From IMG/VR virus record IMGVR_UViG_3300020159_001932, positions 32,001-96,000 of that record: a stretch of 64,000 bases of DNA. One strand, given 5' to 3'. Below the pieces are notes generated by a model. That model ran no database searches and was not told the DNA's origin. It worked only from the letters and a program-made list of their open reading frames with translations. Position numbers and translations under genes: made by a program. The DNA is from a virus. Below, one piece after another: positions 1 through 64,000 of this stretch; position 1 is the stretch's first letter, and every line of letters starts with the position of its first letter.

Positions 1-606
1 TCCTGTTGGTACTCCAAGGCCAATTAATCCGCCGTTGATTCCTACAGTTTGTAGAGCATTGTCGTAACAGATAGATAATTCAATTCCCATGGCTTCTGTG
101 CTCTTGGCGTAGTCTCCGCCATCATATGTTACAGATTTAATCCAGCATCCTTGTACTTCAAATGTTTCTAAAGGAATGGGTTGATAAGCACCGTTACCGC
201 CATCTAGTATCTCAATGAACATTGTAAATTTGTAATCTAGTCCAGACGCTGCACTTGCTTGTTCAAAGAAATCAAACTGCTTCTGCATTTGCTCGCCAAC
301 TTTGTTTGTAACAAGGTTGGTCATATCGTCACGTAGTTTTAACTTGATGTCGTCAAACTTAGGTTTACCGGCTACTTTGACAACACTATTGTAAACATGT
401 AATGAGATTTCTTCAAAACTTGGTTTTGGACGATCTACAGTCATAACTTGTTTTGTTAATTCTGTTGCTGGTGCTCCACCAATACCAAAGTCTACTAATA
501 TCACACGGAATCTGTATGGTAGTTTTGGCATTAACAGACCCTGGTTGCTTGCGCTTTGATCTGTATCTAATGGAACTGAAAATCTTGTTAAACTTGCGAT
601 TGGCAT
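1..606 (-). CDS. gp19: Tail tube protein (T4 gp19-like), runs off the window start
   Basis: Not in ORF track. ATG at 606 with AAGGAG upstream. Manual translation MPIASLTRFSVPLDTDQSASNQGLLMPKLPYRFRV...ELTKQVMTVDRPKPSFEEI...YNSVVKVAGKPKFDDIKLKLRDD...FEVQGCWI. Directly downstream of the sheath gene. Confidence 0.88.
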   Translation of the reverse strand, partial: MPIASLTRFSVPLDTDQSASNQGLLMPKLPYRFRVILVDFGIGGAPATELTKQVMTVDRPKPSFEEISLHVYNSVVKVAGKPKFDDIKLKLRDDMTNLVTNKVGEQMQKQFDFFEQASAASGLDYKFTMFIEILDGGNGAYQPIPLETFEVQGCWIKSVTYDGGDYAKSTEAMGIELSICYDNALQTVGINGGLIGLGVPTG

Positions 607-641
607 TTAATGCTCCTTATTCTTTAAATTAGCGTTCCACA

Positions 642-3587
642 TTATTGAGAAAGTGTGGCGATTTCGCCAGTGTTTAACAATCTTAATGGAATGTAGATAA
701 ATTCTACAGCCTTTACTGGTTCGATAGCAATATCAATCCATAATTCACTGCGGTCAATTCTAGCCGGTGTATTATTTGAACTATCACATACAACCAAGAA
801 ATCGTATAATGCACGTTGACTTACTAGTTCTGTTAGTAAAGAATCAACCGCTGCTTTAACTTCTGTTCTTGTTTGACTATCGTTAGGCTCAAACAAGTAT
901 GGTTTTGCTAGTATTGCTAACTGTCTACGTAGGTATGATACCAAGCGACTTACGTTAATTCTATCTAAAGAACTTGCTGCTTGTGCTCGAGTATATTGAC
1001 CCATGTTAACTAGACCAACACCCGGTAATGTTGCGATAGGGTTAATTTTAACTCCTGCCATAACATCTCTTAGTCCTTGGTGCAGACTTGCAGTTCTGAA
1101 TATGCCTGAATTAGATTCAATATATCCTACGCTGCTTGCATTATCAATAGTACCACGACGTGTGCCTGCTGGTGCAAACCATAGATATGATTTGTTATCA
1201 CTGTTGATAATAGTACGCAACATCATATGACTTGGAGGCACAACAATTGCACTTCCTGTATTATCATTGGTGTAACCACTTGGATAGAACATTGCTAGAC
1301 TTGTACTGTAAGTTACTGCGGCTGTATCGTTGTTGTCAACAGCTAATGCGGTATTATTACCGTACTCGGACAATGCAGTTCCTGTGGCAGTAAGTCTAAA
1401 TGGGGTGTCACCAACGACTAAAGCAGTTTGCCCATTGTCGACGTTAAATTCAACCATGTTCTGAATTAATTCAGGATACCCAGGTGTTAGTACTAGGTTA
1501 AACACTAGTGTATCAGTATCGCGAATTGCTTGATTAGATGTTACTAGTTCTTTTAATCCTTTTGTTACAACACTGCGTTGTGCCATACGACCAAATTGTC
1601 CAACTTTTTCGTTGTCATTAGGGCTTAATGTTACCCAACGATCAGGGAAATAGTTAATCATTGACTCGTTGTTATATCGTTCGTTGTTAGCAGTTACATT
1701 AATATAACCTTTTACGTATCTCTTAACGTTGTTTCCACTGCGTCTTAGATTCCATAAACGTGTTCCACGAGGATATAGTTTTGGATCAGGACAATCAGGG
1801 TCAACATAATCGCTAACCATTAAGTCGGCAATATCTGACATTACTTCTGCTGTACTGGTAGTGGCCCAGCGAGCGTCTTCAAATACCCAACCGTCTGGAG
1901 TGTCGTGGTCGGTAACGTCTTGTAATACCCAACTACTGCCGTCGTAGACATATAGAGTTTTTCCATACATTTCTGGCTCAGATGTGCTTACCCAGATATC
2001 ACCATTAGCAAGTGAAGTTAATCCGTCTTGCTGTGTAGTAGGTTCGCTAGCACTAACAATTGGGCCTAGTGGGTCTGCAGAAGGAAATTGATTTCCATAG
2101 CCAATCCAGTTTGTTCCATCATTGTACATAATATCAACATCAAATTCTGTGTTGAACCAAACTTGTCCATCATCTGGGGCTGTAGTTGGCAATGTATTAT
2201 CTGCTTCGTAAACCAATGGTTTCCAATTTGATATAATCCAAGTTGAACCAACACCTTCGTACAAGTTTGCAATAGTTGGATGTAAAGAGCTCCAGTCTAA
2301 CCCTGTAGAGAATGGCTGGTTGTTAGTCTCGTCAATGAGAATTTCTCCACCAAGAGCGTGAGTGATTGTCAGTCTATTTAATGACGCACTCCACTCAGCA
2401 CTAACATGATTTAATCCTGCTGTAGAATTAATACCTGCGGCAATAAGTTGCCCTACAGGGATTGTAGTACTTGCAGTAAATGTTATACTGATCGGTGATC
2501 CCCATGCGCCAGAAGATAATGTTTCTTTTATTGTAAACGTAGAGTTTTGGTTATAAGCAGTTGCCTTTGACTGAGTTACAGATGTTGGGCTGTTTTTATA
2601 ACGTATGTGCAGTCTGTATTCTACTGTGTCATTTTCATCATAGTCGTATTCAACAAAAACTGACCCTAATGGTATAGCGCCGCCGCCTGTGCTAGAATCA
2701 AGACCAGCAATTGCGTGTTGTCTAGAAGCATACAAAGGCGCAGTCTTTTTATCCCAGTTACCTGTTGAAGCGTTATACATTCTAATATCCCAGCTAGAAC
2801 CTTTGCTAGGACTTGTTGTTTTAATCCATATACTACCTGTGCTAGCATTTAGACCAGCATTAGTATAATCTGGATAGTCATAGTGAGGAGATAATCTTAC
2901 TTTCTTGCCGCCATCAAACCCATCTGTTACTAATACCCAATCCCCGTTGGATTTTTTATAGTAAAGAGCATTTGGAATAGTATCTCCATTATCACTGGTA
3001 ACCACCATTGCATAGTCGCCGGGTTGAGCTGTGAACATCTGAGAAATAAAACTCGGTGCACCTACCCAGAATTCATCAACATTTGTATTATCGATAAGTT
3101 TTGGAGTTTTTACAGTAAATCTACCTGTGCTAGAATTCCATTCGTTAATACCAAATGTTGAACCATCTGTGTTTAACCAGTATGTTTTATCAACTGGGGT
3201 TCCTGCAGGAACCGAACCAGTGCCTGCAAGAGACGAAAGGTCTACATCAGCACGAACAACATATGCTTTAGAGCTTACTCCTAATGCACTATATGCGGCT
3301 TGAAGTCCGTATTCGTTTAGCTCGCCGCCATGTACTGGATTGCCTTCGGCATCTGTTTCAAAATACGGTGTACCAAATGTATCTGTTAGATCTCGCTGGC
3401 TGGTAATAACCCAAACTTTTCCAGCATTGGCTGCTGTTGTTCCTTGTGCTATGCCTGTACCAGCACCGTTTACTTTATCTTGTCCTGTTGCGACAAATAT
3501 CATTGGTACAGTACCTGCGCCTGCTGGAGTATAAAAACTCTCGTCGATTACTGTTACTGATACGCCTGGTGATTGTAATGTTGCCAT
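642..3587 (-). CDS. gp18: Contractile tail sheath protein (gp18-like) with large internal insertion domains, 981 aa
   Basis: N-terminal LQSPGVSVTVIDES; C-terminal WFAPAGTRRG, INPI, LDRINVSRL, FEPND, VVCDSSNNTP, IEPVKAVEFIYI sheath motifs. Confidence 0.96.
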   Translation of the reverse strand: MATLQSPGVSVTVIDESFYTPAGAGTVPMIFVATGQDKVNGAGTGIAQGTTAANAGKVWVITSQRDLTDTFGTPYFETDAEGNPVHGGELNEYGLQAAYSALGVSSKAYVVRADVDLSSLAGTGSVPAGTPVDKTYWLNTDGSTFGINEWNSSTGRFTVKTPKLIDNTNVDEFWVGAPSFISQMFTAQPGDYAMVVTSDNGDTIPNALYYKKSNGDWVLVTDGFDGGKKVRLSPHYDYPDYTNAGLNASTGSIWIKTTSPSKGSSWDIRMYNASTGNWDKKTAPLYASRQHAIAGLDSSTGGGAIPLGSVFVEYDYDENDTVEYRLHIRYKNSPTSVTQSKATAYNQNSTFTIKETLSSGAWGSPISITFTASTTIPVGQLIAAGINSTAGLNHVSAEWSASLNRLTITHALGGEILIDETNNQPFSTGLDWSSLHPTIANLYEGVGSTWIISNWKPLVYEADNTLPTTAPDDGQVWFNTEFDVDIMYNDGTNWIGYGNQFPSADPLGPIVSASEPTTQQDGLTSLANGDIWVSTSEPEMYGKTLYVYDGSSWVLQDVTDHDTPDGWVFEDARWATTSTAEVMSDIADLMVSDYVDPDCPDPKLYPRGTRLWNLRRSGNNVKRYVKGYINVTANNERYNNESMINYFPDRWVTLSPNDNEKVGQFGRMAQRSVVTKGLKELVTSNQAIRDTDTLVFNLVLTPGYPELIQNMVEFNVDNGQTALVVGDTPFRLTATGTALSEYGNNTALAVDNNDTAAVTYSTSLAMFYPSGYTNDNTGSAIVVPPSHMMLRTIINSDNKSYLWFAPAGTRRGTIDNASSVGYIESNSGIFRTASLHQGLRDVMAGVKINPIATLPGVGLVNMGQYTRAQAASSLDRINVSRLVSYLRRQLAILAKPYLFEPNDSQTRTEVKAAVDSLLTELVSQRALYDFLVVCDSSNNTPARIDRSELWIDIAIEPVKAVEFIYIPLRLLNTGEIATLSQ

Positions 3588-3618
3588 CTTAAAAACTCCT
3601 TGGTGGATTTACTTTGTT

Positions 3619-3656
3619 TTATTTAGCCAGTATGGTAAAAAAAACGGGGTTAAATA
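3619..3656. promoter_or_regulatory. Divergent pair of late-promoter boxes (CTAAATA on -, TTAAATA on +)
   Basis: TAAATA core of the T4 late promoter TATAAATA upstream of the sheath (-) and HNH (+) genes. Confidence 0.6.
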
Positions 3657-3686
3657 CAAGGTGAAAAGGGCACAAAAAGGGCGGGT

Positions 3687-4022
3687 ATGAGAAAACTTTG
3701 TAAAAAATGTGTAGAAAGGCCAGTTGCCTTAAACTACTATAAAGAAAACAAACCTTATTATAGGTCTACATGCGATCATTGCTCTAGAGATAGACAGGAC
3801 GGAAACCCTCTTTGGGCGTTAGCAGGTTATAAGAAAAAATCTACCTGTGATAAATGCGGAGTTACATCAAAACATCCTGAAATATTCAATGTGTTTCACA
3901 TTGACGGTAATTTAACAAATTGTAGGTTTGCAAATCTTAAAACTATATGTGCTAATTGTCAACGTACATTACAGAAAGAAGGAGTTAAGTGGAAGCAAGG
4001 AGATTTGCTTCCAGATTTTTAA
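3687..4022 (+). CDS. Small Zn-finger/HNH-like protein
   Basis: Four CxxC pairs and FHIDGNLTNCRFANLKTICANC, an HNH-type beta-beta-alpha motif. Confidence 0.72.
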   Translation: MRKLCKKCVERPVALNYYKENKPYYRSTCDHCSRDRQDGNPLWALAGYKKKSTCDKCGVTSKHPEIFNVFHIDGNLTNCRFANLKTICANCQRTLQKEGVKWKQGDLLPDF

Positions 4023-4693
4023 GGCAAATCCAAGACAATCTTAACATCTTCGGTTAATTCTTGTGATGGCAGAAGATCTTTTATCTGTGCAAATAAATCA
4101 TCAATAGTCGAATCGTTGTAAACAGTATGATCAATGTTGCCACCAACCCAGGCGGTTTCGCTGGCGTGTATATTTAATTTTTCTATACGAGATTTACTAA
4201 TCAGCCAACTCATATTAGACTGTCCATCATTCATATTAACAGCATCGTTATACCATTCTGGATCAACTCCGCGTTTAATTCTAACAACTAGGCCGCCGGC
4301 ATTATGAATGGCTTTAATTTCGTTAGGAAAACGCACATCGCTGATAACAATATTATCTTTAGTTTTACGTATCTTATTTTCTAAGCTAGCAATCCAAATA
4401 TCATCATGAAACCCACTACGGCAAACTTCGGTTCCCCATAATTGTAACATTAACCGAGGAGTAAGATTGGGCATATCTAATCGGTTTGCCCACCATTCAT
4501 CAACTTGTTCTCTCCAGGCTCTTGCTTCTGCGGTGCGGCCTTCGAGTAACGTTCTATCCCAACCAAAAACATGAGATACAGCGTCTTTCAAAGTATTTGC
4601 AAATGAATCTCTACGGAAACCGTGAAAGTTAACCAAATAATCTGCGGCAGTATCTTTGCCTGAACCAATGAACCCAACAAAACCAATTATCAT
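4019..4693 (-). CDS. gp1: Deoxynucleoside monophosphate kinase (T4 gp1-like)
   Basis: P-loop GFIGSGKDT, SFANTLKD, TPRLMLQLWGTE, ISDVRFPNE, HASE motifs. Confidence 0.93.
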   Translation of the reverse strand: MIIGFVGFIGSGKDTAADYLVNFHGFRRDSFANTLKDAVSHVFGWDRTLLEGRTAEARAWREQVDEWWANRLDMPNLTPRLMLQLWGTEVCRSGFHDDIWIASLENKIRKTKDNIVISDVRFPNEIKAIHNAGGLVVRIKRGVDPEWYNDAVNMNDGQSNMSWLISKSRIEKLNIHASETAWVGGNIDHTVYNDSTIDDLFAQIKDLLPSQELTEDVKIVLDLP

Positions 4694-4735
4694 AGTAACC
4701 TCGTAGATGATAAACTATAATTTATAGTACTTGTA

Positions 4736-5473
4736 TTAATTTGTCAAGATCTTTTTCTTAATATGGACAATTTTTAAATCAGGATCTGTAACATAAATTC
4801 CTTTGTCGGATTTTAAATCAGTTACAGATACCATATAAAAATTTTCAGGTCCATAAATTTCTTCTTCCATTATTGAAAACACAGTATGGTGCATAGTTAA
4901 AAATATATCTACATCCTCTGTTGTATAATTTCCTATATTTTTAAAAAACTCTCGATGTGCTTCCCAATTTTGATCTACAGTTATCCGAACTGCTAGATTT
5001 ATTAGTTCTTGTATTTGTCCTTTTGTATCTTGTTGCTTTAAGAATCCTGCAACATCTCCGGAATTTGGAGGGTTCCCTACAACCAAATCCCATTTCTCTG
5101 ATTTAGGAATTCCTGCAATTGTAGGAGTTACATATCCTGTAACTCTATCTTGATATCCTAGTTTTGTTGCATTGGTTAAACAGGTGTCAACTGCTAAATC
5201 ATAACAATCTGAGAATGTTAGTTCATTACACAAATTTCTTGTAAGAATCTCCCAGCCTATGATGCCGTGTCCACAACACCATTCAAAGCATCGGTTGTAT
5301 TGTGTTTTTCTGGCGGCGGCAATTGCTTTTAAAAAATAAGGGTATTGATCATTGCCGCCACCCTTTAAGTACCACTTATGATCTATCACATGTCCTGTTG
5401 ACAATGTTGACGAGGTAGGCTCAGTAGAATTAATACTATCAAGGATAATATTATCTTCTTTAACAGTTATCAC
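4736..5473 (-). CDS. Class I SAM-dependent methyltransferase (HemK/MTS-like)
   Basis: Motif I FEWCCGHGIIG, acidic residue in FSD, and WDLVVGNPP motif IV. GTG start. Confidence 0.75.
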   Translation of the reverse strand: MITVKEDNIILDSINSTEPTSSTLSTGHVIDHKWYLKGGGNDQYPYFLKAIAAARKTQYNRCFEWCCGHGIIGWEILTRNLCNELTFSDCYDLAVDTCLTNATKLGYQDRVTGYVTPTIAGIPKSEKWDLVVGNPPNSGDVAGFLKQQDTKGQIQELINLAVRITVDQNWEAHREFFKNIGNYTTEDVDIFLTMHHTVFSIMEEEIYGPENFYMVSVTDLKSDKGIYVTDPDLKIVHIKKKILTN

Positions 5474-5475
5474 AA

Positions 5476-6234
5476 TTATCCAATTACAAAAGTAAGAGGT
5501 GTTCCGCCTTCTTTGTAGTTAATTAACTCTAATTCAAGTGCTTCTATTTCAGCTTTTGCTTCGCCTTTTAGTGCAGCACCGTTTAGTTGAGTGCTACCTT
5601 GTGGACTAGCAATGCTGGCAAATTTTTCACGGGCTTCACCTAACATCATTTTACAGGTTGCTAAACTATAGTCTTTTAACCATTGACCCGATTGAGGATC
5701 TTGAAGCAGATTAAAATCTGGACGATAGTTGTATAACCACAGGCAGAGTTCTTCTTCTGCTCTAGGACGTTGCATGATTGTTAATAGTTTTGTAGTTTTA
5801 TTAAACGTGAAGTTGATATCGCTACCAAACATTTTGCCTACCTGCTTTTGATAACTGGCAAAAGCATAATATGTTGCCAAGCCGCCCATGTTAGAACTTG
5901 CTAATAAGTAGGTGTTAGAATATGCTAGGTTAAACGGTTCAAATAGTGTTCCGCCTTCGCCGCCACCGGTTCTAGAACCTATACTTCTACGAAATAATTG
6001 CCTAACATTCATTACTTCCTTAGGAAGATAATACTCATTAACATCAACTTGTATAGTTAAAAATCCAAAACTTTCCTCTACGCTGTTACTACTGCGCTGG
6101 CGAAACTTGTTTAGGGCACGGTCTATAGCTGTGTTGTAATGTTTTGGGTCAAGTTCAACGTCAACCATGCCGTCACCGAGCATGTCTTTAACGTAATCTA
6201 TTACTTTTTGGCGTTCAAGGTCGTTTTCATTCAT
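5476..6234 (-). CDS. gp13: Neck protein (gp13-like head-tail adaptor)
   Basis: MLGDGMVDVELD, WLKDYSLATCKMMLGEAREKF..PQGSTQLNG..LK motifs typical of gp13. Confidence 0.88.
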   Translation of the reverse strand: MNENDLERQKVIDYVKDMLGDGMVDVELDPKHYNTAIDRALNKFRQRSSNSVEESFGFLTIQVDVNEYYLPKEVMNVRQLFRRSIGSRTGGGEGGTLFEPFNLAYSNTYLLASSNMGGLATYYAFASYQKQVGKMFGSDINFTFNKTTKLLTIMQRPRAEEELCLWLYNYRPDFNLLQDPQSGQWLKDYSLATCKMMLGEAREKFASIASPQGSTQLNGAALKGEAKAEIEALELELINYKEGGTPLTFVIG

Positions 6235-6239
6235 ACGGA

Positions 6240-6255
6240 TATTTATCTATAAATA
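6240..6255. promoter_or_regulatory. Back-to-back late promoters GATAAATA (-) and TATAAATA (+)
   Basis: tatttatc|tataaata in the 28-bp gap between the divergent gp13 and gp14 genes. Confidence 0.8.
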
Positions 6256-6262
6256 CTAGACT

Positions 6263-7468
6263 ATGCCAAGACTATCTCTGTATAAACCAGAAAAAGGCCC
6301 AGATTTTAGATTCCTCGATCGAGTAATTAACGAGCAATTTCAAGTTGGCGGCACTGATATTTATGTACACAAGTACATAGGTACCGTAACTCCTGCCGAA
6401 GGAGAAAGTACTCCAACAACTCCTAATAATTCTGGGCTTAATATACCAGAGCTAGGTATACAAGACGTTCTGTTTATGGAAAACAGAGACAGAAAATATG
6501 ACCCTGATGTTTATATCATGCGTGGAATATACACCATGCAAGACTTAGACTTTAATCTAAGTCAATTTGGGTTGTTTTTAGCCAATGATAATATCATGGT
6601 TCATTTTCATCTTCGTAATACTGTTGATACACTTCAACGAAAAATTATGCCCGGCGATGTATTAGAGTTGCCGCATTTAAAAGACGAATATGCATTAGAT
6701 GATAGCCTTGTAGCATTAAAAAGATTTTATGTAGTAACTGACGTTAGCAGACCTGCAAACGGATTTAGTCAAACGTGGTATCCTCATTTGTTACGTGCAA
6801 AATGTCAGCCGTTGGTCGATACCCAAGAATTTGCTGAGATACTTAATCAAGATAGTGGAGCTGGAGACGGTAGTACCCTTAGAGATCTAATGTCTACCTA
6901 TCAAAAGAACATCGATATTAATAATCAAATTATTGAACAAGCAAATGCAGATGCTCCTCTAAGCGGGTATGACAAAGATCATTTCTTTATTATTCCTACT
7001 GTTGAATCTGGATTAGTTGATTACGCTGCGGCCAGTGATGTAACAGACGATGCAAGCATGGATACAAAAGATGCATCGTTTGTGTTGAATACTAGACACA
7101 GAGAATTATATGTTGCAATTGATAGTGGCAACGGTGTCCCACCGAATGGTGCAACATTTGCCTCTGGCATTACATTTCCTGCTAGTCCTAGCGTTGGACA
7201 ATTTCATTTGCGTACAGACTACCTACCCAATGCTTTATACAGATATGACGGAAAACGTTGGAACCTATACGAGCAAGGAGTTCGAATGACAATGAATCAG
7301 TTTGGTTCTGAAAACGTTGCCCCAGGCACTCACTTTGCTGGCGAGGCAGTAAGAATGACTCAAAAATCAAGTTTTGTAAACAATCTTACAACAGCTACTA
7401 TTAGCGGCGAAACTGTTCCAGAGCGCCAGGCATTGAGCAAAGCACTAAAACCAAAGGCGGATAATTAA
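6263..7468 (+). CDS. gp14: Neck/head-completion protein (gp14-like) with C-terminal extension
   Basis: LFMENRDRKYD, LSQFGLFL, PGDVLELPHL motifs. Lies between gp13-like and gp15-like genes. Confidence 0.7.
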   Translation: MPRLSLYKPEKGPDFRFLDRVINEQFQVGGTDIYVHKYIGTVTPAEGESTPTTPNNSGLNIPELGIQDVLFMENRDRKYDPDVYIMRGIYTMQDLDFNLSQFGLFLANDNIMVHFHLRNTVDTLQRKIMPGDVLELPHLKDEYALDDSLVALKRFYVVTDVSRPANGFSQTWYPHLLRAKCQPLVDTQEFAEILNQDSGAGDGSTLRDLMSTYQKNIDINNQIIEQANADAPLSGYDKDHFFIIPTVESGLVDYAAASDVTDDASMDTKDASFVLNTRHRELYVAIDSGNGVPPNGATFASGITFPASPSVGQFHLRTDYLPNALYRYDGKRWNLYEQGVRMTMNQFGSENVAPGTHFAGEAVRMTQKSSFVNNLTTATISGETVPERQALSKALKPKADN

Positions 7469-8854
7469 ATGGATTGGTTCTATGACGGTCAGATACGTAG
7501 ATATTTGACACAATACATGCGTGTAATGAGTAACTTTAGTTACAAAGATGGCAGCGGAAGGCTTGTGCAAGTTCCTGTAATCTACGGAGATCCTAGTAGA
7601 CAAACAGCCGCAATCTTAAAGAAGAACAGCGAGAATACCATTCCTAGCGCCCCTTTCATTGCCTGCTATATTAAAAGTGTCGAGTATGAGCAATCAAGGT
7701 TACAAGATCCTACTTTTGTTAGTAAGGTGCATATACGCGAAAGAGAGTTTGATGAAGAAAGCCAACAATATCTTGAAACACAAGGTAGAGGTTATACTGT
7801 AGAACGTATTATGCCTAGTCCGTATAAATTAACATTTAGTGCAGACATATGGACTACAAATACAGATCAAAAATTACAGATATTTGAACAACTAAGTTAT
7901 TTGTTTAATCCTAGCATGGAATTACAGACTACAGATAACTATGTTGACTGGACTAGTCTAACAGTCTTGTACTTAAAAAGTACAACTTGGACAAGTAGAC
8001 AGGTGCCCCAAGGAACAAATCAAGACATTGATATTCTGAATCTAACCTTTGAAACTCCAATATGGATTACCCCTCCTGCTAAAGTTAAAAGACTTGGTAT
8101 AATTACAAAAATTATAGCAAATGCTTTTAGTAATTTAGAAGGAACCATTGTTACAGAATATGAATCGGCAGGAAGCGGCTCTGCAATTTATACAGGGTTA
8201 GGTGATCCAGTAAGCAGGACAACAGTAACTCCTGGTAACTTTGAACTTATTGTACTAAACAATGTTGCAAGCCTATTAAAAAATAATATTGCCTCTCATG
8301 CAGATGATGTTACAATGCCTAATCACACCGTGTCTTGGAGAAGTTTATTAGATTTATATCCCGGACAGTTTAGAGCAAATTTAACACAGTTGAGATTATT
8401 AAAATCCGACGGCAACGAAGTTGTTGCTTATATTAGTCTTGATCCTCTTGACGAACGCAGAATGTTGTTGAATATAGATACTGACACTGTGCCTACAAAT
8501 ACAATTATCAGCGGCAGGGGAACAATTGATGCAATAATTAATCCTGATACATTTAATCCAGGTTCTCCGTCGGCAGGCACTAGATACTTAATATTAGAAA
8601 ATATTAATAGTGATGCTGTTAATGGCCCGGCTGCATGGTTACAAGATGACGGCAGCGGGTTTACAGCTACGGCTAATGATATTATTGAGTGGAATGGAAG
8701 CCAGTGGAATATAGTATTCAATTCTACTGTTACCACTGACGTTACTTACATAACTAACATATACACAGGAATTCAATACAAATGGGACAACAATGAATGG
8801 TCTAAGAGTTTTGAAGGCATTTACGACAAAGACGCATGGAGAATAATTCTTTAA
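7469..8854 (+). CDS. gp15: Tail sheath stabiliser/terminator (gp15-like)
   Basis: FYDGQIRRY...VPVIYG, MPSPYKLTF..DIW...QKLQIFEQL..LFNP, LTFETPIWI.PP motifs. Confidence 0.82.
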   Translation: MDWFYDGQIRRYLTQYMRVMSNFSYKDGSGRLVQVPVIYGDPSRQTAAILKKNSENTIPSAPFIACYIKSVEYEQSRLQDPTFVSKVHIREREFDEESQQYLETQGRGYTVERIMPSPYKLTFSADIWTTNTDQKLQIFEQLSYLFNPSMELQTTDNYVDWTSLTVLYLKSTTWTSRQVPQGTNQDIDILNLTFETPIWITPPAKVKRLGIITKIIANAFSNLEGTIVTEYESAGSGSAIYTGLGDPVSRTTVTPGNFELIVLNNVASLLKNNIASHADDVTMPNHTVSWRSLLDLYPGQFRANLTQLRLLKSDGNEVVAYISLDPLDERRMLLNIDTDTVPTNTIISGRGTIDAIINPDTFNPGSPSAGTRYLILENINSDAVNGPAAWLQDDGSGFTATANDIIEWNGSQWNIVFNSTVTTDVTYITNIYTGIQYKWDNNEWSKSFEGIYDKDAWRIIL

Positions 8855-9285
8855 ATTCTAATCAAATCATTGCCAGCGGTGGTTTGTTTCTTGCAAAGAA
8901 TACTAAAAGATTCTTATTATTGCTACGTACCCAAGGAAAAACTGCGGGCACATGGGGGTTGGTTGGCGGCCGAAAAGAGCCAACAGATGCTACTCCGTTT
9001 GATGCATTAAAAAGAGAAATTGAAGAAGAAATTGGTGTGGTAAAAGATATTAAAAAGACCATACCTTTAGAATTGTTTACCAGCAACGATCAGAATTTTC
9101 AGTACAACACTTATGTTGTAATAGTCGACAATGAATTTATTCCCGTATTAAACAAAGAGCATTCGGGGTATTCGTGGTGTAGCTTTGATAACTGGCCAAA
9201 GCCTTTACATCAAGGCGTTAAAACTAGTTTTTCTAGTAAAGTTATCAGAGCAAAATTAGAACTACTAATCGACTTACTCGATTAA
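8836..9285 (+). CDS. NUDIX hydrolase
   Basis: Nudix box WGLVGGRKEPTDATPFDALKREIEEEIG. Confidence 0.92.
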   Translation: MENNSLNSNQIIASGGLFLAKNTKRFLLLLRTQGKTAGTWGLVGGRKEPTDATPFDALKREIEEEIGVVKDIKKTIPLELFTSNDQNFQYNTYVVIVDNEFIPVLNKEHSGYSWCSFDNWPKPLHQGVKTSFSSKVIRAKLELLIDLLD

Positions 9286-9927
9286 ATCTGGCCCAAATGC
9301 CCATGTTCCTAAATGGCGCATTTCCATGCTAAGTTGAGTGTCCACTTTAACAGTGTATCCTACTGCTGCCATTTTCTGACAAAAAATCATATCTTCACCT
9401 AAATGATCATTGCTTGATGGTGTCCACCCAAATTCAAACCACGGTTGATCAATTTGATCTAGAATACTTGTTTTAACCAGCATACATCCCATGCCAATTC
9501 CTTCTACATCAACAAGATTTTCTTGAGGCTCAAATGGCAGGGGATTTTCCCAGTCTCCTATTGTTTCGTAGGCAACTCCTTTGGCAGGTAATTGTCTACG
9601 AACGTAATTGGCCGCAACTATAGGTTCTTTGTGTGCCATTAATCTCATTGCAGTAGTTGGCGGGAAAACCATATCACTGTCTATCCATAACATATATTCT
9701 GCGCCAATTGCTCTTGCTTCTAGAGCTAATCGTTCTCTTTGTGTTAACAAAACTGTGCTGGCATCAAATACAACATGTGTATCAATGCCGTTCATGGTAT
9801 TGAGTTTAACTAGTTCTATGAGACATTTACTGAATGCTGAATGTACGTGGTCTCGAGTAGGGCTTAAAATTGCCAGTTTAGATTTTTTTAGGCTCCACTG
9901 GCTGGAGGCAAATACGCTTTTGCTCAT
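9274..9927 (-). CDS. GT-A fold (family 2-like) glycosyltransferase
   Basis: YMLWIDSD (DxD motif), GMGCMLV, GEDMIFC, and C-terminal H.G motif. Confidence 0.85.
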   Translation of the reverse strand: MSKSVFASSQWSLKKSKLAILSPTRDHVHSAFSKCLIELVKLNTMNGIDTHVVFDASTVLLTQRERLALEARAIGAEYMLWIDSDMVFPPTTAMRLMAHKEPIVAANYVRRQLPAKGVAYETIGDWENPLPFEPQENLVDVEGIGMGCMLVKTSILDQIDQPWFEFGWTPSSNDHLGEDMIFCQKMAAVGYTVKVDTQLSMEMRHLGTWAFGPDLIE

Positions 9928-10400
9928 GCACCTGCTACATCTTTACTTAAAGTTTCGCCTTGAATTACAAGTTCCTGAATAGCATTGATAATGTCTTGAC
10001 TACGTTTTGCAGTTAAAATAAAATCATTAGGGCTAAGTTTACACATGGTAGACATAGTAGATATACTAATCTCATTTTTACATAGTGTTTCTAGCGCACC
10101 TTGTCTTGCAAGATTTTCAATAAATTGTTGCTGTGCAGTATCGTTATTGTTGGTCAATAATTCTTCGCATTCATTGGGATCAAGTTCGTCTGCAAGTTCT
10201 TTTAACATAATTAACTCATTTTTATCTGCTAAACTAGGAGTTTTTAAAGTTTCTAAAAACTGTATTCTTTTTAAGAATTCTAGTAATGTTACTGGGTTAG
10301 ATGTTCTATCGTGGTAAACAATGTTGTCTAATTCCCAGCGGCTTGTTCCAATTGTAGCAGAGTTGATTAATTTGTCAATATCTAATTTTTTCTTTTTCAT
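9924..10400 (-). CDS. Hypothetical protein, 158 aa
   Basis: ORF coupled (ATGA overlap) to the glycosyltransferase gene. No motif recognised. Confidence 0.7.
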   Translation of the reverse strand: MKKKKLDIDKLINSATIGTSRWELDNIVYHDRTSNPVTLLEFLKRIQFLETLKTPSLADKNELIMLKELADELDPNECEELLTNNNDTAQQQFIENLARQGALETLCKNEISISTMSTMCKLSPNDFILTAKRSQDIINAIQELVIQGETLSKDVAGA

Positions 10401-10411
10401 GTTAATCCGTT

Positions 10412-10615
10412 CTATGAATATGTGTAAGGAGCAGTTTTACCACCAAATGTAGCAGAAAAACTAATCTGAGCGCCAGCAACTTTACCGCCATAGCTGGCAC
10501 CTAATGTTGCACTAAGACTAATATTCAATCCAGCACTAGGCGCGGTATTCGTATATGCTTGGTATACTCCTCCCATTTTAATAGCTGATCCTGTTGCTGG
10601 TAAGACTGATGGCAC
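10412..10615 (-). CDS. Small Gly/Ala/Ser-rich protein, possibly a fibre accessory
   Basis: GTG start with AGGAG and an upstream TATAAATA. Internal repeat ISLSATLG / ISFSATFG. Confidence 0.7.
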   Translation of the reverse strand: MPSVLPATGSAIKMGGVYQAYTNTAPSAGLNISLSATLGASYGGKVAGAQISFSATFGGKTAPYTYS

Positions 10616-10631
10616 CGGTAAATCTCCTTGA

Positions 10632-10639
10632 TATTTATA
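10632..10639 (-). promoter_or_regulatory. Late promoter TATAAATA
   Basis: Exact T4 late consensus upstream of the 67 aa-158 aa-GT operon. Confidence 0.75.
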
Positions 10640-10691
10640 GGCCTAAATTTACTACATAAAAAAATTGATTTAGTAAACTATTTATTATATA

Positions 10692-10850
10692 TTAATTTGG
10701 ATCAAAATTGAGATGAAATCCTAAATTATCTATATACTCCTTTGCAGTTTCTAATTCTACAAATTGTTCTTGTACTAGTTCTTCATTGTCGTCGTAGTAT
10801 TGCAAGATCCAAAAATTGTCTTCAAATTTTAATTGTCTAAATTTTTTCAT
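10692..10850 (-). CDS. Small acidic hypothetical protein, 52 aa (below ORF-track cutoff)
   Basis: MKKFRQLKFEDNFWILQYYDDNEELVQEQFVELETAKEYIDNLGFHLNFDPN*. The ATG overlaps the TGA of the upstream LamG gene (ATGA). Confidence 0.7.
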   Translation of the reverse strand: MKKFRQLKFEDNFWILQYYDDNEELVQEQFVELETAKEYIDNLGFHLNFDPN

Positions 10851-11977
10851 ACACCATACCTTGATCGTTGATTATTAAAGTTTTGTAAAATTTCATCGGG
10901 AGAAAGTGCTCTGTTGTAAATTAAACATTGCGAAATTTTTCCCGGAAAGTGAGACGCTCCAACGGACTGGGCACCAATAGTAATATCTATGTTACCTTCT
11001 GACGTTATAGCTTTTCCTGCGTCAGCTGCTGACGCATTTAAAACACCATTTAAGTAAGTTTTTAACCCTACATTGTCATATACTCCTACAATGTTATACC
11101 AGGTATTTAATTCCAAAGTTGCTCCGCTATCAAGTGCGTACACTCCAGTTACGCCACCGTCATATTGCCAAAATATTCTATTACTTGGGTTGATTAGCAA
11201 ACAAATACCGTTAGAATTGTTAACTTTATTTGCCATAATTCCAGGCCACCCAGTATGAGCAGCAAGTCGGCGAATCCATGCTGAGAATGTTACTGTATTA
11301 CCTATTACTGAATTCATTCCGTTTGCTACCGTAAGATAATGTGAAGCTCCTAAAAAACTAAAAGTTCCATCAGACTCATATGATAAACTATTTGCAGTTA
11401 TAGTATGTCGATTAGTTAAGTCTCTAATTGCTTGTGTAGTTGACCGAGTTCCTCCAACAAATGGTGAGGCAAAACCACCCAATTCGTATTGTGAGGCCGT
11501 CACATATACTGCACCATTAGTGTTATAACACATAGCCACAGCGCCATAATTACTTCCAGAATTCGTTACCGGATCTTCAATTCGTGTCCAAACACCTCTA
11601 GGAATAAATTGTTGCGTTCCATAGTCCCATGGATTCCAGTGCTGACCTGCACTTACCCATGTACCAGATTCTAAATAGACGTAGGCAGAATGTGTATATG
11701 TTCCTCCGTTTACCTGATCAACCGTGGCAGTATATAAAATTTGTTGTGCGTCATTTCCATCGTTAGAAGTAATTTTATATATAGGATATCCTGTTACAGG
11801 TGGAGGCGATGGAGGTGTAGCATTACTGATTTTTGTAGAATTATATCCGTACTCATATGTTCCAAAGCTACAAGTATTAATAGTAGGTTTTCCCATCCAC
11901 GACTTTGTAACATTGTTCATGTCATAGGCAAACACTAGTCCGTTGACTATAGGTCTAGGTCCATTAGATGCACTCAT
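10847..11977 (-). CDS. LamG/concanavalin A-like domain protein with inserted module, 376 aa
   Basis: GLVFAYD N-terminus; TFSAWI, WYNIVGVYD, YLNG, F.G.I...IYNRALS.DEILQNFN motifs. Confidence 0.85.
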   Translation of the reverse strand: MSASNGPRPIVNGLVFAYDMNNVTKSWMGKPTINTCSFGTYEYGYNSTKISNATPPSPPPVTGYPIYKITSNDGNDAQQILYTATVDQVNGGTYTHSAYVYLESGTWVSAGQHWNPWDYGTQQFIPRGVWTRIEDPVTNSGSNYGAVAMCYNTNGAVYVTASQYELGGFASPFVGGTRSTTQAIRDLTNRHTITANSLSYESDGTFSFLGASHYLTVANGMNSVIGNTVTFSAWIRRLAAHTGWPGIMANKVNNSNGICLLINPSNRIFWQYDGGVTGVYALDSGATLELNTWYNIVGVYDNVGLKTYLNGVLNASAADAGKAITSEGNIDITIGAQSVGASHFPGKISQCLIYNRALSPDEILQNFNNQRSRYGV

Positions 11978-13248
11978 AGTCCAAACCTCCTTCTAGTGGC
12001 ATTAAAATTCTGTCTTATTTCGCTGGCACTTAAGACTCTGTTATACATTCTAAACAAATAGTAATCTCCAGAAACACTAAATCCTGTGTTGCCGCCCCAT
12101 CCATCGCCATATGGATACAACGATCCAATTAATGTTCCAAAGGCGTTAGTTCCAGCACTGCCACCACCACCACTTAATCCATGATTGGTTGCACCAACAT
12201 ATACTTCTCCATTCCTATAAACACCGTACTGTGTGGCATCCATCCACCATACCATGTGTACATTTGATCCTGTACATATTGACGAATAACCTAGTGCAGT
12301 GCCCGATGCATTAGAATGCAATCCAAAACTACCATCTTGTATGGTGTAGTTATATTGTCCACTACCATTCCACGGCCTACTAATAATATAACCTCCGGTA
12401 TCGCTTGATTTAAAAACAAGTTCTAATGTCATTGCTGGATTACCATTAGTTGCATTAGGACTCCACGCATTAGAATAATCTCCGTGATTTGTATAGATAT
12501 ATTGTGCATTACCGTTTAAGGTAACAGCATTAGGTGTTGTAGTTGTACTCTGGCTTGAGTTTGTAATTGTTGCTTGTTGCTTGTAACTACTTAAATCATT
12601 AACAGTAGTTGATACTGTATTAAGAGCCGGCCAATTAGAAGGATGCAAACCAGTCCAATTTCCAGGTGCAATCAATACCTTTGCTACATATAATCTATTG
12701 TAGGTAGCATATTGATACATCCACGAACCTGTATTAATATATCCAGCACTACCGTTAGTGGTGAACAACGATCTAGACCAGTACCAATCATCGCCTAAGT
12801 GAGTTTCTTGACCACTGTAGCCACCAACCATGTGTACGCCATATTCCGTTAGGTATGATCCACCACTGGTGTATTCATAATGATACATATAGTTTGCACC
12901 ATAGTGTCGGTTTACACTCTTATAGAGTATTGCATAAGTGTATTGTGTGTTTCCGGTAACTGTAATACCATCACCATACCCGTACGGACTAGGACAGCAA
13001 TTACCCGAGCCGCCGTTATAGTCATTATACATATCCATATAAGCACTATTGACCCATCCTACGGTAGGAATGTAAACATTTTCTGTACCTGAGCTAAAAT
13101 TATAAGTTGCAGAAGAGCTTTGGCCGCGAGGAGTTATTTGCGTTGCTATGTTTTTTGTTGTTGGTGCAGAAACACTTTTAGTATTGCCGGCATCCATGTA
13201 AAATAAAAGTCCGTTTTGCACCATTGATGGATTAGCAGTTATACTCAT
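11974..13248 (-). CDS. LamG/ConA-like domain protein with inserted module, 424 aa
   Basis: GLLFYMDAGN; YRNG; MYNRVLSASEIRQNFNATRRRFGL. Confidence 0.82.
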   Translation of the reverse strand: MSITANPSMVQNGLLFYMDAGNTKSVSAPTTKNIATQITPRGQSSSATYNFSSGTENVYIPTVGWVNSAYMDMYNDYNGGSGNCCPSPYGYGDGITVTGNTQYTYAILYKSVNRHYGANYMYHYEYTSGGSYLTEYGVHMVGGYSGQETHLGDDWYWSRSLFTTNGSAGYINTGSWMYQYATYNRLYVAKVLIAPGNWTGLHPSNWPALNTVSTTVNDLSSYKQQATITNSSQSTTTTPNAVTLNGNAQYIYTNHGDYSNAWSPNATNGNPAMTLELVFKSSDTGGYIISRPWNGSGQYNYTIQDGSFGLHSNASGTALGYSSICTGSNVHMVWWMDATQYGVYRNGEVYVGATNHGLSGGGGSAGTNAFGTLIGSLYPYGDGWGGNTGFSVSGDYYLFRMYNRVLSASEIRQNFNATRRRFGL

Positions 13249-13967
13249 AGGAACCTCCCTGCAAGAGAATCGCTGATACTACGAATGGTTGCATCGTCTA
13301 ATCCTGTATTATAAACTGCAAAATATGCCAGCTGGCCTCCCCAATTTGATGCTGCGCCACCGTATTCATCGCTGCTGCCTAAGTCCATGTTAGCAGAACC
13401 TAGGTTAATATTTCCTGCGTAGGTAGTATTTGTAACATAAGAAGTTCCGTTCATGAAAATACTTCTGTCATATAATCTGCTTCTAAATGTCCATATTCTA
13501 AAATTACGCATATCAGATAGGCCAAACGTATATTGTGTACGCTGGTCGGCATTACAGCAGGTGCTTTGATCAAAATACATTGTGTAGTTTGACCAGCCAG
13601 GGTGTAGAAATATTCCGCGGCCGGTAGAACTACTGTTTTGACCATTTGTGTTATAAAACTTAAAAGCACTATTTGCATTGTCTGTCTGTGTGGTAGATAC
13701 CATAACGATAGTGTAGCCTGTGCCGTTGTTAATACCAAAGCTGTTACTAGCAGGACCGACACCTCTTGTGCCACTGGTAGAGAAATATGATTTTGCACCA
13801 GATGCAGTATATTGCACTCCGTTTGTTCCACTCCATACAATGTTTCTTTTATTCCCGCTGATGTCAAACCAGGTCGATCCTGATCCAGGATAACTGCTGG
13901 CATTGCTTGCATCTAATAACATCTGCAAGTTTGACCTCTGAATAGAAACTTTATATGTTACTGACAT
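13245..13967 (-). CDS. LamG/ConA-like domain protein, 240 aa (no insert)
   Basis: LLDASNASSYPGSGSTWFDISG; FMNG; WGGQLAYFAVYNTGL. Confidence 0.8.
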   Translation of the reverse strand: MSVTYKVSIQRSNLQMLLDASNASSYPGSGSTWFDISGNKRNIVWSGTNGVQYTASGAKSYFSTSGTRGVGPASNSFGINNGTGYTIVMVSTTQTDNANSAFKFYNTNGQNSSSTGRGIFLHPGWSNYTMYFDQSTCCNADQRTQYTFGLSDMRNFRIWTFRSRLYDRSIFMNGTSYVTNTTYAGNINLGSANMDLGSSDEYGGAASNWGGQLAYFAVYNTGLDDATIRSISDSLAGRFL

Positions 13968-13968
13968 A

Positions 13969-14283
13969 TTACCATTTTCCTAGAGGACATGATTTGAATT
14001 CCATGTTTACTAACATAGAAATAGGACATGCACATTGATTGCACGTTCCGTTGTTCTCAACAAGTAGTTGGTCGCAATCGTTACATATTGTTATTCTGTT
14101 TAATCTAACAGACTCTTTTACAAATGTGTCTTCAGTGAAGGTGACTTCATTGCTTACCATTACGTTGACTACCTGCATGTTAGCACCTCGTGCCTGTGCG
14201 GCAGCTACCAAGTCAGTATATACACCATCCTTGTAATCTTTTATTGCTAGATGTGCTGTTTCGTAGTCTAAGTTTGTGCTCAT
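13969..14283 (-). CDS. Small Cys-rich putative metal-binding protein
   Basis: R..ICNDC...CNQCACP...SCPLGKW. Confidence 0.75.
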   Translation of the reverse strand: MSTNLDYETAHLAIKDYKDGVYTDLVAAAQARGANMQVVNVMVSNEVTFTEDTFVKESVRLNRITICNDCDQLLVENNGTCNQCACPISMLVNMEFKSCPLGKW

Positions 14284-14287
14284 ATAT

Positions 14288-14295
14288 TATTTACT
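14288..14295 (-). promoter_or_regulatory. Late promoter AGTAAATA
   Basis: TAAATA box 4 nt upstream of the ATG at 14283. Confidence 0.6.
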
Positions 14296-14301
14296 CAACG
14301 G

Positions 14302-15549
14302 TTATATTCCGTATCGTCCTCTAATTCCATTAAAATTTTGTAAAACTTGCGATGAACTTAATGCAGAACTGTAAATCTTTGCAGAAAAAATCCTTCCAGG
14401 ATAATATGAATAATTTGCTTCGCCTCCACCATCTACTTGAGGCAATGATAATCCTATGTTTAACCCTGGTGTTAATGAAGGATTATATTCTTGTGTTGCA
14501 GCAGTAGTTGATCCGTGAAGTATACCATTAACATATAATTGTATAGCATTACTAGAATAATTATTAACCATAACAAACTGATATGTAGTGTTTAATGCCA
14601 TGTTAAATCCGGGGGTGTTACGATATGCATCTGCACCTCTTAGATATCCATACATTGTACAAGCATTTCCTGAACTATTACCATACCAATACAATGCTGC
14701 TCCTGCATAATAACTTGCACCAAATAATACTCCACACCTTGTTGCGTTGTTATATCCATTAGGAGGACTAACTGCTGTAGGCCAGGCTGTTATCCTTGTC
14801 CATACTTCATACGACCAATTGCTTAACGCAGGAGTTGTTGATATTGGCATGGTAGTTGTCATGTTGTCATCAACTCCGTCGAATACCAGACCGCCATTAT
14901 TTGAAACGTCATAGGTAGGACCAGTATTGTTTAAGGTGCCATTCCTTTTTCCAACAATGTCAGACCACCTAGTTCCATTTACGTTAGGCTGTGAGTTAAA
15001 CGTGGTCCTGGCAGAATTTCTTTCTAGTTGGAGTCCATCAACCCACATTGTTACTCCAGTATTGTAGTTGTCAATCCTTGCCTGAACAAATGCAGTGGTA
15101 CCTTGTGTCATTGTGTATGACCCTGATACTCTAGTCCAACTTGTGGTTACGTTATAAAATACCTGTCCAAGCGTTGTATAATTACCTGATGAGTTTGCTT
15201 CAAATATCATCAAAGATGCAGTGTGTGCAGTTGCACCTTTGACCCAAAAACTAAAAGTCCATGTTTGGCCCGAAGCGGCAGGTGCAAGATTCCATGTTGA
15301 CGAGTTGTATGTACCTGTATAAGCACTAGATCCGCTGGTCACTATTTTTAAAGGAATGCCTCCTGCTGGACTATCTGTAACAGAACTATCTCTGGTCAGA
15401 GTCATCTGATACCCGCCGCCGGGACTGGCCCATGCAAATGCATCTGTGGGTTGAGGGAATACATTGGCACTATAGCTTTTAATATTAGCAGCATCAAAAC
15501 ATGCTAATAAATTTGAATTTATTATTGGCGGCATGCTATGGATACTCAT
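14302..15549 (-). CDS. LamG/ConA-like protein with inserted carbohydrate-binding-module-like domain, 415 aa
   Basis: Insert has TFSFWVK, TTSWTRVS, WVDGLQLE (CBM4/9-like). C-terminus IYSSALS..QVLQNFNGIRGRYGI. Confidence 0.85.
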   Translation of the reverse strand: MSIHSMPPIINSNLLACFDAANIKSYSANVFPQPTDAFAWASPGGGYQMTLTRDSSVTDSPAGGIPLKIVTSGSSAYTGTYNSSTWNLAPAASGQTWTFSFWVKGATAHTASLMIFEANSSGNYTTLGQVFYNVTTSWTRVSGSYTMTQGTTAFVQARIDNYNTGVTMWVDGLQLERNSARTTFNSQPNVNGTRWSDIVGKRNGTLNNTGPTYDVSNNGGLVFDGVDDNMTTTMPISTTPALSNWSYEVWTRITAWPTAVSPPNGYNNATRCGVLFGASYYAGAALYWYGNSSGNACTMYGYLRGADAYRNTPGFNMALNTTYQFVMVNNYSSNAIQLYVNGILHGSTTAATQEYNPSLTPGLNIGLSLPQVDGGGEANYSYYPGRIFSAKIYSSALSSSQVLQNFNGIRGRYGI

Positions 15550-17054
15550 ATTCCGTACCTCGACCGTTGTAAATTAAATCCTTGCAATACTTCTGCATCT
15601 GTTAATTGTACATTATGACATTTTACACTAGGAATTCTTCCATTAAAGTAATAGCCTGGAGTACTGTATCCTATTTGTAAACTGGTAATGTTTTGCAGAG
15701 TTGCGCCGCCGGTCATGGTATAGGTAGTTGTCTTGACTCCGTCAGTCCATATATCATATTGCGAGCCATTCCAATTGAATACAGTGTTATGCCAACCGGC
15801 TGCTACATAGTCTCTGTTATAGGTACCAGCATATACGGATGCAGTTCCTGTCCAAATTTGTATAGCTTCGTTGGTCATACTACCAGTCCATGCACCTAGG
15901 TTAACTCCGCAAGGATAGGCATTATTAAACTGAACCATTGTTTGATAGCCTGCACTTGGCCCACCAATTGGGGTGTCGTTGTTTGGTATAGCGTTATTGT
16001 TGTAATACCAGATATTTAAACAATATAAATCAAAGGCAGAATTGGGCGTAGCTGTGATATAATTACTAATTCCGTTGAAACTAAAATTTCCATCAACTCC
16101 GTAGGTCAAGCTATTTGCAGTAATAGAACTGCGATTCATTAAATCTGTTAATACACCTGTTGTAGATCTTGTTGACTCGGTATACTCTGTAGGAGTGCTA
16201 CCTGTTGTAAACATAATTTCAGAAAGATCCCAAGAATAAGGAGTTGCTGTATTTGCAAACCAATATGAAATGCAGGTGCCGTATGAAGGAGTAAATGTCA
16301 TGTAAACTTTTTGCCACTCGGCAGTTAATGTAAAATTAAAACTATAGCCTGCGGCTGAGCCGCCGGTGTAGTTATAAATTTGATAACTAATACTTTGTCC
16401 TACTCCTGTAGGAGTTGCTGCTTTTACATAAAAACTTACAGTGTGAGCTACTCCTGGAGTTACAGTTGTGTCCACTCCGTACGACATTCCGTCAGCTACT
16501 CCGTCTCTTCTAATATAGTGCAGTCTTATACAATCATGCACTCTATCTTTATTTCTAAATCCATTTCTTATAATTTCTTTTACAAGTCCAGAATTAGGTA
16601 GGTGCGGAGGTCCCCACCACATGGTAGGAAAACTTGTTGCATTTATAGATACCTGCGTGTTGTTATTAAATGAATCGTAGACTGAGAATCCCGATGATCC
16701 GTCCTGTGAAGAATTATAAGAATGTAGACTAAATGAGTTACTACTTAATTTTTTAACTAGATAATTTGTTCCAGCAGTTACGCCGCCACCTGATGTTTGA
16801 GGTGTAACAACATCATAGCTACGTAAAGGATGACCGGCTGCTGTTACAACAACATTGCCGGTTACACTACTTATTGATCCTATGCTAAAATATGTATTAC
16901 TATTGTATTGATTGGTGTTGTACGTACCCCACCCATTTCCTGTACTAGGGTAAGCATTTGTTGTTCCGCCTGGTAGTAAATTTGTCACAGGGGCGCCCTT
17001 ATACGATTTTATGTTATACATATCATAATAAAAGACTAATCCCTTTGTGGACAT
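15546..17054 (-). CDS. LamG/ConA-like protein with inserted modules, ~502 aa
   Basis: Likely start is ATG 17054 (TAATG overlap), MSTKGLVFYYD. TVSFYVK, LTAEWQKV; C-terminus QGFNLQRSRYGI. Confidence 0.82.
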   Translation of the reverse strand: MSTKGLVFYYDMYNIKSYKGAPVTNLLPGGTTNAYPSTGNGWGTYNTNQYNSNTYFSIGSISSVTGNVVVTAAGHPLRSYDVVTPQTSGGGVTAGTNYLVKKLSSNSFSLHSYNSSQDGSSGFSVYDSFNNNTQVSINATSFPTMWWGPPHLPNSGLVKEIIRNGFRNKDRVHDCIRLHYIRRDGVADGMSYGVDTTVTPGVAHTVSFYVKAATPTGVGQSISYQIYNYTGGSAAGYSFNFTLTAEWQKVYMTFTPSYGTCISYWFANTATPYSWDLSEIMFTTGSTPTEYTESTRSTTGVLTDLMNRSSITANSLTYGVDGNFSFNGISNYITATPNSAFDLYCLNIWYYNNNAIPNNDTPIGGPSAGYQTMVQFNNAYPCGVNLGAWTGSMTNEAIQIWTGTASVYAGTYNRDYVAAGWHNTVFNWNGSQYDIWTDGVKTTTYTMTGGATLQNITSLQIGYSTPGYYFNGRIPSVKCHNVQLTDAEVLQGFNLQRSRYGI

Positions 17055-17749
17055 TATAATCCGAACCTTCCTTTGCAAGCATTGTAATTTTGTAATACCT
17101 GTGTTGCGGTGAACATGGTAGAATATGTTCTTGCAATAGCAATTCCTCCTGTATCAACAATACCTGAATAACCGTTGCCTATCATAATTGCATTGGCTCG
17201 AGGAGGATAAATGGTTGCTCGTTGGGTATAATAACCCGATGCAACCCCGTTGAGATACCATTGACCAGACCCTAAATAAGGATATAACACTAATACACAA
17301 TGATTCCATGCATTGTTATTTAATGCACCTGAGCTTCCGTAATCATAATCGAGGTATGCCCGATAATTACTTATATCGTTGGCAACTTCCCAGGTCATGG
17401 CAATTTCTTGTTCGTAACTTTGGTATGTGTTGCCATTTTTTTCAAACACAGTTTTTCTGGCCGATTTGGTTTGATTATATAGCCACAGCTCAATGGTTGC
17501 GCCCTGTCGATAATCTGTTGTTTGGGCCTTGGCAACTGTACTAGTCCAATACATACTACCATTAAACCCAAAACATCTAGCGTTGCCGTAGGTTGTAAAA
17601 TTAACAGTTCCGGTAGCGGTTAAATCAATTTTATTAGCAGATAGGTCATACCATACTGTGCCACTGCCGGGATAACTTTGTATGTCAGCAGCATCTACAC
17701 AAAAATTTAAACCATCTGTGACGATGGCAGGTCCGTTAAAATAAGACAT
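17054..17749 (-). CDS. LamG/ConA-like domain protein, 231 aa (no insert)
   Basis: DGLNFCVDAA..SYPGSGTVWYDLS; TIELW; WNHCV; YLNG; QNYNACKGRFGL. Confidence 0.82.
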   Translation of the reverse strand: MSYFNGPAIVTDGLNFCVDAADIQSYPGSGTVWYDLSANKIDLTATGTVNFTTYGNARCFGFNGSMYWTSTVAKAQTTDYRQGATIELWLYNQTKSARKTVFEKNGNTYQSYEQEIAMTWEVANDISNYRAYLDYDYGSSGALNNNAWNHCVLVLYPYLGSGQWYLNGVASGYYTQRATIYPPRANAIMIGNGYSGIVDTGGIAIARTYSTMFTATQVLQNYNACKGRFGL

Positions 17750-17750
17750 T

Positions 17751-17993
17751 TTACCACCGCCCTTCTGGACATGTTTGAAATTCTTTAATTTGAGAAAATA
17801 AAATTATTTGATTATTTTTTGAACAATAAAAATTATTATCTTTTACAACATGTGTTTCTAAGTTACCATCTGCTGTAACATATGTTACTTCTTTTTCATC
17901 TAATATAGAAAAATTTTCGCATGTTCTACATATAAAAATAATATTGTTTTTTGTTGCCGCCGGCTTCTCAATCATTTCAATATCATTAATCAT
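17751..17993 (-). CDS. Small Cys-rich putative metal-binding protein
   Basis: ICRTC...YC...TCPEGRW. Ends like the 13969..14283 protein. Confidence 0.7.
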   Translation of the reverse strand: MINDIEMIEKPAATKNNIIFICRTCENFSILDEKEVTYVTADGNLETHVVKDNNFYCSKNNQIILFSQIKEFQTCPEGRW

Positions 17994-17994
17994 T

Positions 17995-20900
17995 TTATTT
18001 TCTGTTTTTAAGTTGGTACAGCTCGTCTTTTAATAAATCAATCGATTTCTGCTGTTCTTTAATTGCCTCAATTAATAAAGGAACCAGCTTTTCGTATTGA
18101 ATAGTTTTATAGTTTTCTCCGCTCTTACTGTTGCCACTTTCGTCTTGGTCAAAAGGTGCAGGACGAGTTGCCTCTGGTAAAACTGCTTCAACTTCGTCGG
18201 CAAATAAACCAACTAGTTTAACATTTTTATCGTATCCATAACTTGCAGCAAGATCGTTAGGACTATAAGTAATACCATTTAATGATAACACTTTTGTAAC
18301 AGCATTGTCAATTACCTGTACATTTTCTTTTAGTCTTCGATCTGAGTAGTAGGCTGTAACCTCATTAGTAGCACGAATTTCTCCAATTGTTCCACTGCCG
18401 CTTGTTCCAACACCTAGAGATAAAATGTAGGTACTGGTCCAGACTGACAAGCCGCTGCCAGAAACGGCAGTACCTGTGCTAATTGTAACTTGTCCATTAT
18501 ACTGTGCAAGTTTAACAAGACCTGTATCTAATACTTCAATACTAGGAATACCAGAAACGTCGTTGGCACTGAATATTGTTCCAGTAAATGTATCGCTGAT
18601 ACTGAATAATTGGCCAGCCGTACCTGCAACTTCAAATTTATTAACTGTAGAAGTAGTACCGATGCAAACGTTGCCTCCGTTTGGATTTAATGCAAGCCTA
18701 TAATTTGTTGAATAATCAGAAGACTGTCTTGACTGAATCCAACTATATGGGTCTCCAAATCCTATGTCAAGGCTACCGCCACCTGCTGTTTGAGAGAATC
18801 TTGCTATACCGTTTTGACTACTGCCCGACGTTAATGGTCCTCCAAATGTTCCTTTAACTTCTAGTTTATTTACTGGACCAGTAGTTCCGATACCAACGTG
18901 ACTTGTTCCTACAATATTAAAGACATCATCGACACTGTGTAGTCCCATTGACACTCTATTACTGGTACTACCTGTGCCTGCTTTATAGAAATAGAATTGA
19001 CCCATGTTATAAGAACTATCAGCAGTTCCTACAGCCATCATAATATGGTCGCCGTTGCTCATTCCACTGTTCAACAATCGAACACCACGCTGGAATGTAC
19101 CTGTTCCAGTAGCTGTTAGGTCTAGTAAAGGTGCAGAGCTAGAATTTGAACCGCTAACACTTAACTTACCACTTTGTGCGTTGATTGTAAAACTACTTGT
19201 GGTGTAAACTAATTCACCTGTGGCTGTTGCATTGTTACTGTCAACAAAAGTTGGAAAGTACACAGCATTAGACGTTTGCGCCACAGTGTTGACCTGTGTA
19301 GCAGTGGTTGCTGATCCTGCACCTAGTCCACTTACTGTGACCCAGGTGGGTGCAGAGCCTGTTCCGTTGGTTTGCAAAACTTGTCCAGCAGTGCCCGCTG
19401 AAACAAATGCAGTTGCTCCTGCACTGCTTTGATACGGTACTGCCATTGCAGAGCCGCCACGTAAATTAGTAGATACTACAGAATCTTGTACATAGATACT
19501 GCTGGTACTAGTGTATACCGGACTTGCTGCGCCGGCCGACACTAGCAGTTGACCTGCTGTGCCAGGACCTACAAATCCTGTGGCACTAGCACCTGTTTGT
19601 ACAGCTAACTGACCAATAGTTCCGCCACGTAAGTTAGTAGATACAACTGCGTTGGCTACATATATGTTGGCAGTGGTTGTCCAGGTAGGTGCTCCGTTAG
19701 TCGAGGCTTGCCAAAACTGACCAGTTGTTCCTGAACTGGCAAAGGATGTTACGCCCGGTGATGTTTGATAAGGAATTTGGAAAGGTGTACCACCTGCTAA
19801 GTTTGTAGCAGTAGTAGCACTACCAGATGCCAGTCCGCTCAATGCTGCCCAAGTTGGAGCACTACCATTACTTGTAAGAACAAACCCGTTGGTGCCGATA
19901 CCTAAGAAAGATGTATCGTTTGCACCTGACTGATAAGGAATACTACCTGCGGCACCGCCTGTTAGTTCATCTGCAAATCTTGCACTATTAACAAACATAC
20001 TACTTGTATTTGTCCAAGTAGGTGCTCCATTAGTTGTGGCTTGCCAGAACTGACCTGTTGTGCCTGAGTTAGCAAATGCAGTGGTACTAGGAGCACTCTG
20101 ATAAGGAATTTGCCAGGCTTGTCCACCTGCAATATTTTGAGAATAACCAAACAGTGATGTTGCTGTACTGGACCACTGGGGTGCTGTACCTGCTGAGTTT
20201 ACTGTCAAGAAATTTCCTGCAGAACCAACCGCTAGGAATGTTGTATCATTAGCGCCTGACTGATAGGGCAGGCCGCCTACGGCGCCACCTGTTAGTTCAT
20301 CTGCAAATCTTGAACTGTTAACATAGATGCTACTTGTATTTGTAAACACAGGACCGGTGCTAGTAGTTCCTGCACTCATTAACAATTGACCAGCGGTACC
20401 TGCTCCGAAGAAACTAGTTGCGCCGGCTGCTGTTTGGAAAGGAATTTGTCCTACTGTGCCAGCTGCCAGGTTAGTAGCGGTTGTTGCACTACCTGCACTT
20501 AATCCACTAATTGCTTGCCACACTGGTGCTGATCCGTTGCTGGTAAGAACAAATCCATTAGTACCAATTGCTAGGAATGTTGTATCATTGGCACCTGACT
20601 GATAAGGAATACTACCTGCGGCGCCACCTGTTAGTTCATCTGCAAATCTTGCACTATTAACATACATGCTACCTGTACCTATAAAGGCAGTTGTATTGGC
20701 TGCACTTTGGTAAACAAACTGACCTGCTGTTCCGCCTGCTAAATTCTGTGCGTAACCAAATAGTGATGTTCCTGTATTAGACCATTGAGGTGCATTACCT
20801 GCTGAGTTTACAGTCAAGAAATTTCCTGCAGATCCAACTGCTAGGAATGTTGTATCATTGGCACCCGACTGATAAGGCAGGCCGCCTGCGGCGCCACCTG

Positions 20901-23900
20901 TCAGTTCATCTGCAAATCTTGCACTGTTAACGTAGATACTACTTGTACTTGTAAACACAGGACCTGTTACACTGGCGCCTGCACTAACTAATAGTTGTCC
21001 TGCTGTACCCGGTCCTACAAAAGAAGTTGCAGCCGTTCCAGTTTGGAATACTAACTGTCCGGTAGTACCGCCGTTAAGATTCGTTGCATTGCCAACATTT
21101 AAAGAACTTTGTGAAGCCCATGATGGAGCAGATCCGCCCGTTCCAGTTATCAGCACACTTCCTATTGAGCCTTGGGCCAACATTGCTGTAACCCCGGTAG
21201 CTGATTGGTAAGGAATGGTACCTCCAGATCCGCCAGCAAGGTTAGTAGCTGTTGTGCTAATACCTGTAATGCTGGCATTAATTGTGCCTGCTACGTTGAT
21301 GTTTCCGGCAACATACAAATCTTGTCCAATTCCTACACCACCTAACACAGTTAGATCACCAGAAGTTGTGTTTCCACTATTAACTGCTCCACCAACTAGT
21401 TTAATTGCACCAGTTCTGAATGTACCAAAACTGGTTCCAGTGAAAACTCCACCACTTTCAACACCGTTATCAAACCATTCTAAATAACTGGTAGCATTGT
21501 CAAAGCCCAGGAATGCGTCTTTGTCAGTGGTCTTATAATAATGGAACATAAAACCAATGTCTTTGCCATCATCTAGAGTCCAAGTGTGGTTTCCTGGTCC
21601 AGATCCTCCAGGAGCATGTAGACTAATCAAGTTGTCTGTGTAGACAGTAGAACTAGAATATACAAATGTGTTGGTTCCTTGGAATACAACACTTCCCTGG
21701 AAAGTCGTATCGCCGGCTACAGTTAAATTTTTGTTGATCCATGCGCCACCGGCAACATACAACGAGTTGTCGGTGTTGGTACCTGTGCTGGAGTCGGTGT
21801 TGTTGACTGCCAGTCTGCCCGACAATGACATTAAGCCACTGGCAGCATTGATTCTAAACGAACTTGTGGTGTATACAAAGTTTGCTGATCGTGCAGCATT
21901 CAATGTACCAACCATTGTGGGATAATAGTTCTGATCTGTAGTCTGTCGAACAGTGTCGACTGTTACTGCCAATCCCACATACACACTTGCAGTGTTGATA
22001 AACACCGGTGCGCCGCCTGCACTCATCAGCAGTTGACCAGCTGTGCCTGTGCTTAAGAAACTTGTGGTGTTGTTTGCACTTTGAATAAGAATATTACCAG
22101 TGCCAGCACCAAGCAAGTTGGCAGCATAACCGACCTGCATACTTGCAGTACCAGTCCAGCTAGGAGCACCGTTAGTAGTTGCTTGTAAGAAGTTACCTGT
22201 TGTGGATGTGCTTATAAATCCTGTTGTACCTGGAGCAGTTTGATATACTAGTTGATTAGCAAGACCATTGGCAATATTAGTAGCAGTACCTGCTGCTAAA
22301 GTGGAGACTGCTTGCCAAGTTGCTGTTGTTGCGCCGGCAGTTAGTACAAACCCACTAGTACCTAATGGAACAAATGAAGTTGTTCCAGCTGCACTTTGAA
22401 TTGGAATACTCCCAACTCCGCCACCAGTTAGGTTATCTGCATATCGTGAACTGTTAACATAGATACTTGATGTATTAGTAAATGCAGGTGCACCGACTGC
22501 GGCCATTAATAGTTGACCAGGAGTACCAGTACTTAAAATACTTGTGGTGTTATTTGCACTTTCGTATAAAATACCACCTGTGCCAACACCTAATATGTTT
22601 GCAGCGTAGCCAACGCTAATACTTGAGGTATTGGTGAATATTGGTCTGCCGCCAGCGGCAACTAATAACTGTCCTGTTGTACCTGTACTTAAAAATTGTG
22701 TATCATTTGTTCCAACTTGAACAACGATATTACCTGTGCCTGCACCTGTTAACTCGTCTGCAAATCGTGAACTATTAACATAGATACTTGAAGTATTTGT
22801 AAATGCAGGCGCACCAACTGTGGCCATTAATAACTGACCCGGTGTTCCTGTGCTTAAGAAACTTGTAGTATTGGCAGCACTTTGATATAATAAACTTCCA
22901 TTGCCGCCACCTTTAATTGTTTCTGCTTGAACTGCATTGCCAACATACATAGTGCCGCTGGTTGTCCATGTAGGAGCACTGGTAAAGTTTGCCTGTAAAA
23001 AGTTGCCTGTGGTTGCTGTACTTACAAAACTTGTAGCACCGGGCGCCGATTGATAAACTAGTTGACCTGCTGTTCCACTAGCTAAATTAGTTGCTGTATT
23101 AATTGTTACACTGCCACCGATTGTACCAGCAAATGTACCGTAAATTGTGGTAGCAGTTAAAATTCCATTTACATATACTCCGCCTGATACTCCAAATTTT
23201 TCACCACTTACAGTTGGAGCAGCATTGGTGTAGCCGATTAATACAGAGGTTGTGCCTGAGCTAATTTGAAATGGGCTTGTTCCGTTTGCTTCGGTTACAT
23301 CGTCTTCTCTGATAATTCTAAATGTATCGTAGTAGTTGTCAAAACTCCAGCGATAAGTTCTGCCTCGTAGGACAAGTTGACCACCTTCACCAGCAGGATC
23401 TGTCATTGACTCAATACGACCGTTGACAGTTAATGCACTGCTTGTACTAATATATCCAATACCAACTTGTCGAGTTCCTGGATTAATTAAAAATGTACTA
23501 GTTGTGTAAACACTTTCTGGTACCGCGGTAGAATTGTTTGCATCAACAAATACAGGATAGTAACTTGCATTGGCTGTTTGTAAACTTGTTTCTACTTTTA
23601 CAGCATTGCCTACGTAAGCGGTACTAGTATTGCCTGCGTGTATAATTAAATTGCCACCGTAGGTTAATCCGCCTGTTCCAGCGCGGCCCAACGCTGTAGT
23701 ATCACTTGCACCAAAAACAATGTATGCATTGGCAGTATTTTGTTGTCCTGTTATTCTTAATGTATCAGATACATTAATGTCACCAATCCAAGCATCATCT
23801 CCTACTCTAAAGTTTGTGCCGTTTCCGTTGTTTGTTGCGTGAAAACTATTTCCTGTTACTAGTCCAGTACTCGGATTTACATAAACACTACTTGTTGTGT

Positions 23901-26055
23901 ATACTAGTTCTCCAGTTGCACTGGCGTTATTACTGTCAACAAATGTTAAGAAATTTGTTCCGTTATCTGGTCTAGCCTGAGTATTAACTTGTGCTGAACT
24001 ACCAGAAGATGAATCTGCAAATGCGGCTCGTCCTACATACATACTGGCAGTTGTAGTCCAGGTAGGTGCTCCATTAAAGTTAGCCTGCAAGAAGTTACCT
24101 GCGGTAGCGGTACTAATAAATGCTGTTACGTTGGCTGCACTTTGATAAGGAAGTTGGCCGCCGACGCCTCCAAGTAGATCTTCTGCATACACCGCAGAAT
24201 TAACATACATGCTGCCAGTTGTAGTCCAGGTAGGTGCGCCATTAAAGTTGGCTTGTAAGAAGTTACCTGCGGTAGCCGTTGATACAAAGCCAGTTGCATT
24301 TGTTGCTGTTTGATATACAATTGCGCCGCCAGCACCGCCGGCTAAAGATCCAGAGAATAATGTTGCTGTAACTATGCCGCCTACAAATACGCCTCCACCT
24401 ACACCTAGGCCACCATTTTGAATCTGTAATGCTCCACTGGATGTACTTACTGTTGCAGAGTTACTTACTACCACTGTCTGATGGTTGGCGGCTGTTCTTA
24501 AGTTAATGTTTCCACCAAAGCCGCTGTATAAATCTAATGGGCCGTTGTTGCCAGCAACAAGACCAGAGGCGCCAGAAATACTAGGACTACTGTTAGCTCC
24601 ACCGGAGATAGAAATACTGCTTCCGTTTCTAGAAATAAGGCCGCCGGTGATAATTGTATCATTAGTTGCACCTGTGCCTGCTCTTAGTGCTACTGCGGTT
24701 GCTGTTGTTCCTACATATATTGAGCCACCAACTCCAATGCCACCGTTTACAATTTGCAATGCACCGGTTAAAGTAGAAAATGCCCGGTTGTTGCTAGTAA
24801 TAATAATGTTACCGTCGGCCTGTGTTAGTGTGCTTTGATATACTGGCGCACTAGCACCAGTACTCATCAAGAACTGACCAAATGTACCAGGTCCTGTAAA
24901 TGCAGTCACGCCTGGGCTAGTTTGGTATGGTAATTGACCAGCGGTGCCGCCTGCTAGGTTAGTAGCAGTTGTAGCAAGTCCAGCACTTAATCCACTAATT
25001 GCTGTCCATTGCGGTGCAGTTGCACCGGCGGTTAATACAAACCCGCTGGTACCTAAACCCAACATTGTTGTTGCACCTGAGGTAGTTTGATAAGGTATAC
25101 TGCCGGTGTTGCCGCCTACTATGTTCACAACAGTGGTCATCAGTGTTGATGTATTCAATGACCAGGTTTGGTTTGCACTTCCATTAAAAGATGCACCATA
25201 AAAACCTGTACCAGTTGACAAAGTTCCAATTGTTGAGTAGGAAGTTGCGGCATTAGTTGCTGTGTCAGCCAATGTTGCACGATTGACATAGATACTGCTT
25301 GTGTTTGTAAATACAGGTACTCCTCCAGCTGACATTAAAAGTTGGCCAGCGGTTCCGGTACTTAAAAATACTGTGGTATTGTTACCGCTTTGTACAAGAA
25401 TATTACCAGTTCCGTTGCCTGTAATATTACCTGTTAAATTTCCAATAAATGTTGTGGCGGTAATAACATTACTTACTCGTATACTTCCGCCAACTGTGAT
25501 GTCTTTTCCAAAGCCAGCGCCGCCGGCAATAATCAACGCACCTGTTGTGGTTGAATTTGATTGGGTACCATTTAAAGTCTGAATTATGTCATCAGTTTGT
25601 ACTAATGTTGTTGTAACAGTTGTTAGTTCAATGGTTAATTTGTTGGCAACAATGCTACCACCAACATATAAATCTCCACCAATTCCAACTCCGCCTGCAA
25701 CCTGTAATGCACCTGTATTAGTTGATGTTGCTATAGTAGTGCCTGACAGTGTTAAAGTATTTTGAAATGTTGGTACACCAGACGCACCGTAACTTACTAA
25801 TACATCACCTGTGGCACCAGGACCAAAAAAGTTTGTTATCCCGGGTGCAATTTGATAGGGGATCTGATTAATTGTACCACCGGCTAAGTTTGTCGATGTA
25901 CTACTTGCGCCTCCAATAATTGTGCCGCCCGGTGTTACACCATCATGTAATCTTAGTTGTTTTACAGAAGTATCTACTGTAATTTCACCAACAGCACCTG
26001 TATACGTATTATTTTGTGCTGACGTGCCTCTTTTCCATTGTACTTGTGTTGACAT
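17995..26055 (-). CDS. Long tail fibre, 2686 aa, with C-terminal intramolecular chaperone (peptidase S74-like)
   Basis: N-terminal QWKRGT...GEITVDT....LRLHDGVTPGG anchor; many G/T/S/A repeats; YYSDRRLKEN cleavage motif; GLFADEVE.VLPEA; Y.KLVPLLIEAIKEQQ coiled coil. Confidence 0.92.
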   Translation of the reverse strand: MSTQVQWKRGTSAQNNTYTGAVGEITVDTSVKQLRLHDGVTPGGTIIGGASSTSTNLAGGTINQIPYQIAPGITNFFGPGATGDVLVSYGASGVPTFQNTLTLSGTTIATSTNTGALQVAGGVGIGGDLYVGGSIVANKLTIELTTVTTTLVQTDDIIQTLNGTQSNSTTTGALIIAGGAGFGKDITVGGSIRVSNVITATTFIGNLTGNITGNGTGNILVQSGNNTTVFLSTGTAGQLLMSAGGVPVFTNTSSIYVNRATLADTATNAATSYSTIGTLSTGTGFYGASFNGSANQTWSLNTSTLMTTVVNIVGGNTGSIPYQTTSGATTMLGLGTSGFVLTAGATAPQWTAISGLSAGLATTATNLAGGTAGQLPYQTSPGVTAFTGPGTFGQFLMSTGASAPVYQSTLTQADGNIIITSNNRAFSTLTGALQIVNGGIGVGGSIYVGTTATAVALRAGTGATNDTIITGGLISRNGSSISISGGANSSPSISGASGLVAGNNGPLDLYSGFGGNINLRTAANHQTVVVSNSATVSTSSGALQIQNGGLGVGGGVFVGGIVTATLFSGSLAGGAGGAIVYQTATNATGFVSTATAGNFLQANFNGAPTWTTTGSMYVNSAVYAEDLLGGVGGQLPYQSAANVTAFISTATAGNFLQANFNGAPTWTTTASMYVGRAAFADSSSGSSAQVNTQARPDNGTNFLTFVDSNNASATGELVYTTSSVYVNPSTGLVTGNSFHATNNGNGTNFRVGDDAWIGDINVSDTLRITGQQNTANAYIVFGASDTTALGRAGTGGLTYGGNLIIHAGNTSTAYVGNAVKVETSLQTANASYYPVFVDANNSTAVPESVYTTSTFLINPGTRQVGIGYISTSSALTVNGRIESMTDPAGEGGQLVLRGRTYRWSFDNYYDTFRIIREDDVTEANGTSPFQISSGTTSVLIGYTNAAPTVSGEKFGVSGGVYVNGILTATTIYGTFAGTIGGSVTINTATNLASGTAGQLVYQSAPGATSFVSTATTGNFLQANFTSAPTWTTSGTMYVGNAVQAETIKGGGNGSLLYQSAANTTSFLSTGTPGQLLMATVGAPAFTNTSSIYVNSSRFADELTGAGTGNIVVQVGTNDTQFLSTGTTGQLLVAAGGRPIFTNTSSISVGYAANILGVGTGGILYESANNTTSILSTGTPGQLLMAAVGAPAFTNTSSIYVNSSRYADNLTGGGVGSIPIQSAAGTTSFVPLGTSGFVLTAGATTATWQAVSTLAAGTATNIANGLANQLVYQTAPGTTGFISTSTTGNFLQATTNGAPSWTGTASMQVGYAANLLGAGTGNILIQSANNTTSFLSTGTAGQLLMSAGGAPVFINTASVYVGLAVTVDTVRQTTDQNYYPTMVGTLNAARSANFVYTTSSFRINAASGLMSLSGRLAVNNTDSSTGTNTDNSLYVAGGAWINKNLTVAGDTTFQGSVVFQGTNTFVYSSSTVYTDNLISLHAPGGSGPGNHTWTLDDGKDIGFMFHYYKTTDKDAFLGFDNATSYLEWFDNGVESGGVFTGTSFGTFRTGAIKLVGGAVNSGNTTSGDLTVLGGVGIGQDLYVAGNINVAGTINASITGISTTATNLAGGSGGTIPYQSATGVTAMLAQGSIGSVLITGTGGSAPSWASQSSLNVGNATNLNGGTTGQLVFQTGTAATSFVGPGTAGQLLVSAGASVTGPVFTSTSSIYVNSARFADELTGGAAGGLPYQSGANDTTFLAVGSAGNFLTVNSAGNAPQWSNTGTSLFGYAQNLAGGTAGQFVYQSAANTTAFIGTGSMYVNSARFADELTGGAAGSIPYQSGANDTTFLAIGTNGFVLTSNGSAPVWQAISGLSAGSATTATNLAAGTVGQIPFQTAAGATSFFGAGTAGQLLMSAGTTSTGPVFTNTSSIYVNSSRFADELTGGAVGGLPYQSGANDTTFLAVGSAGNFLTVNSAGTAPQWSSTATSLFGYSQNIAGGQAWQIPYQSAPSTTAFANSGTTGQFWQATTNGAPTWTNTSSMFVNSARFADELTGGAAGSIPYQSGANDTSFLGIGTNGFVLTSNGSAPTWAALSGLASGSATTATNLAGGTPFQIPYQTSPGVTSFASSGTTGQFWQASTNGAPTWTTTANIYVANAVVSTNLRGGTIGQLAVQTGASATGFVGPGTAGQLLVSAGAASPVYTSTSSIYVQDSVVSTNLRGGSAMAVPYQSSAGATAFVSAGTAGQVLQTNGTGSAPTWVTVSGLGAGSATTATQVNTVAQTSNAVYFPTFVDSNNATATGELVYTTSSFTINAQSGKLSVSGSNSSSAPLLDLTATGTGTFQRGVRLLNSGMSNGDHIMMAVGTADSSYNMGQFYFYKAGTGSTSNRVSMGLHSVDDVFNIVGTSHVGIGTTGPVNKLEVKGTFGGPLTSGSSQNGIARFSQTAGGGSLDIGFGDPYSWIQSRQSSDYSTNYRLALNPNGGNVCIGTTSTVNKFEVAGTAGQLFSISDTFTGTIFSANDVSGIPSIEVLDTGLVKLAQYNGQVTISTGTAVSGSGLSVWTSTYILSLGVGTSGSGTIGEIRATNEVTAYYSDRRLKENVQVIDNAVTKVLSLNGITYSPNDLAASYGYDKNVKLVGLFADEVEAVLPEATRPAPFDQDESGNSKSGENYKTIQYEKLVPLLIEAIKEQQKSIDLLKDELYQLKNRK
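19320..25420 (-). repeat. Degenerate ~45-aa tandem repeats in the tail fibre (NLxGGxxGxxPYQSxxxxTxF...GxxGQxL...PxW/F)
   Basis: Unit recurs many times in blocks. Near-identical DNA copies of agttcatctgcaaatcttg occur at about 19964, 20294, 20633 and 20903. Confidence 0.85.
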
Positions 26056-26066
26056 ATATTATTCTC

Positions 26067-26663
26067 TTATTGTAGGGTACCCCAGTCGAAATAGATCGGT
26101 CCTGTTGGGTCATCAATTAATCCAAAATCTGCGGTAAGTCCTTGCATTCCTGGTATAAATGCTAGATATAATGATCCTGTAGAGGTTGTTGCAACACTAA
26201 TACCTACTTGTCCAATTACACTAGAAGTTGTCAATACGGTAGCACTGTTTACATTTAAGAACCATCCATCATAAACTAATCGGTTTGTTAATGTTGTTAG
26301 ACTTGGTGCTAGTTGATAAGGTACATATCCCGCCTCGCCACCAATTAAGTTTGTAGAAGTAGATGCAGTTCCTGCATTTGTGCCAATTAAAACGCCATTT
26401 GAATAAATGTTTCGGGCATATAGGTCGCCCTGTATTCCGGCTCCACCAACTACTTGAAGAGCCCCGGAAGTTGTATTTGTTGCGCTAGTTGTACTGCCAA
26501 CATTAATTGTGCCGCCAACCCAAACGTCCTTGGCAATACCTACGCCGCCAGAAAGAATAACACCACCTGTTGTGGTACTAGTTGAAGTAACAGTCGATAA
26601 AAATGACGCAGTGGTATTAACCACCAGGCCGTTTTTGACTTTGAAGTCGGCTTGATTTGACAT
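26067..26663 (-). CDS. Fibre-associated structural protein, 198 aa
   Basis: DFKVKNGL N-terminus and ST.TGAL.V.GG.GI..D repeats shared with neighbouring fibre proteins. Confidence 0.7.
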   Translation of the reverse strand: MSNQADFKVKNGLVVNTTASFLSTVTSTSTTTGGVILSGGVGIAKDVWVGGTINVGSTTSATNTTSGALQVVGGAGIQGDLYARNIYSNGVLIGTNAGTASTSTNLIGGEAGYVPYQLAPSLTTLTNRLVYDGWFLNVNSATVLTTSSVIGQVGISVATTSTGSLYLAFIPGMQGLTADFGLIDDPTGPIYFDWGTLQ

Positions 26664-26743
26664 TGCCCTTTAGTTTCCCTTTCCACCAATTGGCTGATTT
26701 GTAGTGTTATTTATGTATTTTAAATTTTTTGGAAATTTTAAAT

Positions 26744-26774
26744 AAAAAAATAGGACCCATTGGGTCCTATTTTT
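26744..26774 (-). terminator. Intrinsic terminator, possibly bidirectional
   Basis: AAAAAAATAGGACCC-ATT-GGGTCCTATTTTT inverted repeat. A CATAAATA late box follows at 26708-26715. Confidence 0.8.
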
Positions 26775-26792
26775 AAACACAGTACTACTATG

Positions 26793-29700
26793 TTACAAGG
26801 TTATAGCAGTTCTCATTGTTTTTACAGTCATATTAGTAGGAGTATAACTTGCAGTAAAATTCAAAGTTACTATTCCGGCAGCTAACGTAGCGTCAAACGT
26901 TCCTAATTCTCCTTGACTTGTAAGAACAGCATATTCTGTCATATATACACTGGTACCGTCGTGAAATAATAATATTTCTTCCACATGTATTTTTGTACCA
27001 TCAACAATTTGTATAACATATTTGCATGTTCTGTAAGAAGTTGAACTAAATGTATCTAAATTAATTAGAGAATTGGTAGTAATAAACCCACTGGTATAAC
27101 TAGATATTAGGTAGTTGTTGCTATACAGTGAATTAACTGTAGTTGCCGAGCTGGCGCTACCAACCGTAAGTGTTGTTCCAATTGTAGCAGCTTTGGCAAC
27201 CCCAATACCACCACTGATAATAACTGCACCGTTGTTAGTTGCATTACTATCTGTTACATTTTGAAAATATGCTATGCCTGCAGACGAAACTGTTAAATTT
27301 CCGCCAACACCGACTGCACCTGTACCAGGATTAATTGTTAATGACGATGTAGTAAACACTGTCATTGAATTTGCAGTTGCATTATTTGCGTTTACAAATG
27401 TCGGGAAATAAGTTCCGCTAGCAGGTTGTGCTACAGTGTCAAGTTTTGATGCAGTTCCTGTAAGTGTACCCTGGAAGTTACCAATAAATGTTTGTGCGGT
27501 AATGGTGCCGCCAATGGTGGCAGTTGTACCAACATACAAATCTTTGGCAATTCCTACTCCACCCGTTGTTTGTATTGCGCCAGCAGTTGCAGATCCTAGA
27601 GATGGAGTTGTAGTATTGTGATAGGTTATTCCAGCAATAGTGGCAGTTGTACCAACATACAAATCTTTGGCAATTCCTACACCACCAAATACTTGTACTG
27701 ATGCAATGCCTGCTACTCCCAACGCTGGACTTGTATTGGTTGTAGTTGTAATACCTCCTACAACTAAGCCGCCGCCTATACCAACTCCGCCAAATGGTAC
27801 AATTAATGCTCCAGTTCCTGTCGTTGCAACGGCTGTACTATTTGTTACAGTCATTGCAGTAACAGAAGCGCCGCCATTAAGTCCTGAATAACCGGTTACA
27901 TTTAATGTGTTAGTTACAGTGGCCGCACTTATTGTAGCACCACCATTTAATGAAGTATAGCCGGTTACATTTAATGTATTTGTTACCGTGGCTGCACTTA
28001 TTGTAGCACCACCATTTAATGAAGTATAGCCAGTTACCCCTAACGTAGTTCCTACTGTTACTTCGTTGGTTACCGTTAAAGCATTTGCTGTGGCACCACC
28101 GTTTATTGAAGTATACCCAGTATGTTGTGTATTTCCACTTACAAGTAAATTATTTGTTACAGTGGCCGCACTTATTGTAGCACCACCATTTAATGAAGTA
28201 TAACCAGTTACATTCAATGTGGTTGTTACTGTAGCGGCACTGATTGTAGCACCGCCATTAAGACCTGAATAACCAGTTACATTTAATGTATTTGTTACCG
28301 TGGCTGCACTTATTGTAGCACCACCATTAAGACCTGAATAACCAGTTACATTTAATGTATTTGTTACCGTGGCTGCACTTATTGTAGTACCGCCATTTAA
28401 TGAAGTATAGCCGGTAACTGTTAATGATGTACCAAGACTAGTCGCACCTGCAATAGTAGCAGTTGTACCTACATAAATGTCTTTGGTAATGCCTAGACCG
28501 CCTCTAACTTGTAAGGCAGCAGTTCCGGCCGCACCTAACGCCGGTGTTGCATTTGTAACTGTTGTTATACCTGCAAATGTTGAACCATCACTTACCGTTA
28601 AACTTGTGCCAGTGCCTTCAACTATCAAATAATCAAATGTGCCTGTGCTACCTGTTATTTGATCAAGACCAACACCTTTTAAAAATAATGACCCTTGTAA
28701 GTTAATGTCTCCACCGACCCACAAATCATTATTGATTGCTGCGCCGCCAGCAACTTGTAGTGCGCCGGTGCCGTTATTATATCCTGTAGAATTTCCAGTG
28801 CCACTTACTACTACATTTGTAGTCGTAAACGTAGTTCCGTTAAATCGTAGCCCTGCATTGAATACTGTTTGCCCAGGCCCGCTTTGATAAGGAATTTGAT
28901 CCTTTTGGCCGCCAGCAATGTTTGTTGCGGTTGTAGCATTACCAGCTGACAATCCAGATACTGCACTCCATACTGGGTTTCCGCCAGTTACCGTTAAAAT
29001 TTGTCCGTTAGTGCCAATCGGTAATGTAGTTGATTGGCTTTCTCCTAATTGGTAAATTAAACTGCCACTAGCGCCACCTTGTATATTAGTAGCCGTGTTA
29101 GCACGATCTATAGTTCCAACTAGTCGCTGTGTTGCATCATTCCAGGTAACCGGTGTGTTTTGTAACTTGTTATTAATACTATAAACAATACCGCTGGCCG
29201 TAGTTAAGTTTGTAGCATTTAATGTGTCGGCCCAAACTGCCCCGCCAATGCCGGCACCGCCATTTAAAATCTGTAATGACCCAGATAATGTATTAGTTGC
29301 TGCAAATCCGCCATCAAGTCCTACTTTACCTGTTCTAAATGTACCATAGGTAGCAGTACTAAAATCGCCGTTGGTAGCCTCTGCACCAGAACTATACCAA
29401 TGTAATTCTTTGCTGGCATTGTCAAGTACCAATGCTGCATTAGTATCTGTGCTATTTGTATAATAGTGGAATCTAAATCCAATATCTTTGCCGTCATCAA
29501 CAAACCAGTCAGAATAAACTCCACCAGGCGGAGTATGTATTTCTAAAATATTATCAGTGTAATAAGTATTAGTACTTAAAACATAGGTAGCCGTACCGTT
29601 GAATGTAACAATGTCTTTGAATAATACCGGACCTGCTACAGTTAATCCTTGATCTGCATAGATACCACCTGGTGTATAAATTGCGTTGGCTGTATTGGTT

Positions 29701-30227
29701 GCGGTATTGTATGCTGTACTTTTAACAATTAAATTATCACCAACAACAGTTCCACCTGCAATTACTAAGGCACCAGTATTGCCAACAAAATTTCCAGTTG
29801 TGGTATTTGTAATATTAGTTACACCGGCAACAGTTAAAGTTCCACCTAAATTAGTTGCACCTGTATCAACAGTTAAAATATTTGTACCTGTAACAAATAA
29901 GGCTCCACTAAAAGTGTTTACAGCACCAGTGAATAGTGTTTGTCCTTGAAATAAACTAGCACCGGTTACCTGTAAAGAGGTAGCAGTAGTTATTTGAGCA
30001 TTAAGTCCTGCTAAAGTTGTTAATCCATTAACGGTTAACGAACCGTGATTAGTCTGTGCCCCCCAGACAGTAGCAGTTGTACCTACTATTAAGTTTTTAG
30101 CAATTGCGGCACCGCCGTTGACCTGTAAAGTAGACGTTTGTCCTGTTGATGATGATACAAACGCTGTTCCTTCTGTCAGCGCACCAGACCTAACTACGAA
30201 GTCTTTGGTTATTGATGTTAGTGCCAT
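26793..30227 (-). CDS. Fibre-like virion protein, 1144 aa
   Basis: Thr/Gly-rich beta repeats; DDGKDIGF.FHYY domain shared with the 2686-aa fibre; C-terminal YR..KY.IQ...EYA domain shared with the 399-aa neighbour. Confidence 0.8.
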   Translation of the reverse strand: MALTSITKDFVVRSGALTEGTAFVSSSTGQTSTLQVNGGAAIAKNLIVGTTATVWGAQTNHGSLTVNGLTTLAGLNAQITTATSLQVTGASLFQGQTLFTGAVNTFSGALFVTGTNILTVDTGATNLGGTLTVAGVTNITNTTTGNFVGNTGALVIAGGTVVGDNLIVKSTAYNTATNTANAIYTPGGIYADQGLTVAGPVLFKDIVTFNGTATYVLSTNTYYTDNILEIHTPPGGVYSDWFVDDGKDIGFRFHYYTNSTDTNAALVLDNASKELHWYSSGAEATNGDFSTATYGTFRTGKVGLDGGFAATNTLSGSLQILNGGAGIGGAVWADTLNATNLTTASGIVYSINNKLQNTPVTWNDATQRLVGTIDRANTATNIQGGASGSLIYQLGESQSTTLPIGTNGQILTVTGGNPVWSAVSGLSAGNATTATNIAGGQKDQIPYQSGPGQTVFNAGLRFNGTTFTTTNVVVSGTGNSTGYNNGTGALQVAGGAAINNDLWVGGDINLQGSLFLKGVGLDQITGSTGTFDYLIVEGTGTSLTVSDGSTFAGITTVTNATPALGAAGTAALQVRGGLGITKDIYVGTTATIAGATSLGTSLTVTGYTSLNGGTTISAATVTNTLNVTGYSGLNGGATISAATVTNTLNVTGYSGLNGGATISAATVTTTLNVTGYTSLNGGATISAATVTNNLLVSGNTQHTGYTSINGGATANALTVTNEVTVGTTLGVTGYTSLNGGATISAATVTNTLNVTGYTSLNGGATISAATVTNTLNVTGYSGLNGGASVTAMTVTNSTAVATTGTGALIVPFGGVGIGGGLVVGGITTTTNTSPALGVAGIASVQVFGGVGIAKDLYVGTTATIAGITYHNTTTPSLGSATAGAIQTTGGVGIAKDLYVGTTATIGGTITAQTFIGNFQGTLTGTASKLDTVAQPASGTYFPTFVNANNATANSMTVFTTSSLTINPGTGAVGVGGNLTVSSAGIAYFQNVTDSNATNNGAVIISGGIGVAKAATIGTTLTVGSASSATTVNSLYSNNYLISSYTSGFITTNSLINLDTFSSTSYRTCKYVIQIVDGTKIHVEEILLFHDGTSVYMTEYAVLTSQGELGTFDATLAAGIVTLNFTASYTPTNMTVKTMRTAITL
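27840..28415 (-). repeat. Eight tandem copies of a 23-aa (69-bp) unit TGY(T/S)(S/G)LNGGATISAATVTNTLNV
   Basis: Visible in protein and DNA. Two central copies carry 6-aa insertions. Confidence 0.92.
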
Positions 30228-30244
30228 TTAAGTGTTTTCCTGTT

Positions 30245-31444
30245 TTATGCTCGCATTGTTGTTCTGAAAATTTGAAGTGTCATAGTACTATTGTAATAAG
30301 GTGTAAAATATAATCTCGCTATATCGTCTCCTTGTACATCGGCTGCAAATTCTCCTAATTCTCCGTTACTTGAAAGTACAGCATATTCTGTAGCGTAAAT
30401 AGTTTGAGCATTGTCTACCATTAACAGTATTTCAATAGTTTCAAACTGTGCCCCAGGTCCTGTACCTTCTTGTATTTGTATCAGATACTTTGCTGATCTA
30501 TAATCATCAACAGAGTAAGCGTCTACTACAATCGTTGCCGTGGTATTTACCAAAATTTTGGAAGAATCCATGATAGCATCTGCTATCTGAACACTTTCAG
30601 AATTAATTCTACCACCAACTCCTAGTCCTCCAGTAATAATTACTGCTCCTGTACTACTAGATGTAGAACTAGTTGTGTTTGTAAAATAAACTACGTGGTT
30701 TGTACTGCTTCCTCTACCTGTTACACTTTGTAAAGTAGAAGTATTTGAAATAATAATTGATACTGTACCGGTAATAAGCCCTTGTGTGGCAGTAACACTA
30801 ATATCAGGACCTGCTATAAAAGAATCTACAAGCGTTGATGTAGTAATTACAGGGATACCCGCACTATAAATTGTTCCACCTAGCCACAAATCTTGACCAA
30901 TACTTACCCCACCGTTAACAATCAAAGCACCGGTTCCTAGACCAGTTGCAGTAGTATTATTTGAAATATATATTGCATTGGTTGTAGAATTTCCATTATC
31001 TGTAACTGTTTGTAAAGTAGCAGTATTCCAGATTGTTACTGTTTGTAGACTACCTACAGTTGATGTTGTAATTGCTGTACCGGTGCCAGCAATAAAAATT
31101 GGAGGCGTGATATACTGAGCCAAGGTAGCAGTTGTAATTATTATAGCATTGTTGATTGTAGAAGTGTCTGAGACATAAAGAGCTCCGCCAATCCAAACAT
31201 CTTTTCCAAATCCTGCTCCTCCAACTACTTGCAATGCTCCAGTTACGGTAGATATTGCGTTTGTGCTTGAAGTGACTACTATAGAATTTGTAGCTGTTAA
31301 ATTCTTTAGTGTAAGGTTTTCTAGCTCGGAGGTCTCTGAGACTTTAATCCACGCATAACCAGTCCATTGATAGGTTGTTGTACCTACTGTAAAGTTGGTT
31401 CCTGTATTTGTACCTTGTGGGTAAATTGGAAAAATTGATGCCAT
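30245..31444 (-). CDS. Fibre-like virion protein, 399 aa
   Basis: TLQ.VT..G.ST repeats, TGAL.V.GG.G repeats, C-terminal YRSAKYLIQ...TEYAVL domain. Confidence 0.75.
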   Translation of the reverse strand: MASIFPIYPQGTNTGTNFTVGTTTYQWTGYAWIKVSETSELENLTLKNLTATNSIVVTSSTNAISTVTGALQVVGGAGFGKDVWIGGALYVSDTSTINNAIIITTATLAQYITPPIFIAGTGTAITTSTVGSLQTVTIWNTATLQTVTDNGNSTTNAIYISNNTTATGLGTGALIVNGGVSIGQDLWLGGTIYSAGIPVITTSTLVDSFIAGPDISVTATQGLITGTVSIIISNTSTLQSVTGRGSSTNHVVYFTNTTSSTSSSTGAVIITGGLGVGGRINSESVQIADAIMDSSKILVNTTATIVVDAYSVDDYRSAKYLIQIQEGTGPGAQFETIEILLMVDNAQTIYATEYAVLSSNGELGEFAADVQGDDIARLYFTPYYNSTMTLQIFRTTMRA

Positions 31445-31453
31445 ATTCTACTC

Positions 31454-32734
31454 TTATAATCCTGTAAATTGAACCCAGACTTTATTTGTGCCATCTAATA
31501 TATATTGGAATGTGGCTCCTTGACTTGGATCTATCCAAAAGTCCCCTAATCTTGGACTCACAGGAGGAGTTCCAATTTGAAGGGTTGACCTTGGGGTATA
31601 TAATAAATTACTTTCTTCGGCAATACCTTCGCGACTATAAATGCTTTGGCTTGCTGTTATTGTTTGTACAAATAATTCTTTATAATTTGAGCTATAATAA
31701 AAATCAGGATCTTCAACAAGATCGCTGTAACTATTAGTTGACGTGCTCAAAATAATATAGTGGTTTGCATTTGTTGCTGAACTAACAAATACTTTACTAG
31801 AATAAGTCGAAGTAGTTACTGCAACATCGGCAAAATTTGCCCATGTGGCCGTACTACCATTTGATACTAGAACTGTATTTGTATTTCCTATGTCAATAAA
31901 TGCTGTTTGGTTTGCCGATGTTTGATAAGGTATACTACCTAATTTTCCTTTTTCAATATTGGTTGCTGTAGTAGCAAGTCCTATAAAATTATTAGCATAG
32001 GAATTTAAAAAGTAAGAATCTCTACGAACGTTTCCGCCAATTACCATATCATCTATGGATCCGGTTAAACTAGGTTGTATGATAATTGTTCCGCCCGCTG
32101 TAGGTCTAATATCTACATTTGCGGCCTGTGGGCTTAATACTACCTCTCCTAACCCATCAACAGTTAGTTCGCCTTTAATTAAAACGTCAGATTGTGCAAA
32201 AATTGCTGAATTAAATGTTGAAGTTGAACCAACAAATAATGTTGACCCAATATTTAAATTCTTACCAATGCCAACGCCGCCGGCTACTACCAATGCACCA
32301 GTTGCAGTATTTAGAGAAACTTCGGTGCTGGTAATTTGTAGAGTATATACTGTTGCTGTCGTGGCAGTAAAAATATTAGTTATAAAATCGCCGCCAACAA
32401 ATAAGTTACCACTTATGCCAACGCCACCTTCTACAACTAATGCTCCGGTGTTAGTACTTGTTGTAGCAACACTTCCTTGAACTACAATACTTGTGTTTGT
32501 GCCAGTGGCAATAAGAACAATGTTTTTATTTTGATTACTCCAAACAGTACTAGTATTAAATTCTAAATTACCTAAACTACTTGAATAAGTTGTAACTAAT
32601 TTATCACTTGTAACAATTGTAAAGCCGGTACTAGTCGATGGCGACGGCGGTAATTGAGGTTGTGCTCCTTTTAGGTCAATAAATTGACCACTTCCTCCTC
32701 GTCTTAATGTTGATCCGCTTAATAATCCTGGCAT
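31454..32734 (-). CDS. Fibre-like virion protein, 426 aa
   Basis: TGALVV.GGVGI repeats, GSIPYQ repeat unit, C-terminal P..PRLGDFWID...WVQ module. Confidence 0.72.
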   Translation of the reverse strand: MPGLLSGSTLRRGGSGQFIDLKGAQPQLPPSPSTSTGFTIVTSDKLVTTYSSSLGNLEFNTSTVWSNQNKNIVLIATGTNTSIVVQGSVATTSTNTGALVVEGGVGISGNLFVGGDFITNIFTATTATVYTLQITSTEVSLNTATGALVVAGGVGIGKNLNIGSTLFVGSTSTFNSAIFAQSDVLIKGELTVDGLGEVVLSPQAANVDIRPTAGGTIIIQPSLTGSIDDMVIGGNVRRDSYFLNSYANNFIGLATTATNIEKGKLGSIPYQTSANQTAFIDIGNTNTVLVSNGSTATWANFADVAVTTSTYSSKVFVSSATNANHYIILSTSTNSYSDLVEDPDFYYSSNYKELFVQTITASQSIYSREGIAEESNLLYTPRSTLQIGTPPVSPRLGDFWIDPSQGATFQYILDGTNKVWVQFTGL

Positions 32735-32745
32735 TACAGTTCCTA

Positions 32746-33129
32746 TTATGAGTTAGCTGTTTGAAGGATACTCATTACCAATTGCATGGTACCTGAAGTA
32801 TCTGCATACACCCGAACACTATCTAATTCTTCAATAATCATTTTTCCGCTGAGAGGAGTTCCTGCGTCATTTGGCGGAATAGCAAAATCTTTAACTAGTA
32901 GACTAGGAGTAAGACCCGGTTGGCCTCCAAATCCTTGTGCATCCGGTAGAATAGTCTTGTATCTAAAATGTTCAAAACTTACTGTATGCGTTTCTGTTGT
33001 AAGGTTTGCTACCTGTGCCATTAATACAATTGCGGTCACACCAATTGGTGCCGTGTATACAGATGCTGTTGTATTTGTAGTTAGTACTGCTGTTTTTGTT
33101 AAAAACTTGTTTAATGGTAACTGTGCCAT
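32746..33129 (-). CDS. Small virion-type beta protein, 127 aa
   Basis: VYTAPIGVTAIVLMAQVAN motif. Immediately follows the giant repeat protein. Confidence 0.7.
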   Translation of the reverse strand: MAQLPLNKFLTKTAVLTTNTTASVYTAPIGVTAIVLMAQVANLTTETHTVSFEHFRYKTILPDAQGFGGQPGLTPSLLVKDFAIPPNDAGTPLSGKMIIEELDSVRVYADTSGTMQLVMSILQTANS

Positions 33130-33141
33130 TTTGTATCCCTA

Positions 33142-36100
33142 TTATGTAATTGCTAAAATAAACGGTGTCATATTTGCATATAACGACTGAACAAAAGTAC
33201 GTCCGCTTAGTACTCCAGTTGCTTGACTAATAACCAATCCTGGACCAATACGGAAGTCGCCGTTTTGGTCAGTTGAAGTAAAGAAGACCTTACCACTATT
33301 TAATTGAACTGTTTCTTTACTTTGTACTGGATCAGCAACACCCCGCTGAGGAAGCGCACCGTAGTTTGTGCCAGCACCAACATATTCAAACAGATAACCA
33401 GATGCGCTAATATAACTACGTTGATAGAAATTTACAGTCGATCCGTCGGGGAATAAGTCTGGTCTATTAACCGCTTCTCCAAGTTGAACAATGTGATATG
33501 TACCAGGTCTGGACCAATAACTTAACCCGCTGAAAACCATATTATAATTTCCACCAGATTGTAAATCATAGATAAGCTGTTGCAGTATTAATTTAATATC
33601 TCTAATACATTTATCTTGATTATAGCTACCTAGACCCCCTGCTAAATTTAATGTAACATAAGCTGCAACTTCTTTTGAAATAAAATTAATGTTATTTTCT
33701 ATTAGTGTTACTGCACTACCAGCACCTTCTGGAATAGTACCAGAAGTTGTTATTGCATTTTGAGGCACTACGGTTTTTGCAACAGATATATTTGGCGCAT
33801 TAATGATATTAATCATTTGAGTAAATCTCAGGTCAATAAACGCTTGAGAATTGCTTCCTCCAGCTACGGTAAAATTAATTACCTGTGTTGCTGTATTTCC
33901 AGCAGTCGGAGTTACTGCAATATTTCCAATAACATCATCAACAACAGATTTTAAATAATTTAATGTAGTAACGTGCGCGGCTACTTGACTTGTTGCAGGC
34001 CCTTCAAAGAATGGATCTGCATTTGCACTTAAAATATTAGTATTAGGTGCGTAAGGACCTTCGGCTATTTGGCTAGTCTGTACTGTGTAATAACTATTTC
34101 CGCAGAAATACAATGTAAAAAATGTTGGATTTGTAACATCACCGCCACCACTGGTTAGTGCTTGATTTAAACTAATACTATTATAGTTTACATCTGTTAC
34201 CACTGTTCCTGTAGCAGCATACCATACTCCGTTATCGTCATATTCTCTGCCAAACTGGTCTCTAATTCTTAATGTATTTCCAATATAGACATCGGTGGTG
34301 TTAATATTGGTTAGATTAATTGTTCCTGTAGTTAACGTACTTGTGCTTGGAAATACGTTTAAGAATCCAGGAAAGTTTTGTTCGTTTAAGTGCCCCTCGG
34401 GCGGAACCACTTCCATAACTTGCCCGATATGAGGTCTGTTTTCGCTGTCAGGGACAAATATTTCCACACTACCGCCGTTGTTAGGCCAGTATCCATTAGG
34501 ATAAAACTGATCAAGGTAGGCGCTGCCTGGAACATTAGGACTAAATGGATATGCTCTAAAACTTGGGTTGAAAACAGTACCACTAAATGACCTAGGACCA
34601 TATCCCTTTGCAACTAACGACAAGTCACCAAAGTTACAGTTAGAGTTAGTAATAGAAGCAATACCACCGTTATCGCAAAGAACACCAATACTACAGAAAA
34701 TTGTAAACACAGATACTAACTGAGAGTATCCGTTGTTTGTAACTTTAACTCCTATGCCGCCTTGATTTAATTGGGTATAAGCATCAAAAACAAATGATTG
34801 AATAGGTGAACGATCACTAATTACTGCACCATCAATTAATGCACCTCCCATTGCTCCAATAGGATCAACTTTTCTTTCATTCCACGTATTGGTATCTAAT
34901 CCCAGATCTAAACATAATTCTTCAACTTGGTTATCTTGTAAAGGATAAATCAATGTATCACCAAAGTATAATGTAGAATTATCTCCAAATCCTACAGTAG
35001 GTTTGTCTAATCCTACTTTAAATATTCCTTCGCTGACTTCTTCAACAGATGTAACCTTAGTTGCAATAGTAACACTTGATCCATTAATGCCGTTTAATGC
35101 AAACAATCCTCCGCCTGCGTATACCGGTGGAGCAACACTAGGCCCTCTTTCAATGATATTTGTTATAATACCAAAATTGCGTGATATAGCCTGCTGGGGC
35201 ATATAGTCGCCCCCGTACTGATAGAAAGGATTAATAATCTGTGTTGAAACTGTTCCGGTTATTGTTGTTACTGGTGTATTTGCAATTACCTGCAATGCTA
35301 GATCTCTTGCATAATTGATTGCGGCTGTAGTTGTACTTTCTTGCCCGGCAACATAATTATATCCCTGGTTCCAATAAGAGAGTCCTGCCTCAATTGACTT
35401 TTGATTTCCGCCTAACAATATATCCTGACTTACAGCATCAATAATTAATCCTGTGTCTCTGTAGCAAAGTTCTTGATTGTAGTTAAAACTATTAGGATTA
35501 TAAGTTTGATCAAGATACGTGATAGTTTCTTCTATCATGAATTTACGGTTTGCCTTTAATATACTATGGGCATATCTTGTTGGCTTTGAAACAGACATTG
35601 TTAAACTAACAGGAACAAGATCTGATGCCACGCCGGGTCCATTTGCAATAATATTTGTAAGAGTGTTAACAATATTAATTAAATTTTGTGCATTTAAACT
35701 GTCGCTAACAGGCAAGTTTGTTACAGGACGTACTCTTGTTTGTAGTGGATAATATGTTTGTCCTTGTACTAATGTGCTGGCTAAATTTGCCAGGAATGTA
35801 AAAGCGTCAACTGTTGCTGTTGTTTCAGATGGTATAACAGTTTCTGCTCCAATATTTGAATAGTAGCAAAGTCCCGACTGAATGCTTTGTCTGTTTCCAC
35901 CGTATAATAAATCAAAACAAATACTTTGAATTATATAACCAACATCTCTGGCACATGTACTTGTTGAATAAGTAAACCCCGGATTTGTAGCATTTACAAA
36001 TGCAACAACTTCATCGGCCATATAATTTGTATTGGCCAACAAGAGATTAACTGTATTTTTTACACTAGGTAGATTAGACTCTTGCCCGGTATCTGGAACA

Positions 36101-39100
36101 ATTAAATCTGTCCACCCATTTGTTTTTCCATTTAAGATGGTTAATATATTTCCAAATTCAGAACGAATTGTATCAATTTCTGCAGATGATGCATAGTTAC
36201 TAGATGTTGTTTGTATTCCATTGGTGTATCTAGTTATCCCCACTAGTGCATCTGTTGCTGTTGTAATATTTTGAACAACTTTAACACTTAGATCCCGTAG
36301 ATAGGTAATGGCATTAATTGTTGGGCCAAGCTGTTCTTTAATGGCACCAACATAATTTCCTTGATTGAAATATTGTATTCCTGAAAATGTTGCCTGAGAA
36401 TTAGTTGGTGTTGGAAATAACAAATCTGTAGCAATACTGTCAATGATAATACCTGTGTCCCTACGACATTTAATTTGATTATATGGAAGAGACTTTGGAG
36501 GATCGCATAAAAAGTAATTAATATGTTTAATAACACTTTCTTGTATAAAACTTCTGTTTGCTTGTAATAACACCTCTGCACTTACAAATGCGGCATCAGG
36601 ACCGGGTCCTTTAAATAATTCAGGTGCTGCATCTGGGCCATTTAATATTATATCTGTTGTAATATTGAATAACTTTTTAATCGAGGAGGTTGTTATTTCT
36701 CCGCCGGTTAGTACAGTATTAATAACTTGTGTACCTACAGGAATATTTGCCGGTGGTACTAAGATTGGGCACGTATCGTTTTGTACAATTAACTGCGATA
36801 GATAACTTATGTAATCAATAGCACCTATAGTCTGAACTTCTTGGCCGGCAATTACACTAGTTACACCTCTATAGTATGCTTTTCCGCTTTCAATACTTTT
36901 TTCGTTGCCACCAAATGCCATATCGTAGGCCATGTTTTCTACGAGTATTCCTGCATCTCTATAGCATAGCTGTCTGTTATAATTAAAAGTGTTCAATGTT
37001 TGATTTAAAAAGGCAATTACTTCAGACTGAATAAAAGTTCTGTTAGCCATTAAGATATCATAAGAATTTAAAACTCCAGTTGATGTATTTGTAGCTAAAT
37101 TAATTGGCACACGTTCGCCTACAACAGACGGACCATTACGAATAATATTAGTAATTGTATCAATGTTATGTTGTAATGTTTCAATTTCAAAATTTGTGCC
37201 TGCGTTATATCCAACATATACCTGAGGAACACTAAGTTGGTAAGGACTTAGAATTTGATCTCCTCTTACAATCGACGGTACAATACTCTTAATAAAATTG
37301 TAAGCAGCAGTAGTAGCAGGAATTTCATTTGGAGATCCTAGAGTAGATGTACTATTATTATCGTAATAATATACACCACTCTTTATACTTTGTAAATTTC
37401 CGCCATGTAGTAAATCATAGGCCACACTTTCTAAAATATATCCTACATCTCTACGACACTTGGTCTGACTATAACCGTATACAAATGTATCGTTGATATA
37501 TGCAATAAGTTCAGATTGTATAAATGCTCGGTTGGCATGTATAATTGCAGCAGCATTTCTTACATTTTCAGAACTTGATTCTGCTAACCCTAATGGAGTT
37601 TTTTCTTCAACAACACCTGGGCCGCCTGAAATAATACTTGTAATGTAATCAATATTACCTTGTGCAACTAGTGCTTCTTGAATTGTTCCAGGTGTAACAC
37701 TACTAGTATCTTGAGGAGTTGCGCCAAACGGTGCTGGTACTTCGATGCCCTGCACTACATAATATAATAATTCTTTTAAGTAATTGTAGGCCGCTGTAGT
37801 TTGTACAGTTTGACCAGATATTGCGGTATTGCCTGTATATCCGTAATAATAGACTCCACTTTGTACAGCTTGCCTATTTCCTCCGTATAACAAATCAATA
37901 CTAATCGAGTCTAGCATGTAACCAACATCTCTTGCACATTTTTCTTGGTCGTAGACAAACCCAAGAGTCTTTGTCGATTCAACAAATGCAATAACTTCTG
38001 CTTTTAAATAATTTCTATTTGCTTGTAACAAATTGTAAGCATTTATTACATTGGTAATTGTACTTGCAGTTAGAGAATTAGGAACAATTATATCAGTTAC
38101 ACCTGCTGTGCCGGATGACAAAATATTTGTTATTACAGAAAAATCTGTAGATAAAGTTGTTGCCTCAGCAGATGTGGCAGCAGGCAAAGATATATTTTGT
38201 GTTACTGTGCTTTGATATCTTAACCCTGTTACATCATTTTGCACAATTTTTTGTGCAAGACTATTTAAATAATTAATTGCATTTGTGGTTGTAGTAATCT
38301 CGCTACCAATTGTTCCAACATAGTTGTCTTGGTTCCAATATTGAATACCTGCAAATGCTGACTGACTTCTTCCGCCAAATAATACGTCTTGTGCAACAGC
38401 ATCAACAATTAGTCCTGTATCTCTACTACACTTGGCCTGGTCGTATGAATAAAGAGGAACCAAGTTATTAGAATCAATGTAATTAATAGTATTATCTTTA
38501 ATTGTCTCAATATTTGAAATTATTGCATTGTAGGCAGCTACGGTATTAACGTTAGTACTTGGTAATCCATTTGAAATTACTTGATCTGTTACACCTACTG
38601 TACCTGTATTTAAAATTCCAAGAATTATATCAAAGTTATTTCCAACTATTGTACCTTGGCCAGCACCACCAGCGCCGGTCGCTAATGTTACTGCTGAATT
38701 TTTAACAAATGTAATAGCTGCAATGGTTGCAGTAATTTCATTTGGAATATCTCCAGTATATGTACCTTGATTCCAATATTGTAATCCAGCAAATGTGCTA
38801 TCGCTGGTACTATCTTGCAACATATCTTGTGCAATAGCATCAACAATTAATCCTGTGTCCCTGTAACACTTAATTTGATTATATGAAAAAGATCCGCTAT
38901 TAAATGTTGCATCAACCCAGGCAACTGTCTGGCTTTGAATAAATGGTTTATTTGCTAGTAACAAAGTTCTAGCATTAAAAAACCCTTGTGTTTGTTTACC
39001 AGCATTAATACTTTGACCAATACTAATAGAGCCCGATTGTACATTTACAACAATACTAGCAGTATTTGATCCCCAAGAACTTAAACCTATTGCTAAAGGA

Positions 39101-40557
39101 ATTTGAACAGTTTGGTTAGGAAGGAACATTGTTCCATCTCGGAGCCAAGGTCCACTTTGATTTGTACAGTTTTGAATATATGGTGATTGGAATAAGTCAA
39201 TTCTGTTGTCGCCAGTCTGTGGAGGGAAGGCAGCACAATATGCTCCTCTATTAAATCCTTCAGTGTATTGACCTTCTAATCTGCCGCTACGGCCATTTAA
39301 GAAATTCATGTAATTTAAATAACAACCGCTGTTTACATGAAATAAATCTTGTGTTTTGTTTATAGGTTCAATAAATGTAGTACGAATATCACTGCCACGC
39401 ACACTGGTGTAGGGTTTCATAACCAGAGGATTGTCTTCTAAGTATCTTCCTGCACTTACTAATATTTGTGTACCTGGCTGATAATACGGACTATTCATTG
39501 CACCACCAATTGTACGGCATGCTCGACTAGCATCCATTGCACGGCCATCGTTGGTGTCGTTGCCGTCCATGGTTACATACAAAGTATTTGTAACCACTGG
39601 TGCAGTTCCTATAGGATTTTGGCCTCTTACACGAATATCACCAAATACATCTGTCATTCCGCCGCCGGGTGCAATCGTTAAATTGCTTGCAGTACTGCCT
39701 AAAAATTTAGAATATATTTTGTTTAAATATGCATCAGCCCAAGCATAGTCTTGTCCACCAATAGATCCTGTGTTATCCCCAGCAGAGTAAATATTTCCGC
39801 CAACATTAATGTCAGCGCCAATACCAGCTCCTCCTGTTACTACTAATGCACCATTGTCAATAGAAGTAGAATTGGTGCTATCTTCTATGGCAACTGCACC
39901 GCCAATATTAACATCACCTAATACTCCAGCTCCTCCTTCAACGGTAAGTGCTCCTGTAGTTGGACTTGATGATACCTCACTGGATAATATTGCTATTCTG
40001 TCTGTTGAAATTTTTCCAGTGTAGGGGTTATATCGCAGGCCTCCAACATCTAAGTTTTCATCAAAGGGATCTGCATAAAGTTGTGCTCCTTGCAAGACCA
40101 AACCTTCTGCATCTGTAAACAATGGATAGAATTCTTGATCTTCATTTGTTTCTAGAACAGCAATGTTTGAGGAGGTAGTAGCGGTGTTTGCCGCAGCGAT
40201 TCGACCATAAATGAATCCACCTACTGCAAGATCTTTTTCAATGCCCACACCGCCATCAAAATATGCTTGTGCTAGTCTACGTTGTGCAGTAGTACTGAAT
40301 AAACTCTGATCAATTGGATATAAAGGATCGCTGCCAGAGGGATTGCTAATGTTTCCGACGTTGGCGCTGTTACTTCTTACAAGAACAACTACCCCTGTAC
40401 TACCAACAACACCAAGATTTCCAACTGCTCCAACAAAGTTAGATTGTATTAATGTAAGAGTATTAGCTTGTGTAAACCTGGTAATTCCAAGTGGGGACGA
40501 TACTGAACCGCTTTGCGGTGCAACTGCTCTTGTTCCCGATTGTCTTGTTCCAGCCAT
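33142..40557 (-). CDS. Giant virion structural protein, 2471 aa: fibre-like N-terminus, beta-helix-like scaffold and nine helical CxRD repeats (phycobiliprotein-like)
   Basis: LYVTMDGNDTNDG...RTI..A...ILVSAGRYLE beta-helix cap; repeated Y...CxRDxGxI..xxxDxxxGG units. Late box AATAAATA at 40576-40583. Confidence 0.8.
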   Translation of the reverse strand: MAGTRQSGTRAVAPQSGSVSSPLGITRFTQANTLTLIQSNFVGAVGNLGVVGSTGVVVLVRSNSANVGNISNPSGSDPLYPIDQSLFSTTAQRRLAQAYFDGGVGIEKDLAVGGFIYGRIAAANTATTSSNIAVLETNEDQEFYPLFTDAEGLVLQGAQLYADPFDENLDVGGLRYNPYTGKISTDRIAILSSEVSSSPTTGALTVEGGAGVLGDVNIGGAVAIEDSTNSTSIDNGALVVTGGAGIGADINVGGNIYSAGDNTGSIGGQDYAWADAYLNKIYSKFLGSTASNLTIAPGGGMTDVFGDIRVRGQNPIGTAPVVTNTLYVTMDGNDTNDGRAMDASRACRTIGGAMNSPYYQPGTQILVSAGRYLEDNPLVMKPYTSVRGSDIRTTFIEPINKTQDLFHVNSGCYLNYMNFLNGRSGRLEGQYTEGFNRGAYCAAFPPQTGDNRIDLFQSPYIQNCTNQSGPWLRDGTMFLPNQTVQIPLAIGLSSWGSNTASIVVNVQSGSISIGQSINAGKQTQGFFNARTLLLANKPFIQSQTVAWVDATFNSGSFSYNQIKCYRDTGLIVDAIAQDMLQDSTSDSTFAGLQYWNQGTYTGDIPNEITATIAAITFVKNSAVTLATGAGGAGQGTIVGNNFDIILGILNTGTVGVTDQVISNGLPSTNVNTVAAYNAIISNIETIKDNTINYIDSNNLVPLYSYDQAKCSRDTGLIVDAVAQDVLFGGRSQSAFAGIQYWNQDNYVGTIGSEITTTTNAINYLNSLAQKIVQNDVTGLRYQSTVTQNISLPAATSAEATTLSTDFSVITNILSSGTAGVTDIIVPNSLTASTITNVINAYNLLQANRNYLKAEVIAFVESTKTLGFVYDQEKCARDVGYMLDSISIDLLYGGNRQAVQSGVYYYGYTGNTAISGQTVQTTAAYNYLKELLYYVVQGIEVPAPFGATPQDTSSVTPGTIQEALVAQGNIDYITSIISGGPGVVEEKTPLGLAESSSENVRNAAAIIHANRAFIQSELIAYINDTFVYGYSQTKCRRDVGYILESVAYDLLHGGNLQSIKSGVYYYDNNSTSTLGSPNEIPATTAAYNFIKSIVPSIVRGDQILSPYQLSVPQVYVGYNAGTNFEIETLQHNIDTITNIIRNGPSVVGERVPINLATNTSTGVLNSYDILMANRTFIQSEVIAFLNQTLNTFNYNRQLCYRDAGILVENMAYDMAFGGNEKSIESGKAYYRGVTSVIAGQEVQTIGAIDYISYLSQLIVQNDTCPILVPPANIPVGTQVINTVLTGGEITTSSIKKLFNITTDIILNGPDAAPELFKGPGPDAAFVSAEVLLQANRSFIQESVIKHINYFLCDPPKSLPYNQIKCRRDTGIIIDSIATDLLFPTPTNSQATFSGIQYFNQGNYVGAIKEQLGPTINAITYLRDLSVKVVQNITTATDALVGITRYTNGIQTTSSNYASSAEIDTIRSEFGNILTILNGKTNGWTDLIVPDTGQESNLPSVKNTVNLLLANTNYMADEVVAFVNATNPGFTYSTSTCARDVGYIIQSICFDLLYGGNRQSIQSGLCYYSNIGAETVIPSETTATVDAFTFLANLASTLVQGQTYYPLQTRVRPVTNLPVSDSLNAQNLINIVNTLTNIIANGPGVASDLVPVSLTMSVSKPTRYAHSILKANRKFMIEETITYLDQTYNPNSFNYNQELCYRDTGLIIDAVSQDILLGGNQKSIEAGLSYWNQGYNYVAGQESTTTAAINYARDLALQVIANTPVTTITGTVSTQIINPFYQYGGDYMPQQAISRNFGIITNIIERGPSVAPPVYAGGGLFALNGINGSSVTIATKVTSVEEVSEGIFKVGLDKPTVGFGDNSTLYFGDTLIYPLQDNQVEELCLDLGLDTNTWNERKVDPIGAMGGALIDGAVISDRSPIQSFVFDAYTQLNQGGIGVKVTNNGYSQLVSVFTIFCSIGVLCDNGGIASITNSNCNFGDLSLVAKGYGPRSFSGTVFNPSFRAYPFSPNVPGSAYLDQFYPNGYWPNNGGSVEIFVPDSENRPHIGQVMEVVPPEGHLNEQNFPGFLNVFPSTSTLTTGTINLTNINTTDVYIGNTLRIRDQFGREYDDNGVWYAATGTVVTDVNYNSISLNQALTSGGGDVTNPTFFTLYFCGNSYYTVQTSQIAEGPYAPNTNILSANADPFFEGPATSQVAAHVTTLNYLKSVVDDVIGNIAVTPTAGNTATQVINFTVAGGSNSQAFIDLRFTQMINIINAPNISVAKTVVPQNAITTSGTIPEGAGSAVTLIENNINFISKEVAAYVTLNLAGGLGSYNQDKCIRDIKLILQQLIYDLQSGGNYNMVFSGLSYWSRPGTYHIVQLGEAVNRPDLFPDGSTVNFYQRSYISASGYLFEYVGAGTNYGALPQRGVADPVQSKETVQLNSGKVFFTSTDQNGDFRIGPGLVISQATGVLSGRTFVQSLYANMTPFILAIT
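35130..38985 (-). repeat. Eight tandem ~160-aa helical repeats, each with CxRD
   Basis: Cys at residues 564, 710, 874, 1034, 1198, 1364, 1535 and 1698 (spacing 146-171 aa). A ninth copy is at residue 2317. Confidence 0.92.
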
Positions 40558-40587
40558 TATCTTATTCCTTTAGGGTATTTATTCGTT

Positions 40588-41097
40588 TTAGTATATGTAT
40601 AATTCAACTGAGCTAATCTTCGGAGTTGTCTTATGTGGCCAAGCTGGATGACTTTGAAATCTTAATACTACTCCAAATGTAGGGTCTTGCACCATTGATC
40701 TATCTAAGTTAGTTACATTCCATTTATCAATACTACTTCCATATACTTTTTCTGGGTGTACCTCTAAATTGGCTCGATTATCTCCGATAAGAGTTTCATT
40801 CAGGCATAGTTGTACAGTCTCATCTGTAATTCTTCCGCCGCGGTTTATTAAAACTTTGCATTCAATTCCCGATATAGTATCAGGTAGATTTTCAAAATTA
40901 AATCCTGATGCTCGTAAAAAATAAGTTTTCATTTTAATATCATTACGAGGTTGTCGTGCAATATGCAACAACGGTGACGATGTAGATATAGAAGTCCCGG
41001 ACAATATTAACGAAACATCTGCGCTATTCCACGTAATGTGCGATTCATCTTCTGCATATTGTTCAAGTATAGATGGGGATGTCCAATTGGTGCTCAT
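40588..41097 (-). CDS. Hypothetical protein, ~169 aa
   Basis: Start moved to ATG 41097 (MSTNWTSP). The track's start at 41136 lies inside a terminator, and a GGTAAATA box sits at 41102-41109. Confidence 0.7.
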   Translation of the reverse strand: MSTNWTSPSILEQYAEDESHITWNSADVSLILSGTSISTSSPLLHIARQPRNDIKMKTYFLRASGFNFENLPDTISGIECKVLINRGGRITDETVQLCLNETLIGDNRANLEVHPEKVYGSSIDKWNVTNLDRSMVQDPTFGVVLRFQSHPAWPHKTTPKISSVELYIY

Positions 41098-41130
41098 CCT
41101 GTATTTACCAGATATTATTATCTGTGCATA

Positions 41131-41160
41131 AAACAAAAAGGACTCCTAAGAGTCCCTTTG
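41131..41160 (-). terminator. Intrinsic terminator
   Basis: GGACTC-TTAG-GAGTCC followed by TTTTTGTTTT on the - strand. Confidence 0.82.
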
Positions 41161-41177
41161 CTTAATTTAATTTAAAA

Positions 41178-41846
41178 TTAAACGTTGGCAATTGTAACAA
41201 TTCCTGTAGCAGGACTTGTAATATTCCAACCAACACTTTGATTGTTGTTATATAAGAAACTACCGCTTGCTGTAGATTGTGTAATAATTGCACGGCGTGC
41301 TGTTAGTTTTGTAACATAGTATGTGCTACCGTTTCCGTCTGTAGCAACTAGGTTCATTTCACCAGCAGCCAATGTACTTGTGTTAACAAGTTTACATTGG
41401 CCAATACCGTCTGATGTTCTAACTAGATAACGCTTACTAGCTTCTTGTTTAACAATATCAGCAATAAGTGCGCTACCACCTGGCAAATATGCTCTTGTGT
41501 TTAAACCATTTTGAAGAGTAGTAGTCATTGTATAGGTAAATGTAGCCACTGTACCAGTTGTTCCGCCTGTAACAGTTGCAGTAGGCGTGCTTGTATAACC
41601 ACTACCACCGTCTGTTAATGTTACTGTTGCAACATTACCTAAATTATTTGTTGTTACATTACCAGTTGCAGTTTGTCCTCCTGCAATTTGTGGCGCTGTA
41701 AATGTTAAACTAATTGTTGTACTAGTTGTATAAAGTGTACCAGTATTGTTGTTAGCAATAGTAGCAACACTTTCACCACCTACGCCTTCGCCTGTAATTG
41801 CTACGTTTGTGTTAGCAAAAAATTTCTTTTTAATTGGACGTCCCAT
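41178..41846 (-). CDS. Putative virion (head decoration-type) protein, 222 aa
   Basis: Directly after the major capsid gene, with strong AAGGAG. Thr-rich, with a VTLTDGGSGYTSTPT structural motif. Confidence 0.6.
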   Translation of the reverse strand: MGRPIKKKFFANTNVAITGEGVGGESVATIANNNTGTLYTTSTTISLTFTAPQIAGGQTATGNVTTNNLGNVATVTLTDGGSGYTSTPTATVTGGTTGTVATFTYTMTTTLQNGLNTRAYLPGGSALIADIVKQEASKRYLVRTSDGIGQCKLVNTSTLAAGEMNLVATDGNGSTYYVTKLTARRAIITQSTASGSFLYNNNQSVGWNITSPATGIVTIANV

Positions 41847-41923
41847 TTTGTTTCTCCTTAAAATATAATGACGTTCTAGGTCTACGCAGATGGAACTGCA
41901 TAATACTTAGAATAGTATTTAAC

Positions 41924-41948
41924 AAAAAACCCGCCGAAGCGGGTTTTT
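41924..41948 (-). terminator. Intrinsic terminator after major capsid gene
   Basis: AAAAACCCGC-TTCG-GCGGGTTTTTT, a C(UUCG)G tetraloop plus U-tract. A GTTAAATA late box follows immediately at 41916-41923. Confidence 0.92.
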
Positions 41949-41974
41949 GTTCTGCATTTAAAGCTAGTAATGAA

Positions 41975-43162
41975 TTACTTATAGCTTGTATTATCAGAAT
42001 TGATAGACACCTTACCTAGGTAGTCGGCAGCGTTACCTAAAGAAGACGCTGTGTTTGTTAACTCGACGTAACCGTAACGAGTTAAGAAGCCAACTACTGG
42101 CTCGAATGTTGCTGGGTCTAGAACAACACCAGAGCTCATTAGAGGAATGTATGGGCAATAGAACGCAGCAGCGTCTGCTTCGCTAGAACCTTTGTATCCA
42201 ATTAGAACTTGGTTGTCTTCGATTGTTTGTGAACCACTGTCTGGTAGATAAGCATCAACATAAATTCTCATAGCACCGTTCAATGTACCAACAAACTTGG
42301 TGTTTGTTGGAGCTTCGAATGTACCTTCTGTTGTACGAGCAAATGCGCTGGTAGTAGCAGACTGTAGAATTGTTAGAGCTTGGTTAGAAACAACAGCCCA
42401 GTTACCTGCACCACGACGTGTACGCTGAGCAATTAAGTTAGCAACACGGTTGATTTGGATAGCAAGAGCAGCGTGCTCGTCACCGACGAATGTAGCTGTA
42501 CCAGAAACTAGAGCTTGGTCATATGTTTCTTCTACTGTACCTAGAGCACGTAGGCTTGCTAGGATTTCTTGGTCAATTTCAGCAGTAATTTCTTGTGCTA
42601 GAGCAGCCATGATTTCTGCTTCGATGTCAATACCTTGTTGGGCTTGTGCATCTTGAGCAGCTTCAAAAGTCCAACGAGCAGATAGCTTGCGGCTCTTTGC
42701 TTCAACTGGGCTCTTCAAGATTTGAATGCTCATACGCTTACCTGGTTGACCTTCTAAAGTAGAAGTAGCAGCAGCACGTGGTGTTGTTGCATTGTCGTTA
42801 CCAGAATATGCCTGGGCAATCTTGAATGGGCTTAGTGCCTCTTCACCTGCTACAACTTCGTTACTGGAATCAGCATAACGAACACGTAGAGTATGAATTT
42901 GACCAACTGGACCTGTCATTGGCTGAACACCAATAATTTCGTTGGCAATAACTGTCGGCATAACACGACGAATTACTGGAAGAATAACACGGTTAAGTGT
43001 TGCAACGTTTCCTGCGCTTGTTGCACCTGCTGTGGCACTTTCACCCAAGTACTTGCGTGTGTTTTCTAGGCATACTGCCATAGAACTGCGACGGGTACCG
43101 GCTAGGCCTTCAAGCAGAGCCTCTTTGGTCTCTGACCATCTTTCATTTAATAGTTGTGACAT
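41975..43162 (-). CDS. gp23: Major capsid protein (gp23-like)
   Basis: VIRRVMPTVIANEIIGVQPMTGPVGQI, VEAKSRKLSARWTFEAAQD, EITAEIDQE, FYCPYIPL, TRYG motifs. Confidence 0.98.
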   Translation of the reverse strand: MSQLLNERWSETKEALLEGLAGTRRSSMAVCLENTRKYLGESATAGATSAGNVATLNRVILPVIRRVMPTVIANEIIGVQPMTGPVGQIHTLRVRYADSSNEVVAGEEALSPFKIAQAYSGNDNATTPRAAATSTLEGQPGKRMSIQILKSPVEAKSRKLSARWTFEAAQDAQAQQGIDIEAEIMAALAQEITAEIDQEILASLRALGTVEETYDQALVSGTATFVGDEHAALAIQINRVANLIAQRTRRGAGNWAVVSNQALTILQSATTSAFARTTEGTFEAPTNTKFVGTLNGAMRIYVDAYLPDSGSQTIEDNQVLIGYKGSSEADAAAFYCPYIPLMSSGVVLDPATFEPVVGFLTRYGYVELTNTASSLGNAADYLGKVSINSDNTSYK

Positions 43163-43179
43163 TTATTGTCTCCTTGAAA

Positions 43180-44274
43180 TTATTTTGTAAGACCCGCCAA
43201 CTTGCGGATATCTACAATATTGTCTAAGCCTACCTCGGGCTTGCTTTCACGATTTCCTGTTATTTCTGCACCTTCTGATAACATTGCTTTTTTAGGAGCA
43301 ACAGATTTTCTTTGGCCTTCCATAACTGCTGGTAGGTACTTGTCGAAAGCCTCATTTAGTTTCCTAGTCTGAACAGACTCAAGAAGTTCTTTCATGATCT
43401 CTCTTTTACTAGCATCTAACGGTGCTAGCAACTCGCCCATAACTGCCTTACGTTCCATCAAGTCTTTTGTTACTCGAATTTCGCGCTGGGTAGATTCTAC
43501 TAGAGATTCTTTTTCTGCTACGGCTTGTTTTGCTTCTGCAAGTTCTTGCTCTTTCTTAGAAATAATCTTTAACAATTTACTTGTTTCAGACTTTTCATTT
43601 AGATAAGAACCGGCAAACTCTTGTGCAAATGCTTCATAAATTTTGCGACCAAAGTCGTTGTTACGGGCACTGTCAATATCTTCTTTCAATTGCTTGATTT
43701 CAGTTGTTAACTTATTTGTGACTGTATTTTCAACTACCTTAGAGGCATGTTTGATAAAGTTTTGCTTAATATCTTCAAACTTGCTTTTTGCTTCGCGAAC
43801 TAACTTGACTTTTGTTTCTGCTAGGTCCTTCTTGTCAACAGCAAATTCATTGATTTCTTTTGCTAGAGCGTGAACCACAAATTGCTCTAACTTGCTAAAG
43901 TTCTCGGAAACTTTTTTACGGTCACCTTGGAACTCAACTAATTCTTTACCTAATTGATTAATAACAAACCCTTCTAACTTCTTAGCATCTTCAGAAATAC
44001 GTTGTGTATATCTTGCTTTTGCTTCGGCTAGTGCCTGTTTGTCGTTATACAATTCGGACATCTCAGCAACCAATCTGTCGCTTAACATCTTGTCGATTGC
44101 TTCAACCATAAGACTCTTATCATGAGTATATTTTTGAGCAAACTCTTCACGAAGTTCTGCGGTGATTTGGTCGCGATTCTCTTGAATCTTAGCAGCAAGG
44201 GCGGCTTCGACAACATTTTTTGTCTCTTCCGTCATTACGCCTGACTCAACTAATTGTTTGAATGCGTCCAACAT
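43180..44274 (-). CDS. gp22: Prohead core scaffold protein (gp22-like)
   Basis: Coiled-coil, Glu/Lys-rich, GRKIYEAF..EF motif. Lies between protease and capsid genes. Confidence 0.85.
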   Translation of the reverse strand: MLDAFKQLVESGVMTEETKNVVEAALAAKIQENRDQITAELREEFAQKYTHDKSLMVEAIDKMLSDRLVAEMSELYNDKQALAEAKARYTQRISEDAKKLEGFVINQLGKELVEFQGDRKKVSENFSKLEQFVVHALAKEINEFAVDKKDLAETKVKLVREAKSKFEDIKQNFIKHASKVVENTVTNKLTTEIKQLKEDIDSARNNDFGRKIYEAFAQEFAGSYLNEKSETSKLLKIISKKEQELAEAKQAVAEKESLVESTQREIRVTKDLMERKAVMGELLAPLDASKREIMKELLESVQTRKLNEAFDKYLPAVMEGQRKSVAPKKAMLSEGAEITGNRESKPEVGLDNIVDIRKLAGLTK

Positions 44275-44290
44275 TTATTTCTCCTCGGGC

Positions 44291-44923
44291 TTATTTTAGA
44301 CCTTTAATAACATTAAGGAGTGCTTCCTTAAGGTATTTCTGGGCCTTTGGATCTTCTTTAACTTCTTGTGCAACACGGAATGCTCTTGAACCGCCACGAG
44401 CATTCATTAAATGCTCGTAAACTGGTGTAGGATACGCACCGGGCGCACTTGGTTGAGCAACTACGTCTACTGTAATAATCTCAAAATCGGATACATGGCC
44501 GTTCATGTCGTTTACGTTGCCGCTACCACGAGAACTTACACCAAGTTTTACACCACTTTCAAGCATAGTACGTACTAAATTGCCCATTGGAGTAGGTAAA
44601 ATTTTCATTTTACCATATCCATTAGGACCTTCCATCCACATCTGAGTAATCATATGTGACACACGGTCCAAATTCACTTTGAGATCATCAGGATGATCGA
44701 CTTCTCCAAGAACACTATAACCATTTTGAATTTGATCATTAAGTGTTTTCACAGCACGTTCAATTTCGTCTACAGGGTAGACACGTTGATTGGCGTTGCG
44801 AATACCACCTTGAATAGCAATACCCTTCAGGTGAAGTGTTTTGCCATCCTTGTCGTCAGACTCGAGTACTACTCCAGCCTGATCAAAACTTAGGTGTTCT
44901 CTTAAATAAGAAATTTGTCTCAT
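44291..44923 (-). CDS. gp21: Prohead protease (gp21-like)
   Basis: NANQRVYP, GEVDHP, VSH, TPMG, GVSSRGSG, TVDVVAQPSAP motifs. Confidence 0.96.
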   Translation of the reverse strand: MRQISYLREHLSFDQAGVVLESDDKDGKTLHLKGIAIQGGIRNANQRVYPVDEIERAVKTLNDQIQNGYSVLGEVDHPDDLKVNLDRVSHMITQMWMEGPNGYGKMKILPTPMGNLVRTMLESGVKLGVSSRGSGNVNDMNGHVSDFEIITVDVVAQPSAPGAYPTPVYEHLMNARGGSRAFRVAQEVKEDPKAQKYLKEALLNVIKGLK

Positions 44924-44936
44924 CCAGTTTCTCTAA

Positions 44937-45944
44937 TTAACTATTTTGCGGTAAGAATTGACGCTTTGTAGCTGGATCAATACTTGTCTGACCAGCTTTG
45001 TCACCTGTACCAGCACCTACTGGGCCTGGACCGGAACCTTTCTTCTCAGCACCGTGACCGCCGGCAACTTTGCTTAATGTCTTAACGCCAGACTTTTTAC
45101 CGTCAACGTTTTGTAGACCACTAGCAAACTTTTCACCAGACTCAGGGTTAATACCCTTCATGTGCTTGGCTGGGCTTGTACCTGTGTTAGTACCAGCGGC
45201 TGTTTTTTGGTCGCCTAGAATGTTGTGTGCTGTTGCACCAGTTGTTGGCTTACCTTTGCCAGAACTGATTGGGCTTCTTGTGTTAGTACCGGAAGGCATT
45301 GCGTCACCAGTATTTGCACCAGCGATACCACCTTCGGCAGCACCTCGCTTATCAGCACCGTGACCGTCACTTACTTTTTCACTGTACTCACGTAAACGGC
45401 GACCTTCAAATGCTGGTTTACCCATCATTTCGTCTCCGCCCATTTCGTCATCACCAGCTGAAAACTCGTCGTCTCCATCTGCACCACCGCCTTGTGCTTG
45501 CTCTAATTCAGCAAACGCGGCTTCTAATTCTTGAATAGCATTCTTGATATCAAAAATTGCTTTGTCTTCTTGGTCTTCGGGTTCTTCTTCATCACCCATA
45601 TCGCCCATTCCAACATCACTGCCTAGATCGTCTGTGGCATCACCACCTAGATCATCTTCTTCGTCGTCACCGTCCATCATGTAAGAATCTTCTAGATCCA
45701 TACTTTCGTCGGCTTCTTCGTCAGCAGATTCGTCCATTTCCTCTTCGTCGGATTCGGCGGACTCTTCCATTTCTTCTTCATCGGACTCTTCAGATTCGTC
45801 CATTTCTTCCTCATCTTCTTCTGCGATAAGGTTTTCGTAAATTTCTCTAGACTTCTCAACAACGATTTCGTGGAAAAGTTCATTGGCTTTATCCATTTCT
45901 TCGTTTACAAGTAAGTCCAACAATTGTTCAAATTTGGTAGACAT
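44937..45944 (-). CDS. Highly acidic prohead core/internal protein, 335 aa
   Basis: D/E-rich N-half and G/K-rich C-half, in the position of T4 gp67/68 core genes. Confidence 0.65.
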   Translation of the reverse strand: MSTKFEQLLDLLVNEEMDKANELFHEIVVEKSREIYENLIAEEDEEEMDESEESDEEEMEESAESDEEEMDESADEEADESMDLEDSYMMDGDDEEDDLGGDATDDLGSDVGMGDMGDEEEPEDQEDKAIFDIKNAIQELEAAFAELEQAQGGGADGDDEFSAGDDEMGGDEMMGKPAFEGRRLREYSEKVSDGHGADKRGAAEGGIAGANTGDAMPSGTNTRSPISSGKGKPTTGATAHNILGDQKTAAGTNTGTSPAKHMKGINPESGEKFASGLQNVDGKKSGVKTLSKVAGGHGAEKKGSGPGPVGAGTGDKAGQTSIDPATKRQFLPQNS

Positions 45945-45986
45945 GTAATTAATTCTCCTTAATTGGTAGCGGCAAGGCTGTGCGTG

Positions 45987-45994
45987 TATTTACA
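45987..45994 (-). promoter_or_regulatory. Late promoter TGTAAATA for the head operon
   Basis: TAAATA box upstream of AAGGAG and ATG 45944. Confidence 0.6.
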
Positions 45995-46127
45995 GCATAG
46001 ATAATTTTTGCACTAGAAATAGGCCTAAAACGAGTCGTTTTAGACAAAATGACGCAGAGTTTCCTCTGGATTTGATATTTTTTGTTAAAAATATTTAGTT
46101 TTTAACAAAAAAAGTTATCTAACATGT

Positions 46128-46373
46128 TTATGCAGGTGCTGCTTCGGGTGGCGGTGCAGCGTACATTTTTCTAACTAGACCAAGTTCTTCACGTTTTTCT
46201 TTATCGTGAGCTTCGGCAGCCTTACGTATGTTGTTGATCATACCTAAGGTCAAACGAGTTTTACGAAGATCACTACTTTTTAAGACGCTGGTATCATGTT
46301 TACTAATGTACCTATTATCGTCTTGAGGATCTCTATGATCACGATTAAAATAAATGAATTCTCTTAATATCAT
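46128..46373 (-). CDS. Small head-module hypothetical protein, 81 aa
   Basis: MILREF...RKTRLTL..IN.IRK...V.KMY. Follows the portal gene; AATAAATA 5 nt upstream. Confidence 0.75.
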   Translation of the reverse strand: MILREFIYFNRDHRDPQDDNRYISKHDTSVLKSSDLRKTRLTLGMINNIRKAAEAHDKEKREELGLVRKMYAAPPPEAAPA

Positions 46374-46388
46374 AGTTCTATTTATTCT

Positions 46389-48119
46389 TTATGCAGGAGG
46401 AGCAGGCGGTGTACTTTCTGGAGCACCTGCTGAATCTGCAGGTTGACCTTCCCCGCCGGCGGGTGGTGGAGGAGGAGCTGTGGAACTTAGAGAACTCATG
46501 TCTCCTGCAATATTATTTGCAGTTATTCCTTCGCCCCTAAGTTCGCTACTGGCGCTTAGGTATTGATCCTCATCAACATTTTCTTCTTTCCATAAGCGTT
46601 CGTTTTCTGCAACTTCTTCTGTGGTCATTCCTAAGAAACGCTTTAATGCAAATCGTTTACTCATAAACGGAACTGCAACCATGGTATTAAATGTGTTTAC
46701 ACGAGCTGTATCCATTTCTGCCTGGCGATAACTAGCAAAGTTTTGAGGAGGATTAAATTTAATTTCAAAAACATTACTGTCTACGTTAATGCCTTGTGTG
46801 TGTAGATACAGTTTAAATTCTGTATCAAACGGATCGTTCAGTAAACTTTGTAGTCGTTCGCAGTATTTGTTAAATCTAAGTTCTTGGATGAATGCTGTTC
46901 CAACTCGACCATCATTGAAGTTAGATCCTCCGTCGTCGGAACCAGTAGGTAGATAACTGCTAGGTATGCGTAGAGCCCTAAACAACTTATTAGTAAAATA
47001 TCTAAGATCATCAATTTCTCCCAAGTTTTGACCACCTTGTAGGATCTCAACTTTAGATCCTCGGCCTTCTGCTGTCTGTGGGAAGAAGTAATCTTCATTG
47101 ATACTTAATGGGTTATATGCAGCATCAACTACACTTTGAGCACCACCTGTTACACTAGGAATACGGCGCTGATTTACTTCATTTTTAACACGCTCAACGA
47201 AACTCATAGCCAAGTGACTTGGCATATTACCAACGTCAATATAAAACACTCTGCGCTCTGGAGCACGTTGAATACGGTAAATTAAGATAGCATCTTCAAG
47301 CAATTCTTTTTGTTTGAATACTTTAAAGATACTTTCCATTAAACTATTACCAAATGGGTAATTGTTATCTAATCCTTCACTCATTGAGATATGAATTACA
47401 TGGCGAGCATCGATGGCATATTGATTTTGATTTTGTGTAAACCTACTGCTATTTGCAGTTGTAGGAAACGAACCAACCATGCCACGTGATCCGCCTGCAC
47501 CACCTTGGCCAGTACCATAACTGCCACCAAATTGACTGCCACCACCGTGCTGATTACTAGGTTGAATAGCTGTAGTTGCCAGCGTTTCTAAATTAGGATT
47601 AAAATCTCTAATGTGGTATTGTTCAGGTTTTTTGCCTTCACTTTCGTTGACAATAATTTTATCAACTTTAGCCGGATCTATATACATCCAAGCCTGTGTT
47701 TCTGGATCTCTTACAAAGAAACTATCGCCATACTTAAAAGCATTACGAACAATTTTAAACATACGAATTTTAAATTTGTTCAACTTGGTCCATTGCTGGA
47801 GATATTTTTTAATAATTTTAATTTCAGTACTGGTTGCTTGATCTTTAAAAAATACCTGGAATGGTGTTCCATTTTCTTCGTTGGCCTGTGTACAAAATTC
47901 TGCTAGGATATCAAATGCGGCATTTACTTCACTGTCAGTATCCATGGTGTCATATTGACCATATCGTTCTAAACGATTAGGATGACCAGCATATATGTCT
48001 GGTAGATAACTGCTATAGTTTGTACGACTTGGGTTTGAACCCATAGATGTACTACTGCCACTAACAGGGCTTAATTTTCCCGAAGTGTTAACTGGAGTAA
48101 AGTATTTTTTCCAAGACAT
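46389..48119 (-). CDS. gp20: Portal protein (gp20-like)
   Basis: LLEDAILIYRIQRAPERRVFYIDVGNMP, EDYFFP, L.GGQNLGEIDDLRYF..KLFRALRIP. Confidence 0.97.
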   Translation of the reverse strand: MSWKKYFTPVNTSGKLSPVSGSSTSMGSNPSRTNYSSYLPDIYAGHPNRLERYGQYDTMDTDSEVNAAFDILAEFCTQANEENGTPFQVFFKDQATSTEIKIIKKYLQQWTKLNKFKIRMFKIVRNAFKYGDSFFVRDPETQAWMYIDPAKVDKIIVNESEGKKPEQYHIRDFNPNLETLATTAIQPSNQHGGGSQFGGSYGTGQGGAGGSRGMVGSFPTTANSSRFTQNQNQYAIDARHVIHISMSEGLDNNYPFGNSLMESIFKVFKQKELLEDAILIYRIQRAPERRVFYIDVGNMPSHLAMSFVERVKNEVNQRRIPSVTGGAQSVVDAAYNPLSINEDYFFPQTAEGRGSKVEILQGGQNLGEIDDLRYFTNKLFRALRIPSSYLPTGSDDGGSNFNDGRVGTAFIQELRFNKYCERLQSLLNDPFDTEFKLYLHTQGINVDSNVFEIKFNPPQNFASYRQAEMDTARVNTFNTMVAVPFMSKRFALKRFLGMTTEEVAENERLWKEENVDEDQYLSASSELRGEGITANNIAGDMSSLSSTAPPPPPAGGEGQPADSAGAPESTPPAPPA

Positions 48120-48130
48120 ATATGTTTATA

Positions 48131-50602
48131 TTAGGCAAATAAATTGCCATTTAATCCTTTAGTAGCATCAATATTTCTCTTAGTATTGTCAGCAGTGTCC
48201 TTCATATACTTAAGAATTTCTTTCATTGTAGTATTTAATGTTGTTAACTCTAAACTACTTTTTTCCTGGCCGCCTGTATTGCTAGAAACTAACCTAGCTG
48301 TAGCCGCTCCTACATCCTTTATTGCCGAGCCAATTCCTTCTAATACACCAGGACCTTTCATTACTTCTTTTAGTCTTTCTGCTTTGGCAATATCAACTGT
48401 GTTTACAGCTTTACCAAATGCTACAATACCATTTGAATAAGAATTTAATGCTGGTCCAATTTGAGCCAACTGAGGTAGTAGCGGACTTAACTCTGTTATA
48501 GAATCTTTGATTGCAGCAATTGGGCCACCGCCAGAGAAGAAATTAGTAATCTTAGCACCAATTGCTCCTAGACCAGCAACTACACTACCCGCAGTAAATG
48601 CTACCATAGCTATACCAAGTGCGCCAATGCCGGCAGCTACAGCAATCAAATTGACTCCATCTATGTTTGCAATTTCTGTTAAACCTTTGGCAAATACTGG
48701 CAAACTTAAACCAATTAATGCTATAGCGGCTGCAATGCCTGCACCTAACAAAGCAATTACACCTGCAACTGCGCCTGCGCCGATTAACATAGGAACAGCA
48801 ATAGGTGCAAGACTTGCTAGTCCCCTACCTAATGCTTTGATAAATCCAACAAACCCTCCGCCACCTGCGCCACCTGCAGCGCCACCTGCGCCGCCCAATG
48901 GACCCATTGGTGGAGTTGGTGCTCCGCCACCACCCATTAATCTTCCAGCACCACCAAGTACCGCACCGGCAGCGCCGCCGACTGCTCCTGCTCCACTTCT
49001 TAATATTGCCGCAGCATTGGCCATACGCTGTGCCGCAAGCCAGGCTACAAGAGCAACTACAATACCTTTGACAACTGTACCAGCAGTTCCGAATTGTTCA
49101 AAAAATAAATTGAATTTTTTAAGACCTTCTGCAAGGAACCCAGCTAATGATCCCATCCAACTAGCCACTTTGGACACTGCTGTTAATAAAGGACTAAACA
49201 CATTCCATAGTTCTGCGCCAAGTTCTTTAAATCCTCGCATAGCTTCACTCATGTCGTTGGCTTCTGACTCTTCACGTGCTTTGCGCTTTTCTTCAATAGC
49301 AGCCCTTTGTTTTTCAACATCCTCCATGGTTTCAATACCTTGCTGTGCATTTCTATTTGCTGTTCCAAAAATTGCACCCATGGTACCACTGAATGAACCG
49401 CCCTGCATAATAAGAGCTTTACCAGTATCACCTAAATCTTTCTTTGTTTGGTTTGCAGCTAGTCCTAGTTCGCCACCAGCACGTTTAACATCTGCAACAC
49501 CTTTACTAGCATCACCAACTGCATCAGCCATCTTTCTATTAGCAGCAGCCATCTTTGGTGCTACTGCTTCAAACTCTTGTGCGGCCTTGGTAATAGGTGG
49601 CAATCCTAACAAGCGACTCTGCAATGCTTCTGTTGCACCTTTACCGCCTTTGGCCATAGCTTCTGCCATGGCTATTTGTGCTTTTTCCCTGCCTTTTTCA
49701 TCTAAGGTTAATAGATAAGCCTGATAGGCTTGGTTAGCACTAGCTTCTTTAAGTGCTTGTTCTTGTTGTTCTCTGCTCTTTCCTGTTATTTGTGCAAGTT
49801 CGTCTAACTCGTTTAGATAATTTCCTGCGGCAGCACTCAATGCCTTGGTATCTTTCATTTCCTGTGCATTACGTCCACCAGTCATTGCAATATAATTTGC
49901 AAGTCCGCTGTTGACATCTGCCGTGGTATAACCTAGCGCCATTAGTTCTTTACCAACTGGACTTTGAATTAATTCTTTGCCTACCGCACTAAATGCTCGA
50001 GCACCTTCGTCTGCGGTTCCGCCCATTTTGGCAAATGCCTCACCATTATCTTTCATCACCTTAGAAAATTCTTCTAAAGTAAGATAACTGTTGGCAGCTG
50101 CCATTCTCATCTGTGTAAGACTACCACTAAAGTTAATACCAGATGCTGATAACTTTTGATATATAGCAAAATTTTCTTCCTGGAATGCCATTAATCTAGA
50201 CATTCCAGAAATTAATATTCCTACAGTTCCACTAAACTGTTGACCAATTCCTGCTAAAAGAGCACTCGATGTTTGGGTGCCATTCATCAAACTTAGAATA
50301 CTTTGATTTAATAAATTAAATCTGTTTTGTGTAGCTTGGGCCGACTGAAGTATTTGTTCTCTAGCACGATCGCGAGCTTCTCGTTCGCGTTGTATTGCAG
50401 CAGTATCTTCTTCAACTGCGGCAGTAGCGGCAGCAATAGTTGCAGGATCAACACCAGCAGCCCCAGCAATACCGGCAGCGCCAGAGACAGATCCGCCATT
50501 AGCTTTTACAGCTTCTAATAATTTTAAGAGCGTGGCTTCGCTGGCGGCGTTGTTTAATAAAACATTTTCCGAACCAATTTGTCCTGTTACTTGTTCTGCC
50601 AT
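48131..50602 (-). CDS. Tape measure protein, 823 aa
   Basis: Long Ala/Gly-rich helical protein with hydrophobic segments. Adjacent to the gp26/gp51-like genes. Confidence 0.75.
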   Translation of the reverse strand: MAEQVTGQIGSENVLLNNAASEATLLKLLEAVKANGGSVSGAAGIAGAAGVDPATIAAATAAVEEDTAAIQREREARDRAREQILQSAQATQNRFNLLNQSILSLMNGTQTSSALLAGIGQQFSGTVGILISGMSRLMAFQEENFAIYQKLSASGINFSGSLTQMRMAAANSYLTLEEFSKVMKDNGEAFAKMGGTADEGARAFSAVGKELIQSPVGKELMALGYTTADVNSGLANYIAMTGGRNAQEMKDTKALSAAAGNYLNELDELAQITGKSREQQEQALKEASANQAYQAYLLTLDEKGREKAQIAMAEAMAKGGKGATEALQSRLLGLPPITKAAQEFEAVAPKMAAANRKMADAVGDASKGVADVKRAGGELGLAANQTKKDLGDTGKALIMQGGSFSGTMGAIFGTANRNAQQGIETMEDVEKQRAAIEEKRKAREESEANDMSEAMRGFKELGAELWNVFSPLLTAVSKVASWMGSLAGFLAEGLKKFNLFFEQFGTAGTVVKGIVVALVAWLAAQRMANAAAILRSGAGAVGGAAGAVLGGAGRLMGGGGAPTPPMGPLGGAGGAAGGAGGGGFVGFIKALGRGLASLAPIAVPMLIGAGAVAGVIALLGAGIAAAIALIGLSLPVFAKGLTEIANIDGVNLIAVAAGIGALGIAMVAFTAGSVVAGLGAIGAKITNFFSGGGPIAAIKDSITELSPLLPQLAQIGPALNSYSNGIVAFGKAVNTVDIAKAERLKEVMKGPGVLEGIGSAIKDVGAATARLVSSNTGGQEKSSLELTTLNTTMKEILKYMKDTADNTKRNIDATKGLNGNLFA

Positions 50603-50626
50603 TGTTTTCCCATGGTTCTATGCGTA

Positions 50627-50673
50627 TATAAATACTCTAAAGAAGATTGTCCAACATCTTTAAGTTATTTATC
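50627..50673. promoter_or_regulatory. Face-to-face late promoters: TATAAATA (+, 50627-50634) and GATAAATA (-, 50666-50673)
   Basis: Boxes read directly in the intergenic gap between the tape measure and gp26-like genes. Confidence 0.72.
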
Positions 50674-50687
50674 GGAGATAAAACTAT

Positions 50688-51545
50688 ATGAATTCAAGTC
50701 CAAATCCACTGAGCATGTTTATGCGGCAGCCAAAAATTTACATTAAACTACCCAGCGGAGGTGAGTTTTGGCCTGATGGTACTTTAGATATTCCTGAAAA
50801 TGGAGAATTTCCTGTTTATTCAATGACGGCAAAAGACGAACTAATGCTGAAAGTTCCAGATGCGTTAATGAACGGACAGGCCATAGTTGATGTAATTCAG
50901 CATTGTGTACCAAATATTAAAAACGCATGGGCAACTCCTACTATTGATTTAGACGTGATACTAATTGCAATTAGATTGGCTACCTATGGCGAAATGATGA
51001 CTACTCCTGTTAAATTTACCGATACCTTAGAATTAGAATATCAACTTGATCTTCGAATCGTAATGGATCAACTTATGTCTCAGATTGGGTGGGATCCGGT
51101 TGTGCCTGTTAACGACCATTTAACAATTTTTGTTAGGCCGTTAACATACAAACAACTTAGTTTTGCAGCATTACAGACATTTGAAACTCAAAAAATTATG
51201 CAGGTTGTTAACGACGAAAAAACATCCGAAGAACAAAAAATAAAATTATTCAAAGAAAGTTTTAAGAAATTATCCGATGCAACATTGGGTACCATTGGAG
51301 ACAGTATATCTAGTATTGAAAGCGTTGGCGGTAGTACAGACAATCCTGAACATATCAAAGAGTTTGTAGAAAACATTGACAAAGAAATCTTTAATAAAGT
51401 ACAAAAACATTTAGAAATGTTACGAGATAGAAATACTGTAAAACCAATGATTATACAAGTAACTGATGAAATGCGTGAGCAAGGAGTAACAGGAGATACT
51501 GTTGAAGTTCCTATTACATTCGATCCATCAACTTTTTTCGTATAA
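50688..51545 (+). CDS. gp26: Baseplate hub assembly/tail chaperone (gp26-like)
   Basis: IKLPSGG, MTAKDE, IDLDVILIAIR.ATYGE, RPLTYK, C-terminal FF motif. Confidence 0.8.
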   Translation: MNSSPNPLSMFMRQPKIYIKLPSGGEFWPDGTLDIPENGEFPVYSMTAKDELMLKVPDALMNGQAIVDVIQHCVPNIKNAWATPTIDLDVILIAIRLATYGEMMTTPVKFTDTLELEYQLDLRIVMDQLMSQIGWDPVVPVNDHLTIFVRPLTYKQLSFAALQTFETQKIMQVVNDEKTSEEQKIKLFKESFKKLSDATLGTIGDSISSIESVGGSTDNPEHIKEFVENIDKEIFNKVQKHLEMLRDRNTVKPMIIQVTDEMREQGVTGDTVEVPITFDPSTFFV

Positions 51546-51550
51546 GGCTT

Positions 51551-51766
51551 TTGACACTAGACATTGAAGGCATCAATGCTTTAGTTTCAGATTACGATCA
51601 AGAGTCAAAAGCCTTAAAAGATGAAATTTTTAAAATTTGTTGGTATATGAGAGGTACCCCTATTTCAGAAGGGTACTTACTTTCTTTTGAAGATAGACAG
51701 ATTATTGCAAAAATTATTGAAAAGAATTTAGAAATAACAAAAGAAAGTGGATTACCGTTCTTTTAA
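51551..51766 (+). CDS. Small gp51-like ORF, possibly the -1 frameshift extension of the upstream gene
   Basis: ICWYMRG.....Y.LS.EDR..I motif. Only a TTG start with no well-spaced SD. Confidence 0.65.
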   Translation: MTLDIEGINALVSDYDQESKALKDEIFKICWYMRGTPISEGYLLSFEDRQIIAKIIEKNLEITKESGLPFF

Positions 51767-52593
51767 ATTATCATTCCTAAAAACCGACTTTCAAATCTAA
51801 CAATCTTGCCTTCGTTAGTGCCAGTTGCCATTCTTTCATTATCAGCATCCAACTCGGCTTGAGTAGGTGCCGCCGGAGCTGCATTTGGATTACCAGGTTT
51901 GGCTTTGTTTGTTTTACTTACAGGAGCATTGGCCATTGTATTAGGTTTATTGCCGCTTAGTTGATTGGCCATATTAGCCATTGCTCCACTATCTGCTGTT
52001 CCTGCTGCTGGTGCTTGACCTGCCGGTGTCGCTGGCTGTTTTTCTGCGGTCTTTTTAGCAATTGTAGCATCAACTGTTTTCTTAACACTCTGTAAATCTC
52101 GTGTTCTTAATGCAGGAATAAGTTTGTTAATTTGTCCTACTCCAACTTTACTTGCTTGATCAGCAGCCGGTGTTGCCGGTGGCTCGCTACCAGCAGGCGC
52201 TGGTGCTCCGCCAGTTGTTGGTGCTGGTGTTGTCGTTCCACTAGCTGTCGGTGCTGCGGCTGTTGGTGCTGCGGCTGTTGGTGCTGCGCCAGACGTTGGT
52301 GCCGGTGCACCTCCGCCTATACTTGCAGGATCTGTTAATGATGGTGTACTTGCAGTTCCGCTAGGTGTAGGTGCAGGAGTAGTTGTTCCTCCGCTGGCAT
52401 CCGTTGATGGAACGTCGTCACCGGCGACTGTAGCTTTTCCGGCGGCAAACCCTTTTTTCATTCTTTCCCAGGCACCAGGAATTGCTCCAGCAACTGCGCC
52501 AACACCTTGGGCAACTGCGCCAACTCCCTTTCCAAGGAAAGAACCTACGCCTTCGTTATTTTGCTCTTCCGCAAGTAATTCATTAATCTTCAT
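51763..52593 (-). CDS. Pro/Ala/Thr-rich putative internal head protein, 276 aa
   Basis: MKINELLAEE start; APT repeats; shares SKVGVGQINK domain with the upstream gene. Confidence 0.6.
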   Translation of the reverse strand: MKINELLAEEQNNEGVGSFLGKGVGAVAQGVGAVAGAIPGAWERMKKGFAAGKATVAGDDVPSTDASGGTTTPAPTPSGTASTPSLTDPASIGGGAPAPTSGAAPTAAAPTAAAPTASGTTTPAPTTGGAPAPAGSEPPATPAADQASKVGVGQINKLIPALRTRDLQSVKKTVDATIAKKTAEKQPATPAGQAPAAGTADSGAMANMANQLSGNKPNTMANAPVSKTNKAKPGNPNAAPAAPTQAELDADNERMATGTNEGKIVRFESRFLGMII

Positions 52594-52616
52594 TTTAGAT
52601 AATTCCTTATTATATA

Positions 52617-54899
52617 TTAAATTTCTTTTCCTAAAAACTTGCTGTAAAAGCCTTGATATTTACCTTCAGCAGTCGGCTGTTTTCCAGATTGCCGTTTTGA
52701 CAACGTTGCGTCGACATTTTTTTGCACACTTTTAAGATCTCTAACTCTTAGTGTCGGAATAACTTTATTAATTTGTCCTACTCCAACTTTACTTTGCTTT
52801 TCTGCTTCTGGAGTTGGTGGAGGTTCTGCTCCAGGCGGTGCAGTTGTTCCACCAGGTGTAGGTGTCTCACCAGGTGCAGGTGCAGTTGTTCCACCAGGTG
52901 CAGGTGTAGGTGTCTCACCAGGCGCTGGTAGTTTTAAATCTGCAAAGACTTTAGTTACTGTTTCTGCAGGAACTCCTGCACTTTGTAGCACTTTAGCAAC
53001 TTCCTCGCTGTCTGTTGGGCTACCGGCTGCTGTCCATGCTTTGTTTAATGCATCAGCTGTAACTCCTCCTGCGGCTGCAGGAGCGGCATCTTTCTTTCCT
53101 CCCATCATTCCTTTGAGAGAATCCATAATGCCTTCTTTAACAGTAGGTTTTAAGACTAGACCGTGTACACGTTGTCCTTTTGATTCTTGCACTAACCACT
53201 TATGTAGCGTTGCTTGCTTGTCAACATACTTAGACTCTGCAAAACTTTCTTTTAGTCCACGAGTATTTGCAGGTTTGTTTGCCCAGTATTGTTTAGCATT
53301 TTCTGCACCTTGGGCCGCATCTGCCGCTTGCTGTTGCTGTCTTGCTGTAACAGCAGCCTGTTGATCTGGAGTCATTTGGTCCCAAGACGGTGCAGGCTCA
53401 AATGGCTTGCCAGTTAATCGGTTAATGCCAGGTGGTGTTTCACCTGGCATTCTTCCAGTTGCAGGTTCATCCATTGGCACAGCTCGCATTGGTTGTCCAT
53501 TTGGTCCAATTGGTGCAATACCTGCATCAAAGTTTTTACCTATAGTAGGTTCATCCATTGGCACAGCTCGCATTGGTTGTCCATTTGGTCCAATTGGTGC
53601 GATACTTGGATCTAATGCCCCAACTCCGGACATTCCTCCAGGTACATCTACTGGCTGGCCGCGTACTTTAATAGTTGGCTGCTCTATAGGATTGTTGCCG
53701 CCTGACATATCAGTTGCATTACCTGCACGTAGCGCATCTTTAGCAGCATTGATTTGATCAAGCGTCATTGGGCTACCGTCTGGGTTTGTGTTGGCCTTCA
53801 TTGAATCCCAACCTGAGTTTCCTCGTTTAGATCCACTGTCGCCTGGTGTTAAAGGTTCTCCATCTACACCGGTTGTTGCGCCCATTGAAACAGGCCCTTT
53901 CATATTTGCTTGATTGCTGATACCGGTTTGGCCTGTTATTGCGTGAGCCATTTCTCTGTCAACAGTGTAAGTTGATCCATCGGGTTTGGTAATTGTAACT
54001 TGTCCCCCAGGACCTTTACTAGAATCCATACTGGTAATAGTACCTTCACCGTTTGGCAATTCTTGGCCAACAGTTAAACTTGCACCAGCAAAATCGCTAG
54101 GAGTGTTTATTATCTTACTTTTTCCGTCGGTGCCAGGTGTGCTGCCGGGTGTTTGATTTGTATCATTGCTGCTGCCTGATGTCATTGCACTAACTGCTGT
54201 AGTGGCCAAGTTACCAATAACTGCGCTAGCGCCACCTAACAATGCTGGTTTAATAGCGCCCTTAAATGCCGTTTTCCAATCTTTACCTTGTAGTTTAGCA
54301 CTGGCTACAGCTACAGCACCTGCAACTACTGCACCTGTAATTGCACTAGCAACTGCGCCGCCGCCGGGAATCATACTAATAATAGGACCAACCTTGCTGA
54401 TCAATCCGCCAATACCTGCGCCAACTGCCGCAAGAATTAATTGTTGTGTTTCAGGTTTCTTAATACCAGATTTAACCCATTGCATTAAACTTTGTTTTGT
54501 AGAACTATCTACACCGGGTAAATTTTGAACTGCTGATGCTGCCTTTTCTTCAAATCCCTGGACTGCACCTGCATCTGGTGCAGGCAAACTTTTTTCCAAA
54601 TTTGCTGCTTGATCAGCAGGTAATACTTTATCAACAACCTTTGCAAGCATTCCAGGATCTTTTGGTGCAGTACCAGCACCAGAACCTGCTGCCTGTTTAA
54701 AGATATTTTGTATTTGATCAGGTGCTAGTGCAACTTCTGCAATATATCTTTCATATCCTCTTATAAAGCCCTCATCTAATTTCTTCCAATGAGGTTGCAT
54801 TTCAGGAGTTGAATATAAATTTTCAGATAGGTATTGTTTAATGATTAACTGATCATTCTCGATAATGTCTACTCGATTCAATAAGGTTCTTAGATCCAT
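52617..54899 (-). CDS. Low-complexity putative internal head/ejection protein, 760 aa
   Basis: TATAAATA at 54924-54931; Gly/Ala hydrophobic hairpin; P/G/T-rich linkers; repeated LxE/xEG sites. Confidence 0.6.
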   Translation of the reverse strand: MDLRTLLNRVDIIENDQLIIKQYLSENLYSTPEMQPHWKKLDEGFIRGYERYIAEVALAPDQIQNIFKQAAGSGAGTAPKDPGMLAKVVDKVLPADQAANLEKSLPAPDAGAVQGFEEKAASAVQNLPGVDSSTKQSLMQWVKSGIKKPETQQLILAAVGAGIGGLISKVGPIISMIPGGGAVASAITGAVVAGAVAVASAKLQGKDWKTAFKGAIKPALLGGASAVIGNLATTAVSAMTSGSSNDTNQTPGSTPGTDGKSKIINTPSDFAGASLTVGQELPNGEGTITSMDSSKGPGGQVTITKPDGSTYTVDREMAHAITGQTGISNQANMKGPVSMGATTGVDGEPLTPGDSGSKRGNSGWDSMKANTNPDGSPMTLDQINAAKDALRAGNATDMSGGNNPIEQPTIKVRGQPVDVPGGMSGVGALDPSIAPIGPNGQPMRAVPMDEPTIGKNFDAGIAPIGPNGQPMRAVPMDEPATGRMPGETPPGINRLTGKPFEPAPSWDQMTPDQQAAVTARQQQQAADAAQGAENAKQYWANKPANTRGLKESFAESKYVDKQATLHKWLVQESKGQRVHGLVLKPTVKEGIMDSLKGMMGGKKDAAPAAAGGVTADALNKAWTAAGSPTDSEEVAKVLQSAGVPAETVTKVFADLKLPAPGETPTPAPGGTTAPAPGETPTPGGTTAPPGAEPPPTPEAEKQSKVGVGQINKVIPTLRVRDLKSVQKNVDATLSKRQSGKQPTAEGKYQGFYSKFLGKEI
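53463..53600. repeat. Exact 54-bp direct repeat (APIGPNGQPMRAVPMDEP x2), 84-bp period
   Basis: aggttcatccattggcacagctcgcattggttgtccatttggtccaattggtgc at 53463-53516 and 53547-53600. Confidence 0.92.
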
Positions 54900-54930
54900 G
54901 GTGTATTCCAGAAAAGTATCTGTTATTTAT

Positions 54931-55369
54931 AAACGAACTGCGTTCGTTTGCTCTTTCGCTTACGCTCAGAGCATTTTTAACATCGTAGATGTTTAAATAT
55001 TATCCAGATTCTATGGTCACACTTAGCCCGTTTCCGGGCTAAAAAAATAACATTATCCGAGTTCGACAAGTCACACAGCGTTATGGCATTACAGAGGCGG
55101 TCATCCGGTACCCCGAGCCAAGTCTTTATTATGACGGCAGCTTATGTATATACGCTATCACATACATAAACCCGCAGGTTTTCCCTGCTCTTTTTGCCTA
55201 TATCTACTCTATTCAAACAATCAAACCGCAGGCATTTTGCGATCGTGGTCCTGTAAAGGATACTGATTGAGTACTCTTGACGGCGAGAGATTTCCTTCCC
55301 AGCGATCCGAGATCCTGGTTTCTGGGCACTAGATGTTTGCCAGTGCGAGCTTTTTACCGTTTAAGGAGC
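54931..55369 (-). ncRNA. Candidate large structured non-coding RNA (family not recognised)
   Basis: ORF-free gap with raised GC and at least 10 hairpins. G-U pairs and GAAA loops favour the - strand. Confidence 0.6.
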
Positions 55370-55798
55370 CTAAATTTTAGATTTTATGTGGGAGCCATGT
55401 ACACGGACTTGTATATGTCCGTTATAATAATCATCAGATTCTAATACTTTTTGGGTAAATTGTTCTCGAGCCTCTATATAACTGCATTCAGCCTTTGATT
55501 TACAATAAAAAAGTATTTCTCTTTTGAAATTTTCTTTGCCTAGTGATGTGATATCTGCTGTTAAGTTAGGACTGGACCCGTAATATTCCTGCCAGTCGCT
55601 GTCGATTTTGCTTCGAATCTTCTTTTTCTTTTTTGTGCCGTTCTTTAACTTTACAGTCTTGTAGGTCGTTTTACTAAATTTTGCTAACTTTTTGCCTATG
55701 TATTTTTTATTATTGATTAAATTTGTAATGATGTAGACAAATCCTACGCAATCATCTGGTAGTTGTTTAACTTCTTCATTGTTGTATGTCCACGTCAT
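55370..55798 (-). CDS. GIY-YIG endonuclease-family protein (Seg-like), 142 aa
   Basis: GFVYIITNLINNKKYIGKK, YYGSS, FKREIL, E...Q, YYN motifs. Confidence 0.88.
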   Translation of the reverse strand: MTWTYNNEEVKQLPDDCVGFVYIITNLINNKKYIGKKLAKFSKTTYKTVKLKNGTKKKKKIRSKIDSDWQEYYGSSPNLTADITSLGKENFKREILFYCKSKAECSYIEAREQFTQKVLESDDYYNGHIQVRVHGSHIKSKI

Positions 55799-56093
55799 TA
55801 GTTTTTTTTCTAAGATTTGTACCGAGGCCGCTAGTATTTCTATATTTTTGTTTTTTCATTTCTTTACCAAGGGCTTTTTTAATCAGTTTGTCTTCGTTGT
55901 ACGCATCTCTTACTGCTTGTTTGAGTTCTTTTTCAAGTTTGGCTATTTCTTTAATAGACTTACGAACACCTATAGACGAATCAAGACCTAAGTTTTTAAC
56001 AAATATAATATGGTAGTTATGTAAACTTACATGTGCGTCTACATATTTTGAATAAAGTTCTTTATATCGTTCTAAACTTTTATTATTCGACAT
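55776..56093 (-). CDS. Basic hypothetical protein, ~105 aa
   Basis: Likely start MSNNKSLERY at 56093, overlapping the gp46 end. Confidence 0.6.
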   Translation of the reverse strand: MSNNKSLERYKELYSKYVDAHVSLHNYHIIFVKNLGLDSSIGVRKSIKEIAKLEKELKQAVRDAYNEDKLIKKALGKEMKKQKYRNTSGLGTNLRKKTNDVDIQQ

Positions 56094-57864
56094 AGTCTGC
56101 ATTGTTACTATAGCTGGTAAATCCGTTTTCTTTGACCACATGAAGTACACTATTCACTCGTCCCATAAGTTCATCCTTGTGAGAAATCAGGTAAATGTTT
56201 TTATTTCTTTCGCGGGCCATCTTTTTAAGTACCGCCAGTGCGCTTTCAACTCCGGCAGAGTCCATGCCAGCATCAACAAGTTCGTCAATAAACAATAAAT
56301 TAATGCTTTGATACAGTCCTTCCCAGACATCACGGAAGGCAAAACTCATAGATAATATCAATCTATTGCGTTCTCCGCGACTTAAATTATCAAAGTCGAG
56401 GTCTTGTCCAAGTTGAGTAATTTGTACAGTAAGGTCATTTTGAAAAATAACTTGATGCGGTAGTCCTAGCTTATCAATATAATAGGTTAATCGCTTGTTT
56501 AGATAAGTTAAATTTTGATCTATGATTTTTTTTCTTATAAAACTATCTTTATTAGTCAATAACTTGTATAAAAATTCTTGATGATCTTTTAGTTTGGTTA
56601 ATGCATTAATTTTAGTCCAGCTAATTTCTTGAATAGCGGTCTTTTTTAATTCTTCAATCTGTTCGGCATATGGATTAATTTCAACAGCCTTTGCTTCTAA
56701 ACTTTTTTCTAAACTATCTAAATTATTTTTATGTCCAAGTGCTTCGGCTTCGGTTTCGTAGAATGTTGTAGGTTTTCTAGGTAACTCGCCTATTTCTTTG
56801 ATATCGTTGAGTATTTTATTAAGATCAGTTGTTACCTTGTCTAAATAATTATTAGATTCTTCTAAGTTTGTAATTGCAACAGCAGTCATTTCTTCATGTT
56901 TATGGTCATGAAGTTGTTGGTCACAGGCGTGACATGTTTTATTTTCTAGACTCTCAAGATCTTTTATATATTTGTTAACAGTCTTCTGTGCTTGAATTAC
57001 AGCACTCTCAAGTGTAGCCTTCTGCTTATTAAGATCCCTAAGCGTTTTATCATTGGATACCCATAGTTGTAAAGCAACATGTGCCGCTAATTCAGCAGTT
57101 ATATCTACTGATTCAAGATTAACAATGGCTCTTCCTAGATTTTCTAATTCAGTTTGTTGTTTATTTTCCCAGGCACTACTTTTTAGTTGTAAGCTATCGA
57201 TACTTTTTTGAACATTTTCATTGGCAGTTTTGATAGCAGCAATTTTAAGTTCTTCTTCTTGGATAGAATCTTTTGTTTCTTTAATTAGACTTTTAAGTGC
57301 TTCTGCCTTTACACTTAGTATGGTAATTCCTAACAATTGCTCAATAACTTCTCGCTGTTCTGCAGCCTTCATACTAAGAAAAGGTTCAGTATAGGTATTA
57401 AGAGCAACAAGATGTTTGAACATTGTATGACTCATTTCAAGCATTTCTTCAATACTTTTTTGAGTTTCTCTGCTATCACCTTGGCTGTCATCGTCAGTTT
57501 CTTCGGTCTTTAATGGGTTATCATTAATAAAAAGTTTAAGTACATTAGGCTTACGACCCCTTTCTATGCGATATTTGTTCCCACCCTTTTCAAATTCAAC
57601 GGTTACAAGCATACCCTTGCCGTTAATTTTATTGATTAGATTTTCTTTGCGTATGTTAGTCAGAGCTTGGCCATATAAAGCATAACTCAATGCATTGATC
57701 ATTGTAGTTTTTCCGGTGCCATTGCGACTTCCGGTGTCGTCGCCACCAAGGTCGTGGTTAGATCCAAGAACAAGTGTTAGATGTTCTTTATCAAACCCTA
57801 CAGCTTGAGTCTGTGCGCCCACACTCATAAAGTTTTTTACGGTGATATTTTTTAATTTAAACAT
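56083..57864 (-). CDS. gp46: Recombination ATPase, Rad50/SbcC-like (gp46)
   Basis: Walker A NGTGKT, Zn-hook CHAC, signature LSRGE, Walker B LFIDE, ISH. Confidence 0.96.
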   Translation of the reverse strand: MFKLKNITVKNFMSVGAQTQAVGFDKEHLTLVLGSNHDLGGDDTGSRNGTGKTTMINALSYALYGQALTNIRKENLINKINGKGMLVTVEFEKGGNKYRIERGRKPNVLKLFINDNPLKTEETDDDSQGDSRETQKSIEEMLEMSHTMFKHLVALNTYTEPFLSMKAAEQREVIEQLLGITILSVKAEALKSLIKETKDSIQEEELKIAAIKTANENVQKSIDSLQLKSSAWENKQQTELENLGRAIVNLESVDITAELAAHVALQLWVSNDKTLRDLNKQKATLESAVIQAQKTVNKYIKDLESLENKTCHACDQQLHDHKHEEMTAVAITNLEESNNYLDKVTTDLNKILNDIKEIGELPRKPTTFYETEAEALGHKNNLDSLEKSLEAKAVEINPYAEQIEELKKTAIQEISWTKINALTKLKDHQEFLYKLLTNKDSFIRKKIIDQNLTYLNKRLTYYIDKLGLPHQVIFQNDLTVQITQLGQDLDFDNLSRGERNRLILSMSFAFRDVWEGLYQSINLLFIDELVDAGMDSAGVESALAVLKKMARERNKNIYLISHKDELMGRVNSVLHVVKENGFTSYSNNADYVE

Positions 57865-58877
57865 TATAGGTTATTATAAATTTCTAATAATGTGTTTTTG
57901 TCAAACTGCTCAGACTCAACATTAACTAATTCTTGTGCAACAATCTGATCAACACTTTCAAATTTAGCATCGGGGTTATCGTCAATTGTGCCGTCTATGT
58001 TTGTTTTATCTTGTATGAGACTAATTTCTCTAATATCAAATTCATTGATAAATGTTTCTTTGATAAAGTTAGCTTCTTCGTAGCTAATATCAATATCAAG
58101 ATTGACCTTAAAGTGCATCTTATTTTTCATGATGCTGTCTTTTTTATCAATTAACTCTGAGAGTTTAATAGATCGATATTTAGGACAATCGGGCCAATTA
58201 ATAAAGTTTGGTTCCCCGCCCCAGTCTAAAGTCATCATTCCGCGATCATCATCCCACGCATCTGAAAAATTATGTGGAAATGCATTGCCTATGTACACAA
58301 CATTAGTATTTTTTTGCCTTTTATGAAAGTGTCCACTAAAAATGTAATCAGGCCCATTGAAATCTTCAGCACGTAGCTCTCCGTGATCCGGCATTTGAAC
58401 CATTGCATTCATAAAAAATTTGGGCAATTCAAAATGTCCAAAGATGTATTTGCTCTTGACATCTTTCATAGTTTTCCATTCGTCACCTACCAACCACGGT
58501 ACTAAGGTCACATCACCTATGGTAGTTACTTTTTCGACCACAGTGACGCCTGGAATATGTCTGCCAAATGCTGAACTATGAATATCACGCTTGTCTTTGT
58601 AAAACAGATCGTGATTACCCGGAAACCAAAAGAACTGTTCAAATGCAGCACCTAGCTTTTCCAGGCATCGAAGGCTTGTATCTAGTGTAATTAAGTTAAG
58701 ACTGTTACGGTTATGACTCCAGTCTCCGAGGAAGATTGAAGTTTCGCAACCTTCTTTTTTTGCTTCGTCAATAAACCAGTCTACAAACTCTTCGCAATCT
58801 TTTAAATGAGTAGTTGAGTTTGATTTAAGTCCAAAATGAATGTCAGTAAAACACGCGACCTTTTTAAATAAGGGCAT
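57864..58877 (-). CDS. gp47: Recombination nuclease, Mre11/SbcD-like (gp47)
   Basis: DIHFG, GD, GNHD, GHFE, SGHFH phosphoesterase motifs. Confidence 0.96.
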   Translation of the reverse strand: MPLFKKVACFTDIHFGLKSNSTTHLKDCEEFVDWFIDEAKKEGCETSIFLGDWSHNRNSLNLITLDTSLRCLEKLGAAFEQFFWFPGNHDLFYKDKRDIHSSAFGRHIPGVTVVEKVTTIGDVTLVPWLVGDEWKTMKDVKSKYIFGHFELPKFFMNAMVQMPDHGELRAEDFNGPDYIFSGHFHKRQKNTNVVYIGNAFPHNFSDAWDDDRGMMTLDWGGEPNFINWPDCPKYRSIKLSELIDKKDSIMKNKMHFKVNLDIDISYEEANFIKETFINEFDIREISLIQDKTNIDGTIDDNPDAKFESVDQIVAQELVNVESEQFDKNTLLEIYNNL

Positions 58878-58922
58878 CTAATTATTCTCCTATAATAACT
58901 TTAACAGTTTTAGAGATAAAAG

Positions 58923-59840
58923 TCAAGCTCCTGCTTCGCTGTCTTCGTCAAGTTCTTCTTCCAGACTAACTTCTTCACTTTTAGGCATTCGCATGTTCTT
59001 GTACAATTCTGCCTGTCGTGCAATCTCTTCTGCGTATTCTTGGCTGTTTTGCCGTGTTAGGCTAGGAGTTAATCCGGCTTCTTCTAAGAGGTCATCGCGG
59101 ATGTTTTGACTTTTCTTTTCAATATTAAGAATGCGAGTAAATGAATTTGTAACCGCTGCGGTGTAATATGCAAACGGGTTTTCAGATTTACTTTCGTCAA
59201 ACTGTAGACCAATTTGACTTAGCTGTAGAATAGCCTGGCCCTTCATTTCTTCAATGTAGGTATATCCTCTCCAATTGCTACGTTGTGCATAACGTTCGCT
59301 TAGTTTGATAAACATTCTTCCTAGGTTTTCTGTAATTCGCCCGTGATCTTTGCTAAAATGTCCAGTTTCAATTGGACCTTTCCAGTGACTTTTACCTACG
59401 CAAACTAACTGATCATTTTCATCAAACTTCCAATGCTGGAAGGGCGGAAAGTTAATTTTATCGTGTGCATCAGCAGTGCTCTTAACCGTTTTTTTCCTGC
59501 CGGGTGCCTGCGGAATATGATCAAATGTCATTATTCTTATAACAATATCTTCTTTAGAAATTGTAGTATATACAGGAGTACATTCTGCAAGTTTAATTTT
59601 TTTGTCGCCGCTATTTCTTGCCAATGCAAATGCCTGCATTCCTAAACGTTTGGCCCGATTTCGTTTTGCCTCTGCAACCGTACGAATATTAACTTTGTCT
59701 AATGTTGGTAAAATAATATCGTACTGCTGATACTCAGGGTTTGTAAAACTTGAATATGAACATTTGCTTCGGTGTATTTCTGCTAACAGGTCTCGATTGT
59801 TTAAATATTTGGTTTTTCTTACTGTCGGAAAAAGAGTCAT
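58923..59840 (-). CDS. gp55: Late-transcription sigma factor (gp55-like)
   Basis: YLNNRDLL, NWRGYTY.EEM, FDESKSENPFAYYT....NSF.R.LN.EKK motifs. Likely start is ATG 59840. Confidence 0.9.
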   Translation of the reverse strand: MTLFPTVRKTKYLNNRDLLAEIHRSKCSYSSFTNPEYQQYDIILPTLDKVNIRTVAEAKRNRAKRLGMQAFALARNSGDKKIKLAECTPVYTTISKEDIVIRIMTFDHIPQAPGRKKTVKSTADAHDKINFPPFQHWKFDENDQLVCVGKSHWKGPIETGHFSKDHGRITENLGRMFIKLSERYAQRSNWRGYTYIEEMKGQAILQLSQIGLQFDESKSENPFAYYTAAVTNSFTRILNIEKKSQNIRDDLLEEAGLTPSLTRQNSQEYAEEIARQAELYKNMRMPKSEEVSLEEELDEDSEAGA

Positions 59841-59864
59841 CTTATTATTGTTATCCTTTGAGTT

Positions 59865-59892
59865 AGTATAACACATGTATACACTGTGTCAA
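59865..59892 (-). promoter_or_regulatory. Host sigma70-type promoter TTGACA-16 nt-TATACT with extended -10 TG
   Basis: Minus strand reads TTGACA cagtgtatacatgtgt TATACT upstream of gp55-gp47-gp46. Confidence 0.72.
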
Positions 59893-59911
59893 CCATATTA
59901 AGTTAGCATTT

Positions 59912-59928
59912 TATTTATTGGGTAAATA
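59912..59928. promoter_or_regulatory. Back-to-back late boxes AATAAATA (-) and GGTAAATA (+)
   Basis: tatttatt g ggtaaata between the divergent gp55 and baseplate genes. Confidence 0.6.
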
Positions 59929-59946
59929 GTAGATAGAGGAAAGAAA

Positions 59947-60846
59947 ATGGCAGATCCAACCAACCCACCAACTAACCCGATTGCGTCTGCAATCGCAAGT
60001 CAAAACAAAATGAAGAATCCTGTGATTTTAGGAGAAGGTCTGCCTCCACTAACTGAGGCCTCAAAAGCATATGTAGCTGTAAATTCTCGAATGGCAGATC
60101 TTTCAAGGGGACCGGTAAGAGACCTTGGCAATATTGAATTTGGTGCAACACCTCAGCAAACAACTGCTGCTACAACAGTTGATGTTAGAAGTTTGCCCGG
60201 AAATTCTGTTGTAACAAATTCTGACAAGGATATGCGAGTTAAAATTCGTGTGCCATCAAATTATATCACACCGTTAACAGAAGGATCTTCGGATAAAGAG
60301 TTGTCGGGATTAAGGTTTGGAGGGATTATTTTTCCTTATACACCGCAGATATCATATGAGCACAAAGCCGAGTATACTACCCAACAACCGTTGCACAGTA
60401 ACTATGCAATAAATTTTTATAAAAACAGTTCGATAAGTGACATTACTATTACTGGAAAATTTACAGTTCAAAATGAAAAAGAAGGATTGATATACCTTGC
60501 AACTGTTAGATTACTAAGAGCACTTACCAAAATGCGTTGGGGTGGAAAAATTGGAGACCCAGATAGCGGTGCACCACCGCCTGTTTGTAGATTAGACGGT
60601 TATGGAGAATTTCTTTTTAAGAATGTTCCTGTGGTTATCCACTCATTTAAAAATGATCTATCAGACGACGTGGACTTTTTCACAGTTGGCAAAGATGGAA
60701 ATGGGCCGTTTGGTCTAAACAGTGTTCCTACTAGGTCGACTATATCAGTGACCTGTAAAGTAGCATACAGCAGAGCAGAAATGCAAGAAATTTCTGTTAC
60801 CAAATATTTAGATCCAAAAGCTCTAAGAGGTAAAGGATACTTATAA
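59947..60846 (+). CDS. Baseplate/tail-tube initiator-type protein (gp48/gp54-like)
   Basis: IFPYTPQI, HSNY, ITITGKFT, GAPPPVCRL.GYG..FKNVPVVI motifs. Precedes a LysM-like wedge gene. Confidence 0.65.
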   Translation: MADPTNPPTNPIASAIASQNKMKNPVILGEGLPPLTEASKAYVAVNSRMADLSRGPVRDLGNIEFGATPQQTTAATTVDVRSLPGNSVVTNSDKDMRVKIRVPSNYITPLTEGSSDKELSGLRFGGIIFPYTPQISYEHKAEYTTQQPLHSNYAINFYKNSSISDITITGKFTVQNEKEGLIYLATVRLLRALTKMRWGGKIGDPDSGAPPPVCRLDGYGEFLFKNVPVVIHSFKNDLSDDVDFFTVGKDGNGPFGLNSVPTRSTISVTCKVAYSRAEMQEISVTKYLDPKALRGKGYL

Positions 60847-61145
60847 TGTCTGAGTACAAAAGAACTAGTCCGTATTATATAACACAACAAGGAACATCAT
60901 ATCTTGATGTAATGACATGGCGAACTGTTCCTGCAGAAGTGGACGATATCTTGTTCACGGTTACCGCAAGTTATGAAAACAGGCCTGATTTATTAGCATT
61001 TGATCTTTACAACGATGTTGATCTATGGTGGGTATTCTCAGCAAGAAACCCGTCTATATTAAAAGATCCTGTGTTTGATTTAAAACCAGGTATAAAAATT
61101 TATCTTCCTAAATTAACCTCAATGAAGAAAACCTTAGGAATTTAA
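60846..61145 (+). CDS. gp53: Baseplate wedge protein (gp53/LysM-like)
   Basis: RPDLLAFDLY....LWWVF...N....DP..D..PG..IYLP. Confidence 0.85.
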   Translation: MSEYKRTSPYYITQQGTSYLDVMTWRTVPAEVDDILFTVTASYENRPDLLAFDLYNDVDLWWVFSARNPSILKDPVFDLKPGIKIYLPKLTSMKKTLGI

Positions 61146-61146
61146 T

Positions 61147-64000
61147 ATGTCTAATACTCCTATTGAAAGAAGAACAACAACATCAAATAACACACCTGTA
61201 ACATCTAATAAAGATACAGGGCCTGGAGTTAATGTTCTTCACAAATACAGATCCTTTACCTATAATTTTACACTTGCGGCACTAAGAAAAGCCGAAGCGT
61301 TTGATCCTAAAACTTATAGAGATAGCACATTAGATTTAGTTATTTTAAAATCTGGTGGCAAAGGCCCTGCTAGTATTACTCCTAACGTGGTTCCTGTGGA
61401 CCGAGAAGAAGAAGTTAAAAAAGAAACTGTCAAGACTGAAACCAAGGGAATATTTTTTAAGAAAACTGTAACAACTGTAACGACATCTACAGAAACAGTG
61501 CCTTACAAAGATTATACTGGTTCTGCATTGGTACAAGGGTTTAATGAAAATAGTCCCGGTCGGTTTGATATGTTTATGGACAATATTGAAATTGAAACAT
61601 TAATGACTGCCGGCGGCGCCCAAGGAGTTTCTCAACCAACTACTCTTACATTTGATGTAGTAGAGCCATACAGTATCAACGGGTTTGTTCAAGCGTTACA
61701 TGTTGCATCAATTGCCGCAGGTTATCCAACTTATACCCAAGCAGTATTCGTTTTAAAGATGGAGTTTTGCGGATATCCCGACGGCGATTCTTTTTCACCT
61801 CCGGTAATTGAACCCAAAGGAACACGATATTTTCCAATAACATTAACTGGATTAGAAGTAACCATCGACGAAAAAGGAACAAAATATCAAGTTAAGGCCA
61901 TTGCTGCAAATGAAAGAGGATTCGGCAATCCTAGTGAAATAAAAAAATCTGTAAAAATATCTGGCGGAGATGTAAAATCTATTTTGACTAATTTAGCAGA
62001 TGGTGTAACTAAACAGGCAAGAGAAGAAAATGCCGAGATTAAAAAAAATAAAGCAGATGCTAATCAACACGATATATACAAAGTTAAATTTCCTTCATGG
62101 GTTGAAGGGAAGGGCTGGGATAACGCCGCGGTTAATAAGATTGGACAAGCAAAGGTAACTGAACTTCTTAAAGATAATGCGCTATACAAATTTCCCGATC
62201 CTGGAGAAGAAAGAAAGCCCACAGCTAACCAGCCTAAAGGACAGCAAACTCCAACTCCTCAACAAAACGCAAAACAACCTGAATCTTTTAAATTGGAACC
62301 AACCAATCCTGTTGCACAGTTTTCAGAAGGGAAAAATATACACGAGTGTATTACGGCAATTATAAAAGATAGTAAGTATGTAAGAGATATTGTTGAAAAA
62401 TTAAGTTCCCCGTCTGAATGGCGTAATGTAGTCGATGACAACGACATGGTCAATTATTTTATGGTCAAGCTAGAAGTTGAAAATCAAGAAGCAATTGATT
62501 TAGATAAAAAGCGTCCATATCAAATTTTTACCTATGTAGTGACTCCTTATAAAATTCTGTACACACGCATTCCTAATTACGGTAGCGAACAGATTGATAT
62601 AGAAAAATTAACAAAGTTGTGTCAACGTCAGTATAATTACATCTATACAGGTAATAACTTAGACATAATAAACTTTAAATTAAATTTTAATACTCTATTC
62701 TTTGAAGCGTTACCTACATCTTTAGGTAATACTAAATCACCGCCTTCAAGAGAGGCCGCTGCGCCTGGCAATAATAGTTCAGTTCAACGAAATCCTCCTA
62801 AACTACAAGATTTAGAAAATAGAGGACTCCCAGCAGCCCCTGTGCAGTCAACAGCAAGAGATACATCCGTTGATAGAGACGCCGGAAATCAAACACAACG
62901 AGATCCTTATTACGCAATGGCCAAGTCTATGCATAGTGCCATTACAGATTCAAAAGCTAGTATGTTAACTGGCGAGGTAGATATCCTAGGTGATCCTTTT
63001 TACTTAGTTACTGGCGGAATAGGAAATTATAATCCAGAACCAGAGAGCAAGGAAAATAATAGGACCACCAAAGATGGCGAAGCTACTTTTAACTACGGTG
63101 AAGTATTAATTAGAATCAATTTTAGAAACCCAATTGATATACAACCCCTTAAAAATGGCGGAACAATGTTTTTTGATCCTAAGTTAGTTCCTTTTAGCGG
63201 AGTTTACAGAGTTACAAAAGCAAAATCAACATTTAAAGATGGCATGTTCCGTCAAGCCCTGGAGGTTATTAGACAACCTGGACAACCTGCTCCTGAAGAA
63301 GTTCCTAACAACGATGGAAAAAATGCTCCTTCTAATCCTAGTGAAAGAGTAGATAGTCTACCTGAAATGAGAGATACAGTAAAAGCAGATGTTACTCCTG
63401 CCGCAGTTGATGCGCCTGGTCAACGTCCAGATACAATAAACTTACTTGAACAACAATCAAGGTCGTTGCCAAGTCCTGGTCTGCCTGGGCAATTAAGTAA
63501 CTTTACAGCAGCAACTGGCGGTCTTGGCGGAACTATTCCAGTAGCATCTGTTAGTGGTGCAGTAACAAATCCATTGTCGGGTATAACTCGATTAGCAACA
63601 CAGGCATATGGAGGAGTTGTTCCCGGAGGATTGAATCAATCAGCTGGGGGAATTCGATTGCAGGCCCGTGCCGCTGTGGGTTTAAGAAATCAAGTGTTGA
63701 GCCCTGCAGGATTAATTACACAAATTGGTCAATCTGTTTCTAAATCTTTTGGACTAACTGGTGCAGCCGGGTCATTGGTAAATCAAGTAGTAGGAATTGC
63801 AACAGAAAAAATTAGACGTTCAAGTGTTCTAGGATCAGGAATTGGCGCCGGTGCCACGGTGCAGTTTGTGACCAATACTCTAAGTAAAGACAGTACAATT
63901 GGTCAGCAAAATCAATTTTTTGCAGAACCGGTTACAGCAATTCCTACAACAGGACTAGCACAAGGGCTAGATAGAAATACATTAGCAGCAGTCGCAGGAT
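61147..64000 (+). CDS. Large baseplate hub-type protein, runs off the window end
   Basis: Absent from the track because no stop is reached. ATG 61147 gives MSNTPIERRT...NVLHKYRSFTYNFTL, F.VVEPYS, YNYIYTGNN.DI, ILGDPFYL, FSGVYRV. Follows the gp53-like gene. Confidence 0.7.
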   Translation, partial: MSNTPIERRTTTSNNTPVTSNKDTGPGVNVLHKYRSFTYNFTLAALRKAEAFDPKTYRDSTLDLVILKSGGKGPASITPNVVPVDREEEVKKETVKTETKGIFFKKTVTTVTTSTETVPYKDYTGSALVQGFNENSPGRFDMFMDNIEIETLMTAGGAQGVSQPTTLTFDVVEPYSINGFVQALHVASIAAGYPTYTQAVFVLKMEFCGYPDGDSFSPPVIEPKGTRYFPITLTGLEVTIDEKGTKYQVKAIAANERGFGNPSEIKKSVKISGGDVKSILTNLADGVTKQAREENAEIKKNKADANQHDIYKVKFPSWVEGKGWDNAAVNKIGQAKVTELLKDNALYKFPDPGEERKPTANQPKGQQTPTPQQNAKQPESFKLEPTNPVAQFSEGKNIHECITAIIKDSKYVRDIVEKLSSPSEWRNVVDDNDMVNYFMVKLEVENQEAIDLDKKRPYQIFTYVVTPYKILYTRIPNYGSEQIDIEKLTKLCQRQYNYIYTGNNLDIINFKLNFNTLFFEALPTSLGNTKSPPSREAAAPGNNSSVQRNPPKLQDLENRGLPAAPVQSTARDTSVDRDAGNQTQRDPYYAMAKSMHSAITDSKASMLTGEVDILGDPFYLVTGGIGNYNPEPESKENNRTTKDGEATFNYGEVLIRINFRNPIDIQPLKNGGTMFFDPKLVPFSGVYRVTKAKSTFKDGMFRQALEVIRQPGQPAPEEVPNNDGKNAPSNPSERVDSLPEMRDTVKADVTPAAVDAPGQRPDTINLLEQQSRSLPSPGLPGQLSNFTAATGGLGGTIPVASVSGAVTNPLSGITRLATQAYGGVVPGGLNQSAGGIRLQARAAVGLRNQVLSPAGLITQIGQSVSKSFGLTGAAGSLVNQVVGIATEKIRRSSVLGSGIGAGATVQFVTNTLSKDSTIGQQNQFFAEPVTAIPTTGLAQGLDRNTLAAVAG

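Follow-up and report, generated by a model that had tools for sequence, protein, structure and literature searches.

Several described systems resemble parts of the locus analysed here. GOLLD, ROOL, OLE and raiA are large, ornate RNAs of bacteria and phages to which no function has been assigned. The OMEGA/HEARO RNAs are structured RNAs that adjoin the genes of RuvC-fold nucleases, IscB and TnpB. Other RNAs carry two or more copies of a short matched word: c4 of phages P1 and P7, the CI antisense RNA of P4, the repeats of type III antitoxins and the bridge RNA of IS110. Among nuclease genes, the seg genes of phage T4 are placed beside conserved genes. The nearest relative of all is named after Polynucleobacter, a common freshwater bacterium.

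The Polynucleobacter-1 motif was described by Weinberg et al. in 2010, with no function assigned to it, and is catalogued in Rfam as a 141-nt orphan (RF01718; PMC2864571). The published alignment is short, at about 135-172 nt (PMC2864571 supplement), and the table of the 2010 paper labels the motif as probably cis-regulatory (PMC2864571). Our literature search for structured RNA in Polynucleobacter phages found nothing besides the paper naming Polynucleobacter-1.

Here, we examined a window of 64,000 nt from a viral genome (record IMGVR_UViG_3300020159_001932, positions 32,001 to 96,000), within which a full-length match to this motif forms the first part of a much longer structured element. 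In our reading, to which we give a probability of about 0.55, the gap that holds the element is a minus-strand non-coding RNA gene of ~440 nt, independent of the nuclease gene beside it, of which RF01718 is only the 5' domain.

Extent and architecture of the element

The longest ORF-free gap in the window lies at 54900-55369 (470 nt; the runner-up is 231 nt) and begins at the stop codon of a GIY-YIG ORF on the minus strand (55370-55798), as had been noted in a sequence-only reading of this DNA. The minus strand of the gap folds more stably than 100 of 100 shuffles (z -3.88). The whole conserved structured element (54931-55369, minus strand, as are all features below) is ~440 nt long and is bounded by a conserved AGGC, at the stop codon of the nuclease gene, and by a terminal hairpin. 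Across 59 distinct sequences, column conservation is 0.64-0.96 from 55375 to ~54916 and collapses beyond. The AGGC at the 5' boundary is retained even where a different ORF lies upstream. A coding sequence within the element was dropped as a candidate because the variation has no 3-base periodicity (0.20/0.22/0.22 by phase).

To assess the structure, 58 distinct homologous sequences were aligned with MAFFT, blind to any fold, and 111 hand-curated pairs were counted on the result; in the control, the 3' partners of the helices were slid along. Paired cells amounted to 91.5% compared to 37-44% when slid, and changes on both sides were seen in 67 pairs compared to 31-38. The covariation score was 0.380 against 0.05-0.08 for the slid controls, and was reached by none of 500 shuffles. 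The observation of the sequence-only reading is confirmed. There are ~18 covarying helices on the minus strand, with both pseudoknots that had been predicted among them. G-U pairs are frequent (e.g. UG 25 and GU 26 in P8) and fit the minus strand only, and GNRA-type loops are present. In an independent set sampled through the protein (59 distinct sequences), pseudoknot pk2 and helix P9 hold even though both are absent from the search model.

Most of the individual helices picked out by eye stood up to this test: GCACT/AGTGC; CCAG[GATC/GATC]CTGG; CTCT/AGAG; AATCA/TGATT, which encloses TCCT/AGGA and CGCA/TGCG; GCAGG/CCTGC; GGC/GCC; GGGG/CCTC; and TTAGCCCG/CGGGCTAA. Three details did not. The outer ACTC/GAGT helix is paired in just 23-52 of the 58 sequences, varying by pair; one pair in the GG/CT extension of the first hairpin is formed in 4/58; and the inner GG/CC (read as GGT/ACC) is invariant and competes with a covarying pseudoknot helix, GTCAT/ATGAC.

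The element begins with a 5' domain shut by a pseudoknot, followed by a 3' domain in which two pseudoknots interlock, then by the twin modules and finally by three terminal hairpins. The 5' domain (55215-55351, helices P1-P6) is RF01718: cmscan returned 106.1 bits against a gathering threshold of 37 and covered model positions 1-141 of 141 (E 5.7e-22). Outside the Rfam model, the 5' strand of pk1 (ACGGU, 55356-55360) pairs with GCCGU in the P3 loop (55280-55284); this helix is 95.2% paired with 3/5 pairs compensatory in the 58 sequences, and in the bacterial copies it becomes CUACCG/CGGUAG and is 100% paired. The RF01718 model spans 137 of the ~440 conserved nt. When 54850-55450 was scanned with cmscan (E up to 10), only RF01718 and two chance-level matches were listed, and the 3' domain had no Rfam match better than E 0.78. 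The confident match to a described family, which the sequence-only reading had said would remove the novelty, thus applies to the 5' 137 nt; the 5' third is already catalogued, whilst the novelty lies in the remaining two thirds and in the architecture as a whole.

The 3' domain opens with two hairpins: P7 (GCAGG-GAAAA-CCUGC, 55174-55188), where 4/4 pairs are compensatory; and P8 (55139-55172), the 13-bp GGTTTATGTATGT hairpin of the earlier reading, where 12/13 are. Pseudoknot pk2 joins the P8 loop (AUAGCGU, 55152-55158) to ACGCUGU (55075-55081), with 6/7 pairs compensatory and 99.2% paired; in the independent protein-drawn sample the values are 7/7 and 93.3%. The pseudoknotted core (55083-55135) is formed by three covarying helices: P9, GUCAU (55131-55135) with AUGAC (55100-55104), 3/5 compensatory and 97.2% paired; P10, 55117-55121 with 55083-55087, 4/5 compensatory; and P11, GGGG (55111-55114) with CCUC (55094-55097), 1/4 compensatory and 93.1% paired. 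The 3' strand of P9 sits in the P11 loop, and both the independent sample and the bacterial copies bear out P9-P11. At the far end of the element (54931-54991), covariation identifies the three terminal hairpins: Ps (54981-54991), with 3/3 pairs compensatory; Px (54950-54972), with 5/5; and Pt (54931-54949), with 6/8. Px has a conserved loop, GAGCG-NAA-GCGAAA, inside which a GC/GC mini-stem covaries (GC 62, AU 12). As to Pt being a terminator, the stem covaries, a simple terminator scan made no call and the tail, AUAAAUAA, is poor in U.

Between the core and the terminal hairpins lie the twin modules. R1 (55052-55076) consists of GUGUGAC, a variable stretch, A-ACUC and the 7-mer GGAUAAU (55052-55058); R2 (54999-55022) consists of GUGUGAC, a variable stretch, A-AUCU and the same 7-mer (54999-55005). 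The modules flank hairpin Ph (UAGCCCG-GAAA-CGGGCUA, 55024-55041), whose stem covaries, and themselves appear to be single-stranded. Neither of two candidate pairings for R1 was retained: a pairing with the AUCU side of R2 proposed by RNAalifold is broken in 38 and 10 of 83 sequences, and a GUGAC/GUUAU stem around R1 is just 70.7% paired in the 58-sequence alignment.

The 7-mer is the same in R1 and R2 within a locus and differs between loci. The variable columns of the R2 copy each have their top mutual information with the equal position in R1 (identity 59/59, 58/59, 58/59 and 59/59). A variable, guide-like segment, for which the sequence-only reading had advised looking, is therefore present, but only as a twinned 7-mer far shorter than known guides. 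A search for exact complements of the 7-mer within 1.2 kb gave no consistent site in 55 loci, and likewise in 17 bacterial loci; a mutual information scan returned no covarying column complementary to it; and in its own 132-kb record the word is not enriched (11 and 9 occurrences, at ordinary percentiles). A third CGGATAAT at window position 51269 lacks the module context and was set aside as a chance match.

Occurrence in phages and Polynucleobacter islands

Hundreds of freshwater T4-like phage contigs carry the element, as do small chromosomal islands of Polynucleobacter. DNA of the stretch is also present in lake and freshwater metagenome runs from several studies; a blastn search of the element against the phages collection gave no match. 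The RF01718 motif was found in 18 of the 141 Polynucleobacter genomes searched, once at the published NC_009379 coordinates. The islands carry the entire architecture: the 17 bacterial copies are 89.8% paired compared to 34-45% when slid, with 28 compensatory pairs compared to 9-13. A model of the phage 3' domain does not match the bacterial copies at E up to 1 with filters on (with filters off, only noise was returned), so that homology there rests on the shared architecture drawn by hand. In a second phage class, the 3' half follows a different 5' domain, one without a match to RF01718; of the two halves, it is the 3' one that is conserved more widely.

In the bacterial islands, the conserved DNA ends where the RNA ends, with no nucleotide homology beyond. 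In 11 of the 19 loci that come from bacterial assemblies, one of them phage-type, a tyrosine recombinase of 188 aa is encoded downstream. One island-bearing genome has no co-oriented gene upstream of the RNA. Two homologous ORFs on opposite strands raised the idea of an invertible segment in the islands, which was rejected since there is no homology beyond the RNA and there are no flanking inverted repeats. Another bacterial neighbour, DUF6641, is without homologues in the phage record and does not resemble the 124-aa ORF of the phage; comparison of its predicted structure (pLDDT 71) with PDB folds gave nothing at E up to 0.001, and our literature search found no mention of it.

Neighbouring genes and alternative readings

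The next gene downstream of the element (52617-54899) encodes a low-complexity protein of 760 aa with no Pfam or PHROG match. The position is hypervariable: the genes that follow the RNA fall into at least seven clusters of long ORFs, common only in an MK(I/V)xE(I/V)-type N-terminus. The sequence 25 nt before the ATG of this gene contains a promoter-like TATAAATA (54924-54931), which we take to be a match to the T4 late-promoter consensus and which recurs past Pt, at varying distances, in many aligned loci. At the other end of the element, a sigma-70-like promoter (55403-55374), with a partly conserved -10 element, would give an RNA start at ~55367. One lake RNA-seq run yielded a 158-nt contig over 55067-55221 with 4 differences; as this contig could derive from DNA, we take it as a weak hint of a transcript. 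The RNA-labelled runs cover small shares of the stretch only; one (X18) covers 55719-55913 alone, and another (X20) is RNA by guess, and no weight attaches to parts that lack cover.

A doubtful alternative, though one that fits several of these features, is that the element is a cis-acting leader, included in read-through transcripts of the early or middle period, which would act on the hypervariable gene through its termination, processing or translation. The 2010 table gives the motif a probable cis-regulatory label (PMC2864571), the phage elements always end within ~30-60 nt of where the next gene starts, island DNA conservation stops at the RNA end, and the last hairpin overlaps TATAAATA. 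However, the entire fold is upstream of TATAAATA, and late transcripts of the next gene would therefore exclude the element. Moreover, unrelated genes follow the element at different loci, as they do in phages compared with bacteria; known leaders are far smaller than ~440 nt with three pseudoknots; and we found no alternative structure that masks a ribosome-binding site.

The gene upstream (55370-55798) encodes a SegE-type GIY-YIG nuclease of 142 aa (phrog_447) with no sequence match in the PDB. The description of this protein as a catalytic domain only was correct: PF19835 covers residues 3-129 (E 4e-33), there is no further domain, and the basic insertion is present. The family is abundant, with close relatives encoded by at least 598 viral contigs, and the nuclease gene occurs in 494 phage records, including cyanophages, at one place in each. 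Among the best 80 of the at least 598 contigs, 71 of the 76 loci that could be evaluated have the RNA directly after the gene; with sampling through the RNA, 72 of 77 loci do. Given this tight adjacency, some functional coupling may exist.

The obvious idea, put forward in the sequence-only reading, is a ribonucleoprotein in which the minimal GIY-YIG protein binds the RNA and the RNA supplies target recognition, with the twin 7-mers guide-like. An RNA-guided GIY-YIG nuclease would be in keeping with the linkage and with an RNA that begins at the nuclease stop codon, with a protein that lacks a DNA-binding domain and has a basic insertion longer than in three RNA-less homologues, and with 7-mers that differ between loci. 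We nevertheless consider it unlikely. The RNA is kept without this nuclease in 17/17 bacterial-type loci (the Polynucleobacter islands) and in three phage loci, two of which (L003, L039) have a PD-(D/E)XK gene instead and one (L025) an unassigned ORF. Conversely, the nuclease family occurs without the RNA in 3/3 whole cultured-phage records checked (Melnitz, V45v66 and P-SSM2): their homologues are 37-54% identical, the genomes lack RF01718, and in P-SSM2 the nuclease gene directly adjoins the one that follows. Even where both are present they can be separated, by an ORF of a homing-endonuclease PHROG in L028/L055 and by extra ORFs in at least six further loci. A word of 7 nt is also far below known guide length. 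The proposed ribonucleoprotein is thus not supported: RNA and nuclease family each occur alone, and their linkage is tight only in phages closely related to this one. The nuclease is not needed for retention of the RNA; its gene is a close syntenic neighbour rather than an obligate partner, and we do not count it as RNA machinery. With one homing-endonuclease-family gene and two PD-(D/E)XK endonuclease genes found there, the junction between gene and RNA attracts insertions and replacements.

A further possibility is that the element works as DNA, being a replication origin or a site of recombination or cassette exchange in folded single-stranded or duplex form; the twin modules would then serve as crossover cores or as a repeated site for protein binding. 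Concerted evolution of direct repeats, as seen in the twins, is typical of iterons, or of recombination sites that come in pairs and share the same core. In phages and islands alike, conservation stops exactly at the start of the variable gene region; in the islands there is the downstream tyrosine recombinase; and the covariation, including G-T pairs, would also fit a folded single strand of DNA. We think this improbable in view of the GNRA-type loops, interlocked pseudoknots and ~18 covarying helices, which are features of an RNA tertiary fold. The GC skew turns with gene orientation at 59-61 kb, away from the element, and so gives no support to an origin there. The phage loci showed no recombinase, and inverted arms do not flank the twin modules; close to the variable genes, we found the twin word neither inverted nor as a third copy.

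Two further candidates were rejected: a group I intron with an endonuclease ORF (no Intron_gpI match at E up to 10, a full-length upstream gp46 of 593 aa and downstream genes unrelated between loci) and an HDV-like or other catalogued ribozyme (no Rfam match).

Possible action and comparison with known systems

The covariation supports the prediction that the element is RNA-like, large, ornate and pseudoknotted. As a non-coding RNA gene, it would yield an RNA that is either processed from the nuclease transcript or started at its end, and that would act alone as a folded scaffold. The twin modules would present one 7-nt word twice to a two-fold, co-evolving partner, which would be either a protein dimer or a nucleic-acid site present in two copies. 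A bolder version, which we regard as highly improbable, is that the twin modules are programmable specificity loops and that the RNA brings together, or aims, the nuclease or recombinase encoded next to it, driving exchange of the hypervariable gene cassette that starts right at its 3' end. If this were true, the repeated 7-nt word would base-pair with a DNA or RNA site present in two copies, e.g. identical crossover cores; the enzymes aimed would be the GIY-YIG or PD-(D/E)XK nucleases in the phages and the short tyrosine recombinase in the Polynucleobacter islands; and the principle would be that of a bridge RNA, with a new RNA and new enzymes.

Our results indicate that the 141-nt Rfam orphan of 2010 is a single domain of a much larger RNA. 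The analysis provides usable boundaries and a tested secondary structure with three pseudoknots, so that the RNA is now open to experiment, and it sets a concrete puzzle: two loops that share one locus-variable 7-mer.

The nuclease gene has the GIY-YIG catalytic motifs of the free-standing seg homing endonucleases of T4, and, as with the seg genes, the slot beside a conserved (RNA) gene is taken by other nuclease genes in some loci (the gene is present in 72 of the 77 RNA-bearing loci and other nuclease genes substitute in 2). It differs in that the 142-aa protein has no C-terminal DNA-binding part; and, with one place in each of 494 phage records, it seems to be a conserved single-copy gene rather than a sporadic one, the two substitutions notwithstanding. 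With the OMEGA/HEARO RNAs, the element has in common a structured RNA adjoining a small nuclease gene in a mobile context. Here, however, the fold is GIY-YIG rather than RuvC, RNA and nuclease are separable in nature, and there are two 7-nt words instead of a long variable guide at the element end.

Short word copies matched within an element and differing between elements are also seen in P1/P7 c4, the P4 CI antisense RNA, type III antitoxin repeats and the IS110 bridge RNA. In our element, by contrast, the repeats are ~53 nt apart inside a much larger fold, with no complementary word nearby and no toxin or IS110-type recombinase gene. The GOLLD or ROOL character suggested by the sequence-only reading holds for size, complexity and carriage by many phages, but not for family membership, as no Rfam model of GOLLD, ROOL, OLE or raiA matched at E up to 10. 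More broadly, GOLLD, ROOL, OLE and raiA resemble the element in exceeding 400 nt, in their many covarying helices and pseudoknots, in carriage by phages or islands, and in having no obvious coding or cis-regulatory role; the neighbours differ, being a nuclease gene here and tRNA genes there. We know of no counterpart to the twin identical loops among the large ornate RNAs.

The closest system remains the Polynucleobacter-1 RNA, with which the element shares a full-model match, the freshwater habitat and occurrence in Polynucleobacter genomes. The difference is one of extent: the motif is here the 5' third of a ~440-nt element, to which are added the 5' pseudoknot strand, a double-pseudoknotted 3' domain, the twin modules and the terminal hairpins.

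Extent and structure of the element

All genes around the element lie on the minus strand of a 132.6-kb uncultured virus record: a gp47-like ORF (57864-58877), a 593-aa SMC/AAA ORF termed gp46-like here (56083-57864), a 124-aa ORF, the GIY-YIG ORF of 142 aa (55370-55798; Pfam PF19835, E 4e-33), a 470-nt gap without an ORF of ≥60 aa (54900-55369) and a low-complexity ORF of 760 aa (52617-54899). As the sequence-only reading had stated, this is the largest non-coding gap in the window; the second largest is 231 nt. The Rfam scan suggested there showed the 5′ part of the gap to be a described family, RF01718 (Polynucleobacter-1 RNA), at 55351-55215 (-), at 106.1 bits (gathering score, 37) and with all 141 model positions covered. 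The remainder of the gap is without a family match, giving chance-level matches only (E 0.78 and 1.4). Elsewhere in the window, freshwater-2 RNA (RF02980) matched at 41844-41918 (-) with 52.5 bits, barely above its gathering score of 49.9. RF01718 originates from Weinberg et al. 2010 (PMC2864571), where the table entry reads RNA 'y', cis-regulatory 'y' and switch '?', with the taxa Burkholderiales and fresh water/estuary; the opening portion of the supplementary Stockholm alignment has rows of ~135-172 nt. A literature search on the Polynucleobacter-1 motif found no second paper naming it.

Using a pattern derived from the RF01718 motif, we collected 77 viral contigs. In blastn comparisons, identity was 70-86% across ~400-450 nt, not 141, and column conservation (59 distinct sequences) was 0.64-0.96 between 55375 and ~54916, collapsing at the start of the next gene. 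The conserved element is about three times as long as the Rfam model. At its 5′ end stands a conserved AGGC, overlapping the stop codon of the nuclease gene and retained even with a different gene as the upstream ORF; variation across the element has no codon periodicity.

Helices were curated by hand on a MAFFT alignment of the phage copies, guided by RNAalifold and a column-pair scan, giving 111 pairs over 58 distinct sequences. In this set 91.5% of cells were paired (37-44% in slid controls), the covariation score was 0.380 (0.05-0.08) and 67 pairs had changes on both sides (31-38). The slid controls are a fairer yardstick than shuffles, 0/500 of which reached any of five measures, a count that is not a probability because the sequences are related. 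Support is good for the pseudoknot pk1 (55360-55356 with 55284-55280, minus strand), the Rfam-motif helices P1-P4 and P6, helices P7 and P9 (GUCAU/AUGAC, crossing P10 and P11), the hairpins Ph, Px and Pt, and the small hairpin Ps. The same holds for the 13-bp helix P8, with 12 compensatory pairs, and for pk2, which joins the P8 loop to 55081-55075 (-) and is 99% paired, with 6/7 pairs compensatory. P5 (UCCU/AGGA) is 99.6% paired and essentially invariant, and therefore shows no covariation. The many G-U pairs are compatible with the minus strand only. Nearly all helices of the sequence-only reading were confirmed, the exceptions being an outer ACTC/GAGT, a GG/CT extension and an inner GG/CC; both of its pseudoknots, pk1 and pk2, are among the well-supported helices.

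As an independent test, a covariance model of the 3′ domain, made from nested helices only, was run on 80 loci obtained via the nuclease protein (the best 80 of at least 598 viral contigs encoding close nuclease relatives). Whilst the nested helices of the resulting alignment are biased to the model by construction, pk2 and P9 are absent from it yet hold in the 59 distinct matches, with 7/7 pairs compensatory and 93.3% paired for pk2, and 3/5 and 92.7% for P9.

A shared 3′ half and its twin modules

The 3′-domain model matched 68 of these 80 loci at E ≤0.01, always on the strand of the gene, with 54 scores at 57-135 bits and 14 at 20-29 bits. None of the 12 weak-scoring loci scanned with Rfam (out of 14) had RF01718 at gathering score. 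Ten loci constitute class B (L139, L174, L176, L143, L173, L152, L117, L130, L170 and L180; in the nine other than L176, the element is at ~1927-2400 of the locus). Their 5′ ~200 nt differ from the element of the window and have no RF01718 match. Read by eye from a 9-sequence alignment, class B retains a P8-like hairpin with loop AUCUAU paired with AUAGAU, P9 (GUUGA/UCAAC), P10 (UGAG/CUCA), P11 (GGGGG/CCUCC), both twin modules, the Px loop GAGCnnAAGCGAAA and Pt. Because these 3′ features are kept with a different 5′ domain, the uncatalogued 3′ half is the common core, with the Rfam motif as one kind of 5′ domain.

The most unusual feature of the element is the pair of matched 7-mers in the twin modules R1 (55052-55076), 3′ of pk2, and R2 (54999-55022). 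Each consists of GUGUGAC, a variable stretch, A-ACUC (R1) or A-AUCU (R2) and the 7-mer; both appear single-stranded, and they are spaced by ~53 nt with hairpin Ph (55024-55041) between. The 7-mer is identical in R1 and R2 of one locus and different from locus to locus, a rule also true of class B and bacterial copies. The four variable R2 columns each had their top mutual information with the same R1 position, and were identical to it in 59/59, 58/59, 58/59 and 59/59. An anchors-only regular expression gave 7-9/9 identical where correctly anchored; mis-anchored rows scored 1-2/9 because the expression had caught an upstream ACAC. There were 16 exact twin variants, a selected count because the set was pre-filtered at ≥6/7 identical. 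No complementary partner of the 7-mer was found: its exact complement had no recurrent position within 1.2 kb in the phage and bacterial loci, the 132-kb record showed no enrichment, and no complementary alignment column covaried with it.

Nuclease linkage and bacterial copies

The sequence-only reading had proposed that nuclease and RNA form a ribonucleoprotein. Of the 77 RNA-sampled loci, 72 encode a homologue of the 142-aa protein upstream of the RNA, which the gene directly abuts in 70 of the 72; in L028 and L055 an ORF matching a homing-endonuclease PHROG (E 7e-15) stands between. Of the five loci without a homologue, two are cut off, two (L003, L039) have a PD-(D/E)XK endonuclease (PF24608) in the nuclease slot and one (L025) an unknown 151-aa ORF. 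The RNA follows the nuclease gene in 71/76 evaluable protein-sampled loci. The 12/80 without a model match comprise four cut <170 nt from the gene, two with RF01718 nonetheless present (L128, L186), the class B locus L143, and five (L149, L182, L187, L156, L162) in which an ORF comes straight after the nuclease gene and the 1.5 kb examined contain no RNA. Since the two samples share contigs and stem from one phage lineage, this linkage may be plain synteny.

Outside the lineage, tblastn located the protein family once per record in 494 phage records, most of them from cyanophages. RF01718 is absent from the entire records of Melnitz (54% identity), Variovorax phage V45v66 (41%) and P-SSM2 (37%). 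PF19835/phrog_447 members are often labelled 'NAD synthetase', in P-SSM2 (PSSM2_218; L108 2935-3372) and many other cyanophage records, which looks like a propagated misannotation.

RF01718 also occurs in 18/141 Polynucleobacter genomes searched (17 above cut-off), in some twice, and on three lake MAG contigs. The phage 3′-domain model detected none of the bacterial copies. An architecture drawn by hand on one of them (L085), with pk1 (CUACCG/CGGUAG), P8, pk2, P9 (GUUUU/AAAAC), P10, P11, a hairpin round R1, Ph, Px and Pt, fits 17 aligned bacterial copies, with 89.8% of cells paired (34-45% slid) and 28 compensatory pairs (9-13 slid), evidence weaker than in phages because these copies vary little. 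Bacterial genome assemblies contributed 19 loci, one of them (L097) phage-type. A DUF6641 gene, transcribed divergently, is the upstream neighbour in the other 18, none of which has a nuclease gene at that position; in 11/19 a 188-aa tyrosine recombinase lies downstream behind variable ORFs. The Polynucleobacter island, set between housekeeping genes, has an invariable order of DUF6641, divergent RNA, variable ORF, 188-aa tyrosine recombinase, 260-270-aa ORF and AAA ATPase (L189 9138-14402; L190 6148-10715), and nucleotide homology between islands ends at the RNA 3′ end and restarts at the recombinase. In P. rarus (L085 2-1567, -), a mostly masked ORF starts ~400 nt past the RNA 5′ domain; its N-terminus is GIY-YIG-like but of another kind (GIYILVG...LYIGEG). 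A phage-type locus binned with a Polynucleobacter genome (L097, G122:C80:7050-9200), which carries the end of gp46, the GIY-YIG gene and the RNA (scoring 122 bits with the 3′-domain model), is either a host hint or a binning artefact.

RNA and nuclease are separable in both directions, because the RNA occurs without the nuclease in bacterial loci and the nuclease family without RF01718 in three phages; a nuclease-RNA pair is therefore unlikely. The evidence fits best with a large non-coding RNA that is independent and has RF01718 as one of its domains.

Expression and the downstream hypervariable genes

DNA of the stretch is present in lake/freshwater metagenome runs of several studies. One RNA-seq run yielded a 158-nt contig over 55067-55221 with 4 differences; such contigs are uninformative on strand, ends and level, and their libraries may contain contaminating DNA. 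A sigma-70-like candidate promoter at 55403-55374, with a -10 element only partly conserved, would imply an RNA start at ~55367. The GC skew turns at 59-61 kb, away from the element.

Hairpin Pt ends at 54931, overlapping TATAAATA (54931-54924), which matches the T4 late-promoter consensus, 25 nt ahead of the next ATG. The element could possibly act as a cis-leader or have a DNA-level function where the hypervariable region begins. The genes that follow the RNA differ by locus and fall into at least 7 long-ORF clusters. In the window they are Ala/Pro/Thr/Gly-rich, low-complexity ORFs of 760 and 276 aa (52617-54899 and 51763-52593, both minus strand), which share a C-terminal KVGVGQINK.IP.LR.RDL and have no match in Pfam or PHROG. 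Common to the clusters is only an MK(I/V)xE(I/V)-type N-terminus, which is similar to the capsid targeting sequence of T4 internal proteins. In the portion of PMC3012670 drawn on here, T-even internal proteins are described as highly diverse and conserved in the targeting sequence only.
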